Source: Actinomycetota bacterium
GTDB lineage: Bacteria; Actinomycetota; Coriobacteriia; Anaerosomatales; UBA912
Length of the DNA stretch: 64,000 bases
Direction of reading: 5' to 3'
Assembly: GCA_018334075.1 (NCBI GenBank)
Contig: JAGXSC010000007.1
Location: 364 to 64,363, forward strand
Shown here in pieces: positions 1 through 64,000 of this stretch. Each line of letters starts with the position of its first letter. Within the stretch, counting starts at the first letter, position 1. Made by a program: the position numbers and the translations under genes. The notes beneath the pieces were generated by a model. That model was given only the letters and a program-made list of their open reading frames with translations. It did not search any database and had not been told where the DNA came from.

Positions 1-1
1 T

Positions 2-679
2 GTCAGCGAGGAGATCGAGCGCTCGCTAGGAAACAGCGGGCTGGAGGTGCGGCGAATCCAGGGACCCGACCGGTACGCCACCTCCGCTGCGGTAGCCAGA
101 GAGATCTCGGCAAGCCTTGGGGCCAACTTCGGCCGGCAAGCGATCATCGCGCGTGGTGATGACTTCGCCGACGCGCTCGCAGCCGGGCCGATCGCCTATT
201 CGCAAAGAATGCCCTTGCTGCTGACCCGCCCGGGTGAGCTGCCAACAGCCACGTCGCAGGCGATCATCGATCTGCGTGTTTCCTCGGCGATCGTCATCGG
301 CGGAACCGGAGCCGTGAGCCCGAGCGTCACACAAAGCCTCGGCGCCGCGAATGTCGCATGGAACCGAATCAGCGGAGCCTGCCGATTCACGACTGCCGAG
401 GAAGTCGCGCGTGAGTCCATCAGGCGCGGTTGGTCGACCGGCCAGATCGCCGGGATAGCGACGGGGCAGGACTTCCCGGACGCACTCGCCGGAGGAGCCG
501 CAACAGGAGCGCGAGGCGGAATCATGCTGCTCACCAGAAGCACGCTGCTACCAGTCAATACGGCTTCTTTCCTGCATGAGAGCACAGACAGCCTGTCGGA
601 AATCAAAGTCTACGGCGGCACCGGCGCGATATGCAACACAGTTCGCACCTCCGTACACAACCTCTGGGGTCTGCCGTAG
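2..679 (+). CDS. Cell-wall-binding repeat 2 (CWB2) protein, C-terminal part. The gene runs off the 5' edge of the window.
   Basis: The frame is open from nt 2 (VSEEIERSLGNSGLEV...). It carries repeated G.DRY.TS..VA and DF(A/P)DAL(A)GG patterns (GPDRYATSAAVA, GDDFADALAAGPIA, GQDFPDALAGGA) typical of CW_binding_2 repeats. Confidence 0.7.
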   Translation, partial: VSEEIERSLGNSGLEVRRIQGPDRYATSAAVAREISASLGANFGRQAIIARGDDFADALAAGPIAYSQRMPLLLTRPGELPTATSQAIIDLRVSSAIVIGGTGAVSPSVTQSLGAANVAWNRISGACRFTTAEEVARESIRRGWSTGQIAGIATGQDFPDALAGGAATGARGGIMLLTRSTLLPVNTASFLHESTDSLSEIKVYGGTGAICNTVRTSVHNLWGLP

Positions 680-730
680 GCCAGGTCCAACTTTGCCGCT
701 GATTGCAGCTTTGCCGGCTTACCCGGATAC

Positions 731-1657
731 TTAAGTAAGCCTTGTTTCCTTCCCGTTGACTCCCCGCATCGCAACCACGACAACGCCGACAAGGGAGATG
801 GCACCGCCGAGAAGCGCCAATGCCGAGGGCACCTCGCCAAGCCAAAGCCACGCGATCCACACGGCGTTTATCGGCTGAAAGTACAGGAAGGTGGAGAGCA
901 GGCTAGCCGGCATCACGGAAAGCGCCCTGTTCCACAGCACATACGCTATGGCTCCCGGGAAAATGCCAAGAAATATCCCAGACCACGTGGCCTGACCGCT
1001 CGCCAGCGGCAGCTGGCTGATTAGCCCCGGCGCGAAGACCAGAAGCGGCAGCGTACCGGCCCAGATCGCGTAAGTCGTGAACTCGAGCGCCGAGTACCGC
1101 TGTAGCGGACGCTTGGCCACGACAAAATACAGGGCCGTAGCAGCGGCTGCAACAAGTATGACAAGCGCGTTGGGATCGAGGGCGATGCCTCCCTCTCCGC
1201 CCAGCGCAATCATCGCGACACCGCCGGCCGAGACGCCAAGCCCCGTCCACCCCCAGATAGTGAAACGCTCCTTCAAAAGCAGCATTGAAAGCACAGCGGT
1301 AAATATCGGACTTGTGGAGATAAGCAGCGCGGCCGCTCCCGCAGTCACGGTCTGCTCGCCGATGTTCAGCGCAAGATGGTACGTCGTGATGCCGAGAAGT
1401 CCCGCCGCAAAGATGACAGGCAAATCCTGAACGGACGGCAACCGCATCCGGGCAACCAGCGCATACAAAAGCAACGCCACCGATGCGGTGCCGAAGCGCA
1501 GCAATGCGAGCTCTCCGGGTCCGTAGGATTGAAGCCCCGCGCGTATGCCCGCAAACGCCCATGCCCACAACAAGAGGGCCACGGCGATCGCGATCCACAT
1601 CCCGCGGTCATGTCTCCACGCATCTGGCTTGCCGGCAAAAGCGTCGGGACGCGTCAT
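731..1657 (-). CDS. DMT-superfamily (EamA-like) transporter
   Basis: 308-aa polytopic membrane protein of about 10 TM with two EamA-like halves. Its start overlaps the stop of the upstream gene in an ATGA junction at 1654-1657. Confidence 0.75.
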   Translation of the reverse strand: MTRPDAFAGKPDAWRHDRGMWIAIAVALLLWAWAFAGIRAGLQSYGPGELALLRFGTASVALLLYALVARMRLPSVQDLPVIFAAGLLGITTYHLALNIGEQTVTAGAAALLISTSPIFTAVLSMLLLKERFTIWGWTGLGVSAGGVAMIALGGEGGIALDPNALVILVAAAATALYFVVAKRPLQRYSALEFTTYAIWAGTLPLLVFAPGLISQLPLASGQATWSGIFLGIFPGAIAYVLWNRALSVMPASLLSTFLYFQPINAVWIAWLWLGEVPSALALLGGAISLVGVVVVAMRGVNGKETRLT

Positions 1658-2364
1658 GATTCTCCTCTGGAGTCACTTTCGATTGTGTCGTCTACGGTCG
1701 AGCTGTTTCCGCCGGCGCCAAACCGCTCAACGGTGGCACGGTCTTGCGGGGTGATCCCTTCTCGGCGGAGCACTTTTCCGATGGTCATCAGGATAATCTT
1801 GAAATCGAGTAGCGTTGATTGGTTGTCCACATACCATACGTCGAGATCGAACTTTTCCTCCCATGAAAGGGCGTTGCGACCGTTTACCTGCGCCCATCCG
1901 GTTATTCCCGGCCTGACCTCATGGCGCCTCGCCTGCCGAGGAGTGTACAGCGGCAGATACTCCGGCAACAGCGGACGTGGACCCACCAGGCTCATATCGC
2001 CCTTGAGAACATTGAACAGCCCGGGAAGCTCATCTAAGCTCCAGCGCCGGAGGGACGCTCCTAGCTTTGTGATTCGCGATTCCTCCGACACCGCCTCGGC
2101 TAAGTCGGATGGGGCTTGGCTCATAGTTCGGAACTTGTAGATGCGAAATATCTTGCCGCCAAGCCCCGGGCGGGGCTGACAAAAGATGACGCCCGGACCC
2201 ATTGTGACTCTGATCGCGATCGCAATGCCTACAAGCAGTGGCGACAAGAAGATAAGGCCCAGAGCCGCAAGGGCGAAGTCAATAGAGCGCTTTGTCACGT
2301 AAAATGTCCTGCCTTCGATGGCTTTGGTATAGTGGCTGACGATAGGTATTGCGTTTTTGCGCAC
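1654..2364 (-). CDS. Bacterial sugar transferase (polyprenyl-phosphate glycosyl-1-phosphate transferase, PglC/WbaP-like small type)
   Basis: One N-terminal TM (FALAALGLIFLSPLL), then conserved Bac_transf motifs: KFRTM, DELPQ-like DELPGLFNVLKGDMSLVGPRP, PGITGWAQV. Confidence 0.85.
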   Translation of the reverse strand: MRKNAIPIVSHYTKAIEGRTFYVTKRSIDFALAALGLIFLSPLLVGIAIAIRVTMGPGVIFCQPRPGLGGKIFRIYKFRTMSQAPSDLAEAVSEESRITKLGASLRRWSLDELPGLFNVLKGDMSLVGPRPLLPEYLPLYTPRQARRHEVRPGITGWAQVNGRNALSWEEKFDLDVWYVDNQSTLLDFKIILMTIGKVLRREGITPQDRATVERFGAGGNSSTVDDTIESDSRGES

Positions 2365-2405
2365 GCTTTTCTGGCCGTAACCACACTATTTTACCTGGAG
2401 AGCAA

Positions 2406-3635
2406 GTGGAATCCGAGAACTTTTCTCCTCTGGCGATCAACGGAGGAGCTCCCGTTCGCGCCAAACCAATGCCCCCGTGGCCATATTTCGATGACGATGA
2501 AATCCAGGCCGTTTCAGAGGTACTGCGCTCCGGTCGCGTTAACTACTGGACCGGCGATGAGGGGGTAGCTTTCGAGACGGAGTTCGCCGCGGCTAGTGGA
2601 GCGCCTCACGCGATCGCTCTTGCCAATGGCACGCTCTCCTTGGAAGCCGCGTTAGCCGCACTTGGAATTGAACCCGGCGACGAGGTGATAGTACCTGCTC
2701 GCACATTCATCGCGACTGCTAGCGCGGCCGTGATGAGAGGAGCGATTCCTGTGATCGCCGATGTCGATCCAGAAAGCCAGAACATCACAGCCGCATCGAT
2801 CAAGGCTGTCATCTCGGAAAAGACCCGTGCTGTAATCGTGGTGCATCTGGCAGGCTGGCCTTGCGACATGGATTCGATACTCGAAATCGCTGAGGCCGCA
2901 AAAATCCCTGTCATCGAAGATTGCGCCCAGGCTCTCGGCGCGAAGTACAAGGGCCAGCCGGTTGGAACGATGGGCGCTTTCGGGTCCTTTTCATTTTGTC
3001 AGGACAAAATCATGACTACCGGCGGCGAAGGCGGAATGCTGCTGACCTCCGACAGCACCTTGTTCGAGCGTGCATGGTCCCTCAAAGACCACGGGAAATC
3101 CTATACGCTCACCCGCGGCGGTTTTCTCGGCAAGAGTCACGCGTTTAGATGGCTTCACGATACTTTCGGGACCAACTGGCGAATGAGCGAAATGCAGGCG
3201 GTGCTGGGGCGTATCGGGATGAAGAAGCTCCCTTTGTGGATCGATCGTCGGAGGCGCTCTGCCGATATGCTCAACGAGGGCCTAGCCGATCTGGACGCGC
3301 TTCGTCTAACCATTCCCGACACAAACTCTTACCACGCGTACTACAAGTATTACGCTTTCGTGCGGCACGAGCGTCTCCGTGAAGGGTGGGACCGTGACAG
3401 GATTGCGGAGGCCATCAGCGCGGAGGGGGTTCCGTGTTATTCGGGAACATGCCCCGAGATATACCGGGAGCGTGCGTTTGTCGATGCCGGGCTGGCGCCC
3501 GAGAGAAGATCCCCGGTCGCCAGGGAGCTGGGAGAGTCGTCGCTTATGCTTCTTGTGCATCCAACGCTTGAGGACACCGACATTCACGACACGGTAGCGG
3601 CGATACGCAAAGTGATGGCTGTCGCGACAAGATAG
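2406..3635 (+). CDS. DegT/DnrJ/EryC1/StrS-family aminotransferase. The GTG at 2406 is the preferred start; the track ORF begins at 2349.
   Basis: Family-typical N-terminus (PPWPYFDDDEIQAV) and an FSFCQDKIMTTGGEGGML motif (PLP-lysine region). The 2349 start would overlap the divergent sugar transferase; GGAG lies 5 nt before the 2406 GTG. Confidence 0.85.
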   Translation: MESENFSPLAINGGAPVRAKPMPPWPYFDDDEIQAVSEVLRSGRVNYWTGDEGVAFETEFAAASGAPHAIALANGTLSLEAALAALGIEPGDEVIVPARTFIATASAAVMRGAIPVIADVDPESQNITAASIKAVISEKTRAVIVVHLAGWPCDMDSILEIAEAAKIPVIEDCAQALGAKYKGQPVGTMGAFGSFSFCQDKIMTTGGEGGMLLTSDSTLFERAWSLKDHGKSYTLTRGGFLGKSHAFRWLHDTFGTNWRMSEMQAVLGRIGMKKLPLWIDRRRRSADMLNEGLADLDALRLTIPDTNSYHAYYKYYAFVRHERLREGWDRDRIAEAISAEGVPCYSGTCPEIYRERAFVDAGLAPERRSPVARELGESSLMLLVHPTLEDTDIHDTVAAIRKVMAVATR

Positions 3636-3670
3636 TTTCCCTGCTATAATGATTGGACAAACTGAATATC

Positions 3671-3780
3671 GATCGCGGGAGCTGCTGAAAGCGGCTGAGA
3701 GGGAAGGTGCAACCTTCCTACCGTTTGAACCTGAAAGGCGCGCGAAAGCGTGTTCCGGGTAATGCCGGCGCAGGGAGAAG
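3671..3780 (+). promoter_or_regulatory. TPP (THI-box) riboswitch
   Basis: Conserved THI elements occur in order: GGGAGC...CTGAGAG...ACCGTTTGAACCTGA...(variable stem)...GGGTAATGCCGGCGCAGGGA. It sits directly upstream of the thi operon. Confidence 0.85.
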
Positions 3781-3801
3781 AAAACCACTTCGAATCAAGC
3801 G

Positions 3802-3831
3802 CCGCTCTTACACAGAGCGGTTTTCTTTTCT
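3802..3831 (+). terminator. Intrinsic terminator/attenuator, the expression platform of the TPP riboswitch
   Basis: Hairpin CCGCTCT-tacac-AGAGCGG followed by TTTTCTTTTCT, between the riboswitch and the thiF start. Confidence 0.65.
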
Positions 3832-3867
3832 CGGCAGCCTCGCGATCCAGACCAAGCGAGGCAGGCC

Positions 3868-4674
3868 GTGCAAATTCATGTCAACGAAAAGTGTGTCCGC
3901 GTCAAGCAAGGCGCACGCCTGAACTTTGTGCGAAGCCAGTTCAAGCCGGACGCCGATATCGTCATCGTAAACGGCTTTCCCGCCACAAACGATCAGGAAC
4001 TCGCCGAGAATGATCGCGTCACGCTTATACGCCGAGGCGAAATCCCCTCTGAAGAGGAGTTCGAGGCGCTGCTGGTGGCTCGACACTCTCCGGGTGTTCA
4101 CGAGCGGGTGCGCTCCGCTTGTATCGGCATCGCCGGAGTCGGTGGCTTGGGGTCGTTTATCGCTCTTGCTCTTGCCCGTACCGGAATCGGCCGCCTGATC
4201 CTCGTCGATCACGATGTGGTCGAGCCTTCCAACCTAAACAGGCAGCAGTACTTCGTGGACCAGATCGGTCAGCCGAAAGTCGATGCGCTTTCCGACACCA
4301 TCTCTCGCGTGAACCCGCATGTCGCAGTATCAGCACATCGAGCGCGAGTTGCGCCCTCGAATGTCGCAAGGCTGTTTGAAGGCGTCACCGTCATGGTCGA
4401 GGCGTTCGATGACGCCCGCGAGAAAGCGATGCTGGCCGAGTCTTTCAGGCTGGCGTATCCGGATGTGCCGCTGGTAGCCGCCTCGGGCCTGGCTGGCTTC
4501 GGTCCCAGCAACGAGATCACCACTACCCGCCGAGGAAAGAGCCTGTTCCTCGTAGGCGACGAACTCTCGGCGGCCGAGCCGGGACAGGGCCTGATGGCGC
4601 CCAGGGTCGGTGTGGCCGCGCACCATCAAGCCAATGCCGTCTTGCGCCTGTTGTTGGATGAAAGCCCAGTGTGA
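3868..4674 (+). CDS. thiF: ThiF-family adenylyltransferase with an N-terminal ThiS-like beta-grasp extension
   Basis: E1-like nucleotide loop IGIAGVGGLGS, then VDHDVVEPSNLNRQ. The first ~65 aa (IHVNEK...ADIVIVNGF...NDRVTLIRRGE) resemble ThiS but lack a terminal GG. First gene after the TPP riboswitch. Confidence 0.8.
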   Translation: MQIHVNEKCVRVKQGARLNFVRSQFKPDADIVIVNGFPATNDQELAENDRVTLIRRGEIPSEEEFEALLVARHSPGVHERVRSACIGIAGVGGLGSFIALALARTGIGRLILVDHDVVEPSNLNRQQYFVDQIGQPKVDALSDTISRVNPHVAVSAHRARVAPSNVARLFEGVTVMVEAFDDAREKAMLAESFRLAYPDVPLVAASGLAGFGPSNEITTTRRGKSLFLVGDELSAAEPGQGLMAPRVGVAAHHQANAVLRLLLDESPV

Positions 4675-4688
4675 AGAAGGAGCACGCC

Positions 4689-4889
4689 ATGAATCTCACG
4701 GTAAACGGAGTATGTCAGGAGTTTTCGGAGCCATTGACGGCAGCGGGGATGCTGGAAGCGCTTGGCGTCGATGCCGCCCGCGCGGTTATCGAACGCAACG
4801 GGGCGGTGTTGTCGCGCGAGAGCCTCGCCGTCACCGCGCTTGCCGATGGTGACGTGATCGAGATAGTCCACTTCGTATCGGGAGGGTGA
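4689..4889 (+). CDS. thiS: Sulfur-carrier protein ThiS
   Basis: 66 aa ending ...VHFVSGG. AAGGAG lies 6 nt before the ATG at 4689 (track ORF starts at 4671). Confidence 0.85.
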
Positions 4890-4894
4890 AAAAC

Positions 4895-5686
4895 ATGCCC
4901 GTGAAAACACAAGACCCCCTGGTCATCGCAGGGCGAACTTTCAGTTCCCGGCTGTTGATGGGAACCGGCAAGTTCAGCTCGCCAGAGACGATGCGCGCGG
5001 CGCTCGAGTCCTCGGGGGCCGAAATCGTCACGGTGGCGCTAAGGCGAGTCGACCTCTCCGATCCCGCTGACAACATGCTCGCCCATATCGACCCCGCGCG
5101 CTATCTGCTGCTACCGAACACAAGCGGCGCCAAAGACGCCCAGGAGGCTGTGCGCCTGGCGAGGCTGGCGCGTGCGGCTGGCTGTGAGCCGTGGGTAAAA
5201 GTCGAGGTTACCCCCGACCCGCACTACCTGTTGCCAGATCCGATTGAGACCCTTCGCGCCACCGAAATCCTGGCCGCCGAGGGCTTCGTCGTCCTGCCAT
5301 ACATGGGCGCGGACCCCGTGTTGGCCAAGCGGCTCGAAGAGGCCGGCGCGGCCGCGGTCATGCCGTTGGGGGCCCCGATCGGCACAAACAAGGGACTGCG
5401 TACACGCGATGCCGTCGGCATCATCGTCGAGCAGGCCACACTGCCCGTAATCGTCGACGCGGGTCTGGGCGCCCCTTCCCATGCGGCTGAAGCGCTCGAA
5501 ATGGGTGTGGACGCCGTGCTCGTGAACACAGCGATCGCGGTAGCCGGCGATCCACCCGCGATGGCCCGGGCGTTTGCCACCGCGGTTGTCGCCGGGCGCG
5601 AGGCGTTCCTCGCCGGTCTTGCCACCGAAGGCCGCTTCGCCGAAGCCTCCAGTCCACTCGAAGGCTTACTAGGGAGTCTGAAATGA
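4895..5686 (+). CDS. thiG: Thiazole synthase ThiG
   Basis: Strong ThiG-like sequence ([33 protein letters not shown]). GGAGGG precedes the ATG at 4895 (the track start at 4886 is a GTG overlapping the thiS stop). Confidence 0.9.
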
Positions 5687-6810
5687 GCTTCGCCGAGGAA
5701 ATGAGCCGCTTCGATGGCTCGCGCGTGTCCGAGCTGATTCACTCGATGAGCTCAGCCGATGTTCGGCGTGCTCTCGGCACGCAGCGCAAAACTTTCCGGG
5801 ACCTGGCGGCACTGCTCTCGCCTGCCGCCGAAGAAATGCTCGACGAGATCGCCGCACAAGCCCAAGCCGACACTTTGCGGCACTTCGGCAGAGCGGTACA
5901 GCTCTACTCGCCCTTGTATCTCTCGAACGAATGCGACAACGACTGCGCCTACTGCGGATTCAGCGCCGCCAATAGCGCCCTCCGCTCGACGTTGAGCGAT
6001 GAGGAGATCGTGACCGAGGCCCGGGCGCTTCGGGCGAAGGGGTTCCACCACATTTTGCTGCTTACAGGCGAGGCGCCGCGGGCAATCGACAAGGACAGGC
6101 TCGCCGAGGTGGTCCGGCTGTTGCGCCCACTGTTCGCCTCGATCTCCATTGAGGTTTTCCCCATGGACGAAAACGGCTACAAGACTATGGTTGCCAGCGG
6201 TGTCGACGGGCTCGTAATCTACCAGGAAACCTACGACAAAAATACCTACCTGGAGTTGCACCGAAGCGGGCGCAAGCGAGATTACGCATTCCGACTGGAC
6301 GCGCCTGAAGCCGGAGCCGCCGCCGGAATGCGACGTGTGGGCATCGGATGCTTGCTTGGACTATCCGATTTCAGGCGCGATATGTTTTTTACCGCGCTTC
6401 ACGCCGCCTATCTGACGCGAAATTTCTGGCGCACGCAAGTAACGATCTCGTTTCCTCGGCTTCGCCAGGCAAGAAGCGACTACTCCCCAAAATACCCGGT
6501 CTCCGATCGCCAACTGGCGCTTTCGATCTGCGCGATGAGGCTTTTCCTGCCGAGAGCAGGCCTTCTGCTTTCAACACGCGAAAATCCTCGACTCCGCGAC
6601 GCCCTGCTGCCTATCGGAATCACCCAGATGAGTGCGGGCTCGTGCACTCAGCCGGGGGGCTACGCCAGCGCCAAAGACAACGCAAGCCAGTCCCAGTTCG
6701 AGGTAAACGACGACCGAAGCGCCGAGGAAGTCTTCGCCGCGATCAGGTCTTTGGGGTACGACCCCGCCTGGAAAGACTGGGACGCCGAGCTTAGCGGAGG
6801 TGCGCGATGA
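5683..6810 (+). CDS. thiH: 2-iminoacetate synthase ThiH (radical SAM tyrosine lyase)
   Basis: [10 protein letters not shown] radical-SAM triad. ATGA overlap with thiG. Operon context. Confidence 0.9.
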
Positions 6811-7445
6811 GCACAGGTGCTCCGATAAGCGGTCTTTACGTCGTGACCTCCGAGTATCCGCACCTGAAGCGCTCCCACGTCGGCGTTGCCAGAGCCGCGC
6901 TTGAAGCGGGCGCCAAGGTCATTCAATACCGCGACAAGACGCGCAAAGGCTCTGATCTGCTCGCTGTCGCCAGTGAGCTTAGGGCTCTGTGCCGCGCGGC
7001 CGGAGTCGCGTTCGTCATGAACGATCACGCCGAGGTCGCGATGAAGGTGCGCGCCGACGGCCTGCACCTCGGCCAGGGCGACCTGGCCGAGCTTTCCGGA
7101 TGGCGACCGCGGTGGAGCGCGTTTCTCGGCATTTCGGCGTGGAGTGTGGAGCTTGCCGAGAAGGCCCGCTCGCTCGGCGCGGACTATGTGGGCTCGGGGC
7201 CTGTCCGGCCGACGGTGTCCAAACCGATGACCCGCGAGCCCCTCGGGCTAGATGGCCTACGCGCGATCTGCGAAACCGGCGTGCCGGTAGCGGCCATCGG
7301 GGGCCTTGGGGCCGATGACGTCAGGAGCGTGTTTGCCGCGGGTGCATCCGCGATCTGCGTGATGGGAGGCATCGGTGCGGCCGATGATCCTTTGGGTGTG
7401 GCGCGCGAAATCGTATCGCGCGTCGAAGAGACAGGAGCATACTGA
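6807..7445 (+). CDS. thiE: Thiamine-phosphate synthase ThiE
   Basis: TMP-TENI-like sequence (IQYRDK, NDHAEVA, DGLHLGQ, YVGSGPV...T). ATGA overlap with thiH. Confidence 0.9.
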   Translation: MSTGAPISGLYVVTSEYPHLKRSHVGVARAALEAGAKVIQYRDKTRKGSDLLAVASELRALCRAAGVAFVMNDHAEVAMKVRADGLHLGQGDLAELSGWRPRWSAFLGISAWSVELAEKARSLGADYVGSGPVRPTVSKPMTREPLGLDGLRAICETGVPVAAIGGLGADDVRSVFAAGASAICVMGGIGAADDPLGVAREIVSRVEETGAY

Positions 7446-8728
7446 TGGCTTTCTTCGATGATCTGCAAAACGGCCGCCTCGATGAGACGCTGGCGACCCT
7501 GGCAAGGAATGAGAGTGTCGATGTCAACGAGCTTGTCGAGGGTATTCGCCGAGGACACATCGCTGTGCTCGCAAGCCGCGCCAGACGCAACCACATCCGG
7601 CCCTCGGCGGTAGGCGAAGGGCTAAGGGTGAAGGTCAACGCCAATATCGGCACCTCGGAGGCGGCCTCCAGTATCGAGCAGGAACTCGCGAAGCTGGACG
7701 CCGCGCTTTCGGCTGGCACCGATGCGGTCATGGACCTTTCGACGGGAGGGGATCTTCGCGAGGTGCGCTTCCGAATACTCGAGCGCTGCGATGTGCCGCT
7801 TGGCACCGTTCCCGTCTACGAGGCCGCGGTAAATTCGATGCGCCGCGACGCTGGAGTGACCGGAATGTCGGCAAACGAGATGCTGGCCGCGGTCAGAACT
7901 CACGCCGAGGACGGCGTGGACTTCATGACCGTGCACGCTGGCCTGACGCGCGAACAAGCGGCGGCGGCTTCCAGCAGGGCCGCCGGCATCGTCTCCCGCG
8001 GAGGTGCGTTTCTCGCATGCTGGATGGAGGCCAACGACGCCGAGAACCCCTACTACGAGCGCTTCGACGAGGTGCTCGATATCTGCAGGCGCCACGACGT
8101 TGTTCTGAGCCTTGGTGACTCGCTGCGCCCAGGGTGCATCGCCGACGCCGGCGACGAGGCACAACTCGGTGAGCTTCGGATACTCGGCGACCTGGTGCTT
8201 CGGGCCCGCGCCGCCGGCGTGCAGGTGATAGTCGAAGGCCCGGGACACGTGCCCATCTCGGAGATCGTCGAACAGATGCGAATCGCCAAAGAGCTATGCC
8301 ACAGAGCGCCGCTTTACGTGCTCGGCCCGATCGTTACCGACGTAGCGCCAGGTTACGACCACGTGACCTCCGCTATCGGCGGAGCGCTGGCTGCATCGGC
8401 GGGCGCCGACTTCCTGTGTTATGTGACGCGCGCCGAGCACGTGTGTCTGCCCGATGCCGACGACGTGCATGAGGGCGTCGTCTGCGCCCGAATAGCCGCT
8501 CACGCTGGGGACATCGCCCGAAACCTGCCCGCGGCACGCGAATGGGACGCGCAGATGACCTCGGCGCGCAAGAATCTCGACTGGAAGCGGCAGTTCGCGA
8601 TCGCGATCGACAGACAGCGCCCGGAAACCATGCGACAGATGCGGGGCGGCGGCTCCGACAAGCAGTGCTCCATGTGCGGCTCCTTGTGTGCAATGCGGCT
8701 GGTAAACGAGCTGGAAGCCAGCGCATGA
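7445..8728 (+). CDS. thiC: Phosphomethylpyrimidine synthase ThiC
   Basis: Highly conserved ThiC blocks (VNANIGTS, MDLSTGG, VPVYEA, EGPGHVP, C-terminal CSMCG..C). TGATG junction with thiE. Confidence 0.95.
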   Translation: MAFFDDLQNGRLDETLATLARNESVDVNELVEGIRRGHIAVLASRARRNHIRPSAVGEGLRVKVNANIGTSEAASSIEQELAKLDAALSAGTDAVMDLSTGGDLREVRFRILERCDVPLGTVPVYEAAVNSMRRDAGVTGMSANEMLAAVRTHAEDGVDFMTVHAGLTREQAAAASSRAAGIVSRGGAFLACWMEANDAENPYYERFDEVLDICRRHDVVLSLGDSLRPGCIADAGDEAQLGELRILGDLVLRARAAGVQVIVEGPGHVPISEIVEQMRIAKELCHRAPLYVLGPIVTDVAPGYDHVTSAIGGALAASAGADFLCYVTRAEHVCLPDADDVHEGVVCARIAAHAGDIARNLPAAREWDAQMTSARKNLDWKRQFAIAIDRQRPETMRQMRGGGSDKQCSMCGSLCAMRLVNELEASA

Positions 8729-9513
8729 GGCGGGCGTTGCTCATCGGCGGAGTCGACCCATCGGCGGGAGCGGGGCTTCTCGTGGACGCTTTCGTGGCGT
8801 CGCGCCTGGGCTTTTCGCCGATGTGCGCCGCGACCGTCATCACCGCGCAAAACTCGCACCGCTTCTACGCTTCCGAGCCTGTAGCGTCAAAGATGCTGCA
8901 CGATCAGCTTCAGGCGATAAGCGAGGACGGCCCGATAGCATGCACCAAAATAGGCGCTATGGGGTCTTATGAAAACGCCGAGACCACCCGGCGCTTCCTG
9001 CAAGAACACGAAACCGGGCCCGTGGTGCTCGACCCGGTTCTGGCTAGCTCATCGGGAGGTTCGCTTTTGAGCTGCACGTTAGAGAAGTTGCGGCCGCTCA
9101 TGGGCGCTTGCGACCTGATCACCCCCAACGCCTTCGAGGCCGCAACCTTGTCCTCGCGCGAAATTATCACATTGCGTGATGCCGAGAACGCCGCCTTGGA
9201 ACTCTCGGCACGATACGGCACGAGCGTCCTTGTTACCGGCGTGAGCCAGGGCGACTGCGCCTCGGACGTCCTTGCCACCCAGGGCCGTGTCGAAGTCCTG
9301 TTGCACCCCCTGATAAAAGAGGCCGGTGATCCCAGGGGAACGGGGTGCGCGTTTTCGACAGCCATCGCGATAAACCTCTGCCTGTCAGGCGATCTCACCG
9401 TCGCCATTCGCTCGGCTCAAAGCCTCTTGCTTGAGCTTGTCTCCCAAGCCGCCGCTTTAGGACGAGGCCGCCGGCAATTCGATTTCACCGCCGGTCAGTC
9501 CGAGCCTAGCTGA
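8725..9513 (+). CDS. thiD: Hydroxymethylpyrimidine/phosphomethylpyrimidine kinase ThiD
   Basis: The N-terminus MRRALLIGGVDPSAGAGL is the ThiD signature. ATGA overlap with the thiC stop. The longer track ORF (8542) would overlap thiC. Confidence 0.85.
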   Translation: MRRALLIGGVDPSAGAGLLVDAFVASRLGFSPMCAATVITAQNSHRFYASEPVASKMLHDQLQAISEDGPIACTKIGAMGSYENAETTRRFLQEHETGPVVLDPVLASSSGGSLLSCTLEKLRPLMGACDLITPNAFEAATLSSREIITLRDAENAALELSARYGTSVLVTGVSQGDCASDVLATQGRVEVLLHPLIKEAGDPRGTGCAFSTAIAINLCLSGDLTVAIRSAQSLLLELVSQAAALGRGRRQFDFTAGQSEPS

Positions 9514-11802
9514 GGTCATCAGCATGCTGAGGCTGCTCGCTTTGATCATCACCACCACCAGCGAGGTTCCCACCAGTCCCAGAACAGGCAACAGCAGCAC
9601 TGCAGCGATGATTCCTCCGACCCACCCGCCCATAAGATCAGCACTATAAAGCAGACCGGCTGTCCGACTTAAATCAGGAGAGCGGGCTAAATATATTTTA
9701 TTTGCTAGTGGGAATTTAAGGCCGACGAGGGCGCCGGCGATAAGTGAGAGCAGAAGAAAGAGTAGTTGCGCAAGAACAAACACAGTGACGTTCCCTAAGT
9801 GGGGGGCAGTTACAAGAATGACCAGCGGCAGCAAAAGGGCAAAGATGCCCACCGCCATCTCCAATTTAATAAATAGGGCGCGGTCGTCTTTAATGCGCGG
9901 CAAGAGTGCGGTCATTGCAAAGGCGCCCCCACCAACACCAAACATAAACGCTGCCACGAGCAGCCCCAACCAGTGGAGAGCAAATCCAAAAAGTGCCTGA
10001 AAGGCGAAGATGAGGAGCAGGTCAAAAACCATGCCTGCAAAGCCGGTCGTAGCAATGGAGTAAGGAACGCTCATTCGGCGCAGGCGGGCAGTTCCCTGCT
10101 TGAGTGCCAAAAGAATAGCGGTGCCGGCGACAATGGCCAGCGCAAAGAATGACAGTCTAAGCCCCTCCAGCCAGACGAAGAAATCGCGCAGATAGGGAGA
10201 GAACATCGCGTTCCAATAGGCAAGGCTATAAAAAAAGCCCTTGGGCCGAAAATCATGATTTACCTCCTCGGTTGCCCCTTCCATGGATTCCAAAAACCAG
10301 TCCATCCAGCGCGGATCCAACCGCAGCTCGAGATGAGCTTGACTGATAAGCTGCAAATCCAGCTGACGCTCTTGTAGCCTGTCATGGAGCTGGCTGGAGT
10401 CGAATGCTGTGACCTCCTTTGTCATAGAAGCCAGAATGATGTTGTTATCTCCGGGGATGATGCGCAGATACGGAAAGGCGCTTTCCAGCGTATTGATGAT
10501 AACGCCGTTCAAGTTCCGGAGCTCGTGGCATAAGTAAGTGAGTGAACCAGGCAGGCTAACAACCAGTATCCCGCCCTCCTTGAGCCTTTCTCGCGCCAAC
10601 AAAGCAAACTCGAGAGTAAAAAGGCGGTTCACCTGCAAGTTAGTCGGATCGGAAACCCCTACAAAGATCAAATCGTACTGACGTGGCGTCAATTTAAGAA
10701 AACGCCGGCCATCAACATGTAGCGTATGCACAAGTGCAGAACCAAGCTCTGCTTCGGTCAGAGGCGTGGGGAATTCTCGCACCAGATCGATCAACAAAGG
10801 ATTGATCTCTGCATAGTCAACCCGCTTTACTGTGGGATGCTCAAGGACTTCGCTGATCACTCCGCCAGCCCCTCCGCCGAGTATAGCCACACTCTCTGGC
10901 CGCGGATGAGCCAGCATCGGAAAGTGAACGAACTCCTCCACGCGCACAATATCAGGTGTCGGAGCGGTCAAAGCCGGGATGCCGTCGGTCAGGAAGGTGT
11001 ACTCTCCCTCGCGCTCAATCACCGCTACATTGCCGTAGGGTGAGTGTTGGTAGTGAACCACCTCCTGGCCCGGCCATTGCCGAGCAAGCGCATTGTGATG
11101 AAGCCGCTCATCGCCATCGGAAGCGAGTAGATAGACAAATACCACCAACACAGCCGTGAGCAGTGCGATGGCTTTTTGCTTCCCTCCATTGTCTTGCAAA
11201 GTAGCCAGGGCCACCGAGGCTATGAGAACCAAAACGCACATGGCAAAGACGATGGCAAAGGAGTGGAAAAAATTGATGAGGAAAAAAACAAATGCGACTG
11301 CTCCGACGATATGGCCGATCGTCTCCAAAACATATACCCGGCCGATTGAAGACGCGCCTTTGTGAGGCTCGCCCTCCTGCTCCTTAAACTGAGCGCAAAG
11401 CTTACATGTAAAAACAAACAGCGCGCCATGCAGAAGACTGGGCAAAAAGAGAACGAGGAAAGAGGAGTAGAAGATAGGAAGCACTCCCATCCCTACCCAG
11501 GGCATCACGCCGACGATATCCCGCACTATCCGCGCCAGATAGAGGGCAAGCGGTGCAGAGAGAACGAACAGGAGCGAGACCGCGAGAAACCAGCGTATCC
11601 TTTTTTTTGCTCGCTCGATCCGCTTCCCGATGAAAAACGCACCAAAGGCTTCGACAATAAGCCAGTTGGCCAAGACAATCCCTATGGCCAGCTCATTGCC
11701 GTGAAAGACCACCAGCAGCTCCCGCAGTAGGAGCAGCTGTATCACCATGCCACTGAAACCGGTTATCAGTGCGGCAAAAAGTAGCCGCTTGCTCATTCCC
11801 AA
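9457..11802 (-). CDS. Fused polytopic membrane / spermidine-synthase-like protein (fused MFS/spermidine synthase type)
   Basis: 781 aa: about 7 TM, then a central SpeE-like fold (SPYGNVAVIE..., ILGGGAGGV, EINPLLI, FVGVSDP), then about 7 C-terminal TM. The canonical GGGDGG is GGGAGG here. Confidence 0.7.
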   Translation of the reverse strand: MGMSKRLLFAALITGFSGMVIQLLLLRELLVVFHGNELAIGIVLANWLIVEAFGAFFIGKRIERAKKRIRWFLAVSLLFVLSAPLALYLARIVRDIVGVMPWVGMGVLPIFYSSFLVLFLPSLLHGALFVFTCKLCAQFKEQEGEPHKGASSIGRVYVLETIGHIVGAVAFVFFLINFFHSFAIVFAMCVLVLIASVALATLQDNGGKQKAIALLTAVLVVFVYLLASDGDERLHHNALARQWPGQEVVHYQHSPYGNVAVIEREGEYTFLTDGIPALTAPTPDIVRVEEFVHFPMLAHPRPESVAILGGGAGGVISEVLEHPTVKRVDYAEINPLLIDLVREFPTPLTEAELGSALVHTLHVDGRRFLKLTPRQYDLIFVGVSDPTNLQVNRLFTLEFALLARERLKEGGILVVSLPGSLTYLCHELRNLNGVIINTLESAFPYLRIIPGDNNIILASMTKEVTAFDSSQLHDRLQERQLDLQLISQAHLELRLDPRWMDWFLESMEGATEEVNHDFRPKGFFYSLAYWNAMFSPYLRDFFVWLEGLRLSFFALAIVAGTAILLALKQGTARLRRMSVPYSIATTGFAGMVFDLLLIFAFQALFGFALHWLGLLVAAFMFGVGGGAFAMTALLPRIKDDRALFIKLEMAVGIFALLLPLVILVTAPHLGNVTVFVLAQLLFLLLSLIAGALVGLKFPLANKIYLARSPDLSRTAGLLYSADLMGGWVGGIIAAVLLLPVLGLVGTSLVVVMIKASSLSMLMTSARLGLTGGEIELPAASS

Positions 11803-12947
11803 ATCCCCGGCACGGGGCGGCCAGAAAATGGCGATTTGCCATCAACGATTTTGTTATACACCACCGAAAAATGAGTGCGGTGAACAAGCCGCTCGCCGGT
11901 GTCCGGGCAAAACGTGGAGTTGTATTTGTGGCCGGGGACATTGCCGATGGTGACGAAGTTTATTCCCTGCCCTCTGGCTATGGTATGCGCTTTTTCCAAC
12001 GTCTCTATCGGTGTTGGCGGAAGGTGCGTCAGTTGGAAGCTGGGGAAAAATCGGCTGAAATGAAGCGGTACGTCCGGGCCTAGGTATTCCACAATCCACT
12101 TGCTCATTTCCATGATTTCGTCCATAGAATCGTTTATCGTGGGGATGACGAGATTGACGATCTCCAGCCATACTCCTTTTTCCTTGATAATCCTAAGCGT
12201 TCTCAGGACAGCGGGAAGATCGCCGCTGAAAGTCTCACGATAGATATCCTCACAGAACCCCTTGAGATCAATAGTTACCGCAGTGGTATATGGAAGCAGT
12301 TTGCGCAGCGGCGCTTCCCCAATCGCGCCATTTGAGTGCCAGATGAGACCCACTCCCGCCTCTTTCGCCAAAACTGCGGTGTCGTAAACATACTCAAAGA
12401 GGACGATGGGATCATTATAGGTAAACGAAATAGCGGTGACGCCTCGTTCCTGGGCTTGCTTCACCAGCTGCGCGGGGGGCAAATCATGGACGCGCCGGTC
12501 GGTAGGGCTGGCCTGCGACAGACTCCAGTTATGACATTGCATGCAGCGGAAGTTGCATCCCACCGTCCCGACGCAAAGGATGTCTGTTCCCGGGCGATGG
12601 TGGAGCTGAGGCTCTTTCTCGATGGGATCAATCATCACCGCCGAGGGACGCGAATGAACCAGGCTGTATAAGCTGCCCGCAATATTTTCCCGTACCCGGC
12701 AGGCCCCACGAGTCCCCGCAGAAATAATACAGCGGCGGAAGCAAAGCTCGCAGTGGACCCCGCCGCCCTCAATCGCCTGCCAGAACATCGCCTCGCGCAA
12801 GCCAGCAGCGAGCTCTTCCCCCACAGGCTTAGCCGCTTCCGTCTGTAATCGTTCCAGCCAGGCCGATCCCCGCACTCCGGCCACAGTAGCAACAACCAGA
12901 CCTCCAATAACAGCGCCAACTTGCAAAAAGCGCCGCCTATCCATCAT
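11793..12947 (-). CDS. Radical SAM protein of the AmmeMemoRadiSam (AmrS)/PflA-like type, with a twin-arginine signal-like N-terminus
   Basis: MMDRRRFLQVGAVIGGLVVATVAG is a Tat-motif consensus (RRxFL). AmrS-like blocks follow: CELCFRRC...GACRVR, DPIEKEP, GCNFRCMQCHNW (CX3CX2C). It overlaps the downstream gene by 10 nt. Confidence 0.75.
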   Translation of the reverse strand: MMDRRRFLQVGAVIGGLVVATVAGVRGSAWLERLQTEAAKPVGEELAAGLREAMFWQAIEGGGVHCELCFRRCIISAGTRGACRVRENIAGSLYSLVHSRPSAVMIDPIEKEPQLHHRPGTDILCVGTVGCNFRCMQCHNWSLSQASPTDRRVHDLPPAQLVKQAQERGVTAISFTYNDPIVLFEYVYDTAVLAKEAGVGLIWHSNGAIGEAPLRKLLPYTTAVTIDLKGFCEDIYRETFSGDLPAVLRTLRIIKEKGVWLEIVNLVIPTINDSMDEIMEMSKWIVEYLGPDVPLHFSRFFPSFQLTHLPPTPIETLEKAHTIARGQGINFVTIGNVPGHKYNSTFCPDTGERLVHRTHFSVVYNKIVDGKSPFSGRPVPGIWE

Positions 12948-13135
12948 GACTACATCCCTCCTTCTCTTGTCCAGATGTCAGGGGTCGCCCTGATCTCGCG
13001 AGCATCGATGGAGGTGTTCTTTCGCTTATTTCTCGATAGAATTCCTCGTTGTCATAAGATTTACCCTTTCGACATCCATATACTTAATAAACATACACGT
13101 CGACTCCGGACCGATAAAGCCATCGGTGACGTCTT

Positions 13136-14098
13136 TCAGCTCTCTGACTCGGAAAGCTGAGTTGTTATGTAGCGCTCTCCGGAGTCCGGCAATATGACAC
13201 AGATCAGCTTCCCCGAATTTTCCGGCCTGTTTGCCACTTTCAGGGCCGCCCACACAGCGGCTCCCGAAGAGATCCCGCAGAGGACTCCCTCCGAAAGCGC
13301 CACCTGCCTGGCCGTCTCAAAAGCGTCGTCGTTGGTGACCTGTATGACCTCGTCGATTATTTTGCGGTTGAGTATCGATGGGACGAAGCCCGAACCGATG
13401 CCCTGTATACGGTGAGGTCCGGGCTTCCCGCCGGAGAGAACAGGGGATGCCTCGGGCTCTACGGCTATCGATCGGAACGACGGCTTGCGACTCTTTATGA
13501 CCTCGGAAACGCCCGTGATGGTTCCGCCGGTCCCAACTCCCGCAACCAGAATGTCGACTTGCCCGGAGGTGTCCGCCCATATTTCTTCGGCGGTGGTCCT
13601 TCGATGCACTTCGACGTTGGCGGGGTTGTCGAATTGCATCGGCATATAGCAGCCGCGGATGTGGCGCATGATCTCCTTGGCTTTGTTGACAGCGCCGATC
13701 ATGCCCTCGGGTCCGGGTGTGAGTACCAGCTCCGCCCCGAGCATCTGCATCAACTTGCGCCGCTCGATCGACATCGTTTCAGGCATGGTGAGGATAAGCG
13801 GATATCCCTTGACCCTGCATACCCAGGCCAATCCGACTCCGGTATTGCCCGATGTGGGCTCGACGACTGTGGTGCCCGGCTTCAATCTCCCGTCCCGCTC
13901 GGCCGCCTCTATCATCGCAAGCGCTATACGGCACTTGACGCTATTGAGCGGGTTGAACGATTCAAGTTTGGCGACAACCTCTGCGTGAGCCCCCTTAGTC
14001 AACCGCCGCACCCTGACCAAAGGGGTCTGACCGACGGCACCGGTGACGTCTTCATAGATCGTGTTGCGAAAAGTGCCTGTTATTTGCTCATGGGTCAT
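13136..14098 (-). CDS. cysK: Cysteine synthase family PLP enzyme (CysK-like)
   Basis: [15 protein letters not shown] (PLP lysine; the usual KDR is KCR here), [15 protein letters not shown], and a C-terminal SGERY motif. Confidence 0.85.
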
Positions 14099-14110
14099 CT
14101 TGTTTCTCCC

Positions 14111-14983
14111 TTAGATTACGTAGTCCGCTTCGTGAACGGTGTCGAATTCGTGAATGGCCATCAAGCGCTCTTTAATCCACCGAAGCTCAGGCGAATTGCG
14201 CCTTCTGGGCCGTGGGAGATCGATCTTGATCGTATTTCGGATAGAGCCCGGTAATGGCGAGAAAACCACGACCTCATCGGAGAGGTAAGCCGCCTCGTCG
14301 ACGTCGTGAGTGACGAGAACGATGGTCTTTGAGGTCTCTTCCCACAGCCGCAACAGATCTTCTTGCAGCCTCTCGCGCGTCAACGCGTCAACGGCCGCAA
14401 AGGGTTCGTCCATCAATATGATCCGAGGCTCTACAGAGAGCGCCCGTGCCAAAGCAAGACGTTGCCTCATCCCGCCGGACAGCTGGGAGGGGTACTTGTG
14501 ATCGGAGTCGAGGAGCCCGACCTTGCGCAGATAGTATGTGGCCGCCGCGTCTCTTTCCCTCTTCGGCACCTTGCGAATTTTCAATGCGAAGAGAACATTT
14601 TGGCGTGCGGTCATCCACGGAAAGACCGCGTAGTCCTGAAAGATCATGGCGATATCGTGTTTCGGGTTGTCATGAAAAAGGCTGTTAGCGATCGGAGAGA
14701 GCAGCCGGTACTTCTTGCGGTAGATCTCCGCCTCCTTGCGCGTAGAGGGCAGCGGCTCGAGCACCAGTTTGTTATCTATCCACACCTCTCCGTCACTTGG
14801 AGCCTGAAGTCCAGCCAATATCTCCAGGAAGGTTGATTTTCCGCAACCGCTGGGGCCCAACAATGAAACAAACTTGCCCTCCTCGATATGTAACGATATC
14901 GAGTTCAAAGCGGTGAATCCCTCGGCGGTTCCGTCCTCCTTGATAACCGAAAAAAACTTGCTCACTCCTTTAGTTTCGATCAT
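14111..14983 (-). CDS. ABC transporter ATP-binding protein (NitT/TauT family type)
   Basis: Walker A GPSGCGKST, signature LSGGMRQR, Walker B ILMDEPF. ATG at 14983, 4 nt after the permease stop (track ORF starts at 15028). Confidence 0.9.
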   Translation of the reverse strand: MIETKGVSKFFSVIKEDGTAEGFTALNSISLHIEEGKFVSLLGPSGCGKSTFLEILAGLQAPSDGEVWIDNKLVLEPLPSTRKEAEIYRKKYRLLSPIANSLFHDNPKHDIAMIFQDYAVFPWMTARQNVLFALKIRKVPKRERDAAATYYLRKVGLLDSDHKYPSQLSGGMRQRLALARALSVEPRIILMDEPFAAVDALTRERLQEDLLRLWEETSKTIVLVTHDVDEAAYLSDEVVVFSPLPGSIRNTIKIDLPRPRRRNSPELRWIKERLMAIHEFDTVHEADYVI

Positions 14984-14987
14984 TTTT

Positions 14988-15845
14988 CTACCTGCCGATC
15001 CGCCACAGCGCGAGCTTGGACTCCACATACTTCATGACCTCTATCAGAAACCAGCCGATAAACCCGAGAAGCATCATGCAAACGACCATACGATCTATCT
15101 GGAAGAACTCCTTCGCTTCCAGCAAGAGAAATCCGATGCCGCTACGGCCACCGTACATTTCGGAGATCACCATCATGACAAGCCCGGTCGCGATTCCGAT
15201 CTTGAGCCCCATAACCACAGAGCCAAGCGCGTTCCAGATGTAGACCTTCGTAAGCAGCGTAAATTCGCTTGCCCCAAATACCCGCGCGGAAGCTAAATAC
15301 CGGGGGTCTGTCTCCTTGATGCCCTGATAGGTATTGAAAAGGATCGGATAAAAAGCGCCGAGGAAGATGAGAAACACCTGCATCGGAAGACCGATGCCCA
15401 AAAGGATAATGGTGATCGGCACCCACGCCGGTGGTGGCACCGGGGCGAGCAGCTGGAAGAGCGGTAAGGTATGACTGCGGATGAAGGAGTTCCACCCCAT
15501 GAGCACGCCCAAAGGCAAGGCTACGGCGGCCGCCAGCAACAACCCGGCGCCAAACCGCAGCATACTCGCACCGATATGCTCGGCCATGTTCAAGTTGGTA
15601 AAGACGTCCCAAAAAGCGACCGCGACAACGGATGGAGCTGGAACCAGCGCCTCGGGCACAAGTCCCAATCTTGGAACGGCCTCCCAAACAATCAGTAGAG
15701 GTATAAGCACGGTCATAAATTCGCGGGAAAAGATGTTGCCCAGTGCAAATTTGGTAAACGCCTTGATTTCCTTGAGAAACACGCCAAGGAAGTGCCCGCG
15801 GCGCCTAGTCAGGCTATTTCGGCGAATCATCGAATCGTCAAGCAT
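14988..15845 (-). CDS. ABC transporter permease (NitT/TauT family type)
   Basis: 6-TM BPD_transp_1-like protein with an EAA-type loop (ARVFGASEFTLLTKV). Overlaps its neighbours in an operon. Confidence 0.85.
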   Translation of the reverse strand: MLDDSMIRRNSLTRRRGHFLGVFLKEIKAFTKFALGNIFSREFMTVLIPLLIVWEAVPRLGLVPEALVPAPSVVAVAFWDVFTNLNMAEHIGASMLRFGAGLLLAAAVALPLGVLMGWNSFIRSHTLPLFQLLAPVPPPAWVPITIILLGIGLPMQVFLIFLGAFYPILFNTYQGIKETDPRYLASARVFGASEFTLLTKVYIWNALGSVVMGLKIGIATGLVMMVISEMYGGRSGIGFLLLEAKEFFQIDRMVVCMMLLGFIGWFLIEVMKYVESKLALWRIGR

Positions 15846-16702
15846 CTGTCTTCTCCAAAAAGTTCACGTTGCGCGTCAGTCAAAGGCGTAAAGACCGCAA
15901 CCGGATGATTCTCCAATAGGCCGACCGGGGTGCCTGTCGCCGACGCTATGGCCGATCTGAGCTCCTCGACCGGCGCCTCACTTGCATTTAGCAGCGCCTC
16001 GGCAAGCCTGGATGCTGAGCTCGTATCCCTGGAGTCGACCAGAAGCAGGTATTCGGTCTGGAACACGGCAGGGGGGCAGCATTCGTCCTGGCCTTCCTCC
16101 ACATCCCAGTTTTGATAGAGGATGCTGTGTCCTTGTTGCTCGGCCAGGGCTGCGTGAGCGCTCTTGACGAGAATCGCATCAACCAGTCCGGCCTCAAGCG
16201 CCGGCAGCATATCCGGAAAGGGCATGTTTTTGTAGTTGAGCGAAGCGAGGTCCAGGCCAAACCTGAGCGCATCGACCTCGAAGTGGCGGACGAGCGCGCA
16301 CTGCGCCTGTACGGCGATTCTGGCCGATCCCAAGTCTCCCAGACGCATATCGAGACCTTCGCGCACCACTAATGTCGCGCCATATGGAAACTGCATGGTG
16401 CCGGCCACCATCAATCTCTCGCCACCTTGTGAGTCGAGGAGTTTTCTGGCTCGCGAGGTTTCGACAAAACCCGCATTCACCTCTCCCGCAATAAGCGCAT
16501 AGCCCACATCCGAGCTGCTTCCTGACCTGACTAGCTCCCACGAGCGTGAGCCCTCGTCAGCCAGAAAAAGTGGAGCAAGTAAAGGATCATCGACATAGCC
16601 GACCCTATATACTCCGCGCTGGGAGGCATCGATGCCCTGGCATCCGGCAAGAACCGCGAGCGCCAGAACACCGGCAACGACCAGTGAGACTACTTGTCCC
16701 AC
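15827..16702 (-). CDS. Second, divergent lipoprotein substrate-binding protein of the ABC system
   Basis: Lipobox LAGC. A periplasmic-binding fold is inferred from size and position only. The call rests mainly on operon context. Confidence 0.55.
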   Translation of the reverse strand: MGQVVSLVVAGVLALAVLAGCQGIDASQRGVYRVGYVDDPLLAPLFLADEGSRSWELVRSGSSSDVGYALIAGEVNAGFVETSRARKLLDSQGGERLMVAGTMQFPYGATLVVREGLDMRLGDLGSARIAVQAQCALVRHFEVDALRFGLDLASLNYKNMPFPDMLPALEAGLVDAILVKSAHAALAEQQGHSILYQNWDVEEGQDECCPPAVFQTEYLLLVDSRDTSSASRLAEALLNASEAPVEELRSAIASATGTPVGLLENHPVAVFTPLTDAQRELFGEDRCLTIR

Positions 16703-17667
16703 GTGATGCCCCTGAGCTCCTCGGCAAAGAGTGCGTCGCCAGGGTTCTCTCGAATGTTTTGCAGCGACACCAGCTCATCCGCCAGAGCACTCAGGCCCTC
16801 TTCCTGTATTTCAGTTGTAAACTTCAGGCGCGCGTTGCCATGACGGATCGCCTCTTCAGGGGCTCCCGTATACTGCACCGCTATCTCCACAACCCGATCA
16901 GCCACAGGATCCGCTGCGATTATGGCATTCGCTTCGTCCACCGCCTCGATAAAACGCTTGACCGCTTCAGGATTGTCTTTCAGGAAAGCAGTCCGGGCAT
17001 TGATTGTTCGGCAGGTAATTTGGGCGGCGGCCTCCGGTAAGACCACGTTGAATCCTTTGAGTTCGGCGATGCTGGTATGCGGTTCCTCCAGAATCGCGCC
17101 GTCTACCCTGCCCGCTTCAAGGGCGATGATCGCTGGACCACCGGCGAGCTTCTCCAGATTGAAGACCGCACCGACCTCGCGAGCCTTTTTCGAGTATGCA
17201 ATGACCGCCTCGCAGGTGGGGGAGATACCGGCGATGCTTTTACCATCCAGATCAGCATAGTCGTCGATCCGCGAATCCGGACTCACGACCAGCACGGAGG
17301 TGCAGGGGGTCTTTACCTGCGCGATCATTTTGAGGGGAGCGCCATTGGCGATCGCGGCGATTGCCACAGTCGGGCAGGACCAGAAAATATCCGCCTGCCC
17401 GGAGACGACAGCGTCCCGGGAGGCAGCGAGATCCTCGGCCTTGATTATTTCGACCTCCAGCCCGCGCTTCTCAAAAAGCCCGAGCTCCTTGGCCACATAC
17501 AGGTTCAAATGATGGGTGGTGCTCGCGTCAGCGACGATGATCCTCGTGGGCTTGGGTTGCGCGTCGACGTCACGCTGTTGTTCATCGGCTGGCGCGCAGC
17601 CAGTCACCGCCAACAACAAGGCAATACCGACGATCGGACTTATGATTCTAAGTATCCGACGCTTCAT
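16690..17667 (-). CDS. ABC substrate-binding lipoprotein, NMT1/THI5-like (SsuA/TauA type)
   Basis: Lipobox LAVTGC, then an SBP-like sequence. First gene of a five-gene minus-strand operon. Confidence 0.75.
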   Translation of the reverse strand: MKRRILRIISPIVGIALLLAVTGCAPADEQQRDVDAQPKPTRIIVADASTTHHLNLYVAKELGLFEKRGLEVEIIKAEDLAASRDAVVSGQADIFWSCPTVAIAAIANGAPLKMIAQVKTPCTSVLVVSPDSRIDDYADLDGKSIAGISPTCEAVIAYSKKAREVGAVFNLEKLAGGPAIIALEAGRVDGAILEEPHTSIAELKGFNVVLPEAAAQITCRTINARTAFLKDNPEAVKRFIEAVDEANAIIAADPVADRVVEIAVQYTGAPEEAIRHGNARLKFTTEIQEEGLSALADELVSLQNIRENPGDALFAEELRGITWDK

Positions 17668-17796
17668 GACTCTCTCCTTTCTGTAGCATCGAAGCCAGCA
17701 TACTACCGAAAGGAGCGATTTATGCGCACCTATTTCATGCGAATAGTGCGTATTGGTGTTTTACCTAACTGTGCTCGCCGCAACGAGTCCTAAAGA

Positions 17797-19173
17797 TCAC
17801 CCACTGCTAGCCTTGCGCGCTCGCATGATCCACCAGGCGGCGAGTGCTGCCACAACCAGCCCCAATCCGCCGAGAATCCACCACACAAACTGATCACCGA
17901 CGCCACCCAAAGACTGGCTCTCAGCACGACCGGCCGCATCTTTAGCCTCGGCACTTGCATATATCACCTGCGTAGCATCGGCCATCAGGGTTATGGGATT
18001 TTCCCTTCCTGCGCTCTCTGCCAGCTTTTCGGAGATCGAGCGATACTGCAACCTGGCAACAACGCTCGCCGAATCAGCGCCTTCGGGAAGGGCTGCCGTA
18101 AAGGTGATCTCTACTGACTCCCTCGGCGGAATTCTGTCATCGGACTGAACGCCTGTTGCGTCCCATATCTGCGCGGGATAGTTGCCTTGGGCATCCTTGA
18201 ACACAGTTCCAAAAGCGCGTCTGGCAAGCTCTGTCTCCCCACCGGAAGAATCGACGGAGACAACCTCAAGCCACATCTGGCGAACATCGGTAAGTCCGGT
18301 CGGAAGATAGTGTCCGGCTCCGACGTTAGTGATTCTGACAACACCCGATTGCTCACCAGAAACAATCTCTGGGACACTGAGCTCGAGTTCAGCGGAGTTT
18401 TGCAGCATCGCTCGGGCGGCTTCAGGGTTTCCCCTCTCGACATGCGCACCCCAGAAGGTCATGCGGTGAATCGCCTCTCGCTCGGGCCCCATGGCCGCCA
18501 CCCTGCCTGGCGAAGGCCCGATCTTTCCGGGAGCCTCGCTCATATGGCAGTCCTGACAGGTAACTCCTTCATCCGCCCATGGACTGTTCAGCCACTCTGT
18601 ATATGTAGCTTCCAGCGCCAACCCGTTTACCGGATGATTGACGTTGTGACAGCCGCCGCAAAACTCTGAGCCCCTGTGAAACTCCGAGAGCCTCGCCGGA
18701 TGGGGCGCCTGTGCGTCTTCAAGACCCCCTCCGTACACCCCGTCCAGCTGCACCCTTTGCGAGAGGTTCGTTATTGGCTCGTCAGTGCCAACGACCTGAT
18801 GGCAGAAAGAGCAGCCTATTGAGTCTGCGGCTGCACCCGTCATCTGCTCAGCAGGCAGGCCAAGCTCTCCGGTCATGTATGCGGCCGGCCCATGGCAGCT
18901 GCGACAAAACGTCTCGATCTGGGCTCTCGTCTCGGGCTCCGCCTCATCGAGCTTGGCCTCAAACGTTGGGTTGAACGATGCCTTGCTGTGCAGCGACTGT
19001 TCCCACTGGCCGATGAACTCTGCATGACAGCTGCAGCCTTCTACTGGAGTGAAGTCTGCGGAAACAGCAATTCCATCCTCAATCGGCTGTCCTGATGCAA
19101 GCACTTGAGCCGGTAAGCTCAAGCTCGCCAACGTCAGCGCCAACGCCGCAATCGCAACTGCCACTCTTCTCAT
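17797..19173 (-). CDS. Membrane-anchored multihaem c-type cytochrome
   Basis: Signal peptide (AALALTLASLSLPAQVLA). Four CXXCH motifs (CRSCH, CSFCH, CGGCH, CQDCH) plus one CSCH. C-terminal TM anchor (WWILGGLGLVVAALAAWWIM). ATGA overlap with the upstream Fur-family gene. Confidence 0.8.
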   Translation of the reverse strand: MRRVAVAIAALALTLASLSLPAQVLASGQPIEDGIAVSADFTPVEGCSCHAEFIGQWEQSLHSKASFNPTFEAKLDEAEPETRAQIETFCRSCHGPAAYMTGELGLPAEQMTGAAADSIGCSFCHQVVGTDEPITNLSQRVQLDGVYGGGLEDAQAPHPARLSEFHRGSEFCGGCHNVNHPVNGLALEATYTEWLNSPWADEGVTCQDCHMSEAPGKIGPSPGRVAAMGPEREAIHRMTFWGAHVERGNPEAARAMLQNSAELELSVPEIVSGEQSGVVRITNVGAGHYLPTGLTDVRQMWLEVVSVDSSGGETELARRAFGTVFKDAQGNYPAQIWDATGVQSDDRIPPRESVEITFTAALPEGADSASVVARLQYRSISEKLAESAGRENPITLMADATQVIYASAEAKDAAGRAESQSLGGVGDQFVWWILGGLGLVVAALAAWWIMRARKASSG

Positions 19174-19667
19174 GATCGACCTCTCTCTTTCTCTACAGCA
19201 AGGTCATCTCGCTGACAGCAATTCGAGGCCTGACAGCTCTTGCATGTGCCCCTGAAATAGACCTCGACTCTTTCCACAACCCCAACTTGTGAGGCGCAGT
19301 CAGAGGAGCGAAATGCATCACGTTCGGAACTAATCACATTAACCACAGCCCCACACTTTATGCACACAAAATGATGGTGGCGGGAAATATCCGGGTCGTA
19401 TCTGGCCGAGCCCGTCGCAACCATCATCCGATTGACTGCTCCACACTCGTGCAGAACCGATAGCGTTCGATACACGGTATCGAGGGAAACGGCAGGGACT
19501 CTTCGCCTTACCATGCCGTAGATAGTTTCGACGTCAGGGTGCTCCTCCGTCGCGGCGATCTCCCGAATTATTTCCAGACGTTGCCGGGTAAGCCTCATAC
19601 CGCACCCTCGAAGCTCACTTGTCATCGCGAGTATTCGATCTTCGATAGTTTTCGCCGAGATAGGCAA
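19170..19667 (-). CDS. Fur-family metalloregulator (Fur/PerR/Zur not distinguishable)
   Basis: RLTRQRLEIIREI...HPDVETIY...SLDTVYRTL wHTH, then HHHFVCIKCG and a C-terminal CKSC pair. TTG start with AGGA 6 nt upstream. Confidence 0.85.
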   Translation of the reverse strand: MPISAKTIEDRILAMTSELRGCGMRLTRQRLEIIREIAATEEHPDVETIYGMVRRRVPAVSLDTVYRTLSVLHECGAVNRMMVATGSARYDPDISRHHHFVCIKCGAVVNVISSERDAFRSSDCASQVGVVERVEVYFRGTCKSCQASNCCQRDDLAVEKERGRS

Positions 19668-19779
19668 TTCGGATCCTGTCTAGTAATAATTCTTAGCTAC
19701 GAGTATACCCAACCCCGAACATTAATCCCGTCGGAGGTTGGGTAGTTTTTGGCCAATATATAGCTGCCAGGCACATGCC

Positions 19780-20407
19780 CTATTGGACTTGATAAACCTG
19801 CTCGTAAAATCCGGAGACGTTCAACCTGACCGTTACGGGAGCCTCTCCGCGGTTGCGCCAAAACCAGCCGTGGGTTCCTGTGATCGGAGCCACGAAGGTG
19901 CCGCTTGCGCCCATCTGCTGCATCTCCGCCCAGTAGCTGGTAAATTGATCCGCCTGACCCGGTGGTTCGCCGTGCATGTCGAAGTTCACGGGCCCGCCTT
20001 CGCTGATCCACTCAAATACGAAGCTCTCGCCCTCGAGCATCTCCACCTTAACCTCGATGCCCTCATCCGGCTGCAGCACGAACTCCATCGAGATGGTTAA
20101 CCTCGATGCCCTCATCCGGCTGCAGCACGAACTCCATCGAGATGGCGGTCTCTTCTTCGCCAGAAACGGCCTGCGCCGCGACCTCCACCGCGGTAAAGCC
20201 CAGTGTCTCGCCGAGCCCAGTCGGATCTATCCCGTATTCGGCCGGCAATATGGCAACGACCAGGACAATCGCCGCAACCAATAAAGAAATCGCACCGGCG
20301 CGGGCAAGTGAGGCGAGCGGGACCGGCGGAACTTCAACCTCATGATGCCCTGACGCTGCCTGCCTGCCTTCATCCGAATTCGTTGCTCGAGTGTTTCGTC
20401 TACTCAT
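19780..20407 (-). pseudogene. Membrane-anchored beta-rich protein of unknown function, frameshifted by a 49-bp tandem duplication
   Basis: Track ORFs 20063-20407 and 19780-20115 both contain ISMEFVLQPDEGIEV. Deleting one 49-bp copy joins them into one 579-nt (192-aa) ORF. Confidence 0.75.
20048..20145. repeat. Perfect 2 x 49 bp head-to-tail tandem duplication
   Basis: ttaacctcgatgccctcatccggctgcagcacgaactccatcgagatgg occurs at 20048-20096 and again at 20097-20145 with no mismatch. 49 is not a multiple of 3. Confidence 0.95.
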
Positions 20408-20422
20408 CGTCTGAGTTCTCCT

Positions 20423-21017
20423 TTATGAGGTGAAAAATCCTGTTAGCTGATATCCAACCAAAATCAAACCGACGGTCATCACTGCCATGTTCGCGAAAAA
20501 CGCCTGCCTCGGGAAAGAACGGAAGCGGCGCCAGAAGCTTATGATGATCAGCATCGGCACTAGTGCCAGCACCTGTCCTATCTCAACACCTAGGCTGAAA
20601 GAAAGAAGGTTCGGGATCAGTATCTCGGAGGGAATCTCGAGCTTTTGAAACTGCGTAGACAGTCCGAACCCGTGAATGAATCCGAAAAACACCACTGCGG
20701 CCTTCGTGTTAGGCCTAAATCCCAGCACCTGTTTGAACGCGCCTACGTTGTCGAGCGCCTTATAAACTACCGACAGACCGATCACGGCGTCGACAATATA
20801 GGAATTAAGCCCCAACCCAAATAGCGAGCCGAGCATCAGTGTGGACATGTGGGCAAGCGCGAACAGGGAAACGTAGTGCCAAACACATGTGCTTCGCCCC
20901 CAGATAGATAAAGGGAGCGACCTGAACGCCCAGGTTTTCCTGAATGAAAGCTCTGTCGTCTGCGGCAACATCATGAGCGACAGCTTCGCTGGCGAACAAT
21001 CCTACAATCAGCGGCAC
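20423..21017 (-). pseudogene. HupE/UreJ-family metal transporter, split across two frames
   Basis: The N-terminal part (signal peptide ...AVA/HD, FIYLGAKHM) is in frame with 20805-21017. The TM core (HYVSLFALAHM...GFIHGFG...GVEIGQ) is in frame with 20423-20974. GTG-to-stop is 595 nt, so not divisible by 3. The switch lies within 20879-20885 (ccaaaca). Confidence 0.6.
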
Positions 21018-21246
21018 CAGCCCGGCTACCCAATAAAAAGGTATCTGTGGCTAGGCAAGTTTGACTTTAACGACAGCCTGTTTTGCACAGGCATCCTTTG
21101 GTCGGTCTGAAATGGTCGGCCTACTTACCTCCGGCAACGACCCCTCGGGATATTAGCATGACGCCCTCTTCGTGAAGTGAAAATTCTGTGAATTTTTGTT
21201 GTTGCCCTAAAGCCCCAAACTCACAAGATTGCCCTGACGAAGCCGG

Positions 21247-24104
<2,858 letters not shown>

Positions 24105-24131
24105 TTCGACCCCCGAACAACGACCTTATGC

Positions 24132-25520
24132 TTACGGCATCCTGTCCGTGTAACTGCTGAATTTCGTATAGCTTTCGTTAAACACAAGTTTGACCATTCC
24201 CGTAGGTCCATTTCGGTGCTTCGCAACAATAATGTCCGCAATTCCGGGGGGCGGCCTGTCCTCGTCATCATCGGTCCCCGCGCGCGGATCAGTGTTTCGG
24301 TCGATGAAAATCACGACGTCCGCGTCCTGTTCGATGGCCCCGGATTCCCTAAGATCTGAGAGCTGTGGCCTTTTACCGGCCCTCTGCTCGACTGCACGTG
24401 ACAGCTGAGACAGCGCGATTATTGGAACCTTGAGCTCCTTTGCCAGTATCTTCAGGCCACGGCTGATTTCAGCAATTTCTGTCTGGCGGTTCTCGGAGCG
24501 ACGGCTTTGCGGCTGCATTAGCTGAAGATAGTCGACGATTATCAGTCCTTCTTGCTTATCGCGCAGAAGGCGTCGGGCCTTGGCTCTGACCTCCAGAATA
24601 GAAGTAGCCGCTGTGTCATCGACAAAGAGATCCAGCTCGGCAAGCTGCCCCATAGCTCGATGGATGTTGCCCCAATCCGGGTCTTTGATATGCCCTGTCC
24701 TCACATCCTGCGAGTTGATGCGAGCCTCCGAGCAAAGAACTCGCTGGATAAGTTGCTCTGCAGACATTTCCAAACTGAAGAGCGCTACCGTAACTTTTTC
24801 TTTGGCAGCGTTCACCGCGATATTTAGCGCAAGGGCTGTTTTTCCGACAGAGGGACGAGCAGCAAGAATAATCAGGTCACTTCTGTGCAAGCCCGCCAGC
24901 AAGTTATCCAAATCCTTGAAGCCCGTCGGCACCCCTGTTATGTGAGCTTTGCGCTCAAACAGCTCCTCTAGCTGCTTGAAAGAAAGTTCGAGAAGCTCTT
25001 CTACAGCGCGAAAATTTCCCGAGATACGCTTGTTCGTGATTTGAAAGATCAAACGCTCTGCCTCTTCGGCGACTTCGCGCAGGTCATCCGGGGCTTCGTA
25101 TCCCAGATTGACAATCCGGGTCCCCGCCCCGATAAGGCCCCGAAGCATTGCCGTTCTAGCAACAATCTCGGCATACCTGCTGGCATTGGCCACTATAGGC
25201 ACAACCTGGGTGATGTCGATCAGATACGACTTGCCGCCGACCTCATCAAGCTCACCTGTGGACTCCAGCCTGTCCGCCACACTGAGGTGGTCTACCGGTA
25301 TACCAGCGTTTTGAAGATGCTCCGCCGCCCGAAATATTTTGCCATGCGCCGGGCGATAGAAGTCGTCTGCCGACAGCAGCAACAGTGCGCTCTCTATGGC
25401 TTCGCGCGAAAGAAACATTGAGCCCAGCACCGCCTGCTCGGCCTCCACGTTATGTGGAGGCACCAGACTGGGATGACCTCCCATGCCCGCATCACGCTTC
25501 TTGGCCACGCGCTCCGGCAT
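24132..25520 (-). CDS. dnaB: Replicative DNA helicase DnaB
   Basis: PPHNVEAEQAVLGS N-terminal motif, Walker A ARPSVGKTA, IIVDYLQLM, SQLSR, RNGPTG. Confidence 0.95.
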   Translation of the reverse strand: MPERVAKKRDAGMGGHPSLVPPHNVEAEQAVLGSMFLSREAIESALLLLSADDFYRPAHGKIFRAAEHLQNAGIPVDHLSVADRLESTGELDEVGGKSYLIDITQVVPIVANASRYAEIVARTAMLRGLIGAGTRIVNLGYEAPDDLREVAEEAERLIFQITNKRISGNFRAVEELLELSFKQLEELFERKAHITGVPTGFKDLDNLLAGLHRSDLIILAARPSVGKTALALNIAVNAAKEKVTVALFSLEMSAEQLIQRVLCSEARINSQDVRTGHIKDPDWGNIHRAMGQLAELDLFVDDTAATSILEVRAKARRLLRDKQEGLIIVDYLQLMQPQSRRSENRQTEIAEISRGLKILAKELKVPIIALSQLSRAVEQRAGKRPQLSDLRESGAIEQDADVVIFIDRNTDPRAGTDDDEDRPPPGIADIIVAKHRNGPTGMVKLVFNESYTKFSSYTDRMP

Positions 25521-25555
25521 CTGTCACCCTCCGCTAGACGTATTCAGGAACTGCT

Positions 25556-26080
25556 TTAAGAGAGTTCGGTATCCGCCGGGCTCTCGCTTGACGCCTCTTC
25601 ATCAGCCTGAGCCTTCGGGGCGTCGACAGGGCTGCTTTCATCAACCACGCGAACGATCACTTCAGCCTTGGCCTCTTTGTGCACGCGGACAGCCACGCGA
25701 TGCTCGCCGATCTCTTTGATGTGAGCAGGAGCATCCATCTTGCGCCTGTCAATTTCCACACCAAGCTGCTCAAGAATGGCCTCTTCGATCATCTGAGATG
25801 TAATCGAACCGTATAGACGGCCGGCCTCTCCTACCTTGATGGGGATCACGACCTCTTTCCCATCGATCGATGCGACAAAAGTGTTGGCCTCCGCGAGCCT
25901 GGCATCTTCGCGCTTGCGAATGTTGCGCATGCGCTGCTCAAGCTGCTTCAGGTTCCCGCTAGTAGCTTCTACCGCCATCTTGTTTGGAAACAAGTAGTTG
26001 ACGGCGAATCCGCGAGCGACCTCGACAACATCCCCTTCGCCGCCTCTGCCCTTTACTTCCTGTGTAAGGATGACCTTCAT
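25556..26080 (-). CDS. rplI: 50S ribosomal protein L9 with an acidic C-terminal tail
   Basis: MKVILTQEVKGRGGEGDVVEV... is the L9 N-terminus (track ORF starts upstream at 26131). Lies next to dnaB as in many Gram-positives. Confidence 0.9.
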   Translation of the reverse strand: MKVILTQEVKGRGGEGDVVEVARGFAVNYLFPNKMAVEATSGNLKQLEQRMRNIRKREDARLAEANTFVASIDGKEVVIPIKVGEAGRLYGSITSQMIEEAILEQLGVEIDRRKMDAPAHIKEIGEHRVAVRVHKEAKAEVIVRVVDESSPVDAPKAQADEEASSESPADTELS

Positions 26081-26132
26081 CTTTGCTCCTTCTTCAGGGC
26101 CGAGCGCAAGCCCGGCCCAATCACTTTCCATC

Positions 26133-26990
26133 CTATAGACTATTATTCAATGCTTCCGATGACTGAGAGCCCGATGCATCTTCTCTATTCAGTTTGCGGA
26201 AGTTGAGCCAAAAATCAAGCAACCCTGCAATACTCACTATCCAAGTCGGCCCATCAATAATAAAGGCCATAACGCCAACAAAAAACAGTCCTCTGCGACC
26301 AATGTTCATAGGCCTCAAGAAGAAAGCCACCACAGCAAAACCCTGCAAAAACAGGATGACCTTGGTCGCAAGCAACAAACCAAATCCAAGATCAGTCAAC
26401 ATGCCGTCGCCGATATTCAAGATGCGCCCGGATGCTCCAAGCGCCAGCGCAAGAACGAGTGGCCACAGCATGTGAGGGCTAAAGTCCAGATTTGCTATCC
26501 CTGGGGACCCTTTTAGCTTAACGCCTGCCCTACGAGCCGCCCACAGAATTGCTAAAACAACGGGTATGGCCGCCACAAAAGCTTCAGCTGCAGCCGCCAG
26601 CGTCTCCCTGGCTAACTCGGTATAAACCTGCCCCGCCAGCCATGGAATCACCAAGTCCCGTGCCACAAAAGATACCGCCAGCACTGGGGCAAGGCAAACG
26701 ATGACAGCATATGGGTCGTGTCGACGCAAAGCCACAATCGCAATCAAGATTGCCGTAATGGCCGGGATAATGGCTAGCAACTCTGTTGTAGTCAAAATTA
26801 ACCCGACCACGGCAGACGACAGCACTGAAATAACTACTGCCGCTATCATCCGCTCCATATACACAAGCCCTGCAAACGCCGCCGCGATCATCGGTAGCCC
26901 GACTAAGGGAAGCGGGGCTGCGAGAATCGCCCCGCCCAAGCACGCCAACGAAAGCAGAATTGTGTCGCGCATTCGATACTGGCCCTGCAT
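26133..26990 (-). CDS. Polytopic membrane protein, DUF2232/YybS-like by position
   Basis: 285 aa, about 8 TM. It sits between rpsR and rplI, the position of yybS in Bacillus. The family call rests on synteny and topology only. Confidence 0.5.
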   Translation of the reverse strand: MQGQYRMRDTILLSLACLGGAILAAPLPLVGLPMIAAAFAGLVYMERMIAAVVISVLSSAVVGLILTTTELLAIIPAITAILIAIVALRRHDPYAVIVCLAPVLAVSFVARDLVIPWLAGQVYTELARETLAAAAEAFVAAIPVVLAILWAARRAGVKLKGSPGIANLDFSPHMLWPLVLALALGASGRILNIGDGMLTDLGFGLLLATKVILFLQGFAVVAFFLRPMNIGRRGLFFVGVMAFIIDGPTWIVSIAGLLDFWLNFRKLNREDASGSQSSEALNNSL

Positions 26991-26999
26991 CGCCTGGGA

Positions 27000-27263
27000 T
27001 TACCTGCGTCCTCTACTATCGACTCGCCCACTGATCACCGGAACCGCATATGGAATCAGCGCCATCTCTCTGGATCGCTTAACGGCGATCGACAACCTGT
27101 GCTGATGTTGTGCACAGTTGCCTGTAACCCGCCGCGGCTTGATTTTGCCTCGGTCGGTGATAAATTTACGAAGCAGCTGCACGTCCTTGTAGTCGATGTA
27201 ATCGGCCTTGTCTTTACAAAAGACACAATACTTGCGTCTTGGCTTGCGTGCATAATCTGACAT
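27000..27263 (-). CDS. rpsR: 30S ribosomal protein S18
   Basis: [30 protein letters not shown]...QR....AVKR.R..AL.PY signature. Confidence 0.95.
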
Positions 27264-27345
27264 TTCTCTATCCTCCTTTCGCGCCTAAACCAGGCACCTT
27301 TCCTGACATTTGGGACAAAGACACCGGGCCGAAGTTTCATCGAGC

Positions 27346-27771
27346 CTAAAACGGTATCTCATCATCTGTTGAGCCTCCGGGGTGTGCAGGCGCAGAATCA
27401 ACTTGGTCAGCCCTGTCTCCGGAACCGCTGTTCCGTGATGACAAAAACTCGACCTCATCGGCGACTACCTCTATCTTGGAGCGCTTCTCTCCCTGCGGGG
27501 TTTCCCACGACGACCAGCGAAGCTTTCCTTCAATGGCGACCTTCGACCCCTTCGACAGGAAACGAGTAAGGGCTTCAGCCCTAGCTCCAAAGACGGTCAC
27601 GTCCACAAAGTTGGGCACGTCTTCCCACTCGCCGGTCTGCTGATTCTTGCGACGATCGTTGACTGCAATTCCCAACTTGAGAACCGCCATGCCGCTCGAC
27701 GTCGACCTCAGCTCAGGGTCTCGGGTCAGGTTTCCCGTCAATACCACTCGATTGATGCTCATCTGTATCAC
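27346..27771 (-). CDS. ssb: Single-stranded DNA-binding protein
   Basis: OB-fold N-terminus (NRVVLTGNLTRDPELR) and the acidic tip DDEIPF. Confidence 0.95.
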   Translation of the reverse strand: MIQMSINRVVLTGNLTRDPELRSTSSGMAVLKLGIAVNDRRKNQQTGEWEDVPNFVDVTVFGARAEALTRFLSKGSKVAIEGKLRWSSWETPQGEKRSKIEVVADEVEFLSSRNSGSGDRADQVDSAPAHPGGSTDDEIPF

Positions 27772-27789
27772 CTTCTCGTTCGCACATTG

Positions 27790-28116
27790 TCACTGTTGTT
27801 CCAGTGGCGCTCCAGCAGGCAGCTGGTCCTTGTCTTCTCGACGCACCAGCATGTAGCGCACGACTGGGTCTGTAATGTGCAGCACGCGGTCGATCTCTGC
27901 GATAGCAGACGGTTCGGCCCTGAAGTTCACCACGACATAGTCGCCTTCGGTGAGTTTCTGAATCTCAAATGCAAGACGGCGCTTGCCCCAAGAATCAATG
28001 GAATCAACAGCGCCATTAGCAGAAACGAGTCCCTCTACCTTCTCAAGAAGGGCGGCGCGAGCCTCCTCCTCGAGAGCAGGATTGAGTAATAGCATAAGTT
28101 CGTAAGCCTTCATCAT
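27790..28116 (-). CDS. rpsF: 30S ribosomal protein S6
   Basis: YELMLLLNP...WGKRRLAFEI signature. Heads the rpsF-ssb-rpsR block. Confidence 0.95.
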   Translation of the reverse strand: MMKAYELMLLLNPALEEEARAALLEKVEGLVSANGAVDSIDSWGKRRLAFEIQKLTEGDYVVVNFRAEPSAIAEIDRVLHITDPVVRYMLVRREDKDQLPAGAPLEQQ

Positions 28117-28194
28117 TCACCTCCTCTGGGCTTCGGCGGCTCCGGATCTGAAGGCTAATCATGTCCGGAGCAGGAAATGAGCTTGGGCAGTGTA

Positions 28195-29253
28195 TCATCG
28201 GCAGACCGCGGCTGCAAGGTCATCGTCTCTTACCGACATCACTGCCTCGCCGGAATTAGTCGGCCGGCGACGCCAAAGTGGCCATAACCCCAAAGCGGCC
28301 ATCCCTATCGATAAACCCGATAGCCGCCATGAGACAGGACTCCTTCTCTCTTTAGCCACGCCTGTCAACGTGAGGCATGGCTGGGCAGATTTATCCGCTG
28401 CAAGCTCTCGAAGATATGAGGACTGAGCGGTTCTCGACTCCTGCGCCTGAGCGGGCGAAACGGCAACCTGATCCTGCGCCTGTATGGGCGGAACGGTAGC
28501 CTGATCCAGCGTGTGAATCTCGATTGGCCTGCTCGAGGCCGTCTGCGCCAGCTCCCCTTGGGCGCCTTTGTTAATAGCTCCCTGTGCGATTTGCCCTGCC
28601 GGAACAGTTGAACCTATCGCGCTTGGACCTTTGACGGTATTAGTCACCGGGACAATCGGGGCTTGGGCCAAAACCTGTCCCTGAAATACGGGGGCCCGAA
28701 AAGTCGTGGGTATCTGCGTGTTTGAGGCGGCAGGCTCGACCAAATTCACCTCTGGAGCAACCTGAATGCTCGCGGATCCTGGCGATATGAGAAAAAGCAT
28801 TGGATCCAGGTAGGTCCCCTCTCTGCGAACGCTGACATGCAGATGCGGGCGCGAGGTGGACTCGCCGGCGCTTTCACCCAAAACGCCAATCTTATCCCCG
28901 GCGCTAACCGTTTGACCCCTAGATACAACAATCCCTGTCAGCGGAAGAGAGGTAATTCTAAGTCCTCCGCCAAAATCAATGGTTACGGCCCCACGGGTAC
29001 CCCCGCCCGGGGCTGGAACCCTGCCTGCGAACGAAACTACTCCATCCTGAGCCGCGAGAACTGTATCGCCCGGCTCGGCCAAAAGATCAACTCCGCTATG
29101 GGTGACGCTACGCCCGTCGCGAGTGTATGAGCTGCCATATTCCAGCAGTATCTCGGCGTGGCCAGCCAGCGGCCAGGATGCCATAGCTGTAGCTGGCGAA
29201 AACATCAGTCCTGCCAGCACTGTGGCCATTGCACGCGATAGTAGTCTTGTCAT
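28195..29253 (-). CDS. M23-family metallopeptidase with a C-terminal TM segment
   Basis: Signal peptide. HSGVDL and PHLHVSVR zinc-ligand motifs (HxxxD ... HxH). Low-complexity Q/A/P linker. C-terminal hydrophobic stretch. Confidence 0.85.
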   Translation of the reverse strand: MTRLLSRAMATVLAGLMFSPATAMASWPLAGHAEILLEYGSSYTRDGRSVTHSGVDLLAEPGDTVLAAQDGVVSFAGRVPAPGGGTRGAVTIDFGGGLRITSLPLTGIVVSRGQTVSAGDKIGVLGESAGESTSRPHLHVSVRREGTYLDPMLFLISPGSASIQVAPEVNLVEPAASNTQIPTTFRAPVFQGQVLAQAPIVPVTNTVKGPSAIGSTVPAGQIAQGAINKGAQGELAQTASSRPIEIHTLDQATVPPIQAQDQVAVSPAQAQESRTAQSSYLRELAADKSAQPCLTLTGVAKERRSPVSWRLSGLSIGMAALGLWPLWRRRPTNSGEAVMSVRDDDLAAAVCR

Positions 29254-29421
29254 TTTCGCCCCCGACCGATCGGTTCACCGGGAGGGAGCGGCGAACAAAG
29301 TGGTGATGCCTACACGTACACATGTTCGCTTTGCGCTTAGGTATTCCTGCAGACATCTGACAAGCGGAACCCTGAAAGAGATGAGCGGGACCTGCCGAGA
29401 CAAACGGCCGCCGGGGATAGT

Positions 29422-29497
29422 TGGAGCGGGCAACGGGTCTCGAACCCGCGACCTACAGCTTGGGAAGCTGTCGCTCTACCAACTGAGCTATGCCCGC
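29422..29497 (-). tRNA. tRNA-Gly (anticodon CCC), CCA encoded
   Basis: The reverse complement folds as a cloverleaf: acceptor GCGGGCA/TGCCCGC, D arm GCTC-AGTTGGTA-GAGC, anticodon stem ACAGC/GCTGT with loop TTCCCAA, T arm GCGGG-TTCGAGA-CCCGT, then T-CCA. 76 nt. Confidence 0.9.
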
Positions 29498-29562
29498 ACC
29501 CTGAAGCATTGTAGCCTTACGCACGAAGGCTTCGCAAACAGATCGCCAGGGTCCAGCTCTGG

Positions 29563-30231
29563 CTACTCGCCGGTAAGCGCTTTCTTCAGATCGCGCTCGC
29601 GCTCGACGTTGGTAAACGCGATAACCACATCTCCCGGCTGCAGTCTTGTGTCGCCACGAACCGTGATGACTTCATCTTCACCCCTGATGATCGCCATCAG
29701 AACGCAGTCGCCGGGCAGGTTCAGTGACGCGACCTCTTTGTCACAAACCACACACCTGTCGACCGGCAACTCAACCTCAACAATCGCCATCTTTCCTCGG
29801 CGAAGCGCGATCAAGGTCCGAATATCGCCGATAGTAGCTTCTTCCTCGATCATTCTGGAAATAATGGTGGTCGAAGAGATCGCCTCGATACCCAGGACGT
29901 TGAATATGCGTTCGTTCTTGGGGTTGTTCACTCTTGCCAGCACACGCGGAGTGCCAAAAGCAACCTTTACGAGCTGGCACGCGACGAGATTGTCATCGTC
30001 ATCGCCAGTAGCCGCCACAAATACGTCCGCGCGCGCGGCGCCTGCGTCCTCCTGGTACTGTGCATCACACCCGTCACCTACCACGACAAGGGCGCCTTCG
30101 GGCAACTCGACTACCAGCTTCTCGGCAATGTTGGCGCGCTTCTCGATCAACGCGACCTGATGGCCAGAGTCAAGCATCGTCTTTGCAAGATACGAGCCGA
30201 CCTTTCCGCCGCCATTTATCACGATATACAC
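29563..30231 (-). CDS. TrkA/KtrA-type RCK potassium-uptake regulatory subunit
   Basis: MYIVINGGGKVGSYLA Rossmann (TrkA_N) motif plus a C-terminal TrkA_C domain. Confidence 0.85.
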   Translation of the reverse strand: MYIVINGGGKVGSYLAKTMLDSGHQVALIEKRANIAEKLVVELPEGALVVVGDGCDAQYQEDAGAARADVFVAATGDDDDNLVACQLVKVAFGTPRVLARVNNPKNERIFNVLGIEAISSTTIISRMIEEEATIGDIRTLIALRRGKMAIVEVELPVDRCVVCDKEVASLNLPGDCVLMAIIRGEDEVITVRGDTRLQPGDVVIAFTNVERERDLKKALTGE

Positions 30232-30875
30232 TATCGCCCCTCCATGTATTCACTGACCTGATGGAAGTACTCTTCCTTGATCGCAGCGAGCACAATGTCT
30301 CCGGCCCTCACAATCGTGTCCGCATCGGGCACATGCATCGAGTCGCCGCGCGCGATCGCCGCCACCCTGAACTGACCTTTTATCTCCAGGTCCTTCACGC
30401 TGCGACCATCCATCTTTGGGTTTGCCTTGAAACTGATTATCTCGACGTCCCCTAGGCTGGCAATATGGTGCTCGTGGCCTGCGTGGATCTTGTCAAGAAG
30501 AGTCTCGGCAACGAGGGTGGTTCCGCAGACGTAATCCAGATCCAGCTGAATATAGGTACGTTCGCGAAGCGGGTTGTAAAGACGAGCCACAACATGGGGG
30601 ACATTAAATATCTTGCGGGCAACCTCAGCGGCCATCAGGTTTGTGTTGTCGAGGTTTGTGACGGCCGCAAAGGCGTCGCAACTCCCAATGCCCGCCTCTT
30701 CGAGTATCTCCGCATCGAAGCCGACACCCTTGATGGTGACCCCATTAAAGCTACTACCCAAGCGCTTGAATGCTTCTGGCTCCTTGTCGATCACGACTAC
30801 GTTGTGCCCCTCGACTGACAGCAAAGTGGCCAGCTGTGAACCGACCCTGCCACATCCGACAACGATGACATTCAT
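30231..30875 (-). CDS. TrkA/KtrA-type RCK potassium-uptake regulatory subunit (second copy)
   Basis: MNVIVVGCGRVGSQLA Rossmann motif plus TrkA_C. Its stop overlaps the start of the downstream paralogue. Confidence 0.85.
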   Translation of the reverse strand: MNVIVVGCGRVGSQLATLLSVEGHNVVVIDKEPEAFKRLGSSFNGVTIKGVGFDAEILEEAGIGSCDAFAAVTNLDNTNLMAAEVARKIFNVPHVVARLYNPLRERTYIQLDLDYVCGTTLVAETLLDKIHAGHEHHIASLGDVEIISFKANPKMDGRSVKDLEIKGQFRVAAIARGDSMHVPDADTIVRAGDIVLAAIKEEYFHQVSEYMEGR

Positions 30876-30923
30876 TTAGTCGCCTGCTCTCAGCTTAGCA
30901 ATGCATAAACCAGGATAACGAGA

Positions 30924-30954
30924 GACGCCCGAGCCCCAAGGGGAGCCGGGCGTC
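30924..30954 (-). terminator. GC-rich hairpin downstream of the mini zinc-ribbon gene
   Basis: GACGCCCG ... CGGGCGTC 8-bp stem with extra inner pairs. It has only a weak T tract, so the terminator call is tentative. Confidence 0.4.
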
Positions 30955-30983
30955 TTCACCTTGAAGCCCTACACTCTTGCGAG

Positions 30984-31133
30984 CTAAGATTTGCCGATCT
31001 TGAATATCTTGGTTCCACATGACGGGCAGATCCCCTGCGTAGCCGGACGCCCGTTTTTCATCACAATGTCTTGCGCGTCCTTGATCTCACGCTTCTCCTT
31101 GCACTTTACACAGTAACCTTCCTTAGCTGCCAT
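30984..31133 (-). CDS. DUF5679-like 49-aa zinc-ribbon protein (below the ORF-track cutoff)
   Basis: MAAKEGYCVKCKEKREIKDAQDIVMKNGRPATQGICPSCGTKIFKIGKS, with CxxC...CxxC. AAAGGAG lies 6 nt before the ATG. It fills an otherwise empty gap. Confidence 0.75.
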   Translation of the reverse strand: MAAKEGYCVKCKEKREIKDAQDIVMKNGRPATQGICPSCGTKIFKIGKS

Positions 31134-31244
31134 GCACGGCTCCTTTCTGATTCCTGCCACAAGTTAATATTCCCTGCCGGAATCCACTTCCGGCGTACAG
31201 CCGAAGCTAAGTCTACACCTCTTTGCGAGCTTTTCACACACTCA

Positions 31245-31952
31245 TCACGCTGAAAGCCTGTTCCTGGGAGTCTCAATGCGCCTGGATATAACCCACAGAC
31301 AGCCCGCAATCAGCATCGAGGTTCCCGCCCACAGCGCCCCTGCAAGCATCCAAAACCGCTCGGGAAATAACTGCACCAACAGCTCCTCGGCGGGAAAAAG
31401 CCAGGTTCCCTCGGCAAAAAGCGGCTTGTGGAAGTAAGCAAACAGGGTGTCAAAATCCATCACCGCGCCGATAAGTGCGAGCGCGAACAGCATAAATATC
31501 GTCGCACTCGCACACCTGCAGGCGAACGCCACGAGAGAGTGCTGTCGCTGCACCAGGCGCACGATCAGCCACACTGCAAATACCAGCCCTAAGGCGACGC
31601 TGGCCCACCTCGTTACTGCAAAAACCGCCCGAACATCGTCGAGATGGGCAACGGCTCGATGAGTGAACCCTTCGTGCAAAGCCCCTTCGCTGTCCTCGAC
31701 AGTCGAGGGCAAGGGAGCAGGCGGGGCGATATCCGCCACATACGCTCGAACCTGCTCGGCAACGCTCAGCGCATCTTGCTGCGTCAAGCCTGTGATGTTC
31801 GCGCTGTCGGCGGCCTTCACGAGTGTGGCTGTCACCTGAGGGACCGTAAGCGCGAGGACCACGGCACTGGACAGGCAAAGCGCAAGGACCGCGCCGACAA
31901 ACACCCCCTCCATCCTGGCGAGAGCTCTCATTGTGACCTGCCTGTGACGCAA
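31245..31952 (-). CDS. Integral membrane protein, TIGR01906/DUF1461-like
   Basis: N-terminal TM, an extracytoplasmic segment, three C-terminal TM, and an FHKPLFAEGTWLFP...LFPERFW block typical of this family. Confidence 0.6.
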   Translation of the reverse strand: MRHRQVTMRALARMEGVFVGAVLALCLSSAVVLALTVPQVTATLVKAADSANITGLTQQDALSVAEQVRAYVADIAPPAPLPSTVEDSEGALHEGFTHRAVAHLDDVRAVFAVTRWASVALGLVFAVWLIVRLVQRQHSLVAFACRCASATIFMLFALALIGAVMDFDTLFAYFHKPLFAEGTWLFPAEELLVQLFPERFWMLAGALWAGTSMLIAGCLWVISRRIETPRNRLSA

Positions 31953-33178
31953 ACCTGATTCCCTCCCGCAGACAAAGCCTCTTGCACGGCGTTATCTGCG
32001 GCAGCAAGCAGGTCTTGCGCGATCCAACCTTCGAACTGGGTGGATGCCGCCCCTATACTTGCGGTCACGCCCGCATCCTCAACCCTCACGCTCTCGATGG
32101 CGCAGCGTACGGACTCGGCGACTCCAGCAACATACTCAAGCGTCGGCGGATTAGACAGCGAGTCTTGAGTCAGAATGACCGCGAACTCTTCGCCGCCGTA
32201 CCGGGCAACGAGGTTCGTCTCTCTGCTCGAAGCTGCGCTGCACTCTTGAACTATCGCTCTGATGGCCTCCGAGATCGCGAGCAGTAAGCGGTCTCCGTGC
32301 GAAAAGCCAAGCGCCCTGTTGAAGCTCGCGAAGTCATCGAGGTCGATTAGCAACAAAGCCACATTACGAGAGTCTTTCTCGGCGCGAAAAAGCTCGCTGC
32401 CGAGGGCCTGGTTGAAATAGGCTCGATCGTGCAAACCCGTCTTGCTGTCGATGATAGAGCCCTTGGCCAGTCCCTCTTCCCGGACTCTCAAAGCCGACAT
32501 CATCATCGTGCTAACCGATGCGGCACCAAAAAGTACCGTTGCTTGCCACAGATAGGTGACGAACACGAAAGTGAAGTCCCGGTGCAAATCAGCGAGGACA
32601 AAGGGCACACTGATATCGGGCAGGAGCTGGGCGTAGACTCCCCATATCACGATACCGTTAAGCGCAAGGCAAAACGCCGCCATCGCCCACGTCTGCCACC
32701 TTCTCGGCAGGATGAGCGCGGCCTCCAGCACAAACAGCATATACATCGCCCAGAACGCCGAGTGAGCTCCGCCGGAGTAGTAAACCAGCACCGCGACGAC
32801 CATCGCATCGAACATCAGCTGCGCGTGATTGAGAATCGCGATGTTACCGAGCCTGCGATAGGTCAGCTGGTAGAAGGTGTTGTAGGCGAGCATAAAGACC
32901 ATCGCGACCACAGGCGTGGCCAGATTATGCGCTATGTTTTCGAGAGGTGCCTGTCGCGTATAGGCCCAGGCGCCGAGCACCGAATATACGCCGAGAGCCG
33001 CAACGAGAAGCCACCTGACCTTGATAACCAGGCCTACCCGCTCGATATTGGCGTGAAGCGCCTCTATGTCATATCGCGAAGGGTCTTCCCTCCACGAAAT
33101 TTTCAGTTGGCGCACAGCCCTTTTAAGGTACTTGGACAAGCTCATGGCATCAGCCTTCCAGGGTGCACACTTTGCCAA
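31928..33178 (-). CDS. Membrane-bound diguanylate cyclase (GGDEF domain)
   Basis: About 6 N-terminal TM, then a GGDEF domain with an active-site RYGGEEFAVIL. Confidence 0.85.
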   Translation of the reverse strand: MAKCAPWKADAMSLSKYLKRAVRQLKISWREDPSRYDIEALHANIERVGLVIKVRWLLVAALGVYSVLGAWAYTRQAPLENIAHNLATPVVAMVFMLAYNTFYQLTYRRLGNIAILNHAQLMFDAMVVAVLVYYSGGAHSAFWAMYMLFVLEAALILPRRWQTWAMAAFCLALNGIVIWGVYAQLLPDISVPFVLADLHRDFTFVFVTYLWQATVLFGAASVSTMMMSALRVREEGLAKGSIIDSKTGLHDRAYFNQALGSELFRAEKDSRNVALLLIDLDDFASFNRALGFSHGDRLLLAISEAIRAIVQECSAASSRETNLVARYGGEEFAVILTQDSLSNPPTLEYVAGVAESVRCAIESVRVEDAGVTASIGAASTQFEGWIAQDLLAAADNAVQEALSAGGNQVCVTGRSQ

Positions 33179-33309
33179 TCAAGTCCCTGCCTGACCGGAC
33201 GTCCGCGGGCGTCCTACAGTTTATCCATGAAATTAACACACTCGCAAACCTTAGTTTCGAATACTCCTACGTTATACTGTCTCGAAATACCCGATGCGAG
33301 GAGTGACTT

Positions 33310-34311
33310 GTGGACGTACAGGCCACCGCAACAGCAATAGGCGAGACGATCGAAACACTTGCTCGACTTGGCGGACCTATAGAAATCATCATGATAGCAC
33401 TCTCCGTCGCAATGCTGGCCCTTGCCCTTGTGCCTACTCTAAGGCGGTGGCTGCGAGCTGGATTTGCCGTCACAGCTGCCGTGCTGCTCGTCGGCGAGGC
33501 GCTGTTGATCTGGTTTCACTGGCGACTATACCAGTTGTGCGTCGTAGTTAACCCCGAGACAGGCGAGATCGTTGGCCGTATGGCCGTTCCGCTATGGGTA
33601 GAATCCGAGAAACTCTATTTCTGGGCGCTTTTGCTCGCTGTCCTAGGTGCTGTGCTTGTAAGGCATCGCGCTGAGCTGCTACCTGGAGCTGCCATACTTA
33701 CGAGTATCTTGATGTTCGCCGCCGCCACCTCGGGCAATCCTTTCACTGAGCCGTTGCCGCGCTTTTTCGGCCTGTATGGCGGGTACCTCCAGGCGATGGC
33801 TTCAGGAGTTCCCGCGATCGCCATGGACGGCTTCCAGCGAATAGAAGGATCTCGGCAGTTCTTCTATAACACCTGGTACATGTGGGTTCATCCGCCGATG
33901 CTCTTTTTGAGCTACGCCGCCTTCGCACTCGCATTCATCGCGACAATCCAGATGGTCCTAAAGCGCCACTCATCGTTCGAGACGACTGCGTATCGATGGA
34001 CCCGATTTGGCTACCTCCAGCTGACCGCCGGATTGCTCGTAGGATTTCCCTGGGCTGTGATGGCTTGGGAGGGGGCGTCCTGGTGGTGGTCGGGCAAGGT
34101 CAACATGTCCATCATGATGTGGCTGCTGTACACGGCTGTGTTGCACGCGCGCCTCTATCTGCGTAAGCGCGGTATGTGGAAAACGGTTGCCGCGCTTGGA
34201 CTTACCTCATTTATCGTCCTGGTGCTGACCTACCTGTCTTCCTACGTCGTTCCCGGCGCTCATGCGTATGTTGCCAGCCTGATGGTTCCGCTTATCGGAG
34301 GTAAAGCATGA
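33310..34311 (+). CDS. CcmF/CcsA-family (Cytochrom_C_asm-like) haem-handling membrane protein with a degenerate W-rich motif
   Basis: WVHPPMLFLSYAAFALAF (compare CcmF IHPP.LY.GY.G..V.FAFA) and AWEGASWWWSGKVN...LH in place of the WG..W.WD..EN WWD motif. GAGGAG lies 6 nt before the GTG start. Confidence 0.6.
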   Translation: MDVQATATAIGETIETLARLGGPIEIIMIALSVAMLALALVPTLRRWLRAGFAVTAAVLLVGEALLIWFHWRLYQLCVVVNPETGEIVGRMAVPLWVESEKLYFWALLLAVLGAVLVRHRAELLPGAAILTSILMFAAATSGNPFTEPLPRFFGLYGGYLQAMASGVPAIAMDGFQRIEGSRQFFYNTWYMWVHPPMLFLSYAAFALAFIATIQMVLKRHSSFETTAYRWTRFGYLQLTAGLLVGFPWAVMAWEGASWWWSGKVNMSIMMWLLYTAVLHARLYLRKRGMWKTVAALGLTSFIVLVLTYLSSYVVPGAHAYVASLMVPLIGGKA

Positions 34312-34943
34312 AGCATCTGTTGCACAGTCGAAATTGGGACTACATGCTGATAGTTCTGACCGTAATGCTCCTCGTAGGCCTGGGGGTTCAATCGTTTATT
34401 GGAACCGCATACGTCTGGTGGGCGCATACCTACGTCCCGGGCTTTGGGGCCACAGGTTACCCTGAATACATCGAGGCCATGAATATCATCGCAGCCCCTA
34501 TGATGGTACTGCTTGTCATCGCCATGGGTCTCTGCGTTCCAAAACGCCTGTTTTCCAGGACGGCACTAACGGCCGTCTCGATTGGAATGCTGATAGCGGG
34601 GATTGCCACGTGGGCGATTACGGGGTCGTTTGCCAACGGCGTCGCTGCCTACTTAGTGCTTGCCGGGCTGATACAAGCGGCCGTGGTTGCTACGACCATC
34701 ATCGGAGGAAGAGCGCCTTCCTACTTTACCCAGGGACGAATAATCAAGATCGGCTCCGGCCTGCTGCATCTCGGCTTTATCATGTTCGCCGTAGTCACGG
34801 TCGCACTGCAGCAATCCGCGATCATGCTGCCTGTATTCTGGACATCCACCGCCTTGATGGTTATCGGATCGATCATGACCTTCTACTCCGAGAACCTGAC
34901 GCCGAAACGAAAAGTGGAGGCCGAGGGCGAGGTCTCTTTCTAG
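34308..34943 (+). CDS. Polytopic membrane protein, possibly the C-terminal module of a split CcmF-like protein
   Basis: ATGA overlap with the previous gene. 6 TM. GSGLLHLGF resembles the conserved His-containing helix of the CcmF C-terminal domain. This is weak evidence. Confidence 0.4.
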   Translation: MKHLLHSRNWDYMLIVLTVMLLVGLGVQSFIGTAYVWWAHTYVPGFGATGYPEYIEAMNIIAAPMMVLLVIAMGLCVPKRLFSRTALTAVSIGMLIAGIATWAITGSFANGVAAYLVLAGLIQAAVVATTIIGGRAPSYFTQGRIIKIGSGLLHLGFIMFAVVTVALQQSAIMLPVFWTSTALMVIGSIMTFYSENLTPKRKVEAEGEVSF

Positions 34944-35003
34944 GCAGACTCATCTGGCCTTTGGGCGCAACCCAGGCGCATGCGGGCGCTTGATATATCG
35001 CGC

Positions 35004-36581
35004 CTAGAGTTCGCGGATTATGCCGGTCACCAGCTTGACCGCTGATTCCACGTTTTCTGGTTGCACGTTTTCGCTAACATCGCTGTGCCAACGCCAGTTC
35101 AAAATACGCCCATTGATGTCAAACGCCATGATGCTTATGGCTTTAAGGCGTCTGGCCAGTGCAGGGGTCGCATCGGTCGAAACACCTCGGTACTCCCGAC
35201 CTTTTGCAAGAATCTCTTCGTCGCGAGAAACCTTGCGCGCCAGTGAGATGAGGCGCCTATCGCTCGCGTAGCGGCTGGCCGCTCCCTCACGGGTGACCCA
35301 GTGCAAATTGCCAGCTCCTACGCTGTCGAGATTGATGATGTATGCGTCCCGCAAGTCATCACCATATTCGTCGAGGAACGCCCTCATTCCCCAAGCTCCC
35401 GACTCATGGGCCCCGGTCGCAACAAACCAAAGCTCCTTGTCCACAACACTTCGATCGATACGCTCGGTCACTCGCTGACGGATGCGTGCGGCCTCATTTG
35501 CGGGGAAGTCCGGATCCCCGATTGGATCATCGCCCGCCCATCCCCGCAATGTGCCGAACTCTTCGTCCTCGTCGTCATCCTCAAAGTTGTCCCAGTGCCC
35601 GATGTCTTTACCGGCCTTGCGGGCATCAAACTCAGGATCTACCCCCAGCCAGCCACTTACTGCCGCTTTACTCGGCGGCTCCGAGCCCTTTTTCCGGGGA
35701 GTCTCAACCCACTGAAAGTCATCCGGAAGCTCTTCCTCGTAACTTGCCTGCTCCGGCGCCGACTCCTGGCTCCCCTCCGAACCCCGATAATCGACCTGTA
35801 GGGGTCGAAGGGGCTGTGTCGGCATCTTAACTCCGCCATCGGGTTCAGGAACAAGGGCCTCAGCAAGGCCGAGAAGAGCCGCCACCCCGGATGCATTGTC
35901 GTTGGCCCCATCGGTCCCGCGCATCAGCAACTCACGATGGATGTTGATTGCCAAGGGGATAAGCAGACACGCTGCCACGACCAGCGTTGCGTACCACAGG
36001 TATGGATCCGCAATCCTCGTTGCAGCCAGGTTATCGACGAATATCATGACCGGCACCAGAAATGTGCACCCTTTCATGATCGCAATCAGTGCAGGGAAGC
36101 GCTTCGCCATCGACGGCGATGAGGCGAGCGACGCTCTTGCGGAGTCATAGTGAGCCACGAGCACAACTCGCTTGACCTTCTCGGCACGCCTGGTCTTTGG
36201 TATGTGTCTGGCGATGATATTCTGGCTTGGGCCTTTGGGCATGATGCCGGAGAGTCCGAAGCGCATGTCCAGATCGAGCCAGATGAAGACGGCTGCGATG
36301 GCGGCCGCACCGAAAAGAATCCATCGAAGCGGGTCCCAGACCTCGGCCCAGTAGAGCAACCCAACCGAGGCTATAGTCAGAAGATGATAGATGGAATACC
36401 CCCAGGAGGCGGTTCGCGGAGACTCAAACTCCTGGCGCGTCACTTCCAGCCCGCGGGAACGAAACACGTCCTCGATATAGTCTCCCGCCATAGCTTCAGC
36501 ATCAGTGGTAGCCGGGCGGGGGCCGATACGATCGGCTAATTCCGTCACATGACGAGCAGCCTCAGACATTGGGTTCTCCAT
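35004..36581 (-). CDS. M28-family metallopeptidase with inserted TM helices and an acidic insert
   Basis: VVLVAHYDSA, GANDNASGVAALL, ATGAHESGAWGMRAF and INLDSVGAG are M28 metal-ligand blocks. Four predicted TM helices and a ~150-aa D/E-rich insert interrupt them. Confidence 0.7.
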   Translation of the reverse strand: MENPMSEAARHVTELADRIGPRPATTDAEAMAGDYIEDVFRSRGLEVTRQEFESPRTASWGYSIYHLLTIASVGLLYWAEVWDPLRWILFGAAAIAAVFIWLDLDMRFGLSGIMPKGPSQNIIARHIPKTRRAEKVKRVVLVAHYDSARASLASSPSMAKRFPALIAIMKGCTFLVPVMIFVDNLAATRIADPYLWYATLVVAACLLIPLAINIHRELLMRGTDGANDNASGVAALLGLAEALVPEPDGGVKMPTQPLRPLQVDYRGSEGSQESAPEQASYEEELPDDFQWVETPRKKGSEPPSKAAVSGWLGVDPEFDARKAGKDIGHWDNFEDDDEDEEFGTLRGWAGDDPIGDPDFPANEAARIRQRVTERIDRSVVDKELWFVATGAHESGAWGMRAFLDEYGDDLRDAYIINLDSVGAGNLHWVTREGAASRYASDRRLISLARKVSRDEEILAKGREYRGVSTDATPALARRLKAISIMAFDINGRILNWRWHSDVSENVQPENVESAVKLVTGIIREL

Positions 36582-36714
36582 TACTCTTTGCGCTTTCCGT
36601 GACTTGCCAGACTCATACGCTCAACTCATATCCATATAACATATAATACTGCACACTAACCGGTCGTGCTGTTAAGCGCCGTCTCTCTGTATAAGCTGAA
36701 TCAACAGGAGCCCT

Positions 36715-37995
36715 ATGTTAAAACGCCTCCGCCGTTACAGGCCGATGCTCACGTTGGAGTGCGCCGTAATCGCTTCCGGCGCCGGGAACGGGATAGCAAT
36801 TGTTGCAATTCCTTGGCTGGTGCTCGAGCGCACGGGTCAGCCAATGGCCGCGGGTATCGTGGGGGCTGCAACCGCACTGCCTTTGCTTCTCTCCAGCCTG
36901 CTGTCAGGGTCGCTGGTCGATATTTTCGGCAAGCGCCGAATCTCAATGCTCTCCGACATCATGTCGTCGCTCTCTGTAATATCGATTCCTCTCGTCGACC
37001 AATTTCTCGGCCTTGACCTGCCCCTAATCGTGACCTTGGTGGCCTTGGGCGCCATATTCGATCCGGCCGGGGCAACCGCGCGTGAGGCCATGGTCCCCGA
37101 AGCTGCCGAAAGCGCGGGCTGGACCCTTGAGCGCATGAACGGCTTTCACGAAGCGGCCTGGGGGCTAGCGTACATGATCGGCCCTGGGCTGGGCGGCCTG
37201 CTCATAGCGCTATTCGACGCTTCGACGACACTCTGGGCGACCTCACTGTGCTTCCTGGTCTCGACTGCGCTAATCAGTACGATAAAACTGCCGAATGTCG
37301 GCAAGCCGTCTCGTGCAGCTCGGCCGGAAAACGTATGGTCAGGGGCGCTCGATGGGATCAAGTTCGTCTGGAGTGACCGAACCTTACGCGCGATGCTGCT
37401 CGTCTCGATGGCGCTGGTCGCAATCTACATGCCGATGGAGGGAGTACTGCTTCCAGTTGTGTTCCAGGGCAAGGATGCTCCGCACTTGCTAGGCGGATTG
37501 ATCATGGCGATAAGCGGCGGAGGAGTAGCGGGATCCTTGCTCTACGGAGCGATCGGGGCAAGGTTTTCGCGCTACCGCACTTTCGTTTTTTCTGTTGCGA
37601 TGGCCAGTATCGGCGTATTCGGGATAGCCCTGCTGCCTAGCTACGCGCTGCTACTGCTTGCAGCGGTCTGCAGCGGCTTTTTCTGGGGTCCCGTTGGCCC
37701 GATGGTCAATATCGCGACACAAACCAGAACTCCACCTTCGCATCGGGGGAGAGTGCTTGGAGTCATGTTGTCGGGGCAATACGCGGCAGGTCCGATGGGC
37801 TATCTGCTCGCCGGACCTGCCATTCAGTGGCTCGGTATAAACCGCGCGTTCCTTCTCTTTGGCGCCTCGCTGCTTGTGGTCGCCGCAATCGTTCCTTTTC
37901 TCTCAGGGCTACGGCGGCTGGACCTACCCGGGCCTTACGAAGCCCAGATTGTAGCCACCGAACTGCGCCCGCCTGCCAGCGAAGGAATCGGCTAG
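36715..37995 (+). CDS. MFS transporter
   Basis: 12-TM profile, with a GSLVDIFGKRR motif between TM2 and TM3. Confidence 0.8.
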   Translation: MLKRLRRYRPMLTLECAVIASGAGNGIAIVAIPWLVLERTGQPMAAGIVGAATALPLLLSSLLSGSLVDIFGKRRISMLSDIMSSLSVISIPLVDQFLGLDLPLIVTLVALGAIFDPAGATAREAMVPEAAESAGWTLERMNGFHEAAWGLAYMIGPGLGGLLIALFDASTTLWATSLCFLVSTALISTIKLPNVGKPSRAARPENVWSGALDGIKFVWSDRTLRAMLLVSMALVAIYMPMEGVLLPVVFQGKDAPHLLGGLIMAISGGGVAGSLLYGAIGARFSRYRTFVFSVAMASIGVFGIALLPSYALLLLAAVCSGFFWGPVGPMVNIATQTRTPPSHRGRVLGVMLSGQYAAGPMGYLLAGPAIQWLGINRAFLLFGASLLVVAAIVPFLSGLRRLDLPGPYEAQIVATELRPPASEGIG

Positions 37996-39599
37996 CCGAG
38001 GATCTCGGCCAGATCGGCCTTCGCGCTCTCTCCAATCGGCCTGATGCCGAAGTTGTCGACGAGCACCTGCAGCACGTTGGGGGATATGAACGCAGGAAGT
38101 GTCGGCCCAAGACGAATGCCTGTAATGCCCAGATGCAGCAGGGTCAGCAGAATCGCCACCGCTTTTTGCTCATACCACGACAGAATCATCGAGAGCGGCA
38201 GGTCGTTGACTTCCATCTCAAACGCCTCGGCAAGCGCTACCGCGATCCGGATGGCGCTGTAGGCGTCGTTGCACTGGCCCACATCGAGGAGGCGCGGGAT
38301 TCCGCCTATGTCGCCTAGCTGCTTGTCAAAGAACCTGAACTTGCCGCACGCCAACGTGAGGATAACCGTGTCCTTTGGGGCCTCTTCGACAAAGTCGGTA
38401 TAGTAGTTTCTGCCCGGCTTGGCTCCATCGCACCCGCCAACGAGGAAGAAGTGCTTTATGGCACCATCCTTGACCGCCTGGATAACCGTTGGCGCAACTC
38501 CGAGCACGGTGTTTCTTCCGAACCCGACCATCACGCTTCCGCGATCCACATTCTCGGAAAACCCGGGCAACGATAGCGCCTTTTCCACAACCGCACCAAA
38601 ATCCCCTTCGGCATGGGCCACTCCCGGAAAACGAACCGGCCCTGTCGTAAACAGACGATCCCGATAGGTGTCCTTTGGAGGCATCAGGCAGTTCGTCGTC
38701 ATGAGGATCGACCCCGGGAAAGCCGCGAACTCACGATGCTGGTTTTGCCATGCGGTTCCGTAGTGTCCGAAGAAGTGCGGGTGCTTCTTGAGCTCAGGAT
38801 AGGCGTGTGTGGGAAGCATCTCTCCATGGGTGTAGACGTCGACACCGGTCCCCGCCGTCTGCTCCAGGAGCAGCTCAAGATCGCGCAGATCGTGGCCGGA
38901 GATGAGTATGGCCTTGTTCGGCCGGTGACCAAGAGGCACCTGCGTCGGAACAGGATGGCCGTACTTTCCGGTGTTGCCTTCGTCCAGCAGCTCCATCGCT
39001 CGCAGGTTGACGGCTCCGCACTCAAGCGCCAGCGCAACCCATGCCTGCAGATCGAGTGAGCTGTCAGACAGCGCCGCAAGCACCTTGAACAGGTAGCTGT
39101 AGATCATCGAATCTTCCTGCCCCAGGCTAAGCGCATGATACGCGTAGGCGGCCACTCCCTTCGCGCCATAAAGAGTCGTCTGCTGCAGGGCTTGAACGTC
39201 CGCATCCCTGCCGATATCCCAAGGGCTTCCAAACTCGCCGCTTTGAGCAACCTTCCCTTCGATCGTTGGGGCCGGCGCGAAGCGCAGAAGCGCGCCCTCT
39301 TCCCCGGCCGGTACGCCGAGCGCATCTCTTAGCCTGACCGCCTCTTCTACCTGCCGAGCTATAGATTCCGCATCAAAATCAACATTGGTAAGCGTGGTGA
39401 ACAGGGCACTCGCGACGAACCTGCCCTCCTCGGCAGTGTCAACGCCCCGGCCAGCCGCCGAAATCGCCGCCGAGGACAGGCCGCGCAATGCGTTGACAAG
39501 GAGATCCTGCAAGGCCGCAACCTCTCCGTTTTTGCCGCACACGCCAACGGTGCTGCACCCAATACTCCTTGCCGTCTGCTCACATTGATTACAAAACAT
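37992..39599 (-). CDS. hcp: Hydroxylamine reductase / hybrid-cluster protein
   Basis: MFCNQCEQT...GC...GVCGK N-terminal cluster motif and full-length Hcp-like sequence. AAAGGTGG lies before the ATG at 39599 (track ORF starts at 39623). Confidence 0.95.
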   Translation of the reverse strand: MFCNQCEQTARSIGCSTVGVCGKNGEVAALQDLLVNALRGLSSAAISAAGRGVDTAEEGRFVASALFTTLTNVDFDAESIARQVEEAVRLRDALGVPAGEEGALLRFAPAPTIEGKVAQSGEFGSPWDIGRDADVQALQQTTLYGAKGVAAYAYHALSLGQEDSMIYSYLFKVLAALSDSSLDLQAWVALALECGAVNLRAMELLDEGNTGKYGHPVPTQVPLGHRPNKAILISGHDLRDLELLLEQTAGTGVDVYTHGEMLPTHAYPELKKHPHFFGHYGTAWQNQHREFAAFPGSILMTTNCLMPPKDTYRDRLFTTGPVRFPGVAHAEGDFGAVVEKALSLPGFSENVDRGSVMVGFGRNTVLGVAPTVIQAVKDGAIKHFFLVGGCDGAKPGRNYYTDFVEEAPKDTVILTLACGKFRFFDKQLGDIGGIPRLLDVGQCNDAYSAIRIAVALAEAFEMEVNDLPLSMILSWYEQKAVAILLTLLHLGITGIRLGPTLPAFISPNVLQVLVDNFGIRPIGESAKADLAEILG

Positions 39600-39655
39600 C
39601 ACATACCACCTTTCTTCTACCACGCCGATAACTGACTAAAACGAACTATCGAGGC

Positions 39656-40042
39656 CTAGCCGTGAATAAGTGCGGGTAGACATCTAGTACATACCCAAGT
39701 GGAATTTCCACCGGTCCTGACAGGCAACAACGGACGGTCGTCCTCGGAGGTGCCGCACGAAAAACAATGCTGGGCGATGTAGTTCGCCATCTTCTCGGCG
39801 ATGATGACCTCCGCCGCGCTATGGTCGAAAGGCACGCTCTCCCTGGCCTCCAGCGTCAGGGCGCCCGTCGGGCAAACACCCAGGCAGAATCCGGCGCCAT
39901 CACACAACTCCTCGCGCAGCACCTTCGCCTTGCCGTCGACGATCGCGATCGCCCCTTCGGCGCACGGCCCTACACACTGTCCGCACCCGTTACACAGGGC
40001 TTCGTCGATCTTTACTATCTGTCGTACAACCTTCTCGCCCAT
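39656..40042 (-). CDS. 4Fe-4S ferredoxin-domain protein with a C-terminal Cys-rich tail
   Basis: CNGCGQCVGPC and CDGAGFCLGVCP cluster motifs, then CFSC...CTRC. The start is set at the M at 40042, because the longer track ORF would run across the divergent regulator. Confidence 0.8.
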   Translation of the reverse strand: MGEKVVRQIVKIDEALCNGCGQCVGPCAEGAIAIVDGKAKVLREELCDGAGFCLGVCPTGALTLEARESVPFDHSAAEVIIAEKMANYIAQHCFSCGTSEDDRPLLPVRTGGNSTWVCTRCLPALIHG

Positions 40043-40111
40043 ACCCGGTCCTTCCCGAGATCGTTTACTATTAGACGCACCGAGCATAGATTGCCGAGAA
40101 ACCCCTTGTCT

Positions 40112-40125
40112 TTGACGCTGGTCAA
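40112..40125. promoter_or_regulatory. FNR/CRP-type palindrome TTGAC-N4-GTCAA, a candidate HcpR operator
   Basis: Perfect inverted repeat TTGACgctgGTCAA in the 133-bp divergent region between ferredoxin-hcp and the Crp/Fnr gene. Its centre is about 76 nt upstream of the ferredoxin ATG. Confidence 0.55.
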
Positions 40126-40175
40126 TTTCTGCGAATACCTTATGCCCCTGATGGTGCTCCGGGAGAGGAGTAGAA

Positions 40176-40883
40176 GTGTCTGAGGCTTTTCGCGCCGACG
40201 TGCGCGCAGCACTGCGGTCTTGCCGCCTGTGGCATGGAGCTAGCGACAGCGCCGTCGAGAGTCTGCTGCAAAGCGCAACCGTCAACGACCTCCCCCGTGG
40301 ATCGACATTGGTCAGAGAAGGCGACCCCGCCAAAAGGTTCGGTGTTCTTGTTTCGGGTAAGGCTCGCGTTTACCACCTCTCGATCGATGGGAGACGCACC
40401 GACCTCGAGACAATAAGTTCCGGCCAGCCCATAGCCGCCCTCGCCGCCTTGGCCGGCGGCCGCTATCCGGCACATATCGAAACAACTACCCCCGCAAGCG
40501 TGGCGTGGCTACCCAGGGAGGCGCTCTTTGACCTCCTGGAAAGTGAGCCTCAGGCCGCCCGAACTATGGTGACCCACCTCGCCACGAGGCTAGTTCAAGT
40601 CACCTCTCTCATGCAGTCGCTATCCCTCGATGTCCCCTCGCGGCTGGCAAGTCACCTTTTCCATGAAGCGCTCTCGACCGGAAAGCCGTCCGCCCGAGGC
40701 CTCGAAATCAGCCTCGGGATGAGAAAAGGCGACCTTGCCTCGGCGCTAGGAACCGTGCCGGAGACGCTTTCTCGCGCTTTTTCGCGACTGAAAGAAGAGG
40801 GCATCATCGCCGTCGATGGCAGACTGATCACGATTCTGGACGTCCGTGCGCTGGCCGAGCGCGGCAGTGGTCTGCGCGGATGA
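40176..40883 (+). CDS. Crp/Fnr-family transcriptional regulator (HcpR-like by context)
   Basis: cNMP-binding-like beta-barrel plus a C-terminal HTH (ASALGTVPETLSRAFSRLKEEG). GTG start preceded by GGAGAGGAG. Divergent from hcp. Confidence 0.85.
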   Translation: MSEAFRADVRAALRSCRLWHGASDSAVESLLQSATVNDLPRGSTLVREGDPAKRFGVLVSGKARVYHLSIDGRRTDLETISSGQPIAALAALAGGRYPAHIETTTPASVAWLPREALFDLLESEPQAARTMVTHLATRLVQVTSLMQSLSLDVPSRLASHLFHEALSTGKPSARGLEISLGMRKGDLASALGTVPETLSRAFSRLKEEGIIAVDGRLITILDVRALAERGSGLRG

Positions 40884-40888
40884 AGCGG

Positions 40889-41806
40889 TTACCTCACAAC
40901 CCTGTTTAGCGCCTCGTCCGCCCGTGTCGCCTCATCCCGCGCCTCAAAATATACGGCCGTGGCCGGCCCAGCCAAGCGCTCGTAGGCGCCGGCAATAGCA
41001 ATTTCCGGCGTTTCCGGTAGCGCCTCGAGCTGTTTTATGACCTCTTTTTCATCGGCGTTGAACCTTGTCGATAGCGCGTTGGCTTCACGCGTTCTTCCGG
41101 CAAGGAACGCCACGTCCGCTTGCGCGGAGATGCCGACAAGGGCGATCTTACTCTCCGTATATTTCACAAATCCCGCGATCCCGGCGTCCGGAAACGCGCT
41201 TGCACCAGCCTGAAGATCAGCGAGCGCCAACTTGAGCCTCTCGCTTGCTTGGGCGTTGAGTCGCTGTGATTCGCCAACCGATGCCCGGGTCAACTTGTTG
41301 TACTCCTCTATTGCCCTGTCGGCGAGCTTTTCGCCCTCTAAGAGGTGATCCCAGCCAGCTCTGACATGCCTCAATGCTTCGGCGGCCAATACATTTACCG
41401 GCAAAATCTCGGCTGCCGCATCCAACATCTTGATCCTGGCCCTTGCAGAATCAGCAAGCGCCCTGGCCTCGGCGGCACTCTCTTCGGGCAGATCGGGAAG
41501 CGCCTGGTCGATAAGTTCCTGGGCTCGCTTTAAATCCGAAATCGCAACCGGAGCCGCTGACGCCGCTTCGCTTGCCGATACGCCCAGCTCCGGCGTGATT
41601 TCGCCTCTCACGACTTCGTCAACGTCGATGACAACGGCATCCGCTCTCCGAACCAGCTCGGTCGCCTCGGAAAGACGCTCAAGCGCCGTGGCTCTGCTGG
41701 TCATCTCCTGATATACATATATTCCAGCCAACACTGCCGCCACCACAGCAAATACGACTCCCGCGATGATCCACGTGGTTCGCTTCGCTCTTACTTTAGT
41801 CGCCAT
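40889..41806 (-). CDS. Hypothetical N-terminally anchored, Ala/Glu-rich helical protein
   Basis: Single N-terminal TM (WIIAGVVFAVVAAVLAGIYV), then a long helical, coiled-coil-like sequence. I recognise no family. Confidence 0.55.
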   Translation of the reverse strand: MATKVRAKRTTWIIAGVVFAVVAAVLAGIYVYQEMTSRATALERLSEATELVRRADAVVIDVDEVVRGEITPELGVSASEAASAAPVAISDLKRAQELIDQALPDLPEESAAEARALADSARARIKMLDAAAEILPVNVLAAEALRHVRAGWDHLLEGEKLADRAIEEYNKLTRASVGESQRLNAQASERLKLALADLQAGASAFPDAGIAGFVKYTESKIALVGISAQADVAFLAGRTREANALSTRFNADEKEVIKQLEALPETPEIAIAGAYERLAGPATAVYFEARDEATRADEALNRVVR

Positions 41807-41919
41807 TGCCGCCTCCAGGTGATCTTTGGCCCGAGTTCATAAACAATCTGTACCATTAAATATACAAAAACTTCTTTCTTTTGTAGAAATATTGGCACGG
41901 CTGTTGCTAAACTATTTGT

Positions 41920-42020
41920 AGAGCATGGCGACCCGCCCTCTCCTCCCCCCCCTCAGGGGCGGATCCCGCCGGCTCCACTAGAACGAGGCGCGTTCCCCCA
42001 CGCGCCTCGTTTAATTTTTA
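41920..42020 (+). ncRNA. Candidate 6C-type small RNA: two hairpins with C-rich loops, the second acting as an intrinsic terminator
   Basis: Hairpin 1 has stem 41933-41939/41956-41962, with a loop containing an 8-C run (41945-41952). Hairpin 2 has a 10-bp stem ACGAGGCGCG/CGCGCCTCGT with loop TTCCCCCA, followed by TTAATTTTT. An extended -10 (TGcTAAACT) lies at 41905-41913. The 5' end is a guess. Confidence 0.45.
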
Positions 42021-42061
42021 GGTAGCAGAAAAGTCGCACCACGCAGCTATCGGCTACAATC

Positions 42062-43066
42062 ATGCCATGTCGAAAGGACCTTGTCTTGATCGGGCCCGTT
42101 GAACGGATAATCAACCTGGCTCTGCTTCTGGCCGAAACGAGCACTCCTGTGTCGGCCGAGCAGATTCGCGACCAAGTCAACGGCTATCCACCCGCCTCGG
42201 AACAGGACGACAGCGCATTCAAGCGAATGTTCGAGCGGGACAAAGAGCGGCTCGCGCAAATAGGCCTGGCCCTTGTTGCCGATGACAAAGGCCTCTACCA
42301 CCTTGACCCGGCCACATTCGTATCCCCGGTATCGCTCGCCGAAGAGGAGCGCGTGCTCTTGCGCGACGTTCTGTTAGCGCTCTCCAAAGACTTCACATTC
42401 CCGTTCGCCGATGAGCTGCCATTTGCCCTCTCCAAAATCAACATGCGCGAGCCCGCGGAGGTTGCGCTATCGATTCAAACGGCCGAGGGCGCCGAGGACT
42501 CTCACTCACCAGCCGTGGGAAAACTGGTGGATGCCGCCTTCCGGAACAAGCGTATCTCTTTCGCCTACAGAAGTCCCGGTGGCACTACAGCCCGTCGCGA
42601 GGGCGAGCCCTACGGAGTGTTTGCCCTGCGGGGGCAGTGGTATCTGGTGGCTAACGACATCTCTCTGAAAGAGACTCGGACCTACCTGATCTCCAGAATG
42701 TCATCGCTTGCCGTCAACTCGACTCGCCCAAAGTCTCCTGATTTCTCAGTGCCCGATGGCTTCCGTGTCTCGGACCACATAAAGCATCCATTCCAGATCG
42801 GCGAAGAGAGCTTTGTGGCGAAGATTCTCTTTTCCGCGGCAAGAGCTTCGATGGTCGAATCGCTGACAGCCGGGACGGGCAAGTTGCAACGACGTCCGGA
42901 CGGCGGCGCCTCGTGGCGCATTAGCGCGAGAAACTCCGAAGAGCTCACCCGGTGGGTGGTCGCAAATGGTCCCGGAGTCACGCTTGTTTCTCCGCCCGAA
43001 TTGGCACGCACGCTCGAGGGCAAGGTGCGACGAATATCTCAAATGCACAGAGAGCCCGTCGGGTAA
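42062..43066 (+). CDS. HTH + WYL-domain transcriptional regulator (PafB-like)
   Basis: N-terminal wHTH (ERIINLALLL...TPVSAEQIRD), a WYL core (GQWYLVANDI) and a C-terminal WCX-like region. Its TAATG junction couples it to the next gene. Confidence 0.75.
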   Translation: MPCRKDLVLIGPVERIINLALLLAETSTPVSAEQIRDQVNGYPPASEQDDSAFKRMFERDKERLAQIGLALVADDKGLYHLDPATFVSPVSLAEEERVLLRDVLLALSKDFTFPFADELPFALSKINMREPAEVALSIQTAEGAEDSHSPAVGKLVDAAFRNKRISFAYRSPGGTTARREGEPYGVFALRGQWYLVANDISLKETRTYLISRMSSLAVNSTRPKSPDFSVPDGFRVSDHIKHPFQIGEESFVAKILFSAARASMVESLTAGTGKLQRRPDGGASWRISARNSEELTRWVVANGPGVTLVSPPELARTLEGKVRRISQMHREPVG

Positions 43067-44028
43067 TGCCCGAGAATATCGAAGAAAGAACGCGCCGCCT
43101 CCTGCTTTTGCTGCAGGCGATGAGGCCCAATACCAGAACTCCCCTCTCCGAGTTCGCGCGTCTGACCGGCACTCCCCGAGACGAGCTGGTAAGCGACTTG
43201 CAGCTGCTGTCGATGTGTGCGGCAGATCAGCGAGATCCAACCAGCTTCATTCCGGTGTTGATCGACAACGATCATGTGGAGGTCTTCGGCCACCTGCCCG
43301 CACTGGACAAGCCCGTTCGCTTTTCGATCTCCGAGGCGCGCGCGGTCATCGCCGCAATGAGGGTCGCCGGCGTACCGGCCGACAGCGAGCTGCATCGCAA
43401 GATCTCGCTGGCTGCAGGGAGTCCCGATGTTGCCCCGGAAGAAATCGAGCGGCGCCTGCACGCTTCGTCTTCGCTAGTCTCGGTCAGCCCATATCTCAGT
43501 TCACTGGCATTCGCCGCCAAGCATCGCCGAGTCGTGCACATGGCCTATCGCCGAGCCTCGAGCCTCTCCGCTACAAACAAAAACGTTGAGCCTCTCGCAC
43601 TGATGCACGAAAAAGACGTTTGGTACGTTTTCGCCTACTGCCAAAGTTCGCTTGAGGTGAAAACGTATCGGCTGGATCGCATTGAGAGCCTGGAGGTTAC
43701 AGAGGCGTCTTTTGAGCCCCGAGCCTTCGATCTGCCGAGTTCAGCCCTCCCCCTCGAAGAGCTTCCTGTCGCGCGCGTCCGTTTTGGCCCTGACGAAAAA
43801 ATCGCCGAGCGGGAGTGGCCCGGCATTCGCGTCGGCACTACCGAGAAAGATGGATCACGCATCGCCGAGATTCCCTATGCGGGCAGCAGCTGGCTTGCAC
43901 AGCAAATCGTGGCGTGTCTCGGCGGCGCTGAGGCGCTCTCGCCGTCAGAACTGCGGGAAGCGGTCGCTGATCTCGCCGGCGAGCTTATCGGCGGAGACGA
44001 CCCTGGCTTCGCTGACGGGCAGCACTGA
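43066..44028 (+). CDS. HTH + WYL-domain transcriptional regulator (PafC-like)
   Basis: TRRLLLLLQAM...PLSEFARLTG HTH and a WYL core (KDVWYVFAYCQ). Paired with the preceding paralogue, as pafB and pafC are. Confidence 0.75.
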   Translation: MPENIEERTRRLLLLLQAMRPNTRTPLSEFARLTGTPRDELVSDLQLLSMCAADQRDPTSFIPVLIDNDHVEVFGHLPALDKPVRFSISEARAVIAAMRVAGVPADSELHRKISLAAGSPDVAPEEIERRLHASSSLVSVSPYLSSLAFAAKHRRVVHMAYRRASSLSATNKNVEPLALMHEKDVWYVFAYCQSSLEVKTYRLDRIESLEVTEASFEPRAFDLPSSALPLEELPVARVRFGPDEKIAEREWPGIRVGTTEKDGSRIAEIPYAGSSWLAQQIVACLGGAEALSPSELREAVADLAGELIGGDDPGFADGQH

Positions 44029-46890
44029 GAGAAACCCTCGTCCGTAGCTCTTGTGCAACACCCGAGTGTCCGCGATGACGAGACAGCCGATGTCCGTGCT
44101 CGATCGTATCAGACGGCCCGCCGCCTGTTTCAGCTCAATGACGGCATCGGGCAAATCGTACTTGCGCCAGGAGATGTTGCCCTCCCGACGGTTCCGCTCT
44201 GCGGCAAGTGGGCTGTCGGGCCTTGCAAACGGCAGCTTGGGCACGACTACGGCTCTCAGGGTGTCGCCCTTCGCATCGAAGCCCTCCCAGAAGGATTTGG
44301 TCGCGAAGAGAGACGATCGATTGTCAGCGATAAACTCATCTCTCAGGCGCTTCGTTGATGCTCCTCTGCTTTGGATGAGAAGTGGAAGCCCTTCGGCCTG
44401 AAGTCTGGGGGCTACCTCCTGGTAGAGGGATTCCATCTGTTTTCTGTTGGTAAAGAGAGTCAGAACGGACCCTCCCATCACGACATGAACTTCATAGAGC
44501 AGCTCCGAGAGTGCTTTCAGATATCCGGGCTCATTGGGCATCGGCATGTCTTTCGGGACGAAAACGGCCATCTGCTTTTCCAGATCATAGCCCGACTTCA
44601 GTTGCGTCTCGGTGTGCTTTTCACCTGATCCTCGATCAAGCCCGACTTTCTGCGCGAAGTGCGAGAAATCATCGCCAATGGCCAACGTTGCGCTAGTGAA
44701 GACCGCTGTCCTGACGCTGGGCAAGAAGTTCTCCGCAAGAACGTCTGCCACATTCAGCAGCGCAGCGCACAGCTTCTCGGCCACCACCTTACGTCTGTGA
44801 TCAAACTCCATGTAGTAGACGTATTCATCGTTATCAGCATTCAGAACCATCTCAAGAGTCTGGGCCTGAGAGGCCAGGCGCATAAGCAATCCGGCCAGAT
44901 CAGCAACGGCGTCGGTGTGACTCATCTCAGTCTCTTCGAGCAGTCTGATCAGAAAGCGCCCTCGCTCAACGATCTCCGCGAGGCGCTTATGTAAAGCAAA
45001 GCCCCTCTCCGAGATGGCTCGCCACCTCTCGCCAGCGCGGAATCCCTCATCGAGCCATATCTCGCGCCTGTTGTAAGTGGTGTCAGCGCTACCCGCTTCA
45101 ACCTCCTTGAAGAGGCCGAAAAACATCTCCGCCGCCTCGGTCCCAACTCTGACCTTCTCCTCTATAACTGCCAGCTCGGCGAGTATTTTAACCGCGTCCT
45201 CCGGGTCGCCAGAGCGCGTCTTGCGTCGAACGCCTCCCAGCACGCCTCCTCCCGCCGAGGTATGCAGAGCCGTCAAAATCCCATTGACCTCGGCGTGTGA
45301 GGCCTCGAAGGTAAACTGCCGCCTGGCCTCTGATTCAACGGAGTGGGCTTCGTCTATGATCCAGTGTCTGAGCGGAGGCAGTATTCCTCCGGAAGCCGCC
45401 GTGTCACGGAAGAGTAGCGCGTGGTTGGTCACAACTATATGCGCCGAGAAAGCTCGCCGGCGCGCCCCATGAAGGTAGCAACCGGAAAAGTGGCGACAGT
45501 TTTTTCGCGTGCACTCGCTCAACGAGGCAGCAAACTCTGTTCTGCCTGCGCGAGGCCAGTGCAGATTGATTCCATCCAGATCCCCCGCGGCGCTTTGCAC
45601 AACCCAGGCGATCAGCGCAGCCTGTCTGACCAAATCCTGCTCTGTCTTTTCCCGAGAGCTCGCCAAGGCGATCTCGAGCTTACGCAAGCAAAGGTAGTGA
45701 TCGTATCCCTTGAGCGACGCGAAGCGGAATCCCTCCCCCAGGCCTCGATTCAACCTGGGCAGCTCGTTATAGATGAGCTGGTTGAGAAGGGAGTTTGTCT
45801 TGGTCGCCACGCCGACTCCAACGCCATTTAGCATGGCAAAGTGCGCCGCGGGGATGAGATACGCCAGGGACTTTCCAACGCCGGTGCCCGCCTCTATAAG
45901 AGCGTGCCGTTCCGAGGCAAACGCATCGAGCACCGCTGTTGCCATGTCGACCTGCTCCGCACGATACTCAAAGCACTCGAAAGTCCTTCCTGCCAACCCC
46001 TCGAGCTCGAATTCCGCACAAACTGCTTCGGCGGACGGCGCCCGGCACTCAAGCTCCTCGGCGTCGACGAGCGCCTTCGCCTTATACGCCAGCGCTCGCC
46101 TCTGACGCTCGAGCTTCAAGTCGAAATGGGCTGCTTGTTGGTCGAACGCAACCTGGGAAATCACCGAGCGAAGCGGCCACTCAACCGAGGGATCCATCTG
46201 CGCTATCTTTTGACTTACCGCTCTCGGCAGGGCATCGATCGCGCAGAGCATGATTCGCCACAAGTACGCGAGGGCTTCGACATCATCGGTGGCGCGATGA
46301 TTTGGCCTGGGAGCGTCGAAGCACTCCGCCAGATCGCCCAGGCGATGACTTCGAAGCCTTGGCAGCGCGATCTGGGCGAGCTGGACGGAGTCAATCCAGG
46401 CTCCCTTGAAGGCGTTTTTCTCGGCAACGCGGAGCAGAAAGTCGCGATCGAAAGCGACGTTGTGCGCAACGATGTCCCTGCCGGCGACAAAGCTGGCAAG
46501 CTCGCGAACAGCGGTTGCTGGATCAGGGGCGCCCTTTAGTTGCGACGACTCGATTCCTGTCAGTGCCGTGATTTCAGGGGGTACCAAAACTCCCGGATCG
46601 ACCAGCGTGTGAAAACTGCCGAGAACCTCGGTCCCCCTGGTCGCCAAGGCGGCGATTTCGATGAGGCGGTCCTTCTGTGGCTCGACACCGGTCGTTTCAA
46701 CATCGACGAACACCAGCTCGGCCTCGAACCCAAACACCGACTCGCGGGCGGTGTTCGACAGCTGGGCATAGAGCTCCGCGATGTCCGCGTCAGTGCCTGG
46801 CACCAGCCACCTGGAGATGCTATCGGCCAACGCCGAAGCCTCGGCGTCTACACCCGCGCCGCGCTCATCTTTAGGTGTTTCATCAGCCAA
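43945..46890 (-). CDS. dinG: Bifunctional DnaQ-like 3'-5' exonuclease / DinG-family (XPD-like) helicase
   Basis: N-terminal DEDD exonuclease motifs (FVDVETTG, AHNVAFD, HRATDD). Helicase Walker A AGTGVGKS and a DEAH box (IIDEAHSV). Cys cluster (C..C.....C) consistent with an Fe-S domain. Confidence 0.9.
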   Translation of the reverse strand: MADETPKDERGAGVDAEASALADSISRWLVPGTDADIAELYAQLSNTARESVFGFEAELVFVDVETTGVEPQKDRLIEIAALATRGTEVLGSFHTLVDPGVLVPPEITALTGIESSQLKGAPDPATAVRELASFVAGRDIVAHNVAFDRDFLLRVAEKNAFKGAWIDSVQLAQIALPRLRSHRLGDLAECFDAPRPNHRATDDVEALAYLWRIMLCAIDALPRAVSQKIAQMDPSVEWPLRSVISQVAFDQQAAHFDLKLERQRRALAYKAKALVDAEELECRAPSAEAVCAEFELEGLAGRTFECFEYRAEQVDMATAVLDAFASERHALIEAGTGVGKSLAYLIPAAHFAMLNGVGVGVATKTNSLLNQLIYNELPRLNRGLGEGFRFASLKGYDHYLCLRKLEIALASSREKTEQDLVRQAALIAWVVQSAAGDLDGINLHWPRAGRTEFAASLSECTRKNCRHFSGCYLHGARRRAFSAHIVVTNHALLFRDTAASGGILPPLRHWIIDEAHSVESEARRQFTFEASHAEVNGILTALHTSAGGGVLGGVRRKTRSGDPEDAVKILAELAVIEEKVRVGTEAAEMFFGLFKEVEAGSADTTYNRREIWLDEGFRAGERWRAISERGFALHKRLAEIVERGRFLIRLLEETEMSHTDAVADLAGLLMRLASQAQTLEMVLNADNDEYVYYMEFDHRRKVVAEKLCAALLNVADVLAENFLPSVRTAVFTSATLAIGDDFSHFAQKVGLDRGSGEKHTETQLKSGYDLEKQMAVFVPKDMPMPNEPGYLKALSELLYEVHVVMGGSVLTLFTNRKQMESLYQEVAPRLQAEGLPLLIQSRGASTKRLRDEFIADNRSSLFATKSFWEGFDAKGDTLRAVVVPKLPFARPDSPLAAERNRREGNISWRKYDLPDAVIELKQAAGRLIRSSTDIGCLVIADTRVLHKSYGRGFLSVLPVSEARVVSADKLAGEISDRFPQF

Positions 46891-46929
46891 GGACTGGTCT
46901 CCTCCAGTGAAGACGTCGACCTGGTGATG

Positions 46930-47094
46930 TTATACCTTTTGCGTCGGTCTTTGGAAGGGAGTCTCGTGTCGGGACTTACACGACGCACAAGAACCACTGC
47001 ACCCTTTGACCGCAACCTTGTTGCATCGGGGGCAGCGAAGCGCGCCTGCCGATAGGGGCATCTTGCACGCCTCGCACTGTGGGTAAGTGGACAT
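46930..47094 (-). CDS. 54-aa Cys-rich protein translationally coupled to feoB (below the ORF-track cutoff)
   Basis: Its ATG immediately follows the feoB TAG. MSTYPQCEACKMPLSAGALRCPRCNKVAVKGCSGSCASCKSRHETPFQRPTQKV has 8 Cys (CxxC, CxxC, GCSGSCASC). It exactly fills the gap between the feoB stop and the dinG start. Confidence 0.55.
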   Translation of the reverse strand: MSTYPQCEACKMPLSAGALRCPRCNKVAVKGCSGSCASCKSRHETPFQRPTQKV

Positions 47095-48966
47095 CTACAA
47101 AACCCCGATCACCCTGGCCACAAGGCCACCTACAAGAAACGCGATTCCCACGGAGCCCACGAACAAACCTGCCATATATGCGACTCCCCGCTCCTTGAGA
47201 ATCACCATCGCGCTGGCGATGCATGGAACAAACAAGGTAATGGTGATCATCGATACGAGAAGTTGGGCCGGTGACAGCTCCATCATGAAGAACCCCGCGG
47301 CACCAAAGTCGCGACGCACAAATCCCATGACGAAGGCGGTCGCCGCTTCCGCCGGCAGCCCGAGCCATCCGACCGTCAACGGAGTTGCGGCCTGCTTGAT
47401 CCAGGTAAGGGCGTTAGTGACATAAAGTACCGATATTGCCAGCGCGCCGATCACAAAAAAGAGCGTAACCTCTTTCATGAAGTGCCAAACTTTTGTGACC
47501 GTCTTGCGCAGTACGTTGTCAATCCGGGGCAGCCTGAGCGAGGGAATATCGATAAGAAGGTCAGTAGTCACCCCCGGAGTCAATCGGGCAAGGATGGTTC
47601 CTACCCCCACAAAGATCGCAAGCAGCACCGCGAAGTAGGCTGCCGCGTAAACCGGCCCGGTTCCGGCCATCAACGCTGCGATCACCGCAATCTGCGCAGA
47701 GCACGGTATGGCAATCGCCATGAGGGCGGTAGCTATGAACCGCTCCCGCTTGGATCCTAGTATGCGTGTAGTCAAAGTCCCCATCGTCACGCACCCAAAG
47801 CCGAGAATGATGGGGATGACCGCGCGCCCATTGAGGCCAAGACTTGAAAGTGATCTGTCGGCCAAGGCCGCTATCCTCGGCAGGTAACCAGAGTCCTCCA
47901 GAAGTCCAAGAAGCAGGTAGAAACCTGTGACAAGCGGAAAAATCACCCCTATGAGATACGTTGGGGTCATGGTGAGAACGCCGAATTCGCCGGCCAGAAT
48001 CGTATAGGCTACGGATCCCTCGGCGAATACAGAGCCTGTGGCTCCTCGCACAAGCGGCTCAAAGTGAGCGATCATCAGCTCCTCTTCGAGCACACCGACG
48101 ATTCCACCTGCCACCCATTCGCCGAGGACTTTATACATGCCCCACAGCAGCAGCAGCAATATCGGTATGCCTGTCGCGGGGTGCATCATCGCACGCGAAA
48201 GGTAGGCGGCGACCGATCGTTTTTCGCCCGTTTCCGTTCTCACGTGTCCGACGATATCGTTGACGCGCTGACGCCTGCGCAAGTAGAAATCATCACGGCG
48301 ATCGGAAGGATCCACACCATGCCGAGCAGCGACAGCCTCATCGCCCTCAAGCACGAGGAGCGCCTCGGCCTGTGACCCAACGCGCGAAATCATAAGCACG
48401 GCATGCTCCTCAATGTGAGGATCGGCATGGCCGATTCGCGCCTGCCCAACAGCGGCTTTCAACTCCTCTATCCCCTTGCCCTCGACGGCCACCGTTTCTA
48501 TTACCGGCACGCCGAGAAGGTCTTCCAGCAAGTCCCTGTCGAGCACGACGCCTCGCGAACGAGCCTCGTCCGTCATGTTGAGGGCGACGACCATGCGCTT
48601 GCCCATATCTATAAGGTGCAGCGTCAGGAAGAGATCCCGCTCCGGATGGACGGCGTCAACGACGTTGATGACGATATCCGCGTCCATGATGATGTCTCGC
48701 GCCACGCGTTCTTCGTCGTTGAAACTGGATACCCCGTACACTCCCGGCGTGTCGATGAGATCCCGCTCTCCAAAGACTCCACGAGTGAGCTCGACGGTCG
48801 TGCCGGGATAATTCGAAACATCGACATACGTGCCGGTTAAGGCATTAAAAACCACCGACTTGCCAACATTTGGATTACCGGCCAATACAACGGTTTCTAC
48901 CCCTTCGCGAACAACGGGAGAGTTATGAGGATGCCCGTGAGTCAACTTTGATCTCCCTCCCGCCAT
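47095..48966 (-). CDS. feoB: Ferrous iron transporter FeoB
   Basis: N-terminal G-domain (GNPNVGKS, DTPG, NMTD), then the polytopic gate/core domain. Confidence 0.95.
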   Translation of the reverse strand: MAGGRSKLTHGHPHNSPVVREGVETVVLAGNPNVGKSVVFNALTGTYVDVSNYPGTTVELTRGVFGERDLIDTPGVYGVSSFNDEERVARDIIMDADIVINVVDAVHPERDLFLTLHLIDMGKRMVVALNMTDEARSRGVVLDRDLLEDLLGVPVIETVAVEGKGIEELKAAVGQARIGHADPHIEEHAVLMISRVGSQAEALLVLEGDEAVAARHGVDPSDRRDDFYLRRRQRVNDIVGHVRTETGEKRSVAAYLSRAMMHPATGIPILLLLLWGMYKVLGEWVAGGIVGVLEEELMIAHFEPLVRGATGSVFAEGSVAYTILAGEFGVLTMTPTYLIGVIFPLVTGFYLLLGLLEDSGYLPRIAALADRSLSSLGLNGRAVIPIILGFGCVTMGTLTTRILGSKRERFIATALMAIAIPCSAQIAVIAALMAGTGPVYAAAYFAVLLAIFVGVGTILARLTPGVTTDLLIDIPSLRLPRIDNVLRKTVTKVWHFMKEVTLFFVIGALAISVLYVTNALTWIKQAATPLTVGWLGLPAEAATAFVMGFVRRDFGAAGFFMMELSPAQLLVSMITITLFVPCIASAMVILKERGVAYMAGLFVGSVGIAFLVGGLVARVIGVL

Positions 48967-49246
48967 TTATCGGGTGCTTCCTGATGCTGATTTTTTTTGC
49001 AAGAGCACGCCCGAGTGCAATCTCTTGAAGTCCATGCCTCAAAACGATTGGGCCGGCAGGAATCCTGGTGACACAACTTACCATCGCACCTCCGCAAATG
49101 CCCAGGCGCATAGTCTGAGTCCTGACGTCACGGTCATTAACCTCAACCACCTCCGCCAGCTCCCCTGAGCAAAGTTGATCCAGGGTAACTACGGTAGAGC
49201 TGCCTTGTCCGTCAGGCGCTTCGTTCCCGGTGCTGTTCTTGGCCAT
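48923..49246 (-). CDS. feoA: FeoA-domain protein
   Basis: SH3-like FeoA pattern (LDQLCSGELAEVVEV...RLGICGGAMV). GGAGGGG lies 7 nt before the ATG at 49246 (track ORF starts at 49267). Confidence 0.85.
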   Translation of the reverse strand: MAKNSTGNEAPDGQGSSTVVTLDQLCSGELAEVVEVNDRDVRTQTMRLGICGGAMVSCVTRIPAGPIVLRHGLQEIALGRALAKKISIRKHPINGGREIKVDSRASS

Positions 49247-49267
49247 CGAGTGTCCCCTCCAGAACAT

Positions 49268-49285
49268 AATTAGTACCTACTAATT
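49268..49285. promoter_or_regulatory. Perfect 8-2-8 palindrome AATTAGTA-cc-TACTAATT, a candidate metalloregulator operator at the feoAB promoter
   Basis: Lies 22-39 nt upstream of the feoA ATG inside an AT-rich promoter-like stretch (TTGTAG ... TAATTA on the minus strand). Confidence 0.45.
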
Positions 49286-49403
49286 TCACTACAATGGGTA
49301 TACTACTCCTCTATAATTTACTGTGTCAAGGGGCTATCTTTTCTCCTCTCGGCTCACCGCTTGTCCTGAAGCGTATTGACCAAATGTTTCAAGACGCCGA
49401 TAT

Positions 49404-50951
49404 TTGCATAAGCCCTCCTTCAAAGGAGTCGCCCTGAAAAAACGAATGGACATGCGCTCGATTTACTACAGGCTCCTGCCGAAGTCTTTGGCCTCACGGC
49501 TGACGTTATCTGTTCTGGTTACCGTCTTGGCCATACTCGTCATCACCGTCGGTGCCTATCGCGTTGCCGCCTTACTACACCTCACGCCCTCACTCAAACT
49601 ACTTGGATACGGCCCCCTTCTCGCGGGAACATCCGAGTTGGCATTTTTGTTCACCCTGTTTGTCACGGTATCGCTCAGCACCATAGCGGGACTGTTCATC
49701 GCAAAGGAGATCGGCCGATCGATAGCGGCTGTTTCCGGAAAAATGCGGGAACAGGCCGCCTCGGCCTCATCTGGCATTTCTTTTACTCCGCTACCGGCTT
49801 CCGAGCACCTTCCATTTGAGCTTCGCGAGATCGTCGGGGCTTTCAATCTTATGATGTCCTCCATCGAATCACGCGACAGGAGACTCAACGACGCGCTTCT
49901 TCAAGCAACTGAGGCCAAGGCAGCGCTAGAGAAGGCCTTCGCCCACTCCCTGGATGGCACTATCTTGCTGCACGAAGGCCGCATCCGGCTCGTAAACCCA
50001 AGCGCGATAGCCCACTTTGCGCTATCGACAAAGGACTTGCTGGGCAGCAACTTGCGAGACGCCCTGACCCACGCCTCCTTTACTAACGAACACCAACAGC
50101 CCATTTCGCTTGACGACATGTTTTCAGGGGCAACAAAAACCGAGTCGCTCATCGGCGTCTCCACACCCGAAAGATCAATTCGTTGGCTCAAGGTAACTGC
50201 TCTTGAGGGCGAACCAGGAGGTGACCTCTTTTTCCTTGGCTCGCATGACGTAACCGAGTCTCACCGCCTTGCCAGCCTGCGCTCGAAGACAATATCCATC
50301 GTCTCGCACGATATGAAAGCTCCGCTTACAACTATCGCTGGATATCTTGATATCTTGTCCAAGGAGTGCACATCTTCTAACTCGATTAAGGCGATCGAAT
50401 CTTCAAAGAACTCGATATCGGTCATGACGCGCCTTGCCGAGGACATTCTGTCAACCACCCTCGTAAAAGACACGCTCGCTCCTGCCGAGATGCTTCCGGT
50501 TGATCTATCGCTTCTTCTAAAAGATGTCTGCCTTTCACTGAACCACCCCCCTTCTCACGCGATTACATGCGAGGCTCCTCCTGGCGCCGTGGTCCTGGGA
50601 GATAGCCTCCGGCTACGCCAGGCGATTACAAACCTGATCATCAACGCCAAGAAATATTCGCCAGAGGGAAGTCTGGTAACAGCGACGGCCACGTGTGCTG
50701 ATGGAATGCTGCACGTTGATGTAGAGGACGAGGGGCCTGGCGTGCCCGAAGAGGACCGCGACGTCATCTTCCAAAGATTTATACGACTGGTCGATGGGGA
50801 TACGGCAGGGCAAGGCATAGGGCTCGGTCTTTATATCGCTCGCACAATAATAGAAGCCCATGGCGGAACGCTCATTGCAAGCGCAGGATCCCGCGCCGGA
50901 GGATCGCTCTTCCGCATTTCGTTACCGGAAGTACTGGGCTGCCAGGATTAA
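49404..50951 (+). CDS. Sensor histidine kinase (TM - linker - PAS-like - HisKA - HATPase). No cognate response regulator is adjacent.
   Basis: H-box SHDMKAPL, N-box LIINAKKYS, G1 DEGPGV, G2 GIGLGL. Two N-terminal TM. The exact start is uncertain (TTG at 49404 or ATG at 49446). Confidence 0.85.
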   Translation: MHKPSFKGVALKKRMDMRSIYYRLLPKSLASRLTLSVLVTVLAILVITVGAYRVAALLHLTPSLKLLGYGPLLAGTSELAFLFTLFVTVSLSTIAGLFIAKEIGRSIAAVSGKMREQAASASSGISFTPLPASEHLPFELREIVGAFNLMMSSIESRDRRLNDALLQATEAKAALEKAFAHSLDGTILLHEGRIRLVNPSAIAHFALSTKDLLGSNLRDALTHASFTNEHQQPISLDDMFSGATKTESLIGVSTPERSIRWLKVTALEGEPGGDLFFLGSHDVTESHRLASLRSKTISIVSHDMKAPLTTIAGYLDILSKECTSSNSIKAIESSKNSISVMTRLAEDILSTTLVKDTLAPAEMLPVDLSLLLKDVCLSLNHPPSHAITCEAPPGAVVLGDSLRLRQAITNLIINAKKYSPEGSLVTATATCADGMLHVDVEDEGPGVPEEDRDVIFQRFIRLVDGDTAGQGIGLGLYIARTIIEAHGGTLIASAGSRAGGSLFRISLPEVLGCQD

Positions 50952-50974
50952 ACTTTCTCAACTTCGGGCGCGGG

Positions 50975-51904
50975 CTAGTCTTCCTTGCCCTCAAGCGCGA
51001 GCTCAATCAAGTTTGCGCACAGTTGCGGAAATTCGATCCCCGCGGCACGAGCTGCGTCTGGGTAAAGACTCGTGGAGGTCATTCCGGGGATCGTGTTGGT
51101 CTCAAGTACAAATACCTGTCCTTCAGTCGTAACGATCATGTCTGCCCTGGACATTCCCTTGCAGCCAAACAGCCGATGAACCTCGATGGCCAACCTCTGA
51201 CACTCGGCATCTGCCTCGCTGCTGATCCTGGCAGGAACAATATGTCGACTTAGTCCGGGGACGTACTTGGACTCATAATCAAAAAATTCATGTTCGGACA
51301 CTATCTCAAGCGTAGGCAAGGCTTTTGGCTCGTCGTTTCCGAGCACCCCCACTGTCACTTCCGTACCGGACACAAATCCCTCAACGAGAACACGGTCGTC
51401 AAAAAGAAAGGCCCGCTCAACAGCTGCAGAGAGTTCGTCCGGCTCGTGCGAGATGGTTATCCCAATGGCCGAGCCCTCGTTAGCCGGCTTTACCACAGTC
51501 TTTACGCCCAAGGCTTCGGATATGGCAACGACATCAACTGGCTCGTCTCGCCGCAGGGCCAAAAAATCAGCCGTCGGGATGTTTGCTTGCTTCAGTAGCT
51601 GCTTGGAAATCACCTTGTCCATAGCCAGCGCACTGGCAAGGACACCAGATCCCACATACGGCACCCCAAGCAACTCCAGAAGTCCTTGGACTGTGCCGTC
51701 CTCGCCAAATCTACCGTGCAAGCAAATGAAAACGACATCAGGAGCTTCCGAGAGAATCTGGTCGATGAAATCTCGATCCGCCGCATCTATCTCGGCAACC
51801 CGAAATCCCGCAGCAGCCAGGCCCGCAGCAACCTGGGCGCCAGTATTTAGCGACACCTCTCTTTCGGCGGAAAGACCGCCCTTTAGCACCGCTACTTTCG
51901 GCAT
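50975..51904 (-). CDS. ddl: D-alanine--D-alanine ligase
   Basis: VLKGGLSAEREVSL, HGRFGEDGTVQGLLE, and an ATP-grasp C-terminal E.NT.PG motif. Confidence 0.95.
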   Translation of the reverse strand: MPKVAVLKGGLSAEREVSLNTGAQVAAGLAAAGFRVAEIDAADRDFIDQILSEAPDVVFICLHGRFGEDGTVQGLLELLGVPYVGSGVLASALAMDKVISKQLLKQANIPTADFLALRRDEPVDVVAISEALGVKTVVKPANEGSAIGITISHEPDELSAAVERAFLFDDRVLVEGFVSGTEVTVGVLGNDEPKALPTLEIVSEHEFFDYESKYVPGLSRHIVPARISSEADAECQRLAIEVHRLFGCKGMSRADMIVTTEGQVFVLETNTIPGMTSTSLYPDAARAAGIEFPQLCANLIELALEGKED

Positions 51905-51958
51905 GTCTCTGCTCTCTGGTGGTTCACAGCCTTCATCTCGACCCCTTATCGGAACTCC

Positions 51959-52420
51959 CTACGCCAAACTCAACTTCCAGATGTCTATCAATAGCAAAGC
52001 GGCAAACCAGATAGCCGTGCCAACAGCGGTAATCGTGGCAGACTTCAGCAGCGACAAGAAAAATGAGCTGCGTCTGCTCTCTGAAGAGCTTTTGCGTGAT
52101 AGCACCCAGGCCAGCAGTGTGGCCACCGGTGTAATCGCCACAAGAGCCAGCCCCGAGGCAATAATGACAGGGTATTGCTCATCGTGTATCGAGGGAACCC
52201 CCGGATTCCTGGTTAGCACCCATGTTGTCACGCCAACAAAGATCAGCCAAAAAAGTAATTGGATAAGGAAGACCCATGACGAAACGCTTTCCCTCTGGCC
52301 GCTGCCCTGAGGCTGCGTCTCTGGTGATAGCTGTTCGTTGCCTTGAGGCTGCGCTTCCGGCGGTGCCTGAGCACTGCCCTGAGGCTGCGTCTCTGGTGAT
52401 AGCTGTTCGTTGCTGCTCAT
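51959..52420 (-). CDS. Small membrane protein with a Q/P-rich repetitive N-terminus
   Basis: MSSNEQLSPETQPQGS... repeats followed by 4 TM. The start is placed at 52420 (track ORF starts at 52522), leaving a divergent promoter region with htrA. Confidence 0.5.
   Translation of the reverse strand: MSSNEQLSPETQPQGSAQAPPEAQPQGNEQLSPETQPQGSGQRESVSSWVFLIQLLFWLIFVGVTTWVLTRNPGVPSIHDEQYPVIIASGLALVAITPVATLLAWVLSRKSSSESRRSSFFLSLLKSATITAVGTAIWFAALLLIDIWKLSLA
52302..52413. repeat. 40-bp perfect direct repeat, 72 bp apart, inside the Q/P-rich coding region
   Basis: ctgccctgaggctgcgtctctggtgatagctgttcgttgc occurs at 52302-52341 and 52374-52413. The 72-bp period keeps the frame (NEQLSPETQPQGS twice). Confidence 0.9.
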
Positions 52421-52542
52421 TGCGCTCCTGTTGTGCAAGCTGGATCCGTTGATAGATTTTGTCAAGTTCACACCACTAACACAATTAGCCTTTATGATGG
52501 GTAAAGTCATTATAAACAGCACGCTACCGCTGAGGTGACCAA

Positions 52543-53763
52543 ATGCAAGATAATTCCAACGCTGGAGTTGACGTTCCGCCCCTTAGCCCGGATATTTTGA
52601 GCCAAGAACCAAAGCCGCCCGGCAGCCCTAAGTCTGTCAAAACCATTGTTCTCATATCCTTGGCCGTTGGCCTTCTCGCCGGCAGCATAACCGGAGTCGC
52701 AACCGGAGCAGCTAGTGCTTGGTCCTATTTGCAATACGCAGAGGACAGGGCCGCCGAGAAGCCAATTGAGCCCCTATCAACTCCTACTGAGCCTGTGGTT
52801 CAGGCTGCAGCCAAAGCCGTCAACAGCGTAGTGAACATTGATGTCTCCGGCTCGGCAGAGGGTTCTGCAGAAAATCTGCCCGAAGGGCACCCTCTTACTC
52901 CACGAAGAGGCACCGGCTCCGGAGTAGCTTTCAGGAGCGGCTCCGAAGGTGGCACTCTAATACTGACAAACGCACATGTAATCGGTGAGGCTGATCGGAT
53001 CGTTGTCACCGATATAGAACGCAAGCGCCATGAGGGAGAGCTCATTGGCGCCGATCCGGAAACCGACATTGCGGTGATATGGATTCCGGCGGACCTGTCG
53101 CCCATCGAAATTGCCGGCCCGGAGGCTCTGGACGTGGGACAGCTTGTTGTCGCAATCGGCTCTCCTTTCGGCCTGACTCACTCGGTTAGCTCTGGTGTGA
53201 TTTCCGCAATCGGCCGCTCCATCATCGAGCCGGTTTCAGGAAGCCCGAGTACGTATCCCCTGGTCGATGTGATCCAAACCGATGCTGCAATCAATCCTGG
53301 AAACTCGGGGGGGGCGCTTGTTGATCGGCGCGGACGCCTCATCGGGATCAACACTGCGATATTCACCGAGTCCGGAGCAAACGATGGTATCGGCTTTGCC
53401 ATTCCCGTTTCTAATGCGATTCGCATAGCCGATCAACTCATCGAAACCGGCACGGTGCAACACCCCTTCCTCGGCATCGTTGGCCAAAGTGTGGATGAAG
53501 ATTTAGCGGCTGCCGAAGATCTCCCCGCAAAAGAGGGCGCCCTGATAGTGGAAGTGACAGAGGGTAGCTCTGCCGAAAAGGCCGGCCTTAGGCCAGACGA
53601 CTTGGTCGTAAGCCTAAACGACGACCCCGTTCTGTCCATGGACGATCTTATACTGCTAGTTCGGCGTCATAGCGTTGGAGATGAGGTTACCCTTGGGCTT
53701 TACAGAAATGGGCGGATGATCGAGGTGCCCATGGAAGTGGGCATTAAGCCAGCAGACCTGTAA
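52543..53763 (+). CDS. htrA: HtrA/DegP-family serine protease with a PDZ domain
   Basis: N-terminal TM, trypsin-like triad context (TNAHV, D, GNSGGAL), and a C-terminal PDZ domain (GLRPDDLVVSLND). Confidence 0.9.
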   Translation: MQDNSNAGVDVPPLSPDILSQEPKPPGSPKSVKTIVLISLAVGLLAGSITGVATGAASAWSYLQYAEDRAAEKPIEPLSTPTEPVVQAAAKAVNSVVNIDVSGSAEGSAENLPEGHPLTPRRGTGSGVAFRSGSEGGTLILTNAHVIGEADRIVVTDIERKRHEGELIGADPETDIAVIWIPADLSPIEIAGPEALDVGQLVVAIGSPFGLTHSVSSGVISAIGRSIIEPVSGSPSTYPLVDVIQTDAAINPGNSGGALVDRRGRLIGINTAIFTESGANDGIGFAIPVSNAIRIADQLIETGTVQHPFLGIVGQSVDEDLAAAEDLPAKEGALIVEVTEGSSAEKAGLRPDDLVVSLNDDPVLSMDDLILLVRRHSVGDEVTLGLYRNGRMIEVPMEVGIKPADL

Positions 53764-53822
53764 TTTGGTTACTTTGTCCATCTTGAGCATTGCCTCAAGA
53801 TCCTGCGAAGGGAGAGTTGATT

Positions 53823-54332
53823 ATGGTTGAAACCACACGATGTAAAGGCTGCGGATACTTTCATGTCGGCCCTGTTCCCGATGCGTGCCCTGTTTGTGGA
53901 GCACCTGCTTCTTTGTTTGCCGAATACAGCGGACCAGGCGATCTTACGGGAACCAAAACGCTCGCGAATCTCGAAGCGGCATTTGCCGGTGAGTCTCAAG
54001 CGAACAGGATGTACTCCCTCTTCCATAGGATTGCTGAACTCGAAGAGGCTCCCGCCTCTGCTCTTGATGCCTTCGCAAGGGCCATGAGAGAAGAGACAGC
54101 CCACGCCCTTGGACACCTGGCCTACATGGGTAAGTTTGGTAGCACTCGGGATAACCTGAAAACCGCTGCTGCTGGCGAGGATTATGAGTGCCAAGACATG
54201 TACCCTGGGTTTGCCGAGATCGCCGAGGCCGAAGGCTTCCCTGATATTGCCTTTTACTTCCGCTCAGTAGGCCGCTACGAAAAAGAGCACCGCGATGAGT
54301 ACAAAAATGCTCTGGAGGAGCTAGGCGCATAG
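53823..54332 (+). CDS. Reverse rubrerythrin (N-terminal rubredoxin-like CxxC/CxxC, C-terminal ferritin-like di-iron domain)
   Basis: CKGCGY...CPVCG, then E..A..H di-iron helices (ESQANRMY, EETAHALGH, GEDYE, YEKEH). GGGAGAG lies before the ATG at 53823. Confidence 0.85.
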   Translation: MVETTRCKGCGYFHVGPVPDACPVCGAPASLFAEYSGPGDLTGTKTLANLEAAFAGESQANRMYSLFHRIAELEEAPASALDAFARAMREETAHALGHLAYMGKFGSTRDNLKTAAAGEDYECQDMYPGFAEIAEAEGFPDIAFYFRSVGRYEKEHRDEYKNALEELGA

Positions 54333-55403
54333 ATGACTCCGAGTGCGGAAGAAAGTGGAATCAAGGCGCTTGACCTTGATGGGCTCAAGCGCCTTGTTCG
54401 TGCCGCGAAGCACGAAGATTATCGATCGCAGCAGCTGACCGAGTGGCTCTACCAACATGCGGTCAGCTCCTATGATGAAATGGGCAATCTGCCAAAGTCC
54501 CTTCGCGAGTTTCTGAAAGCGCACGCCCCTTTGAGCGCCCCGAAGCTCATTTCCCGCCAAATTTCCTCGGCAGACGGTACGAGAAAGTACCTCTTTGCCC
54601 TGGGAGCTGGTGCTTTTGTTGAAAGCGTTGGCCTGCCGAGCAAAGACCGGCTGACTGTCTGCTTCTCCACTCAGATTGGCTGCCGTTTGGGCTGCACTTT
54701 TTGTGCGACTGGCCTGCACGGCTTTGTCCGCGATCTTCTGCCCGGAGAGATGGTGGATCAGGTAAATCTCGTCGCTCGCGACTTCAGGTCGAGAGCGACA
54801 AACGCCGTGGCGATGGGCCAAGGCGAGCCTTTCGCCAACTATGCTCACACTATGGCCGCTCTTCGCATTCTGAACAGCCCTGCCGGCCCTGGCATCGGCG
54901 CAAGACACATTACGGTCTCAACGTGCGGGCTACTTGAGGGAATACGTAAGTTTGCCAAAGAGCCTGAGCAGTTTACGCTAGCCGTGTCGCTGCACTCTGC
55001 GGTTCAAAGCACAAGGAACCGGCTGATGCCTGGAGTCAGAAATCAGCCCCTCCTCGCACTTCGCTCTGAACTAACAAACTATATAGCGGTATCCGGAAGG
55101 CGCCCCACTCTTGAGTTTGCGCTCCTTCAAGGAGTCAACGATACTACTTATGAACTTGAGTCCCTGATAGACTTCTCTACCGAACTGGCGTGTCACATAA
55201 ACCTCATTCCGGCCAATCCGGTACCTGGCGGCCCCTATCGTCCGAGTCCAGGCAATAGAGTTTCTGCTATCGAAAGTGCCCTCAAAAAAGCCGGCATCCA
55301 AGTATCCGTGCGCACTGAAAGGGGTGCTGATATCGATGCAGCTTGCGGCCAGCTAAAAGGGCAACACGAAACTCGACCTCACCACCGAAGGCTTCCCGAG
55401 TAG
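54333..55403 (+). CDS. rlmN: 23S rRNA/tRNA adenine-C2 methyltransferase RlmN (radical SAM)
   Basis: CRLGCTFCATG triad, MGQGEP, and a C-terminal catalytic Cys (DIDAACGQL). Confidence 0.9.
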   Translation: MTPSAEESGIKALDLDGLKRLVRAAKHEDYRSQQLTEWLYQHAVSSYDEMGNLPKSLREFLKAHAPLSAPKLISRQISSADGTRKYLFALGAGAFVESVGLPSKDRLTVCFSTQIGCRLGCTFCATGLHGFVRDLLPGEMVDQVNLVARDFRSRATNAVAMGQGEPFANYAHTMAALRILNSPAGPGIGARHITVSTCGLLEGIRKFAKEPEQFTLAVSLHSAVQSTRNRLMPGVRNQPLLALRSELTNYIAVSGRRPTLEFALLQGVNDTTYELESLIDFSTELACHINLIPANPVPGGPYRPSPGNRVSAIESALKKAGIQVSVRTERGADIDAACGQLKGQHETRPHHRRLPE

Positions 55404-55437
55404 TTTGATAGCGCCGTGGGCATTCCGTTTAGGCAGG

Positions 55438-55728
55438 CTAGCGCTCAACCTGGAAGCGACTCAGGCCTTCGCGCAGTTCACGAATCTTCTCCCAGGCAAC
55501 TTCTTCCTCCCTGCCTAGAAAATGCTCCATCCGCCTGCCCACCACTTCAGCGATATTTTCTGCCTGGGCAGCTAAGATGCGCGCCCTCTCAATAGTGTAG
55601 GCCGCCTCATCGGCAATTTTCTTTCTGGCAATTGCGCCACTGACTGGCGCCAAAAGCAGTCCTGCAACAAAGCCGACTACCAAACCTGTAGCGGCTCCCG
55701 CAATAAAAAAATCGCTTCTTCGAGACAT
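55438..55728 (-). CDS. YtxH-domain small membrane-associated protein
   Basis: GAATGLVVGFVAGLLLAPVSG N-terminal motif followed by an amphipathic helix. Confidence 0.65.
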   Translation of the reverse strand: MSRRSDFFIAGAATGLVVGFVAGLLLAPVSGAIARKKIADEAAYTIERARILAAQAENIAEVVGRRMEHFLGREEEVAWEKIRELREGLSRFQVER

Positions 55729-56601
55729 CTAAGCCTCCCTTTGCGTATGTCCCTCTAGGTCGCTGTTGATAATGTGAAATATGCGCTCGAGATCTTCCTC
55801 CCCGTGAAACTCTATTTCAAGCCTACTACGACCCGAACTCTGCTTTATACGAACACCTGTTCCCAGAACTCTTCTCAGTCTTCGCGCTACAACCTTGTAA
55901 AGTTTTGGCATGACGGGCCTGGTGGACTTCTCCCCCCTCCCCGCAGCATAAAGCCTTGCGAGGTTCTCTGTCTCTCTAACCGAAAGCCCCTCGGCTAACA
56001 CCTTTTCCGCCAATCTGATTCTAAGTTGCTCGTCAGGAATGGACAGTATTGCCCGGGCGTGTCCTGCCGACACCTTGCCTGCATATACCAGCTCTTGAAC
56101 CTCTTCGGGTAAGTCGAGCAGCCTTAGAGCATTTGTGACAGCCGATCGCGACTTGCTAACTTTATTTGCTAGCTCCGCCTGGGTCATTTGATGCTCTGTC
56201 AGCAGCCTTCGGTAGCCCCTGGCCTCCTCGATCGCATTTAGATCTTCCCTCTGCAAGTTCTCAATAAGCGCAATTTCAAGAGATTCGCCATCACTGACGC
56301 CAAGGACTCGAACCGGAACTTTTTCCAATTCAGCCGCACGAGCCGCACGCCAGCGCCTTTCACCGGCGACTATCTGATAGCCCTCACCGAACGGGCGAAC
56401 GATTATGGGCTGCAGCACACCGACCTTTTTGATCGAATCTGTAAGCTCAAGAAGGCTTTCCTCGTCGATTTCAGTGCGAGGTTGATCCGGATTTCTATAA
56501 ATCTGAGAGATCGGCACTAGATGCTCTTCCTGTGAAGGTTCTTGAGCGATGCTGGGAATTATTGCCGAAAGACCGCGGCCCAATCCTCGCCTATTCGACA
56601 C
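55729..56601 (-). CDS. parB: Chromosome partitioning protein ParB/Spo0J
   Basis: GLGRGL, the IVRP...Y.IVAGERRWRAA ParB box, and an HTH (TQAELANKVSKSRSAVTN). Confidence 0.9.
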   Translation of the reverse strand: MSNRRGLGRGLSAIIPSIAQEPSQEEHLVPISQIYRNPDQPRTEIDEESLLELTDSIKKVGVLQPIIVRPFGEGYQIVAGERRWRAARAAELEKVPVRVLGVSDGESLEIALIENLQREDLNAIEEARGYRRLLTEHQMTQAELANKVSKSRSAVTNALRLLDLPEEVQELVYAGKVSAGHARAILSIPDEQLRIRLAEKVLAEGLSVRETENLARLYAAGRGEKSTRPVMPKLYKVVARRLRRVLGTGVRIKQSSGRSRLEIEFHGEEDLERIFHIINSDLEGHTQREA

Positions 56602-57415
56602 GAGACACCACCTCCTTAGCTAGAGATCTGTACGCTTCGGCGCCCTTACCCGACGGGTCATATTGTGTAATCGGCAGGCCAAAACTCGGGGCCTCAGACA
56701 ATCTAACTGTTCTTGGGATCAGGGTCTCAAATACCTTACCGTCGAAGTGTTGTCTAACTTCATCTACTACCTGCTGGGAAAGTCTCGTCCGAGAATCGTA
56801 CATAGTCATGACCACACCAAATATCTCGAGATTAGCGTTTAGGTGTGTTTTTACGAGTCGCACGCTATCCATAAGCTTGGCAAGACCCTCGAGGGCATAA
56901 TACTCACACTGTATCGGAATTATCAGTCCTGTAGCAGCCGTCAAGGCATTGACAGTCAGTAATCCTAGCGACGGAGGGCAATCAATAATGACAAAGTCAA
57001 ATGATGAAATAGCTGGTGCAAGGATGTTCCTCAGACGATTCTCGCGGCTGAGCGCTGAAACCAGCTCGATTTCAGCTCCAGCTAGCTGTATCGTCGCAGG
57101 CACTACGAACACATGTTCGTTTTGCGTCGACTCTATTATATCTTCAAGCGCCGTATCGCCAAGGAGCACGTCATAGACGCACTTCTGGCGCTGACCATTG
57201 CTCATCCCAAACCCAGATGTAGCATTCGCCTGAGGATCCAGGTCTATAAGAAGCGTGCGCTTCCCATTTTCCCCGAGGCAGGCTGCCAGGTTCACCGCTG
57301 TCGTGCTCTTCCCCACGCCCCCCTTTTGATTTACCACAGCCAAAACTAGCTGCAGGGGGGAGCCCTCTATTCTTTGAGTTGAAACCACTTCTTCACCTAC
57401 CATCTCATGAGACAC
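56591..57415 (-). CDS. parA: ParA/Soj partition ATPase
   Basis: Deviant Walker A NQKGGVGKSTTA, DLDPQ, IDCPPSLG. Confidence 0.9.
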   Translation of the reverse strand: MSHEMVGEEVVSTQRIEGSPLQLVLAVVNQKGGVGKSTTAVNLAACLGENGKRTLLIDLDPQANATSGFGMSNGQRQKCVYDVLLGDTALEDIIESTQNEHVFVVPATIQLAGAEIELVSALSRENRLRNILAPAISSFDFVIIDCPPSLGLLTVNALTAATGLIIPIQCEYYALEGLAKLMDSVRLVKTHLNANLEIFGVVMTMYDSRTRLSQQVVDEVRQHFDGKVFETLIPRTVRLSEAPSFGLPITQYDPSGKGAEAYRSLAKEVVSRVE

Positions 57416-57462
57416 TCAAGCCCCCTGAGAATACAATATTCTGTGTCGAACTCAAAGGAATT

Positions 57463-58200
57463 TTACCTACCAAGTGGCCTGGTTTGGGCCCTCCCCGACC
57501 GCCTGGGTAAAGGAATTGAGGGCGGACCTACCTTTTTAAATATCCATATCTCACGGCACTCAGAACCCAGGGGCAGCGTGTAAGCATGTCTACTCTGAAA
57601 CGACATTCCGCACTGAGGCGCGGCCCGCATTGCCTCGTCAATCTCTGCACTTTGAGTTCTACCCTTCATTGCATACAACTCACCGCCTTCCACCAGTAGT
57701 GGGGCCGATAGCTCAACGAGTGCCACCAAAGCTGCTACAGCCCTGGCGGTTACGATCTCCATACCGCCGGCAATGTCGCAGGCCTCTTCGGCTCTTAGGT
57801 TGAGTGCCACAGCACGCGACAAGTCAAGTCTTTGGATCTCCTGAGTAAGAAAGCGATGTTTCTTGTTGTTGGACTCCAACATCGTTACATCCAGCCAGGG
57901 GCAAGCTATCGCAATTGCCATCCCCGGATACCCTGCGCCCGAACCAATGTCCATGAGCCGATTTTGGTAATTTTTGATATATGGAACTACGCATAGCGAG
58001 TCTACGATGTGCAATCGTATTGCATCCCGCGGCTCAGTTATTGCGGTCAAATTAGTCCTGCTGTTGTGTTTCAATACTGCACCAAGGTGGGAGAGCAGAT
58101 CGCTTTCCTGCGAGGGCTCCAGCTGGAGGCCTATAGCCGATATGCACTCACGGAGATAATCTGTGTCGGAGGAAGCTTGCTGATGTTTCACGTGAAACAT
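57463..58200 (-). CDS. rsmG: 16S rRNA (guanine527-N7)-methyltransferase RsmG/GidB
   Basis: NLT.I....................DIGSGAGYPG SAM motif. N-terminus MFHVKH, encoded by parS. Confidence 0.9.
   Translation of the reverse strand: MFHVKHQQASSDTDYLRECISAIGLQLEPSQESDLLSHLGAVLKHNSRTNLTAITEPRDAIRLHIVDSLCVVPYIKNYQNRLMDIGSGAGYPGMAIAIACPWLDVTMLESNNKKHRFLTQEIQRLDLSRAVALNLRAEEACDIAGGMEIVTARAVAALVALVELSAPLLVEGGELYAMKGRTQSAEIDEAMRAAPQCGMSFQSRHAYTLPLGSECREIWIFKKVGPPSIPLPRRSGRAQTRPLGR
58184..58199. other. parS centromere site, a perfect TGTTTCACGTGAAACA
   Basis: Exact 16-bp palindrome matching the Gram-positive parS consensus. It overlaps codons 1-6 of rsmG. Confidence 0.9.
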
Positions 58201-58267
58201 TCTCCTAAAGCCTTACTGTTGTCTGATATCCAAGGATACATGATTTTTGGCAAAACTACTTAAAGCA

Positions 58268-58293
58268 GCAAGGGCGCCCACGGGCGCCCTTGC
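58268..58293 (-). terminator. Hairpin terminator after jag
   Basis: GCAAGGGCGCC-cacg-GGCGCCCTTGC: an 11-bp perfect stem, 22 nt downstream of the jag stop, with a T-containing tail on the minus strand. Confidence 0.6.
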
Positions 58294-58314
58294 TGGTATT
58301 CGTCTAGCTACTTA

Positions 58315-59052
58315 CTATTTGTTTATAACCGAAACACACCTGTTCGGCTCCTGGCCCTCACTTACCGTAACAACACGCCTGTCGTCCTTTAGTACAAGAT
58401 GAACTATTCTTCGCTCATAGCTCGACATTGGGCGCAGTCTCACCGTTCCCCGTGACTTTACCGCTTTTTCTGCAGCACGCCTGGCAATGGACTCAAGCTT
58501 TTCCCGAAGCCTGTTCCTATAACCCTCAACATCAACCACCACAGCATGGCGAAAGCCCAGCTTTTGATTGGTTGCCGCTCCAACAAGAACCTGCAGAGCC
58601 TCGAGTGTTCTTCCATGTCTGCCGATTAGTATTCCCAGATCATCGCCCACGATATCCAAAATTATCTCGCCATCATCACCTTCGTACTCATCAATCTCCG
58701 CCGCTATTCCGAAGCCGCTCAAAATTCCCTGAATGATTGCCACGGCCTCGTCAGCTACCTTATCCAGATCTTCCGCAGAAAGCCCGTTTTCGGATAAAGG
58801 GGTGGTGGTTTCCCCGTCTGCGCCGACGACAATCTCCCGTACGGCCGCTCTGGCCTCCTCGATCTCCCGATAAAAAGACTCCTTGATCCAGACTCGCACC
58901 TTACTCGGTCCAGCAGTGCCAATGGCAAACCCTTCGTCGGATCCCCCGACTACCTCGAATTGAACAGCATCCTGCTGTACCCCCAGAGACTCAAGGGCAA
59001 TTTCCAGCGCCGCGTCTACCGATGAACCCTCGGTTATAATCTCTCTTTTCAT
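58315..59052 (-). CDS. jag: Jag/KhpB RNA-binding protein (Jag_N, KH, R3H)
   Basis: Jag_N-like start (GSSVDAALEIALESLGV), a KH-like core, and R3H (MSSYERRIVH). Overlaps the yidC stop. Confidence 0.85.
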   Translation of the reverse strand: MKREIITEGSSVDAALEIALESLGVQQDAVQFEVVGGSDEGFAIGTAGPSKVRVWIKESFYREIEEARAAVREIVVGADGETTTPLSENGLSAEDLDKVADEAVAIIQGILSGFGIAAEIDEYEGDDGEIILDIVGDDLGILIGRHGRTLEALQVLVGAATNQKLGFRHAVVVDVEGYRNRLREKLESIARRAAEKAVKSRGTVRLRPMSSYERRIVHLVLKDDRRVVTVSEGQEPNRCVSVINK

Positions 59053-59768
59053 AAATTTTTCTCCTTTGAGCGTGTAAGGACCTTAAGGGTAATCTGCTGC
59101 TGGGCAATTCCTATAATTGCTGAAGTCACCCAGTATAGAAGTACACCGGCAGGGCTTATCCAGCCAAAGTACAGCATCATTACAGCCATAAACATTCCTA
59201 TTTGCTTTTGCTGTTTTTCTCCTGGAGCAAGCTGTATGGGGAGCCAAACACTCAGACCGAAGAGCACTACCAGGGCTATGTAGGGGAGAGTGGCGACAAG
59301 GCCATCACTAGCAAACACTGCTGCTGGCGTGACTGTTATATCCTCAATTAGTACCGAAAACCTCTTGGCGACGACGCTTTCGGCAGGCTCAAGTGCCTGA
59401 AGATGCCTGAGCAAATGCCCTGGGTTTTCTGGGGTGCCTCCCAAAACCTGAAAAAGCGCAAGGAAAACCGGCATCTGCAGAAGTATCGGCATACATCCGC
59501 CGAAGGGATTGATTTTGTTCTCTTGGTAGAACTTTAGAGTTTCTTCTTGTAGCTTTTCCTTATCGTTCTTGTACTTTTTCTGCAGTTCTTTGATCTTGGG
59601 TTGAATTCCTTGTAGCTCATGCATAGATCGGGTTTGTTTGACGATGAGTGGTGCAAGGACGATTCTTATAACAACGGTCAGCAGAACAATTGCCCACCCA
59701 TAATCACCAGTAATAGAAAATAGATACTGTAACCCATCAAAAATAATATCTTTAAATGCTAGCCACAC
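59049..59768 (-). CDS. yidC: Membrane protein insertase YidC (short Gram-positive type)
   Basis: GWAIVLLTVVIR....PL..KQ, a KYK..K.KLQEE loop, NP..GCLP.L.Q.P.F. Confidence 0.9.
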   Translation of the reverse strand: MWLAFKDIIFDGLQYLFSITGDYGWAIVLLTVVIRIVLAPLIVKQTRSMHELQGIQPKIKELQKKYKNDKEKLQEETLKFYQENKINPFGGCMPILLQMPVFLALFQVLGGTPENPGHLLRHLQALEPAESVVAKRFSVLIEDITVTPAAVFASDGLVATLPYIALVVLFGLSVWLPIQLAPGEKQQKQIGMFMAVMMLYFGWISPAGVLLYWVTSAIIGIAQQQITLKVLTRSKEKNL

Positions 59769-59833
59769 TTTTATGTAACCTCCAAACTTGGTCCACGCAG
59801 CGACAGATGCCTCGTGCCACTACGACTTCTATG

Positions 59834-60052
59834 TCATGGTACAGGATCATGTCCGCCTGGATTCCAAGGATGGCACCTACTGATCCTCTTAATAGCCATC
59901 CACAAGCCCGATAAAGCTCCATACCGCTCGATTGCCGTCATCGCATATGAGGAACAGGTGGGATAAAAGCGGCAGGTTGGCGGAAGCAGGGGGGATATGA
60001 GTCTTTGATAAACAATTATGACCACGATAAAAAGTGTTCGCAAGGCTATCAC
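59834..60052 (-). CDS. yidD: Membrane protein insertion efficiency factor YidD
   Basis: YQ..ISP......CRF.PTCS.Y....I...G...G.......RI.RCHP signature. Confidence 0.9.
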
Positions 60053-60378
60053 CGTATCAGTCGCGCATTACGCAATAAGCCGGAAAGTTCAGCCGTCGCC
60101 CTATGGGCACCAATTTTTTTAAGCGGTTGCCTGGCAATTACGGCAACCTGGCACCCTTCCCATGGCCCCCCAGCCATACGCACGCTCTCGCGGAGCACGC
60201 GCTTCAATCGGTTCCGGGTCACAGCTCCACCTAACTTCTTGCCAGCAACTATCAGCACTCGCGATCCGTTTGTTTTGCTTGGAGCAACCAAAAGGACAAG
60301 GTACGGATTGGCGTAGCGCCTCCCGTTTCTGAATAACTCATCAATCTGGTTCGACGAGATAATAGACCTCAGCACCAT
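60049..60378 (-). CDS. rnpA: Ribonuclease P protein component
   Basis: Basic 109-aa protein with the RNR-like motif ([14 protein letters not shown]). Position is rpmH-rnpA-yidD. Confidence 0.85.
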
Positions 60379-60405
60379 GCCTCCAAGGTGCTGTTATAAG
60401 ACAAG

Positions 60406-60540
60406 TTATGCGCTAAGGACCTTCCGCCCTTTGCGCCGACGAGCCGCAAGAATGGCTCTGCCAGCCCTTGTGGACATCCTTGCCCTAAAACCATGCGTCT
60501 TGCTTCGCTTACGCTGGTTTGGTTGATATGTGCGTTTCAA
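60406..60540 (-). CDS. rpmH: 50S ribosomal protein L34 (TTG start; below the ORF-track cutoff)
   Basis: Translates to (M)[52 protein letters not shown] lies upstream. Confidence 0.9.
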
Positions 60541-60616
60541 CTGCGGTTTCCTCCATTCAGTGCCCAATCAAAGGGCAACAAGCCGTGACATTCTATATTT
60601 GCTTAGGCTCCGCTGT

Positions 60617-61095
60617 CAATCCACAAAGGCTCGGAGCTGAGCTTGCGAGCTTATTTCATTTCCTTCCGAAAAGAGGGAATGGCCCGTAGCGTATTTTTTT
60701 CATTTTCTGTGGATACTGTGGAAAACGCAGGATTTATGCTCATCGACATTGTGGATAACGATTCTCGACACCTTTTTGCCCTGTGCCCGTTTGCTAGAAT
60801 CCGCTCAGCACAGATTTACCGGTTAAACGTTTGGTTGCGCCTTGAAACCGCCCGATATGCGCGTTAGAAAATGATGACAGTTGCCCAAAACATTGCTTTC
60901 CGCAACTTTTCCACAGGCATTCTTTTTTTGCCTCTCTGAAAACCATTCTATCCACAGCCTTTTCGGCTACCTCGACGGGTTTTCCATTCTTTGACGGAAG
61001 CCCTATTTCTTTCGGCGACCGATTCCCGTAGGTTGGAGGTCATCTTTTCCCTCTCCTTCAACATGCCGCCACCGATTTTCCACAGATGTGGAAGG
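60617..61095. other. oriC part 1: the DnaA-box cluster upstream of dnaA
   Basis: 9-mers matching TTATCCACA or its complement: 60617-25 CAATCCACA, 60708-16 TGTGGATAC, 60717-25 TGTGGAAAA, 60750-58 TGTGGATAA (perfect), 60907-15 TTTTCCACA, 60948-56 CTATCCACA, 61076-84 TTTTCCACA, 61087-95 TGTGGAAGG. Confidence 0.8.
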
Positions 61096-61221
61096 GTTGT
61101 TGAAAACTACGGAAAATTAGGCGCACTGTGGCGACCTGAAGGGCTTCCATTCTAGTGCCGTTTTTAGTTTGGGCGCGGTTTTATTCATTATTGATGTCAG
61201 AACTACTGGAGGAGACGGGTC

Positions 61222-62088
61222 TTGCGTACGTTTTTCCCTAGCGGCTCGGAGGGCTTGAAACACCTGGAAACGCCGGCCTTGATCGACTACCCACACAAGC
61301 ACTTGTCCGATGACTCAGTAGCTTTGCAGGGTTTAGTGGCCGTTTACGGCTCTGTCGGCTCTGGCCCAACCATAGAAAAAATCGGGGGCCGCAACCCCTC
61401 ATCTTTTATTGAAACCCTCAGCTCGGCAGTATATTCAACTGCGAGGAACCTGGGAGGCCCGATTCCATATATCGCTATTCGTGAGGTTGTGGAAAACCTG
61501 ATACATGCTAACTTCGCGGAAGTAGTAGTATCAATACTCGATGCGGGCTGCACCCTGCGCATCGCCGATCAGGGACCGGGCATCGATAACAAGGAGAAGG
61601 CCGTGGCTCCCGGATATACCACTGCTACCAAAACAATGAAGCAGTATATTCGTGGTGTCGGGTGCGGGCTCTCTCTTGCTGTTGACCTTCTGGCTCAAAA
61701 GCAGTGCCGCTTGCAAATCGATGACAATCTTACTGGAGGCACTGTTGTCACAATATATAGCTCACAACCAACAGCTGAGGTGCCATTGATTAAAGCTGAT
61801 AGTGAGCCGGTTTTACTGAGCACGCCAATGGATCTCGGGTCGAAGCTCTCATACGATCAAAAAACTGTCCCTAAACTTTCGACTCGTTATAAGAGGGTTC
61901 TTTCCCTTGTTTTTGAGTTTGGAGAAGTTGGACCCACTTTGATCTCACGGGAGCTGTCGATTGGCCTTTCAACGGCCTATAGAGACCTGTCCTCTCTGGA
62001 ACAGGCGGGCCTACTAACCACAAAAGAAAATGGAAAGAGGGCTCTTACCGATCTAGGCCTAAATTATATCAATCATCTTTTTACATGA
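61222..62088 (+). CDS. GHKL/Bergerat-fold ATPase fused to a C-terminal winged-helix-like domain, immediately upstream of dnaA
   Basis: N-box EVVENLIHAN, G1 DQGPGID, G2 GVGCGLS, then the wHTH-like segment YKRVLSLVFEFGEVGPTLISRELSIGLSTAYRDLSSLEQAGLL. TTG start with GGAGGAG 7 nt upstream. The stop lies 19 nt before the dnaA ATG. Confidence 0.7.
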   Translation: MRTFFPSGSEGLKHLETPALIDYPHKHLSDDSVALQGLVAVYGSVGSGPTIEKIGGRNPSSFIETLSSAVYSTARNLGGPIPYIAIREVVENLIHANFAEVVVSILDAGCTLRIADQGPGIDNKEKAVAPGYTTATKTMKQYIRGVGCGLSLAVDLLAQKQCRLQIDDNLTGGTVVTIYSSQPTAEVPLIKADSEPVLLSTPMDLGSKLSYDQKTVPKLSTRYKRVLSLVFEFGEVGPTLISRELSIGLSTAYRDLSSLEQAGLLTTKENGKRALTDLGLNYINHLFT

Positions 62089-62107
62089 GATAAAGGATCC
62101 AACAGAT

Positions 62108-63508
62108 ATGCCGCCTGAAGCAACAAATGAACAGCTCTTGGAGGTTTGGTCTTCGGTTCTCGAAGTAATCCGAGCCGAACTAAATAAACCAACTATTAAA
62201 ACCTGGTTTGAGCACACCGTTCCTCTAACCATGATTGATGGAGAGCTTGTCGTTGGAGTTCAAAACGAATTTGCTAAGGACTGGCTTGAATCCCGATACT
62301 CCGGCCTTCTGAGCGCTGCTCTTTTGAAGGTGATGGGCGCTCCCGCCTCTATAAGTTTTGTTGTCTCTGCAAGTAATAAGACCACTGTCCTTCCTTTTTT
62401 GGAGGAAGCAACCACCGAAATTACTACTGAAATTCCTAAACTAGAACGGCGCGTTCTTGAGCGCGAAAAGGTCGATTCATTTAATCCAAAATATTCATTC
62501 GACTCTTTTGTAATTGGAGCCTCTAATCGTTTTGCGCATGCAGCAGCCCTGGCTGTCGGGGAGGCTCCTGGGCGAGCATATAACCCTTTATTTATATACG
62601 GCGGTGTTGGTTTAGGGAAAACTCACCTGTTGCACGCTATTGCTCAGTATGTAAAACAAAGCTTTCCTCATATGAAAGTAAAATATGTCACTTCAGAACA
62701 GTTTACTAATGACTTTATCAATTCAATTGCAAACAGAGATAAAAAACGTATAGAAGGATTTAGGCGGCAATATCGAACTAATGATGTTTTATTAATTGAT
62801 GATATACAGTTTTTAAAAGGCAAGGAGGGAACACAGGAAGAGTTCTTTCATACCTTTAATGCTCTTCAGCAATCAGGAAAACAGGTTGTTTTATCCTCAG
62901 ATCGCCCTCCGCGAGAAATTGCAATGCTTGAAGAGCGCCTCAGAAGTCGCTTTGAAATGGGCTTAATTACTGATATTCAGCCACCTGATTTAGAAACAAG
63001 AATTGCAATATTAAAAAGGAAAATCGAAACCGAGAGACTCGATATTCCATATGAGGTTCTTTTATTTATAGCCGACAGAGTATCCTCAAATATCAGAGAG
63101 CTCGAGGGGGCTTTAATCAGGGTTATCGCTTACGGATCCCTAACAAGACAACCTGTCACTATTGAGATATCCAATAAAGTTCTAAAAGATATATTCCCTG
63201 AAAAAAAGATTAAACCTATCCCTATATCCTCCATACAAAAAGAAGTGTGTAAGTATTTCTCCGTAAGCCGTTCTGAATTAATTAGTAGTAAAAGATCTCA
63301 AAACATTGTCTACCCACGCCAAATAGCAATGTATCTGGCCCGTGAACTAACAGATATCTCGCTACCAAGGATTGGAAATGAATTTGGTGGCAGAGATCAC
63401 ACCACCGTAATGCACGCAACAGCAAAAATTCAAAAAATGATCACTGCAGAGAGAGAGGTATACAACCAAATACAAGAATTGACTAATATTATAAGACAAA
63501 ATAATTAA
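62108..63508 (+). CDS. dnaA: Chromosomal replication initiator DnaA
   Basis: Full-length DnaA: Walker A GGVGLGKTHL, LLIDDIQF, sensor motifs, and a domain IV DNA-binding helix (GGRDHTTVMHA). Confidence 0.97.
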   Translation: MPPEATNEQLLEVWSSVLEVIRAELNKPTIKTWFEHTVPLTMIDGELVVGVQNEFAKDWLESRYSGLLSAALLKVMGAPASISFVVSASNKTTVLPFLEEATTEITTEIPKLERRVLEREKVDSFNPKYSFDSFVIGASNRFAHAAALAVGEAPGRAYNPLFIYGGVGLGKTHLLHAIAQYVKQSFPHMKVKYVTSEQFTNDFINSIANRDKKRIEGFRRQYRTNDVLLIDDIQFLKGKEGTQEEFFHTFNALQQSGKQVVLSSDRPPREIAMLEERLRSRFEMGLITDIQPPDLETRIAILKRKIETERLDIPYEVLLFIADRVSSNIRELEGALIRVIAYGSLTRQPVTIEISNKVLKDIFPEKKIKPIPISSIQKEVCKYFSVSRSELISSKRSQNIVYPRQIAMYLARELTDISLPRIGNEFGGRDHTTVMHATAKIQKMITAEREVYNQIQELTNIIRQNN

Positions 63509-63750
63509 AAACGAATACTTATTCATAAATTATTCAAGAGTTGAATAACCTGTTCTTTTTCTGTGGATATAATCTAATTACTGTTGATAGATTACTGTGA
63601 GGAATTTACTTTTCAACACCCATTCACAGTCTTTTAGTTGCCCTACCCACAGGCGAAACACAGTAGATAACCTTTTGTAATAAGGGGTTTTCAACAGAAG
63701 AGAAGGTCACTATTACTACTGAACTTAAAAATTTAAGAAAGGATCAGTAA
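63509..63750. other. oriC part 2: AT-rich dnaA-dnaN spacer with DnaA boxes, the likely unwinding side
   Basis: TGTGGATAT at 63562-70, CTACCCACA at 63643-51, and weaker boxes, flanked by very AT-rich runs (63509-63560 and 63700-63745). Confidence 0.6.
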
Positions 63751-64000
63751 ATGAAGGTAACGGTTTCTCGTGAGGAATTAGTCTCTTCTTTGGACTACGT
63801 AGCTAAGGGTCTGTCTTCAAGGTCGACCCTTCCGATCTTAGCCGGCCTTTGTATACATGCTGAAAAAAATGGCGAGATTTTTATTTCGTCAACAGACTTA
63901 GAGTTATCGGTAAAGTGTTCTTTTGCCGGGTTGGTAGAAGAGGGGGGGACTATAGTTGTCCCCGGTAGATTATTTATCAACATCATTAAAAACTTACCAA
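63751..64000 (+). CDS. dnaN: DNA polymerase III beta sliding clamp, N-terminal part. The gene runs off the 3' edge of the window.
   Basis: MKVTVSREELVSSLDYVAKGLSSRSTLPILAGLCIHAEKNG... is a typical DnaN N-terminus. AAAGGA lies before the ATG. Confidence 0.9.
   Translation, partial: MKVTVSREELVSSLDYVAKGLSSRSTLPILAGLCIHAEKNGEIFISSTDLELSVKCSFAGLVEEGGTIVVPGRLFINIIKNLP

Follow-up and report, generated by a model that had tools for sequence, protein, structure and literature searches.

A candidate Tat-exported radical SAM enzyme and its membrane-embedded SpeE-like partner in an Actinomycetota bacterium

In the 64,000-nucleotide stretch of Actinomycetota DNA analysed here (the window), a radical SAM enzyme with a twin-arginine N-terminus is encoded next to a polytopic membrane protein with a spermidine synthase (SpeE)-like domain. 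Our preferred reading, to which we assign a probability of roughly 0.55, is that the two form a horizontally acquired module that is active at the outer surface of the cytoplasmic membrane, its radical SAM enzyme being exported by the Tat pathway. The pair suggests that a chemistry usually assigned to the cytoplasm alone may operate outside it as well. Neither an exported radical SAM enzyme nor a module of this type was found described in the searchable literature.

Table 1. Features of the gene pair, in window positions.
Feature	Residues	Position	Strand	Remark
Shine-Dalgarno GGAGG		12957..12961	(-)	9 nt 5' of the radical SAM ATG
Radical SAM enzyme, AmmeMemoRadiSam (AmrS) type		11793..12947	(-)	384 aa
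Twin-arginine signal/anchor	1-29	12861..12947	(-)	n-region MMDRRRFLQ, h-region VGAVIGGLVVATVAGV, then RGSA
Flexible linker	28-46	12810..12866	(-)	pLDDT <50, rest of model confident
N-terminal four-Cys motif	C66-x2-C69-x3-C73...C83	12699..12752	(-)	auxiliary metal/cluster site of the family
Radical SAM cluster motif (CNFRCMQC)	C131-x3-C135-x2-C138	12534..12557	(-)	aligns with the PflA cluster motif
ATGA overlap		11793..11796	(-)	4 nt; partner start codon on radical SAM stop codon
Partner protein		9457..11796	(-)	779 aa from ATG; 781 aa from TTG at 11802
Seven N-terminal TM helices	3-225	11122..11790	(-)	N-terminus inside, AlphaFold2 helices
SpeE-fold domain	228-545	10162..11115	(-)	between TM7 and TM8, predicted outer face
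GGGAGG	307-312	10861..10878	(-)	replaces aminopropyltransferase GGGDGG
VGVSDP	379-384	10645..10662	(-)	replaces the catalytic D-S/T-x-D-P box
Six C-terminal TM helices	548-766	9499..10155	(-)	AlphaFold2 model

Both minus-strand open reading frames of a preliminary description of this DNA are present. The strong Shine-Dalgarno sequence before the start at 12947 supports the long form of the radical SAM protein including the signal; the alternative start at M54 has merely GAGG, 2 nt upstream. The 10-nt overlap initially reported for the two genes holds for the TTG start of the partner but not for the ATG at 11796, which is the start supported by homologues, since these begin with MNKR or MKKR at the equivalent position. 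With the ATG, the overlap becomes an ATGA which, judged from the sequence, is translational coupling of the two genes.

The blocks CELCFRRC, DPIEKEP and CNFRCMQCHNW, previously taken as AmrS/PflA-like, are all found in the radical SAM protein, and the AmrS profile TIGR04337, a comparison proposed at the same time, matches residues 54-383 with 311.8 bits, above its cut-off of 220; PF04055 matches as well. As the TIGR04337 model begins at residue 54, it is preceded by a 53-aa extension, which comprises DRRRFLQ, a mildly hydrophobic stretch and a disordered linker. The seven cysteines of the two cluster motifs (C66, C69, C73 and C83; C131, C135 and C138) are invariant among 61 homologues, and the AlphaFold2 model of the enzyme has a pLDDT of 91.4. 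A canonical, signal-less AmrS paralogue is encoded on another contig of the same genome (C72) and also occurs in 37 of 40 relatives. The genes AMMECR1 and Memo, which had been suggested as worth locating in this genome, were recovered in part: AMMECR1 occurs on another contig, in a signal-less fusion with an extradiol-dioxygenase-like domain, and Pfam Memo was not detected in the genome.

The partner had been described as a 781-aa protein with about 14 transmembrane (TM) segments around a SpeE-like fold. The fold stands and the length applies to the TTG start, whereas the AlphaFold2 model (pLDDT 91.5, pTM 0.90) contains 13 TM helices (7+6). The protein is matched by PF01564 (79.3 bits, residues 289-427) and NF037959 (fused MFS/spermidine synthase; 70.1 bits, cut-off 40), and a Foldseek comparison of its SpeE-fold domain retrieves 1UIR, 3ANX and 6BQ2 (TM 0.73-0.76). 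The loops after TM2, TM4 and TM6 are rich in K/R, with 25 such residues counted inside and 5 outside; the positive-inside rule, hydropathy and the AlphaFold2 helices together predict that the SAM-fold domain faces outward. TM9 (TTGFAGM..D..FQ) echoes a motif of TM1 (TGFSGM..Q..RE).

The alteration of GGGDGG to GGGAGG in this domain, pointed out in the preliminary description, withstands a proper alignment: position 310 is Asp in none of 54 homologues (48 have A, 3 V, 2 M and 1 P), and the motif aligns to GGGDGG of 2B2C and GGGEGA of 1UIR. Similarly, VGVSDP aligns to IDLTDP of 1UIR and TDSSDP of 2B2C; at position 380, 49 of the 54 homologues have G, 3 have N, 2 have S and none has D, and position 383 is not conserved. 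Both aspartates of aminopropyl transfer are gone in all 54 homologues, so the partner is not a spermidine synthase. More probably, its domain serves to bind or pass on a ligand: SAM, one of its products (5'-deoxyadenosine, MTA) or the substrate.

Relatives of the partner were found 465 times in species genomes, and 65 of these loci have enough flanking sequence to be informative about the neighbourhood. In 37 of the 65, one to five signal-bearing radical SAM paralogues stand immediately upstream of the partner in the same orientation; counting any place in the locus, such a gene occurs in 45. The two genes are conserved neighbours across many phyla. Many anaerobic phyla contain the pair, which is kept also in loci where the radical SAM enzyme shares merely 54-58% identity. 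Of the 13 genomes in which the partner has no adjacent copy, 12 carry the family elsewhere, 11 of them in a signal or anchor form. The signal-bearing enzymes are monophyletic: a clade of 81 sequences (SH-aLRT 100) includes all partner-adjacent enzymes and leaves out the signal-less ones. Accessory neighbours that recur in other lineages are a nitroreductase/SagB-type lipoprotein, DsbD_2, FMN_bind and NapH-like proteins, which are typical parts of extracytoplasmic electron transfer; within this window, no electron-transfer accessory gene lies beside the pair.

The module was not found in any of 40 relatives from the same order and was therefore probably acquired horizontally. The same origin had previously been proposed from base composition, an argument that does not hold. 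The pair is indeed lower in GC (54.1%) than the flanking thi operon (63.2%) and cysK (58.7%), but with 56.1% for the genome it ranks at the 17.5th percentile among windows of the genome; its tetranucleotide composition is unremarkable, and the GC outlier is the thi operon.

The radical SAM protein begins with MMDRRRFLQVGAVIGG..., the twin-arginine motif already recognized at first reading. The signal segment has a predicted TM stretch at residues 7-25, an N-flank with three K/R and an AlphaFold2 helix at residues 4-33, and is joined to the catalytic domain by a linker that differs in sequence and length among homologues. A hydrophobic N-terminal extension of 30-60 aa is present in nearly all of the best 120 database homologues. 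The N-termini of the signal-bearing enzymes fall into two classes, canonical Tat signals and strongly hydrophobic anchors, with a mean h-region hydropathy of 1.78 and 2.70, respectively (p = 2e-11). The Tat-type logo is [ST]-R-R-x-F-[LI]-[KR]-K, with F at +3 in 50 of 52 sequences and L/I at +4 in 48. In both classes, a charge bias (N-flank above C-flank in 39/52 Tat-type and 30/34 anchor forms) predicts the same N-in/C-out orientation.

TatC is encoded in this genome. Of 43 genomes with a Tat-type motif, 40 possess it, against 2 of the 15 that have anchors alone (Fisher p = 1.6e-8). Six phylogenetically independent contrasts yield five in the same direction and none in the opposite one, although under phylogenetic control the association is borderline (median p 0.06). 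Incompleteness alone is an unlikely cause of the missing TatC, since ApbE is detectable in 8 of the 11 genomes of the anchor-type set, 9 of which have no TatC. The identification of the N-terminus as a Tat signal is thus upheld by two proxies, the match to the consensus and the tracking of TatC by the motif across genomes.

Of the two possibilities raised originally, a membrane anchor or an exported Fe-S protein, these observations favour real export. In the first case, the N-terminus would merely tether the enzyme to the cytoplasmic face, and its catalytic domain would act in the cytoplasm on or with the partner or a membrane lipid. We consider this unlikely, yet it matches the established needs of radical SAM enzymes (cytoplasmic SAM, reductant and Fe-S assembly) as well as the succession of signal helix and flexible linker. 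In Tat-less lineages, moreover, enzymes 75-84% identical in the core retain the seven cluster cysteines behind a plain, strongly hydrophobic anchor lacking the RR motif. The Tat motif is hence dispensable for the family, and these relatives may be taken as an argument for a simple tether; if they were exported by Sec, their Fe-S clusters would have to be inserted outside the cell, for which we know of no machinery. A generic anchor, however, would neither track TatC nor, in 52 sequences drawn from many phyla, preserve the full twin-arginine consensus together with an h-region of low hydrophobicity. The orientation predicted for both classes, the outward prediction for the soluble domain of the partner and the exported nature of the accessory neighbours also speak against the tether.

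Under the preferred reading, Tat export followed by radical chemistry outside, the module could operate in the following manner. From strong sequence and comparative evidence, we infer that the AmrS-type enzyme folds and gains its Fe-S clusters in the cytoplasm and then crosses the membrane via Tat. Its signal may remain uncleaved, in which case the signal helix and the flexible linker of ~20 aa would tether the enzyme in a Rieske-like fashion; alternatively, cleavage at GSA would set it free. The partner, by its predicted topology and putative function, would be an MFS-like membrane protein of the 6+6 type, in which two extra helices, TM7 and TM8, put the SpeE-fold domain on the outer side and the membrane part conducts a small cationic molecule (SAM, a SAM product or the substrate). 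The enzyme would perform radical chemistry on a substrate in the envelope, possibly a protein or a peptide; its nearest solved fold, the PFL-activating enzyme, acts on a protein loop. Against this reading stands the need of radical SAM turnover for SAM and a low-potential reductant, since no supply of either outside the cytoplasm is known.

SAM outside the cell would no longer be required if the enzyme were exported without turning over there, either after a SAM-dependent step in the cytoplasm (e.g. on a co-exported protein) or as an Fe-S subunit of the partner complex with an electron-transfer or structural role. Tat moves folded complexes, hitch-hiking is well documented for other cofactor proteins, and the signal evidence serves this explanation equally well. 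It is nevertheless improbable: CxxxCxxC and the family core motifs are invariant, the partner retains a conserved pocket for a nucleoside on its predicted outer side, a hint that ligands of the SAM type are handled on that side, and the two to five tandem paralogues look more like enzymes that differ in substrate than like structural subunits. Finally, a membrane-bound spermidine synthase beside an unrelated radical SAM gene with an over-extended start, as equivalog-style names, the PF01564 match, weak PRK03612 and TIGR00417 matches and the SpeE fold might suggest, is hardly credible and is contradicted by the loss of both catalytic Asp positions, spermidine-synthase equivalog scores all far under their cut-offs, the ATGA overlap and conserved adjacency, and a conserved N-terminal extension with a strong Shine-Dalgarno sequence before the long start.

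Among known systems, canonical AmrS (TIGR04337; function unknown) shares the N-terminal four-Cys motif, CxxxCxxC and the core blocks with the window enzyme. Canonical copies are signal-less and tied to AMMECR1 and Memo genes, whereas the window enzyme adds a Tat signal and linker, is tied to an MFS/SpeE-like membrane protein and belongs to a clade apart from them (SH-aLRT 100; ~36-41% identity), its subclade lacking three of the four cysteines of the C-terminal CxxC...CxxC motif. The nearest solved structure is the PFL-activating enzyme PflA (3CB8, 8FO0; sequence E 1.5e-12, fold TM 0.80 for 3CB8), likewise a compact partial-barrel radical SAM enzyme. PflA is cytoplasmic and its profile TIGR02493 scores 45.5 on the window enzyme (cut-off 231.75), which has an additional N-terminal Cys-rich domain and a C-terminal extension and no glycyl-radical enzyme nearby.

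The partner matches the fold of spermidine synthases (1UIR/3ANX of T. thermophilus, 1INL/1JQ3 of T. maritima, human 2O05; TM 0.66-0.76) and keeps their glycine-rich loop, the ribose-binding acidic E330 and the adenine-binding D362. In contrast to them, it has lost the dcSAM-selecting and the catalytic Asp, is membrane-embedded and is coupled to a radical SAM enzyme. With NF037959/PRK03612 proteins it shares a polytopic N-terminal part and a SpeE-fold domain, but this domain is placed between membrane halves of seven and six TM helices, with a predicted outward orientation, and the PRK03612 score of 172 is far under the cut-off of 472. Rieske proteins are Tat-dependent, signal-anchored Fe-S proteins; although they are electron carriers that do not need SAM, they resemble the architecture proposed here: an Fe-S protein with an N-terminal twin-arginine signal, possibly kept as an uncleaved N-in anchor, and its cofactor domain outside.

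The two genes are transcribed on the minus strand and form a conserved module. The upstream gene encodes a radical SAM enzyme with a functional-looking twin-arginine (Tat) signal, and the downstream gene encodes a polytopic membrane partner with an inserted, catalytically altered spermidine synthase (SpeE) fold. As the best explanation we regard, with a probability of roughly 0.55, a Tat-exported module that operates at the outer face of the membrane. The preliminary description had the genes overlapping by 10 nt; an overlap exists, but, since the homologues of the partner start at the methionine equivalent to the internal ATG, the real junction is most likely ATGA. Such a 4-nt overlap is typical of translational coupling.

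Coordinates of the two-gene module and of related features in the window, elsewhere in its genome and at module loci of other genomes
Feature	Location	Strand	Size	Remarks
Radical SAM enzyme	11793-12947	-	384 aa	Upstream ORF of the two minus-strand ORFs filling 9457-12947
N-terminal extension of the enzyme with its putative Tat signal	residues 1-53			MMDRRRFLQ-VGAVIGGLVVATVAGV-RGSA...; twin-arginine n-region, Gly/Ala-rich h-region, basic c-region
C-terminal segment of the enzyme	11793-11910			Residues 347-384
Membrane partner	9457-11796	-	779 aa from ATG	Listed from TTG 11802; ATG 11796 is the equivalent of the homologues' start Met
Partner, first membrane half	residues 3-225			7 TM helices in the model
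Partner, inserted domain	residues 228-545			Complete SpeE fold in the model
Partner, second membrane half	residues 548-766			6 TM helices in the model
Overlap of partner and thiD	9457-9513		57 nt	Tail to tail
thi operon	3800-9450			Downstream, convergent
cysK stop	13148			End of synteny with a same-family genome
TatC	contig C13:8324-8950			Same genome; 170.4 bits
SagB-family nitroreductase	contig C9:11230-11994			Same genome
Canonical radical SAM enzyme	contig C72:24391-25413		340 aa	Same genome; cytoplasmic
Extradiol-dioxygenase-like/AMMECR1 fusion	contig C44:57511-58872			Same genome; no signal
Module neighbour (Tat-signal protein MKRRDFLKVAVGSC... or NapH-like Fe-S protein)	locus L088:1771-2649			Near the module
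Module neighbour (as in the row above)	locus L073:13044-13820			

By score and motifs, the enzyme belongs to TIGR04337, the radical SAM component of the AmmeMemoRadiSam system (311.8 bits, cut-off 220). The match begins only at residue 54 and pairs residues 54-383 with model positions 2-333 of 349. The radical SAM motif (C131/C135/C138) and four N-terminal cysteines (C66/C69/C73/C83) are invariant across 61 sequences. In an AlphaFold2 model built with 61 homologues (pLDDT 91.4), a helix (residues 4-33) and a disordered linker (28-46) precede a compact core that starts at about residue 50. The N-terminal extension is not an over-extended start, which is ruled out by the GGAGG Shine-Dalgarno sequence 9 nt 5' of the ATG and by the conserved N-termini of the homologues. 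Pyruvate formate-lyase activating enzyme is the nearest solved structure by both sequence and fold; the cut-offs for activases of this type are nevertheless missed (TIGR02493, 45.5 vs 231.75; TIGR02494, 20.3 vs 174.35), and the window locus holds no glycyl-radical enzyme partner. At the C-terminus, three of the four cysteines of the family's CxxC...CxxC arrangement are lost in the subclade of the window enzyme (17/61 sequences), which reads CPDTGE...GKSPFSG where the others have CPxCG...GxCxFCG; the surrounding sequence is retained.

Two kinds of N-termini occur in the clade to which the enzyme belongs. The Tat-type (52 sequences) carries the motif [ST]-R-R-x-F-[LI]-[KR]-K, with F at +3 in 50/52 and L/I at +4 in 48/52, an h-region of mean hydropathy 1.78 and a positive flank after the helix; the anchor-type lacks the RR motif and has a more hydrophobic h-region (mean 2.70, p = 2e-11) followed by a neutral or acidic flank. 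In the window enzyme, D-R-R-R-F-L-Q precedes the h-region, and on reading the sequence this N-terminus was scored as agreeing with [ST]-R-R-x-F-L-K plus a moderately hydrophobic h-region. The distribution of the translocase follows the motif: TatC (PF00902), which is also encoded by the genome of the window, is present in 40/43 genomes with a Tat-type enzyme vs 2/15 with anchor-type enzymes only (Fisher p = 1.6e-8). Because the genomes are related, phylogenetically independent contrasts between motif and TatC were counted on the enzyme tree; of six, five run in the expected direction and none in the opposite one, which is borderline (sign test, median p 0.06). Incompleteness of the genomes alone is unlikely to account for the missing TatC, since ApbE is detectable in 8/11 genomes of the anchor-type set, nine of which are without TatC. 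The claim of a textbook twin-arginine N-terminus thus holds, both by its match to the consensus and by the co-variation of the motif with TatC. For the window enzyme, an N-in/C-out orientation is predicted from the greater positive charge of its N-flank relative to its C-flank.

Real export is favoured, mainly because a plain tether would neither need the full Tat consensus nor follow the translocase. The opposing view, that the N-terminus is a cytoplasmic tether and no lineage exports the catalytic domain, is less likely and draws on the Tat-less lineages. Their enzymes have cores 75-84% identical to that of the window enzyme and keep all seven cluster cysteines; to judge from their anchor, the chain would be exported unfolded by a Sec-type route. 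Either these enzymes would have to mature outside, or the catalytic domain remains in the cytoplasm, and we know of no Fe-S assembly outside the cytoplasm.

The partner scores 79.3 bits with PF01564 and 70.1 bits (cut-off 40, residues 40-450) with NF037959, the family of fused MFS/spermidine synthase proteins, of which it is a member; it is not a spermidine synthase. All SpeE equivalog cut-offs are missed (TIGR00417, 89 vs 249.55; PRK00811, 99.7 vs 260; PRK03612, 172.2 vs 472). An AlphaFold2 model based on 54 homologues (pLDDT 91.5, pTM 0.90) places the SpeE fold between two membrane halves, as had been proposed, with 7 + 6 TM helices instead of about 14. Foldseek matches this fold to 1UIR, 3ANX and 6BQ2 (TM 0.73-0.76) and returns SpeE domains only, with none for the membrane part, whose MFS-like class is suggested by the NCBIfam name and an internal repeat. 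The extreme C-terminus runs into thiD; the overlap takes in no more than the final residues, which lie in a dispensable tail, since residues 766-779 have pLDDT < 50 and are missing or not conserved in homologues.

Alignment to solved enzymes, residue by residue, and column counts over the 54 homologues bear out the noted change of GGGDGG to GGGAGG: at position 310, 54/54 sequences have Ala, Val, Met or Pro and none has Asp, so that the acidic residue selecting dcSAM is gone. In the D-S/T-x-D-P box, the catalytic Asp (position 380, aligned with D158 of 1UIR) has likewise given way to G (49 sequences), N (3) or S (2). With both residues substituted throughout, a true spermidine synthase is ruled out. 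The glycine loop (G309, G311, G312), the ribose-binding E330 and the adenine-binding D362 are invariant. To judge from these residues, binding of an adenosyl ligand has probably been retained, but the domain is unable to act as an aminopropyltransferase.

The topology of the partner was derived from the model helices, the most hydrophobic 19-residue core of each and a tally of Lys and Arg in the loops. There are 25 K/R on the side of the N-terminus vs 5 on the opposite side, and the inserted domain, which separates TM7 from TM8, falls on the side poor in K/R. The pattern recurs in two homologues with identities of 39-48%. A motif common to TM1 (TGFSGM..) and TM9 (TTGFAGM..) indicates that the two membrane halves are parallel repeats. 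In the model, TM7 and TM8 look like additions that place the inserted domain on the outer face, and the altered SAM-fold domain is predicted to face outward.

The association of the two genes is widespread. One-genome-per-species contigs contain 465 relatives of the partner, from Dehalococcoidia, Bipolaricaulota, Firmicutes, Desulfobacterota, Nitrospirota, Bacteroidota, Ignavibacteria, WOR-3, Cloacimonadota, Omnitrophota, Latescibacterota, Planctomycetia and others. Upstream sequence of 1.3 kb or more is available for 65 of 80 fetched loci; in 37/65 the gene directly upstream on the same strand is a radical SAM homologue, in 45/65 such a gene occurs anywhere in the locus, and the next-commonest gene families are far less frequent. 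Of 13 genomes without an adjacent copy, 12 encode the radical SAM family elsewhere, 11 of the 13 in a signal or anchor form. When 108 catalytic cores, trimmed of their N-termini, were placed in a tree, every partner-adjacent enzyme belonged to one 81-row clade (SH-aLRT 100) that excludes the signal-less canonical forms, including the second copy in the genome of the window. The adjacency of the two genes is kept in many phyla. Many partner loci contain two to five tandem radical SAM paralogues. Arrays of three to five signal-bearing paralogues upstream of one partner gene occur in Dehalococcoidia/Chloroflexota (L009, L010, L012, L016) and in Bacteroidales (L035, L041, L046, L060), and an Acetothermia locus (L007) has four paralogues and a nitroreductase gene with no partner gene. 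The paralogues form distinct subclades that recur in different phyla; this suggests that a single membrane partner serves enzymes of several substrate specificities.

Horizontal acquisition had been suspected from a low GC content. At 54.1%, the pair is indeed poorer in GC than the thi operon (63.2%), but this operon is the compositional outlier of the neighbourhood (~95th-99th percentile of 3.5-kb windows). The pair itself is ordinary for the genome (56.1%; 17.5th percentile for GC, 80th for tetranucleotide distance), which rules out a GC-based argument for foreign origin. The low GC of the partner resides mainly at second codon positions (0.383), a pattern that membrane proteins are expected to show. 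It is the phyletic pattern that supports acquisition: the partner is found in 0/40 relatives (4 of the same family, 36 of the same order), whose only enzyme of this family is the canonical form without a signal (35-41% identity; match from residue ~47-58 onward), and the nearest homologues of both proteins are in Dehalococcoidia, Chloroflexota, Desulfotomaculum and Bipolaricaulota assemblies. In a same-family genome (G036; locus L126, contig C32), synteny of the ABC-cysK operon (77% identical nucleotides over 4.6 kb) extends to the cysK stop, where a convergent lipoprotein gene takes the place of the pair. The module was thus most probably acquired horizontally, its composition having since adapted.

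Accessory genes point to a possible electron supply. Clusters in Dehalococcoidia, Bipolaricaulota and Chloroflexota add a nitroreductase/SagB-type protein, a DsbD_2 transmembrane thiol-electron carrier and an FMN_bind protein, and NapH-like membrane Fe-S proteins occur at other module loci; such proteins typically belong to extracytoplasmic electron transfer, and these neighbours could supply the missing reductant route. The cluster nitroreductases carry a lipoprotein (Sec-type) signal and a DGVTGAT motif, which we take to resemble an ApbE flavinylation site. A tblastn search of the window's own genome for homologues of the accessory proteins found no DsbD_2 or FMN_bind match and only the nitroreductase on C9 (TIGR03605, 96 bits; 42% identical to a cluster lipoprotein nitroreductase), which has a Tat motif and lipobox (DRRTFLLALGVLALGATGC) and lacks the flavinylation-like motif. 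From these signals, the nitroreductase appears to leave through Tat together with its cofactor in genomes that have Tat, and through Sec, to be loaded afterwards, in those that lack it; this switch parallels that of the radical SAM enzymes. In loci of Syntrophorhabdaceae and Chloroflexota (L088, L073), the module has NapH-like CGWICP membrane Fe-S proteins and the Tat-signal protein of the table in its vicinity. In the window, the neighbours give no clue (an ABC importer and cysK-like operon upstream, the thi operon downstream), and a scan of 9200-13400 for promoters and terminators was no better than shuffled expectation.

These elements could act together in the following manner: The enzyme would leave the cell folded via Tat or, in Tat-less lineages, be inserted via Sec and mature outside. 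The partner may export SAM, or clear 5'-deoxyadenosine or methionine, through an outward SAM pocket derived from SpeE, electrons may come from exported flavoproteins or DsbD/NapH-type transmembrane carriers, and an envelope protein, peptide or lipid would be modified. In the present genome, the module would be reduced to a horizontally acquired two-gene core. The SAM source, the electron source and the substrate are all ones that we infer, and the mechanism is only partly supported. An exported enzyme whose partner moves SAM or SAM products and which acts on an envelope substrate, and hence the first radical SAM turnover outside the cytoplasm, is a possibility to be held tentatively.

Radical SAM proteins, which make up one of the largest superfamilies of enzymes, are regarded as strictly confined to the cytoplasm, since they depend on Fe-S assembly, SAM and a strong reductant. 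If the exported reading is true, radical chemistry takes place in the cell envelope as well, a membrane route for SAM or a SAM-like cofactor must exist, and the AmmeMemoRadiSam family of unknown function gains a new, experimentally tractable context. With only two genes, the version in the window is minimal and suited to heterologous tests. A monophyletic clade from many anaerobic phyla combines Tat signals that track TatC with a partner whose SAM-fold domain is predicted to face outward. A full-text literature search retrieved neither an exported or periplasmic radical SAM enzyme nor a pairing of radical SAM with spermidine synthase. Called uncharacterised from the outset, the pair represents a variant of the AmmeMemoRadiSam radical SAM family that is conserved and has apparently not been described before.

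Human disease has been linked to the Memo and AMMECR1 relatives of this family. Burroughs et al. 2019 (J Biol Chem 294:10211) reportedly extend the Memo-AMMECR1-radical SAM contexts and link Memo contexts to nucleotide-base and isoprenoid modification. The genome of the window has a canonical cytoplasmic set, in which the radical SAM enzyme and the AMMECR1 fusion are unlinked. This fusion is the only protein A (TIGR04335, 119.3 bits, cut-off 99); Pfam Memo (PF01875) was not detected in the genome, including the N-terminal half of the fusion. The proposed check for AMMECR1 and Memo genes elsewhere in the genome thus yielded this fusion alone. An exported Memo/AMMECR1 partner was not found in this genome, and its exported module is the two-gene core only.

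In comparison with known systems, the partner shares its fold and PF01564 with SpeE and lacks the selecting acidic residue, the catalytic Asp and equivalog-level scores; membrane proteins of this kind annotated as 'spermidine synthase' are without that enzyme's catalytic residues, and the annotation is corrected accordingly. The enzyme shares the TIGR04337 score and the cysteine motifs with the AmmeMemoRadiSam system, yet stands outside its contextual definition, since its neighbours at the window locus are the MFS/SpeE-like gene and cysK, with no AMMECR1-type (protein A) or Memo-type (protein B) gene; it differs from that system by this MFS/SpeE-like neighbour and by its signal.

Follow-up and report, generated by a model that had tools for sequence, protein, structure and literature searches.

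The interval between rpmH and dnaA in this Actinomycetota genome raises the question of what a protein-coding gene is doing between a cluster of DnaA boxes and dnaA. The locus was examined within a window of 64,000 nucleotides, meaning the whole stretch of DNA that was analyzed, and its features are collected in Table 1. From gene context and domain logic, the product would most likely serve as an accessory factor in dnaA expression or initiation, binding DNA under the control of ATP. In the main reading, with a probability of roughly 0.55, the open reading frame (ORF) at 61222 would be the first cistron of the dnaA operon and would encode an ATP-switched, DNA-binding tuner of dnaA transcription, of DnaA assembly at oriC, or of both. 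What is established is the gene with its domains and conserved ATP site, its strict linkage with dnaA and the shortness of the junction between the two genes. A first-pass annotation of the sequence had not recognized the arrangement as described before, and the literature searched likewise gave no description of the gene or of its arrangement with dnaA.

Table 1. Features of the rpmH-dnaA-dnaN region, in window coordinates.
Feature	Position	Strand	Basis or remark
rpmH (ribosomal protein L34)	60406..60567	-	First gene of divergent rpmH-rnpA-yidD-yidC-jag operon; ORF list, tblastn synteny
Promoter-like TTGACA-18-TAGAAT	60590-60619	-	Promoter scan, 11/12 matches
Upstream DnaA-box cluster	60617..61116	.	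Box scan and sequence reading
Boxes matching TTATCCACA, <=1 mismatch (n=6)	60708, 60717, 60750 (-); 60907, 60948, 61076 (+)
Two-mismatch boxes, TCCACA core intact	60617-60625 (+), 61087-61095 (-)		Sequence reading
Extended -10-like TGCTAGAAT	60792..60800	+	Candidate GHKL-dnaA operon promoter
Conserved non-box block TGCGCCTTGAAACCGCC	60836..60852	.	Identical in 4 relatives but for one C/T position
Variant box TTTTCAACA	61098-61106	-
Variant box TTTTCCGTA	61108-61116	-
Shine-Dalgarno GGAGGAG	61208..61214	+	7 nt 5' of TTG; sequence reading
GHKL-wHTH gene	61222..62088	+	288 aa, TTG start; ORF list, Pfam, homologue alignment, AlphaFold2
Disordered N-terminal arm, residues 1-33	61222..61320	+	pLDDT 45-53
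Beta-hairpin, then Bergerat ATP-binding fold, residues 35-180	61324..61761	+	Pfam; pLDDT 85-96; Foldseek; conservation
N box, E88/E91/N92/H95	61483-61509	+	Motif reading
G1 box, D116-x-G-x-G (window: D116-Q-G-P-G-I)	61567-61584	+	Motif reading
G2 box, G145-V-G-C-G-L	61654-61671	+	Motif reading
G3 box	61738-61752	+	Motif reading
Disordered linker, residues 181-215	61762..61866	+	pLDDT 48-65
Winged helix-turn-helix (wHTH), residues 216-288	61867..62085	+	Profile matches; pLDDT 92-97; invariant residues
Recognition helix S250-T-A-x-R-D-L	61969-62001	+	Within wHTH
Wing G271-K-R	62032-62040	+	Within wHTH
GHKL-wHTH/dnaA junction	62089..62107	+	19 nt, holds dnaA ribosome-binding site AAGGA
dnaA, 466 aa	62108..63508	+	ORF list; DnaA_N, Bac_DnaA, Bac_DnaA_C on identical gene in locus L081 (Pfam)
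dnaA-dnaN spacer, second box cluster	63509..63750	.	33% G+C; box scan; sequence reading
Spacer boxes	63562-63570 (-), 63582-63590 (-), 63610-63618 (+), 63688-63696 (+)
DnaA-trio-like CTATTACTACTG	63710-63721		Lower strand 3'-GAT AAT GAT-5'
AT-rich tract after the DnaA-trio-like element	63722-63739

The first-pass annotation had proposed a real ORF with a TTG start behind a GGAGGAG ribosome-binding site, and this is upheld by a conserved family whose starts align. At the aligned position, homologues open with M/L-[KR]-x-F-[FY] and are preceded by G-rich Shine-Dalgarno sequences, which supports the TTG start, and the 22 nt preceding it are conserved among relatives. The M-K-x-F-F tip was also considered as a universal docking peptide and rejected, since it is present solely in the close clade. 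The family is discrete and unnamed. It counts 1554 relatives (E <= 1e-3) and, when grouped at 50% identity, about 390 clusters (391 at E <= 1e-30); in a collection with one genome per species it has matches at about 500 places. By record label, its carriers are Coriobacteriia, other Actinomycetota, Ca. Sysuimicrobiota and Limnochordia. The likelihood of a spurious ORF, or of an inserted mobile or defense gene, is negligible. A spurious ORF is ruled out by the number of relatives and clusters, the invariant catalytic motifs and the fixed synteny. A mobile, defense or phage origin finds nothing in its favor beyond weak PADLOC matches confined to the wHTH, and a search for viral copies of the gene found none.

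The gene lies directly upstream of dnaA, on the same strand, in 86 of the 86 genomic places examined (80/80 genome loci and six further places, the window included); going by the record labels, these places fall into three phyla, of which one is represented by a single MAG, and the count does not extend to the more distant family members (about 155 clusters, E 1e-10 to 1e-30). Tabulation of the rpmH-dnaA interval in relatives thus finds the gene syntenic with dnaA throughout. Homologues scattered away from dnaA, which the first-pass annotation had named as grounds for abandoning its proposal, were not encountered among these places, and the sampled members have no paralogues at other loci. Control dnaA loci from other lineages hold no copy (0/80, with at least 1 kb of upstream sequence in 64/80). 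In five Eggerthellaceae-type loci (L049, L063, L065, L069 and L080) the gene and dnaA are inverted as one block, and the gene keeps with dnaA although the rpmH operon and dnaN switch sides. The genes found around it are rnpA, rpmH, dnaA, dnaN, dciA and gyrB.

A profile search and a structure prediction of the 288-aa protein returned HATPase_c and a winged helix, respectively, and support a GHKL-type ATP-binding domain fused to a wHTH as the predicted make-up of the protein. Pfam HATPase_c (PF02518) scores 34.1 bits over residues 85-179 (E = 4.1e-8, cut-off 26.4 bits) and also matches 28/28 relatives, with a best E-value of 4.6e-13. The motifs EVVENLIHAN, DQGPGID and GVGCGLS, read earlier as Bergerat motifs in canonical order, are the N, G1 and G2 boxes. 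The N-box Asn, the G1 D-x-G-x-G and the G2 G-x-G-x-G of the GHKL/Bergerat superfamily are therefore all present in a protein that passes the profile threshold. An F-box-like P130-G-[FY]-T-T-A stands between G1 and G2. It had been allowed that the residues of these boxes might prove non-conserved; across 80 dnaA-linked proteins reaching down to 33% identity, the N, G1 and G2 boxes are 95-100% conserved overall. Residues E88, E91, N92, H95, D116, G118, G120, G145, G147, G149 and G173 are 98-100% conserved in this set, with N92, D116, G118, G120, G145, G147 and G149 at 100% and E88 at 98%. All three of the refuting conditions named at first pass that lend themselves to computation came out in favor of the gene.

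The AlphaFold2 model has a mean pLDDT of 83, with both domains above 90. The beta-hairpin that precedes the Bergerat fold is family-specific, its residues A40, Y42 and P49 being invariant. The linker varies in length, with relatives of up to 490 aa and a profile match split either side of the linker region; such a variable and floppy linker argues against tight allosteric coupling between the two domains. The C-terminal wHTH-like segment noted at first pass is predicted with helices at residues 221-233, 238-245 and 249-261, strands at 265-267 and 273-275, and a final helix (pLDDT 92-97), that is, three helices and a beta-hairpin wing, the layout of wHTH domains of the TrmB/MarR/ArsR clan. The wHTH Pfam matches of the window protein are sub-threshold (TrmB, E = 8.8e-4; IclR; FUR), and among 28 relatives TrmB matches 16 (best E = 8e-9) and HVO_A0261_N matches 19. 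Further matches are to cas_HTH (E = 7e-6) and CasR (E = 1e-7), both of the Csa3/CasR type. An alignment of 104 sequences shows no variation at S250, T251, A252, R254, D255 or R273.

The protein was compared with several protein classes. Apart from 3LMM, the best matches in sequence and fold are the histidine-kinase CA domains (HATPase_c; KinB 3D36, HK853, CpxA and PhoQ), which share with the protein the Bergerat fold and the order of its N, G1, F-like, G2 and G3 boxes, with G1 and G2 likewise about 25 residues apart. Unlike the histidine kinases, the protein has no DHp/HisKA domain, phospho-accepting His helix, sensor or membrane part; its N box carries glutamate at N-4 and N-1, and the fusion to a wHTH differs too. 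No HisKA-type Pfam match was found in the 288-aa protein at E <= 1, H95 is the sole histidine among the residues conserved in the 80- and 104-sequence alignments, and in the model the N-box helix is preceded by a beta-hairpin and a single helix instead of a helical hairpin. A cognate response-regulator gene was not found in the neighborhood. Membership among the histidine kinases was rejected on the DHp/HisKA domain and the nearby response regulator.

The N box resembles that of MutL, with which it shares E-x-x-E-N: R-E-V-V-E-N aligns with K-E-L-V-E-N, and E88 falls opposite the MutL glutamate. Glutamate at that position is the general base in GHL ATPases (MutL, GyrB, topo VI-B and MORC), and the Glu expected four residues ahead of the Mg-binding Asn is present here, as E88 ahead of N92. 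The protein differs from the GHL ATPases in its lack of a transducer (S5-fold) and in its short, histidine-kinase-like lid. HATPase_c_3 (PF13589) is below threshold (E = 0.06) and the domain ends at residue 180, where the linker and the wHTH follow, and membership was rejected on the missing transducer and the sub-threshold profile. The same observations weigh on the idea that the protein is an origin organizer or segregation factor, working with ParAB or on origin DNA topology as an ATP-driven dimerizing clamp of the MORC/MutL kind. It would account for the MutL-like N box, parA and parB lie 3-4 kb from the gene, and the disordered N-terminal arm could be a dimerization strap like the N-terminal arms of GyrB and MutL. 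The clamp is nonetheless improbable in view of the absent transducer or S5 domain and the poor HATPase_c_3 match, and the linkage goes with dnaA, not with parAB.

A small, stand-alone Bergerat domain is also what would be expected of a SpoIIAB/RsbW-type kinase or partner-switcher, which might phosphorylate or sequester a protein such as DnaA while the winged helix merely holds it near the origin. SpoIIAB has a glutamate at N-4, as would be matched by E88, and a flexible, variable tether would suit a DNA-anchored enzyme. The anti-sigma F factor model TIGR01925 gives a weak match (E = 2e-4), and some database records call relatives 'anti-sigma regulatory factor (Ser/Thr protein kinase)'. This match amounts to 21.2 bits against a cut-off of 135, HATPase_c_2 (PF13581) reaches only E = 0.18, and there are no STAS-domain or sigma-factor genes near the gene; membership was rejected on these points. 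With no phospho-acceptor partner known either, a kinase or partner-switcher is thought unlikely.

The best full-length Foldseek match, ahead of the histidine-kinase catalytic domains, is DIP2311 of Corynebacterium diphtheriae (3LMM; 286 columns, E = 1.2e-6). It is the sole match that covers ATP-binding-like and C-terminal helical DNA-binding-like parts in the same order. The TM-score is 0.41 (0.23 normalized to the target) with 15% identity, no match to DIP2311 was found at the level of sequence profiles, and DIP2311 is 555 aa long with a large extra N-terminal part, the query being half that length. Full-length similarity is thus lacking, and the protein was not assigned to a DIP2311-like group. 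DIP2311 has no known function (PMC8780604) and, unlike the gene described here, no known link to dnaA.

In its wHTH type, and in having a nucleotide or ligand sensor ahead of the wHTH, the protein resembles the one-component regulators Csa3, CasR and TrmB, from which it differs in that the sensor is a GHKL ATP-binding domain and not a CARF or sugar-binding one. A sensor followed by a wHTH is the standard one-component layout, and the protein could be a transcription factor of general scope that senses ATP or energy state, or a nucleoid protein, with targets elsewhere, the dnaA promoter being used for growth-coupled, origin-proximal expression. Adjacency to dnaA does not by itself mark a replication gene, as rpmH and rnpA show, and no family-wide conserved operator other than the DnaA boxes was found near dnaA. 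Against this stand an adjacency that is strict, extends over three phyla by label and survived inversion, and the absence of paralogues at other loci among the sampled members, which is unusual for a hitch-hiking regulator. Such a general role is accordingly rated as having a low probability.

The DNA upstream of the gene provides the setting for the preferred reading as a dnaA-operon tuner. The eight boxes counted at first pass between 60617 and 61095 were recovered, six with at most one mismatch and two with two mismatches. The window as a whole holds 24 DnaA-box matches against 7.7 +/- 2.8 expected, a number reached in 0/100 shuffles, and in related loci the box density is 4.98 per kb in the DNA preceding the gene and 0.21 per kb at distant positions, a 24-fold enrichment. 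The upstream box blocks are invariant in an alignment of four relatives. The boxes at 61087, 61098 and 61108 are spaced by 10-11 nt. A convergent box pair at 61076-61094, TTTTCCACAGATGTGGAA, was tried as an operator for a dimeric wHTH; it occurs in 42/81 loci with the gene and in 17/69 dnaA loci without it, is absent from Eggerthellaceae, and reads as a DnaA-box feature and no marker of the GHKL-wHTH protein. The 9-mer TTWTCAACA, enriched 50-fold, was rejected as a separate site: it substitutes for canonical half-sites in the palindrome and interchanges with TTTTCCACA at the aligned position in L170, and is best taken as a DnaA-box variant. A box inside the ORF at 61488-61496, over the V-V-E-N codons, was put down to chance, a box with at most one mismatch occurring there in 9/79 loci.

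Surrounded by these boxes is a conserved promoter-like element, TGCTAGAAT, which came from phylogenetic footprinting and not from the sigma-70 consensus scan, where no plus-strand promoter was found. The element is identical in L169 and L170, the aligned stretch of L171 starting downstream of it, and TGnTA[GT]AAT is found on the plus strand at the same distance in 18/79 loci and almost nowhere else in 1.5 kb. It is a candidate promoter that would give a leader of about 415 nt containing DnaA boxes. The non-box block TGCGCCTTGAAACCGCC is possibly an operator for another factor; in more distant loci it was not found at up to two mismatches. A search of 58-64 kb against Rfam gave no known RNA elements at E <= 0.1.

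The last base of the gene's stop codon is 62088, and dnaA begins with the ATG at 62108. As had been stated at first pass, the 19 nt between them hold no DnaA box and no promoter hexamers, in this case by box scan and sigma-70 promoter scan, and no terminator was found there either. The gap in relatives is typically short (median 14-19 nt), and in some loci the two genes overlap (-4 and -8 nt); it is at most 60 nt in 53/80 or 61/80 loci, according to the dnaA start assumed, and DnaA boxes are absent from the short junctions of related loci. A shared strand, a short junction free of terminator and promoter, and a conserved adjacency are the marks of membership in a dnaA operon, and the gene shows all three. 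To judge from sequence, the short or overlapping junctions argue for co-transcription and translational coupling with dnaA in the clade of the window, so that the co-transcription suggested at the outset is probable. The further suggestion that dnaA has no private upstream region holds for the window but not for gut Eggerthellaceae and Slackia, where the gap is 70-270 nt or more with boxes sometimes inside. In these, dnaA may have its own promoter, and operon coupling is therefore not universal.

The gene had also been described as lying inside the origin. This stands in the bipartite sense only, with boxes on both sides, since the likely unwinding element is downstream of dnaA. By the definition of a BUS unwinding site (PMC10721633), the box, trio and AT-rich elements of the spacer place it at 63688-63739, and these elements are invariant in four relatives. 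The bipartite oriC of Bacillus subtilis likewise has box clusters flanking dnaA and a box, DnaA-trio and AT-rich tract just upstream of dnaN; the locus described here differs in having an extra protein-coding gene between the left box cluster and dnaA.

From these elements, the operon would be transcribed from a promoter embedded in the upstream box cluster, which would link its synthesis to the occupancy and the production of DnaA. Through its winged helix the protein would be anchored on DNA of the origin or of the dnaA control region, and ATP at the Bergerat domain would switch self-association or contact with a partner, for which DnaA is the obvious candidate. Hydrolysis of ATP is probable because the N-4 glutamate E88 is conserved; the protein has no transducer domain, which GHL ATPases use for hydrolysis, and ATP may therefore only be bound. 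The outcome would be a tuning of dnaA transcription and/or of DnaA assembly at oriC. What we infer is the DNA target, the ATP dependence, any DnaA contact and the direction in which the protein acts.

The role proposed is that of YabA, SirA, Soj and Spo0A in Bacillus, of Hda, SeqA and DiaA in E. coli, and of HobA, CtrA and MtrA, several of which are lineage-restricted, as is the GHKL-wHTH family. To our knowledge, these regulators all lack a GHKL domain, and none of them is encoded by the upstream cistron of a dnaA operon. More tentatively, and at somewhat less than even chances, the family may be an unrecognized class of initiation regulator: an ATP-switched GHKL protein co-translated with DnaA that would use its winged helix to settle on origin DNA and have DnaA loading or DnaA-ATP oligomerization as its direct target. 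It would fill the YabA/SirA/Hda role in Coriobacteriia (including human-gut Eggerthellaceae), basal Actinomycetota and Ca. Sysuimicrobiota.

DnaA regulators are lineage-specific, and for most bacterial phyla none is known; many bacteria encode no identified one, according to PMC5720831. The GHKL-wHTH gene offers a concrete, testable candidate regulator of the start of replication, strictly linked to dnaA and represented by about 390 sequence clusters, and several of its carriers are cultured human-gut genera (Slackia, Gordonibacter). Even if the protein is just a transcription factor, the annotation of the dnaA promoter and of oriC in the carrier lineages changes, and origin predictors that assume only non-coding DNA between rpmH and dnaA would misplace elements. 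If it acts on initiation, it would bring to origin control a new ATP-binding fold, as the first GHKL-fold protein in bacterial initiation control, and would provide a handle on the coupling of replication to energy state.

Across 185,579 species, each represented by a single genome, a scan identified approximately 500 stretches that encode a relative of the GHKL-wHTH protein. In all 80 loci inspected among these, dnaA is the next downstream gene on the same strand, and in most of them the rpmH-rnpA-yidD-yidC-jag genes are divergent and upstream. The same layout was observed in six extra places, namely the contigs of the window itself, two members with long linkers and three close relatives (86/86 overall). 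By their labels, the carriers comprise Coriobacteriia (Slackia, Gordonibacter and Raoultibacter among them), a large number of unclassified Actinomycetota, Ca. Hakubella, Ca. Sysuimicrobiota/CSP1-3 and a single Limnochordia MAG. A reverse control consisted of 80 metagenomic dnaA loci from other lineages with DnaA proteins 43–61% identical to that of the window. None holds a GHKL-wHTH relative, including the 64 whose upstream sequence reaches 1 kb or more, and rpmH, where detected, usually precedes dnaA by a few hundred nt. Relatives were also absent from the viral collection searched; hence, the homologs are not scattered at loci away from dnaA. At five loci from gut MAGs labelled Eggerthellaceae and Coriobacteriaceae (L049, L063, L065, L069, L080), a co-oriented rpmH operon is downstream of dnaA and dnaN is upstream on the opposite strand. 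Since the rpmH operon and dnaN have switched sides, the box cluster, the GHKL-wHTH gene and dnaA were inverted as one block.

The first-pass annotation had described an ORF with a TTG start, a GGAGGAG Shine-Dalgarno sequence and a 19-nt gap to dnaA free of DnaA boxes and promoter-like hexamers, all of which were recovered. The junction between the stop codon (ending at 62088) and the dnaA ATG (62108) contains only an AAGGA ribosome-binding site; a consensus scan found neither a promoter nor a terminator in it, and a box search found no DnaA box. Over the 80 loci, the median distance from the gene stop to the dnaA start is 14–19 nt, the gap is 60 nt or less in 53 or 61 loci depending on the dnaA start assumed, and several have an overlap of 4 or 8 nt. 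Short or overlapping junctions of this kind are characteristic of cistrons with coupled translation. Gut Eggerthellaceae and Slackia have wider gaps, of 70–270 nt or more, which occasionally contain DnaA boxes; dnaA may have its own promoter there.

Features of the GHKL-wHTH gene, its product and the surrounding DNA (residue numbers refer to the window protein and come from the AlphaFold2 model)
Feature	Position	Strand	Remarks
rpmH	60406–60567	-	upstream of the ORF, with rnpA-yidD-yidC-jag genes
DnaA boxes matching TTATCCACA	60708, 60717, 60750, 60907, 60948, 61076		at most 1 mismatch; between rpmH and the ORF
Two further DnaA boxes	60617–60625, 61087–61095		TCCACA core intact
Extended -10-like TGCTAGAAT	60792–60800	+	kept in two relatives whose aligned stretch reaches it
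Non-box block TGCGCCTTGAAACCGCC	60836–60852		17 nt; identical in four relatives except for one C/T position
Convergent DnaA-box pair	61076–61094		2-bp spacer; near-perfectly conserved (footprinting)
Three box-like 9-mers	61087, 61098, 61108	-	10–11 nt apart; near-perfectly conserved (footprinting)
TTWTCAACA	61098–61106, 63610–63618, 63688–63696
Shine-Dalgarno GGAGGAG	61208–61214		7 nt before TTG
GHKL-wHTH gene	61222–62088	+	288 aa, TTG start
dnaA-dnaN spacer	63509–63750		33% G+C; boxes invariant among four relatives
BUS-like element	63688–63739		box TTTTCAACA (63688–63696), 13 nt, CTATTACTACTG, AT-rich tract; just upstream of dnaN
Disordered	residues 1–33
Beta-hairpin	residues 35–56
Bergerat fold	residues 59–180		pLDDT 85–96
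Disordered linker	residues 181–215
Winged helix	residues 221–287		helix-helix-helix-strand-strand-helix; pLDDT 92–97

An AT-rich island is present at the origin (62108–64000 of the window; 6887–9990 of L081, a contig with an identical dnaA that continues past the window). The G+C content is 40% for dnaA, 32–33% for the dnaA-dnaN spacer, 41% for dnaN and 37% for a dciA-like gene; it is 50% for the GHKL-wHTH gene versus 56% for the whole window. The drop falls inside the operon, between the co-oriented GHKL-wHTH gene and dnaA. Past the window (L081:8530–12467), dnaN is followed by a DciA/DUF721-family gene, gyrB, an ORF of 154 aa without Pfam matches and gyrA, in that order; recF is absent between dnaN and gyrB.

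Profile searches and structure prediction agree with the first-pass annotation that the protein combines a GHKL ATP-binding domain with a C-terminal wHTH. Pfam HATPase_c matches residues 85–179 above its curated threshold (E = 4.1e-8), and NCBIfam gives only weak, partial matches to histidine kinases, SpoIIAB and MutL. The C-terminus has wHTH matches below threshold (TrmB, IclR, FUR, Csa3-type cas_HTH); the domain is clear in relatives (TrmB in 16/28 members, best E = 8e-9; HVO_A0261_N in 19/28). An AlphaFold2 model calculated from a 104-sequence alignment has a mean pLDDT of 83. When searched against the PDB with Foldseek, the sole match over both domains was DIP2311 (PDB: 3LMM, 286 columns, E = 1.2e-6, TM 0.41), followed by dozens of histidine-kinase catalytic domains. 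DIP2311 comes from structural genomics and has no known function (PMC8780604). Searching PDB sequences with a profile matched KinB, HK853, CheA and MutL and did not recover 3LMM.

The N box, R-E88-V-V-E91-N92, aligns with K-E-L-V-E-N of MutL, and the protein therefore has the N-4 glutamate. This residue is the general base in GHL ATPases and SpoIIAB. The G1-to-G2 interval is approximately 25 residues. At the level of motifs, the protein is a predicted hybrid of a MutL-like N box and a G1, F-like and G2 part resembling that of histidine kinases. Unlike histidine kinases, it has no DHp/HisKA domain, and unlike GHL ATPases it has no transducer domain, as judged from Pfam and the model; its neighborhood contains no STAS, sigma-factor or response-regulator genes. 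Because all of these are missing, it falls outside the histidine-kinase, GHL and anti-sigma kinase families, although it may resemble parts of each in how it works. As a less likely alternative, the protein may be a kinase or partner switch in the manner of SpoIIAB, with which it shares the N-4 glutamate; the missing STAS and sigma-factor neighbors speak against this.

With a word-indexed search, 1554 relatives were obtained at E ≤ 1e-3. Of the top 120, most are 240–350 aa in length (one is 417 aa); any name given is generic ('ATP-binding protein', 'histidine kinase', 'hypothetical protein'), an anti-sigma regulatory factor label or a generic HTH/ArsR-type regulator label. Among 1.84 billion cluster representatives, an exhaustive profile search matched 391 clusters at E ≤ 1e-30, 546 at E ≤ 1e-10 and 5595 at E ≤ 1e-3, the last presumably generic HATPase_c proteins. 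By sequence, GHKL-wHTH proteins are a discrete family. Longer members (up to 491 aa) have two profile-matching stretches flanking a linker region, which apparently grows by up to ~200 residues in some lineages (P0125, P0151, P0197, P0229 and others) and is Pro/Gln/Ala-rich in the gut-type members inspected. Several 'short' database proteins (P0227, P0232, P0242, P0258) appear to have lost the wHTH through frameshifts in the low-complexity linker.

The ATP-site motifs noticed in the first-pass annotation hold across 80 dnaA-linked members, down to 33% identity. E88, E91, N92, H95, D116, G118, G120, G145, G147, G149 and G173 are 98–100% conserved, as are A40, Y42 and P49 of the family-specific N-terminal hairpin. 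Within the wHTH, residues S250, T251, A252, R254, D255, L256, G271 and R273 of the recognition helix and wing are invariant among the 104 aligned sequences. The full length of the protein is not covered by any curated family in Pfam, NCBIfam or PADLOC, and a search of full-text literature, thin in subscription-journal papers, found no description of the gene or arrangement. The component domains are already known, and so is the concept of DnaA regulators specific to a lineage; a GHKL-wHTH protein encoded by the conserved first cistron of a dnaA operon appears to be undescribed.

All eight DnaA boxes previously proposed upstream of the gene were found. The whole window contains 24 box matches versus 7.7 ± 2.8 by chance. 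At related loci, box density is 4.98 per kb over the 800 nt preceding the gene, compared to 0.21 in distant flanks, 0.25 in gene bodies and 2.66 downstream of dnaA. Phylogenetic footprinting with three relatives (proteins 61–81% identical) showed near-perfect conservation of DnaA boxes and the ribosome-binding region. The convergent box pair occurs upstream of dnaA in 42/81 loci with the gene and 17/69 without it, and is a widespread dnaA-upstream feature. TTWTCAACA is ~50-fold enriched near canonical boxes (1.16 vs 0.023 per kb, L001–L080), G or T variants at that position show no enrichment, and at aligned sites it interchanges with TTTTCCACA; this 9-mer is apparently a DnaA-box variant typical of the lineage. 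A one-mismatch box, TTTTCCACA, within the ORF (61488–61496, minus strand) on the N-box V-V-E-N codons is probably due to chance since only 9/79 relatives keep a box there. More distant loci lack the TGCGCCTTGAAACCGCC block.

On the basis of its conservation, TGCTAGAAT is the leading candidate promoter of the operon; it stands about 415–420 nt before the start codon and was not picked up by the consensus promoter scan. This extended -10 motif occurs on the plus strand at the same distance in 18/79 loci and almost nowhere else in the 1.5 kb upstream. Transcription from this element would produce a leader of ~415 nt holding several DnaA boxes.

In B. subtilis and many other bacteria, the BUS is composed of boxes, DnaA-trios and AT-rich DNA (PMC10721633). 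The dnaA-dnaN spacer mirrors this order: the lower strand at CTATTACTACTG reads 3'-GAT AAT GAT-5', which is DnaA-trio-like, and the arrangement of TTTTCAACA, 13 nt and CTATTACTACTG is invariant in four relatives. By analogy, 63688–63739 is likely the unwinding site. The origin looks bipartite, and the GHKL-wHTH gene and dnaA are therefore placed between two box clusters. The earlier proposal that the gene is inside the origin stands in this sense; the gene probably does not adjoin the unwinding site itself. An origin-organising clamp is a further, less likely reading of the protein.

Since the recognition helix is invariant across phyla, an equally conserved target is implied. The DnaA-box clusters are the only DNA seen to be conserved at all loci, and searches of related loci gave no separate operator shared by the family, which would fit a less likely reading of the protein as a general energy-sensing transcription factor. 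The GHKL-wHTH protein would most likely be an accessory factor of the dnaA/oriC region that binds DNA in an ATP-gated manner, because the alignments place every nucleotide-contacting motif of the Bergerat domain under strong constraint and indicate an invariant DNA-reading surface on the wHTH, the inter-domain tether is modeled as flexible and varies in length, and synthesis is tied to dnaA through a predicted operon. The variable tether fits avidity or a DNA-anchored domain better than rigid allostery. As an accessory factor, the protein may gain avidity through ATP-driven self-association, or a domain anchored on DNA may act on a neighboring protein, for example DnaA.
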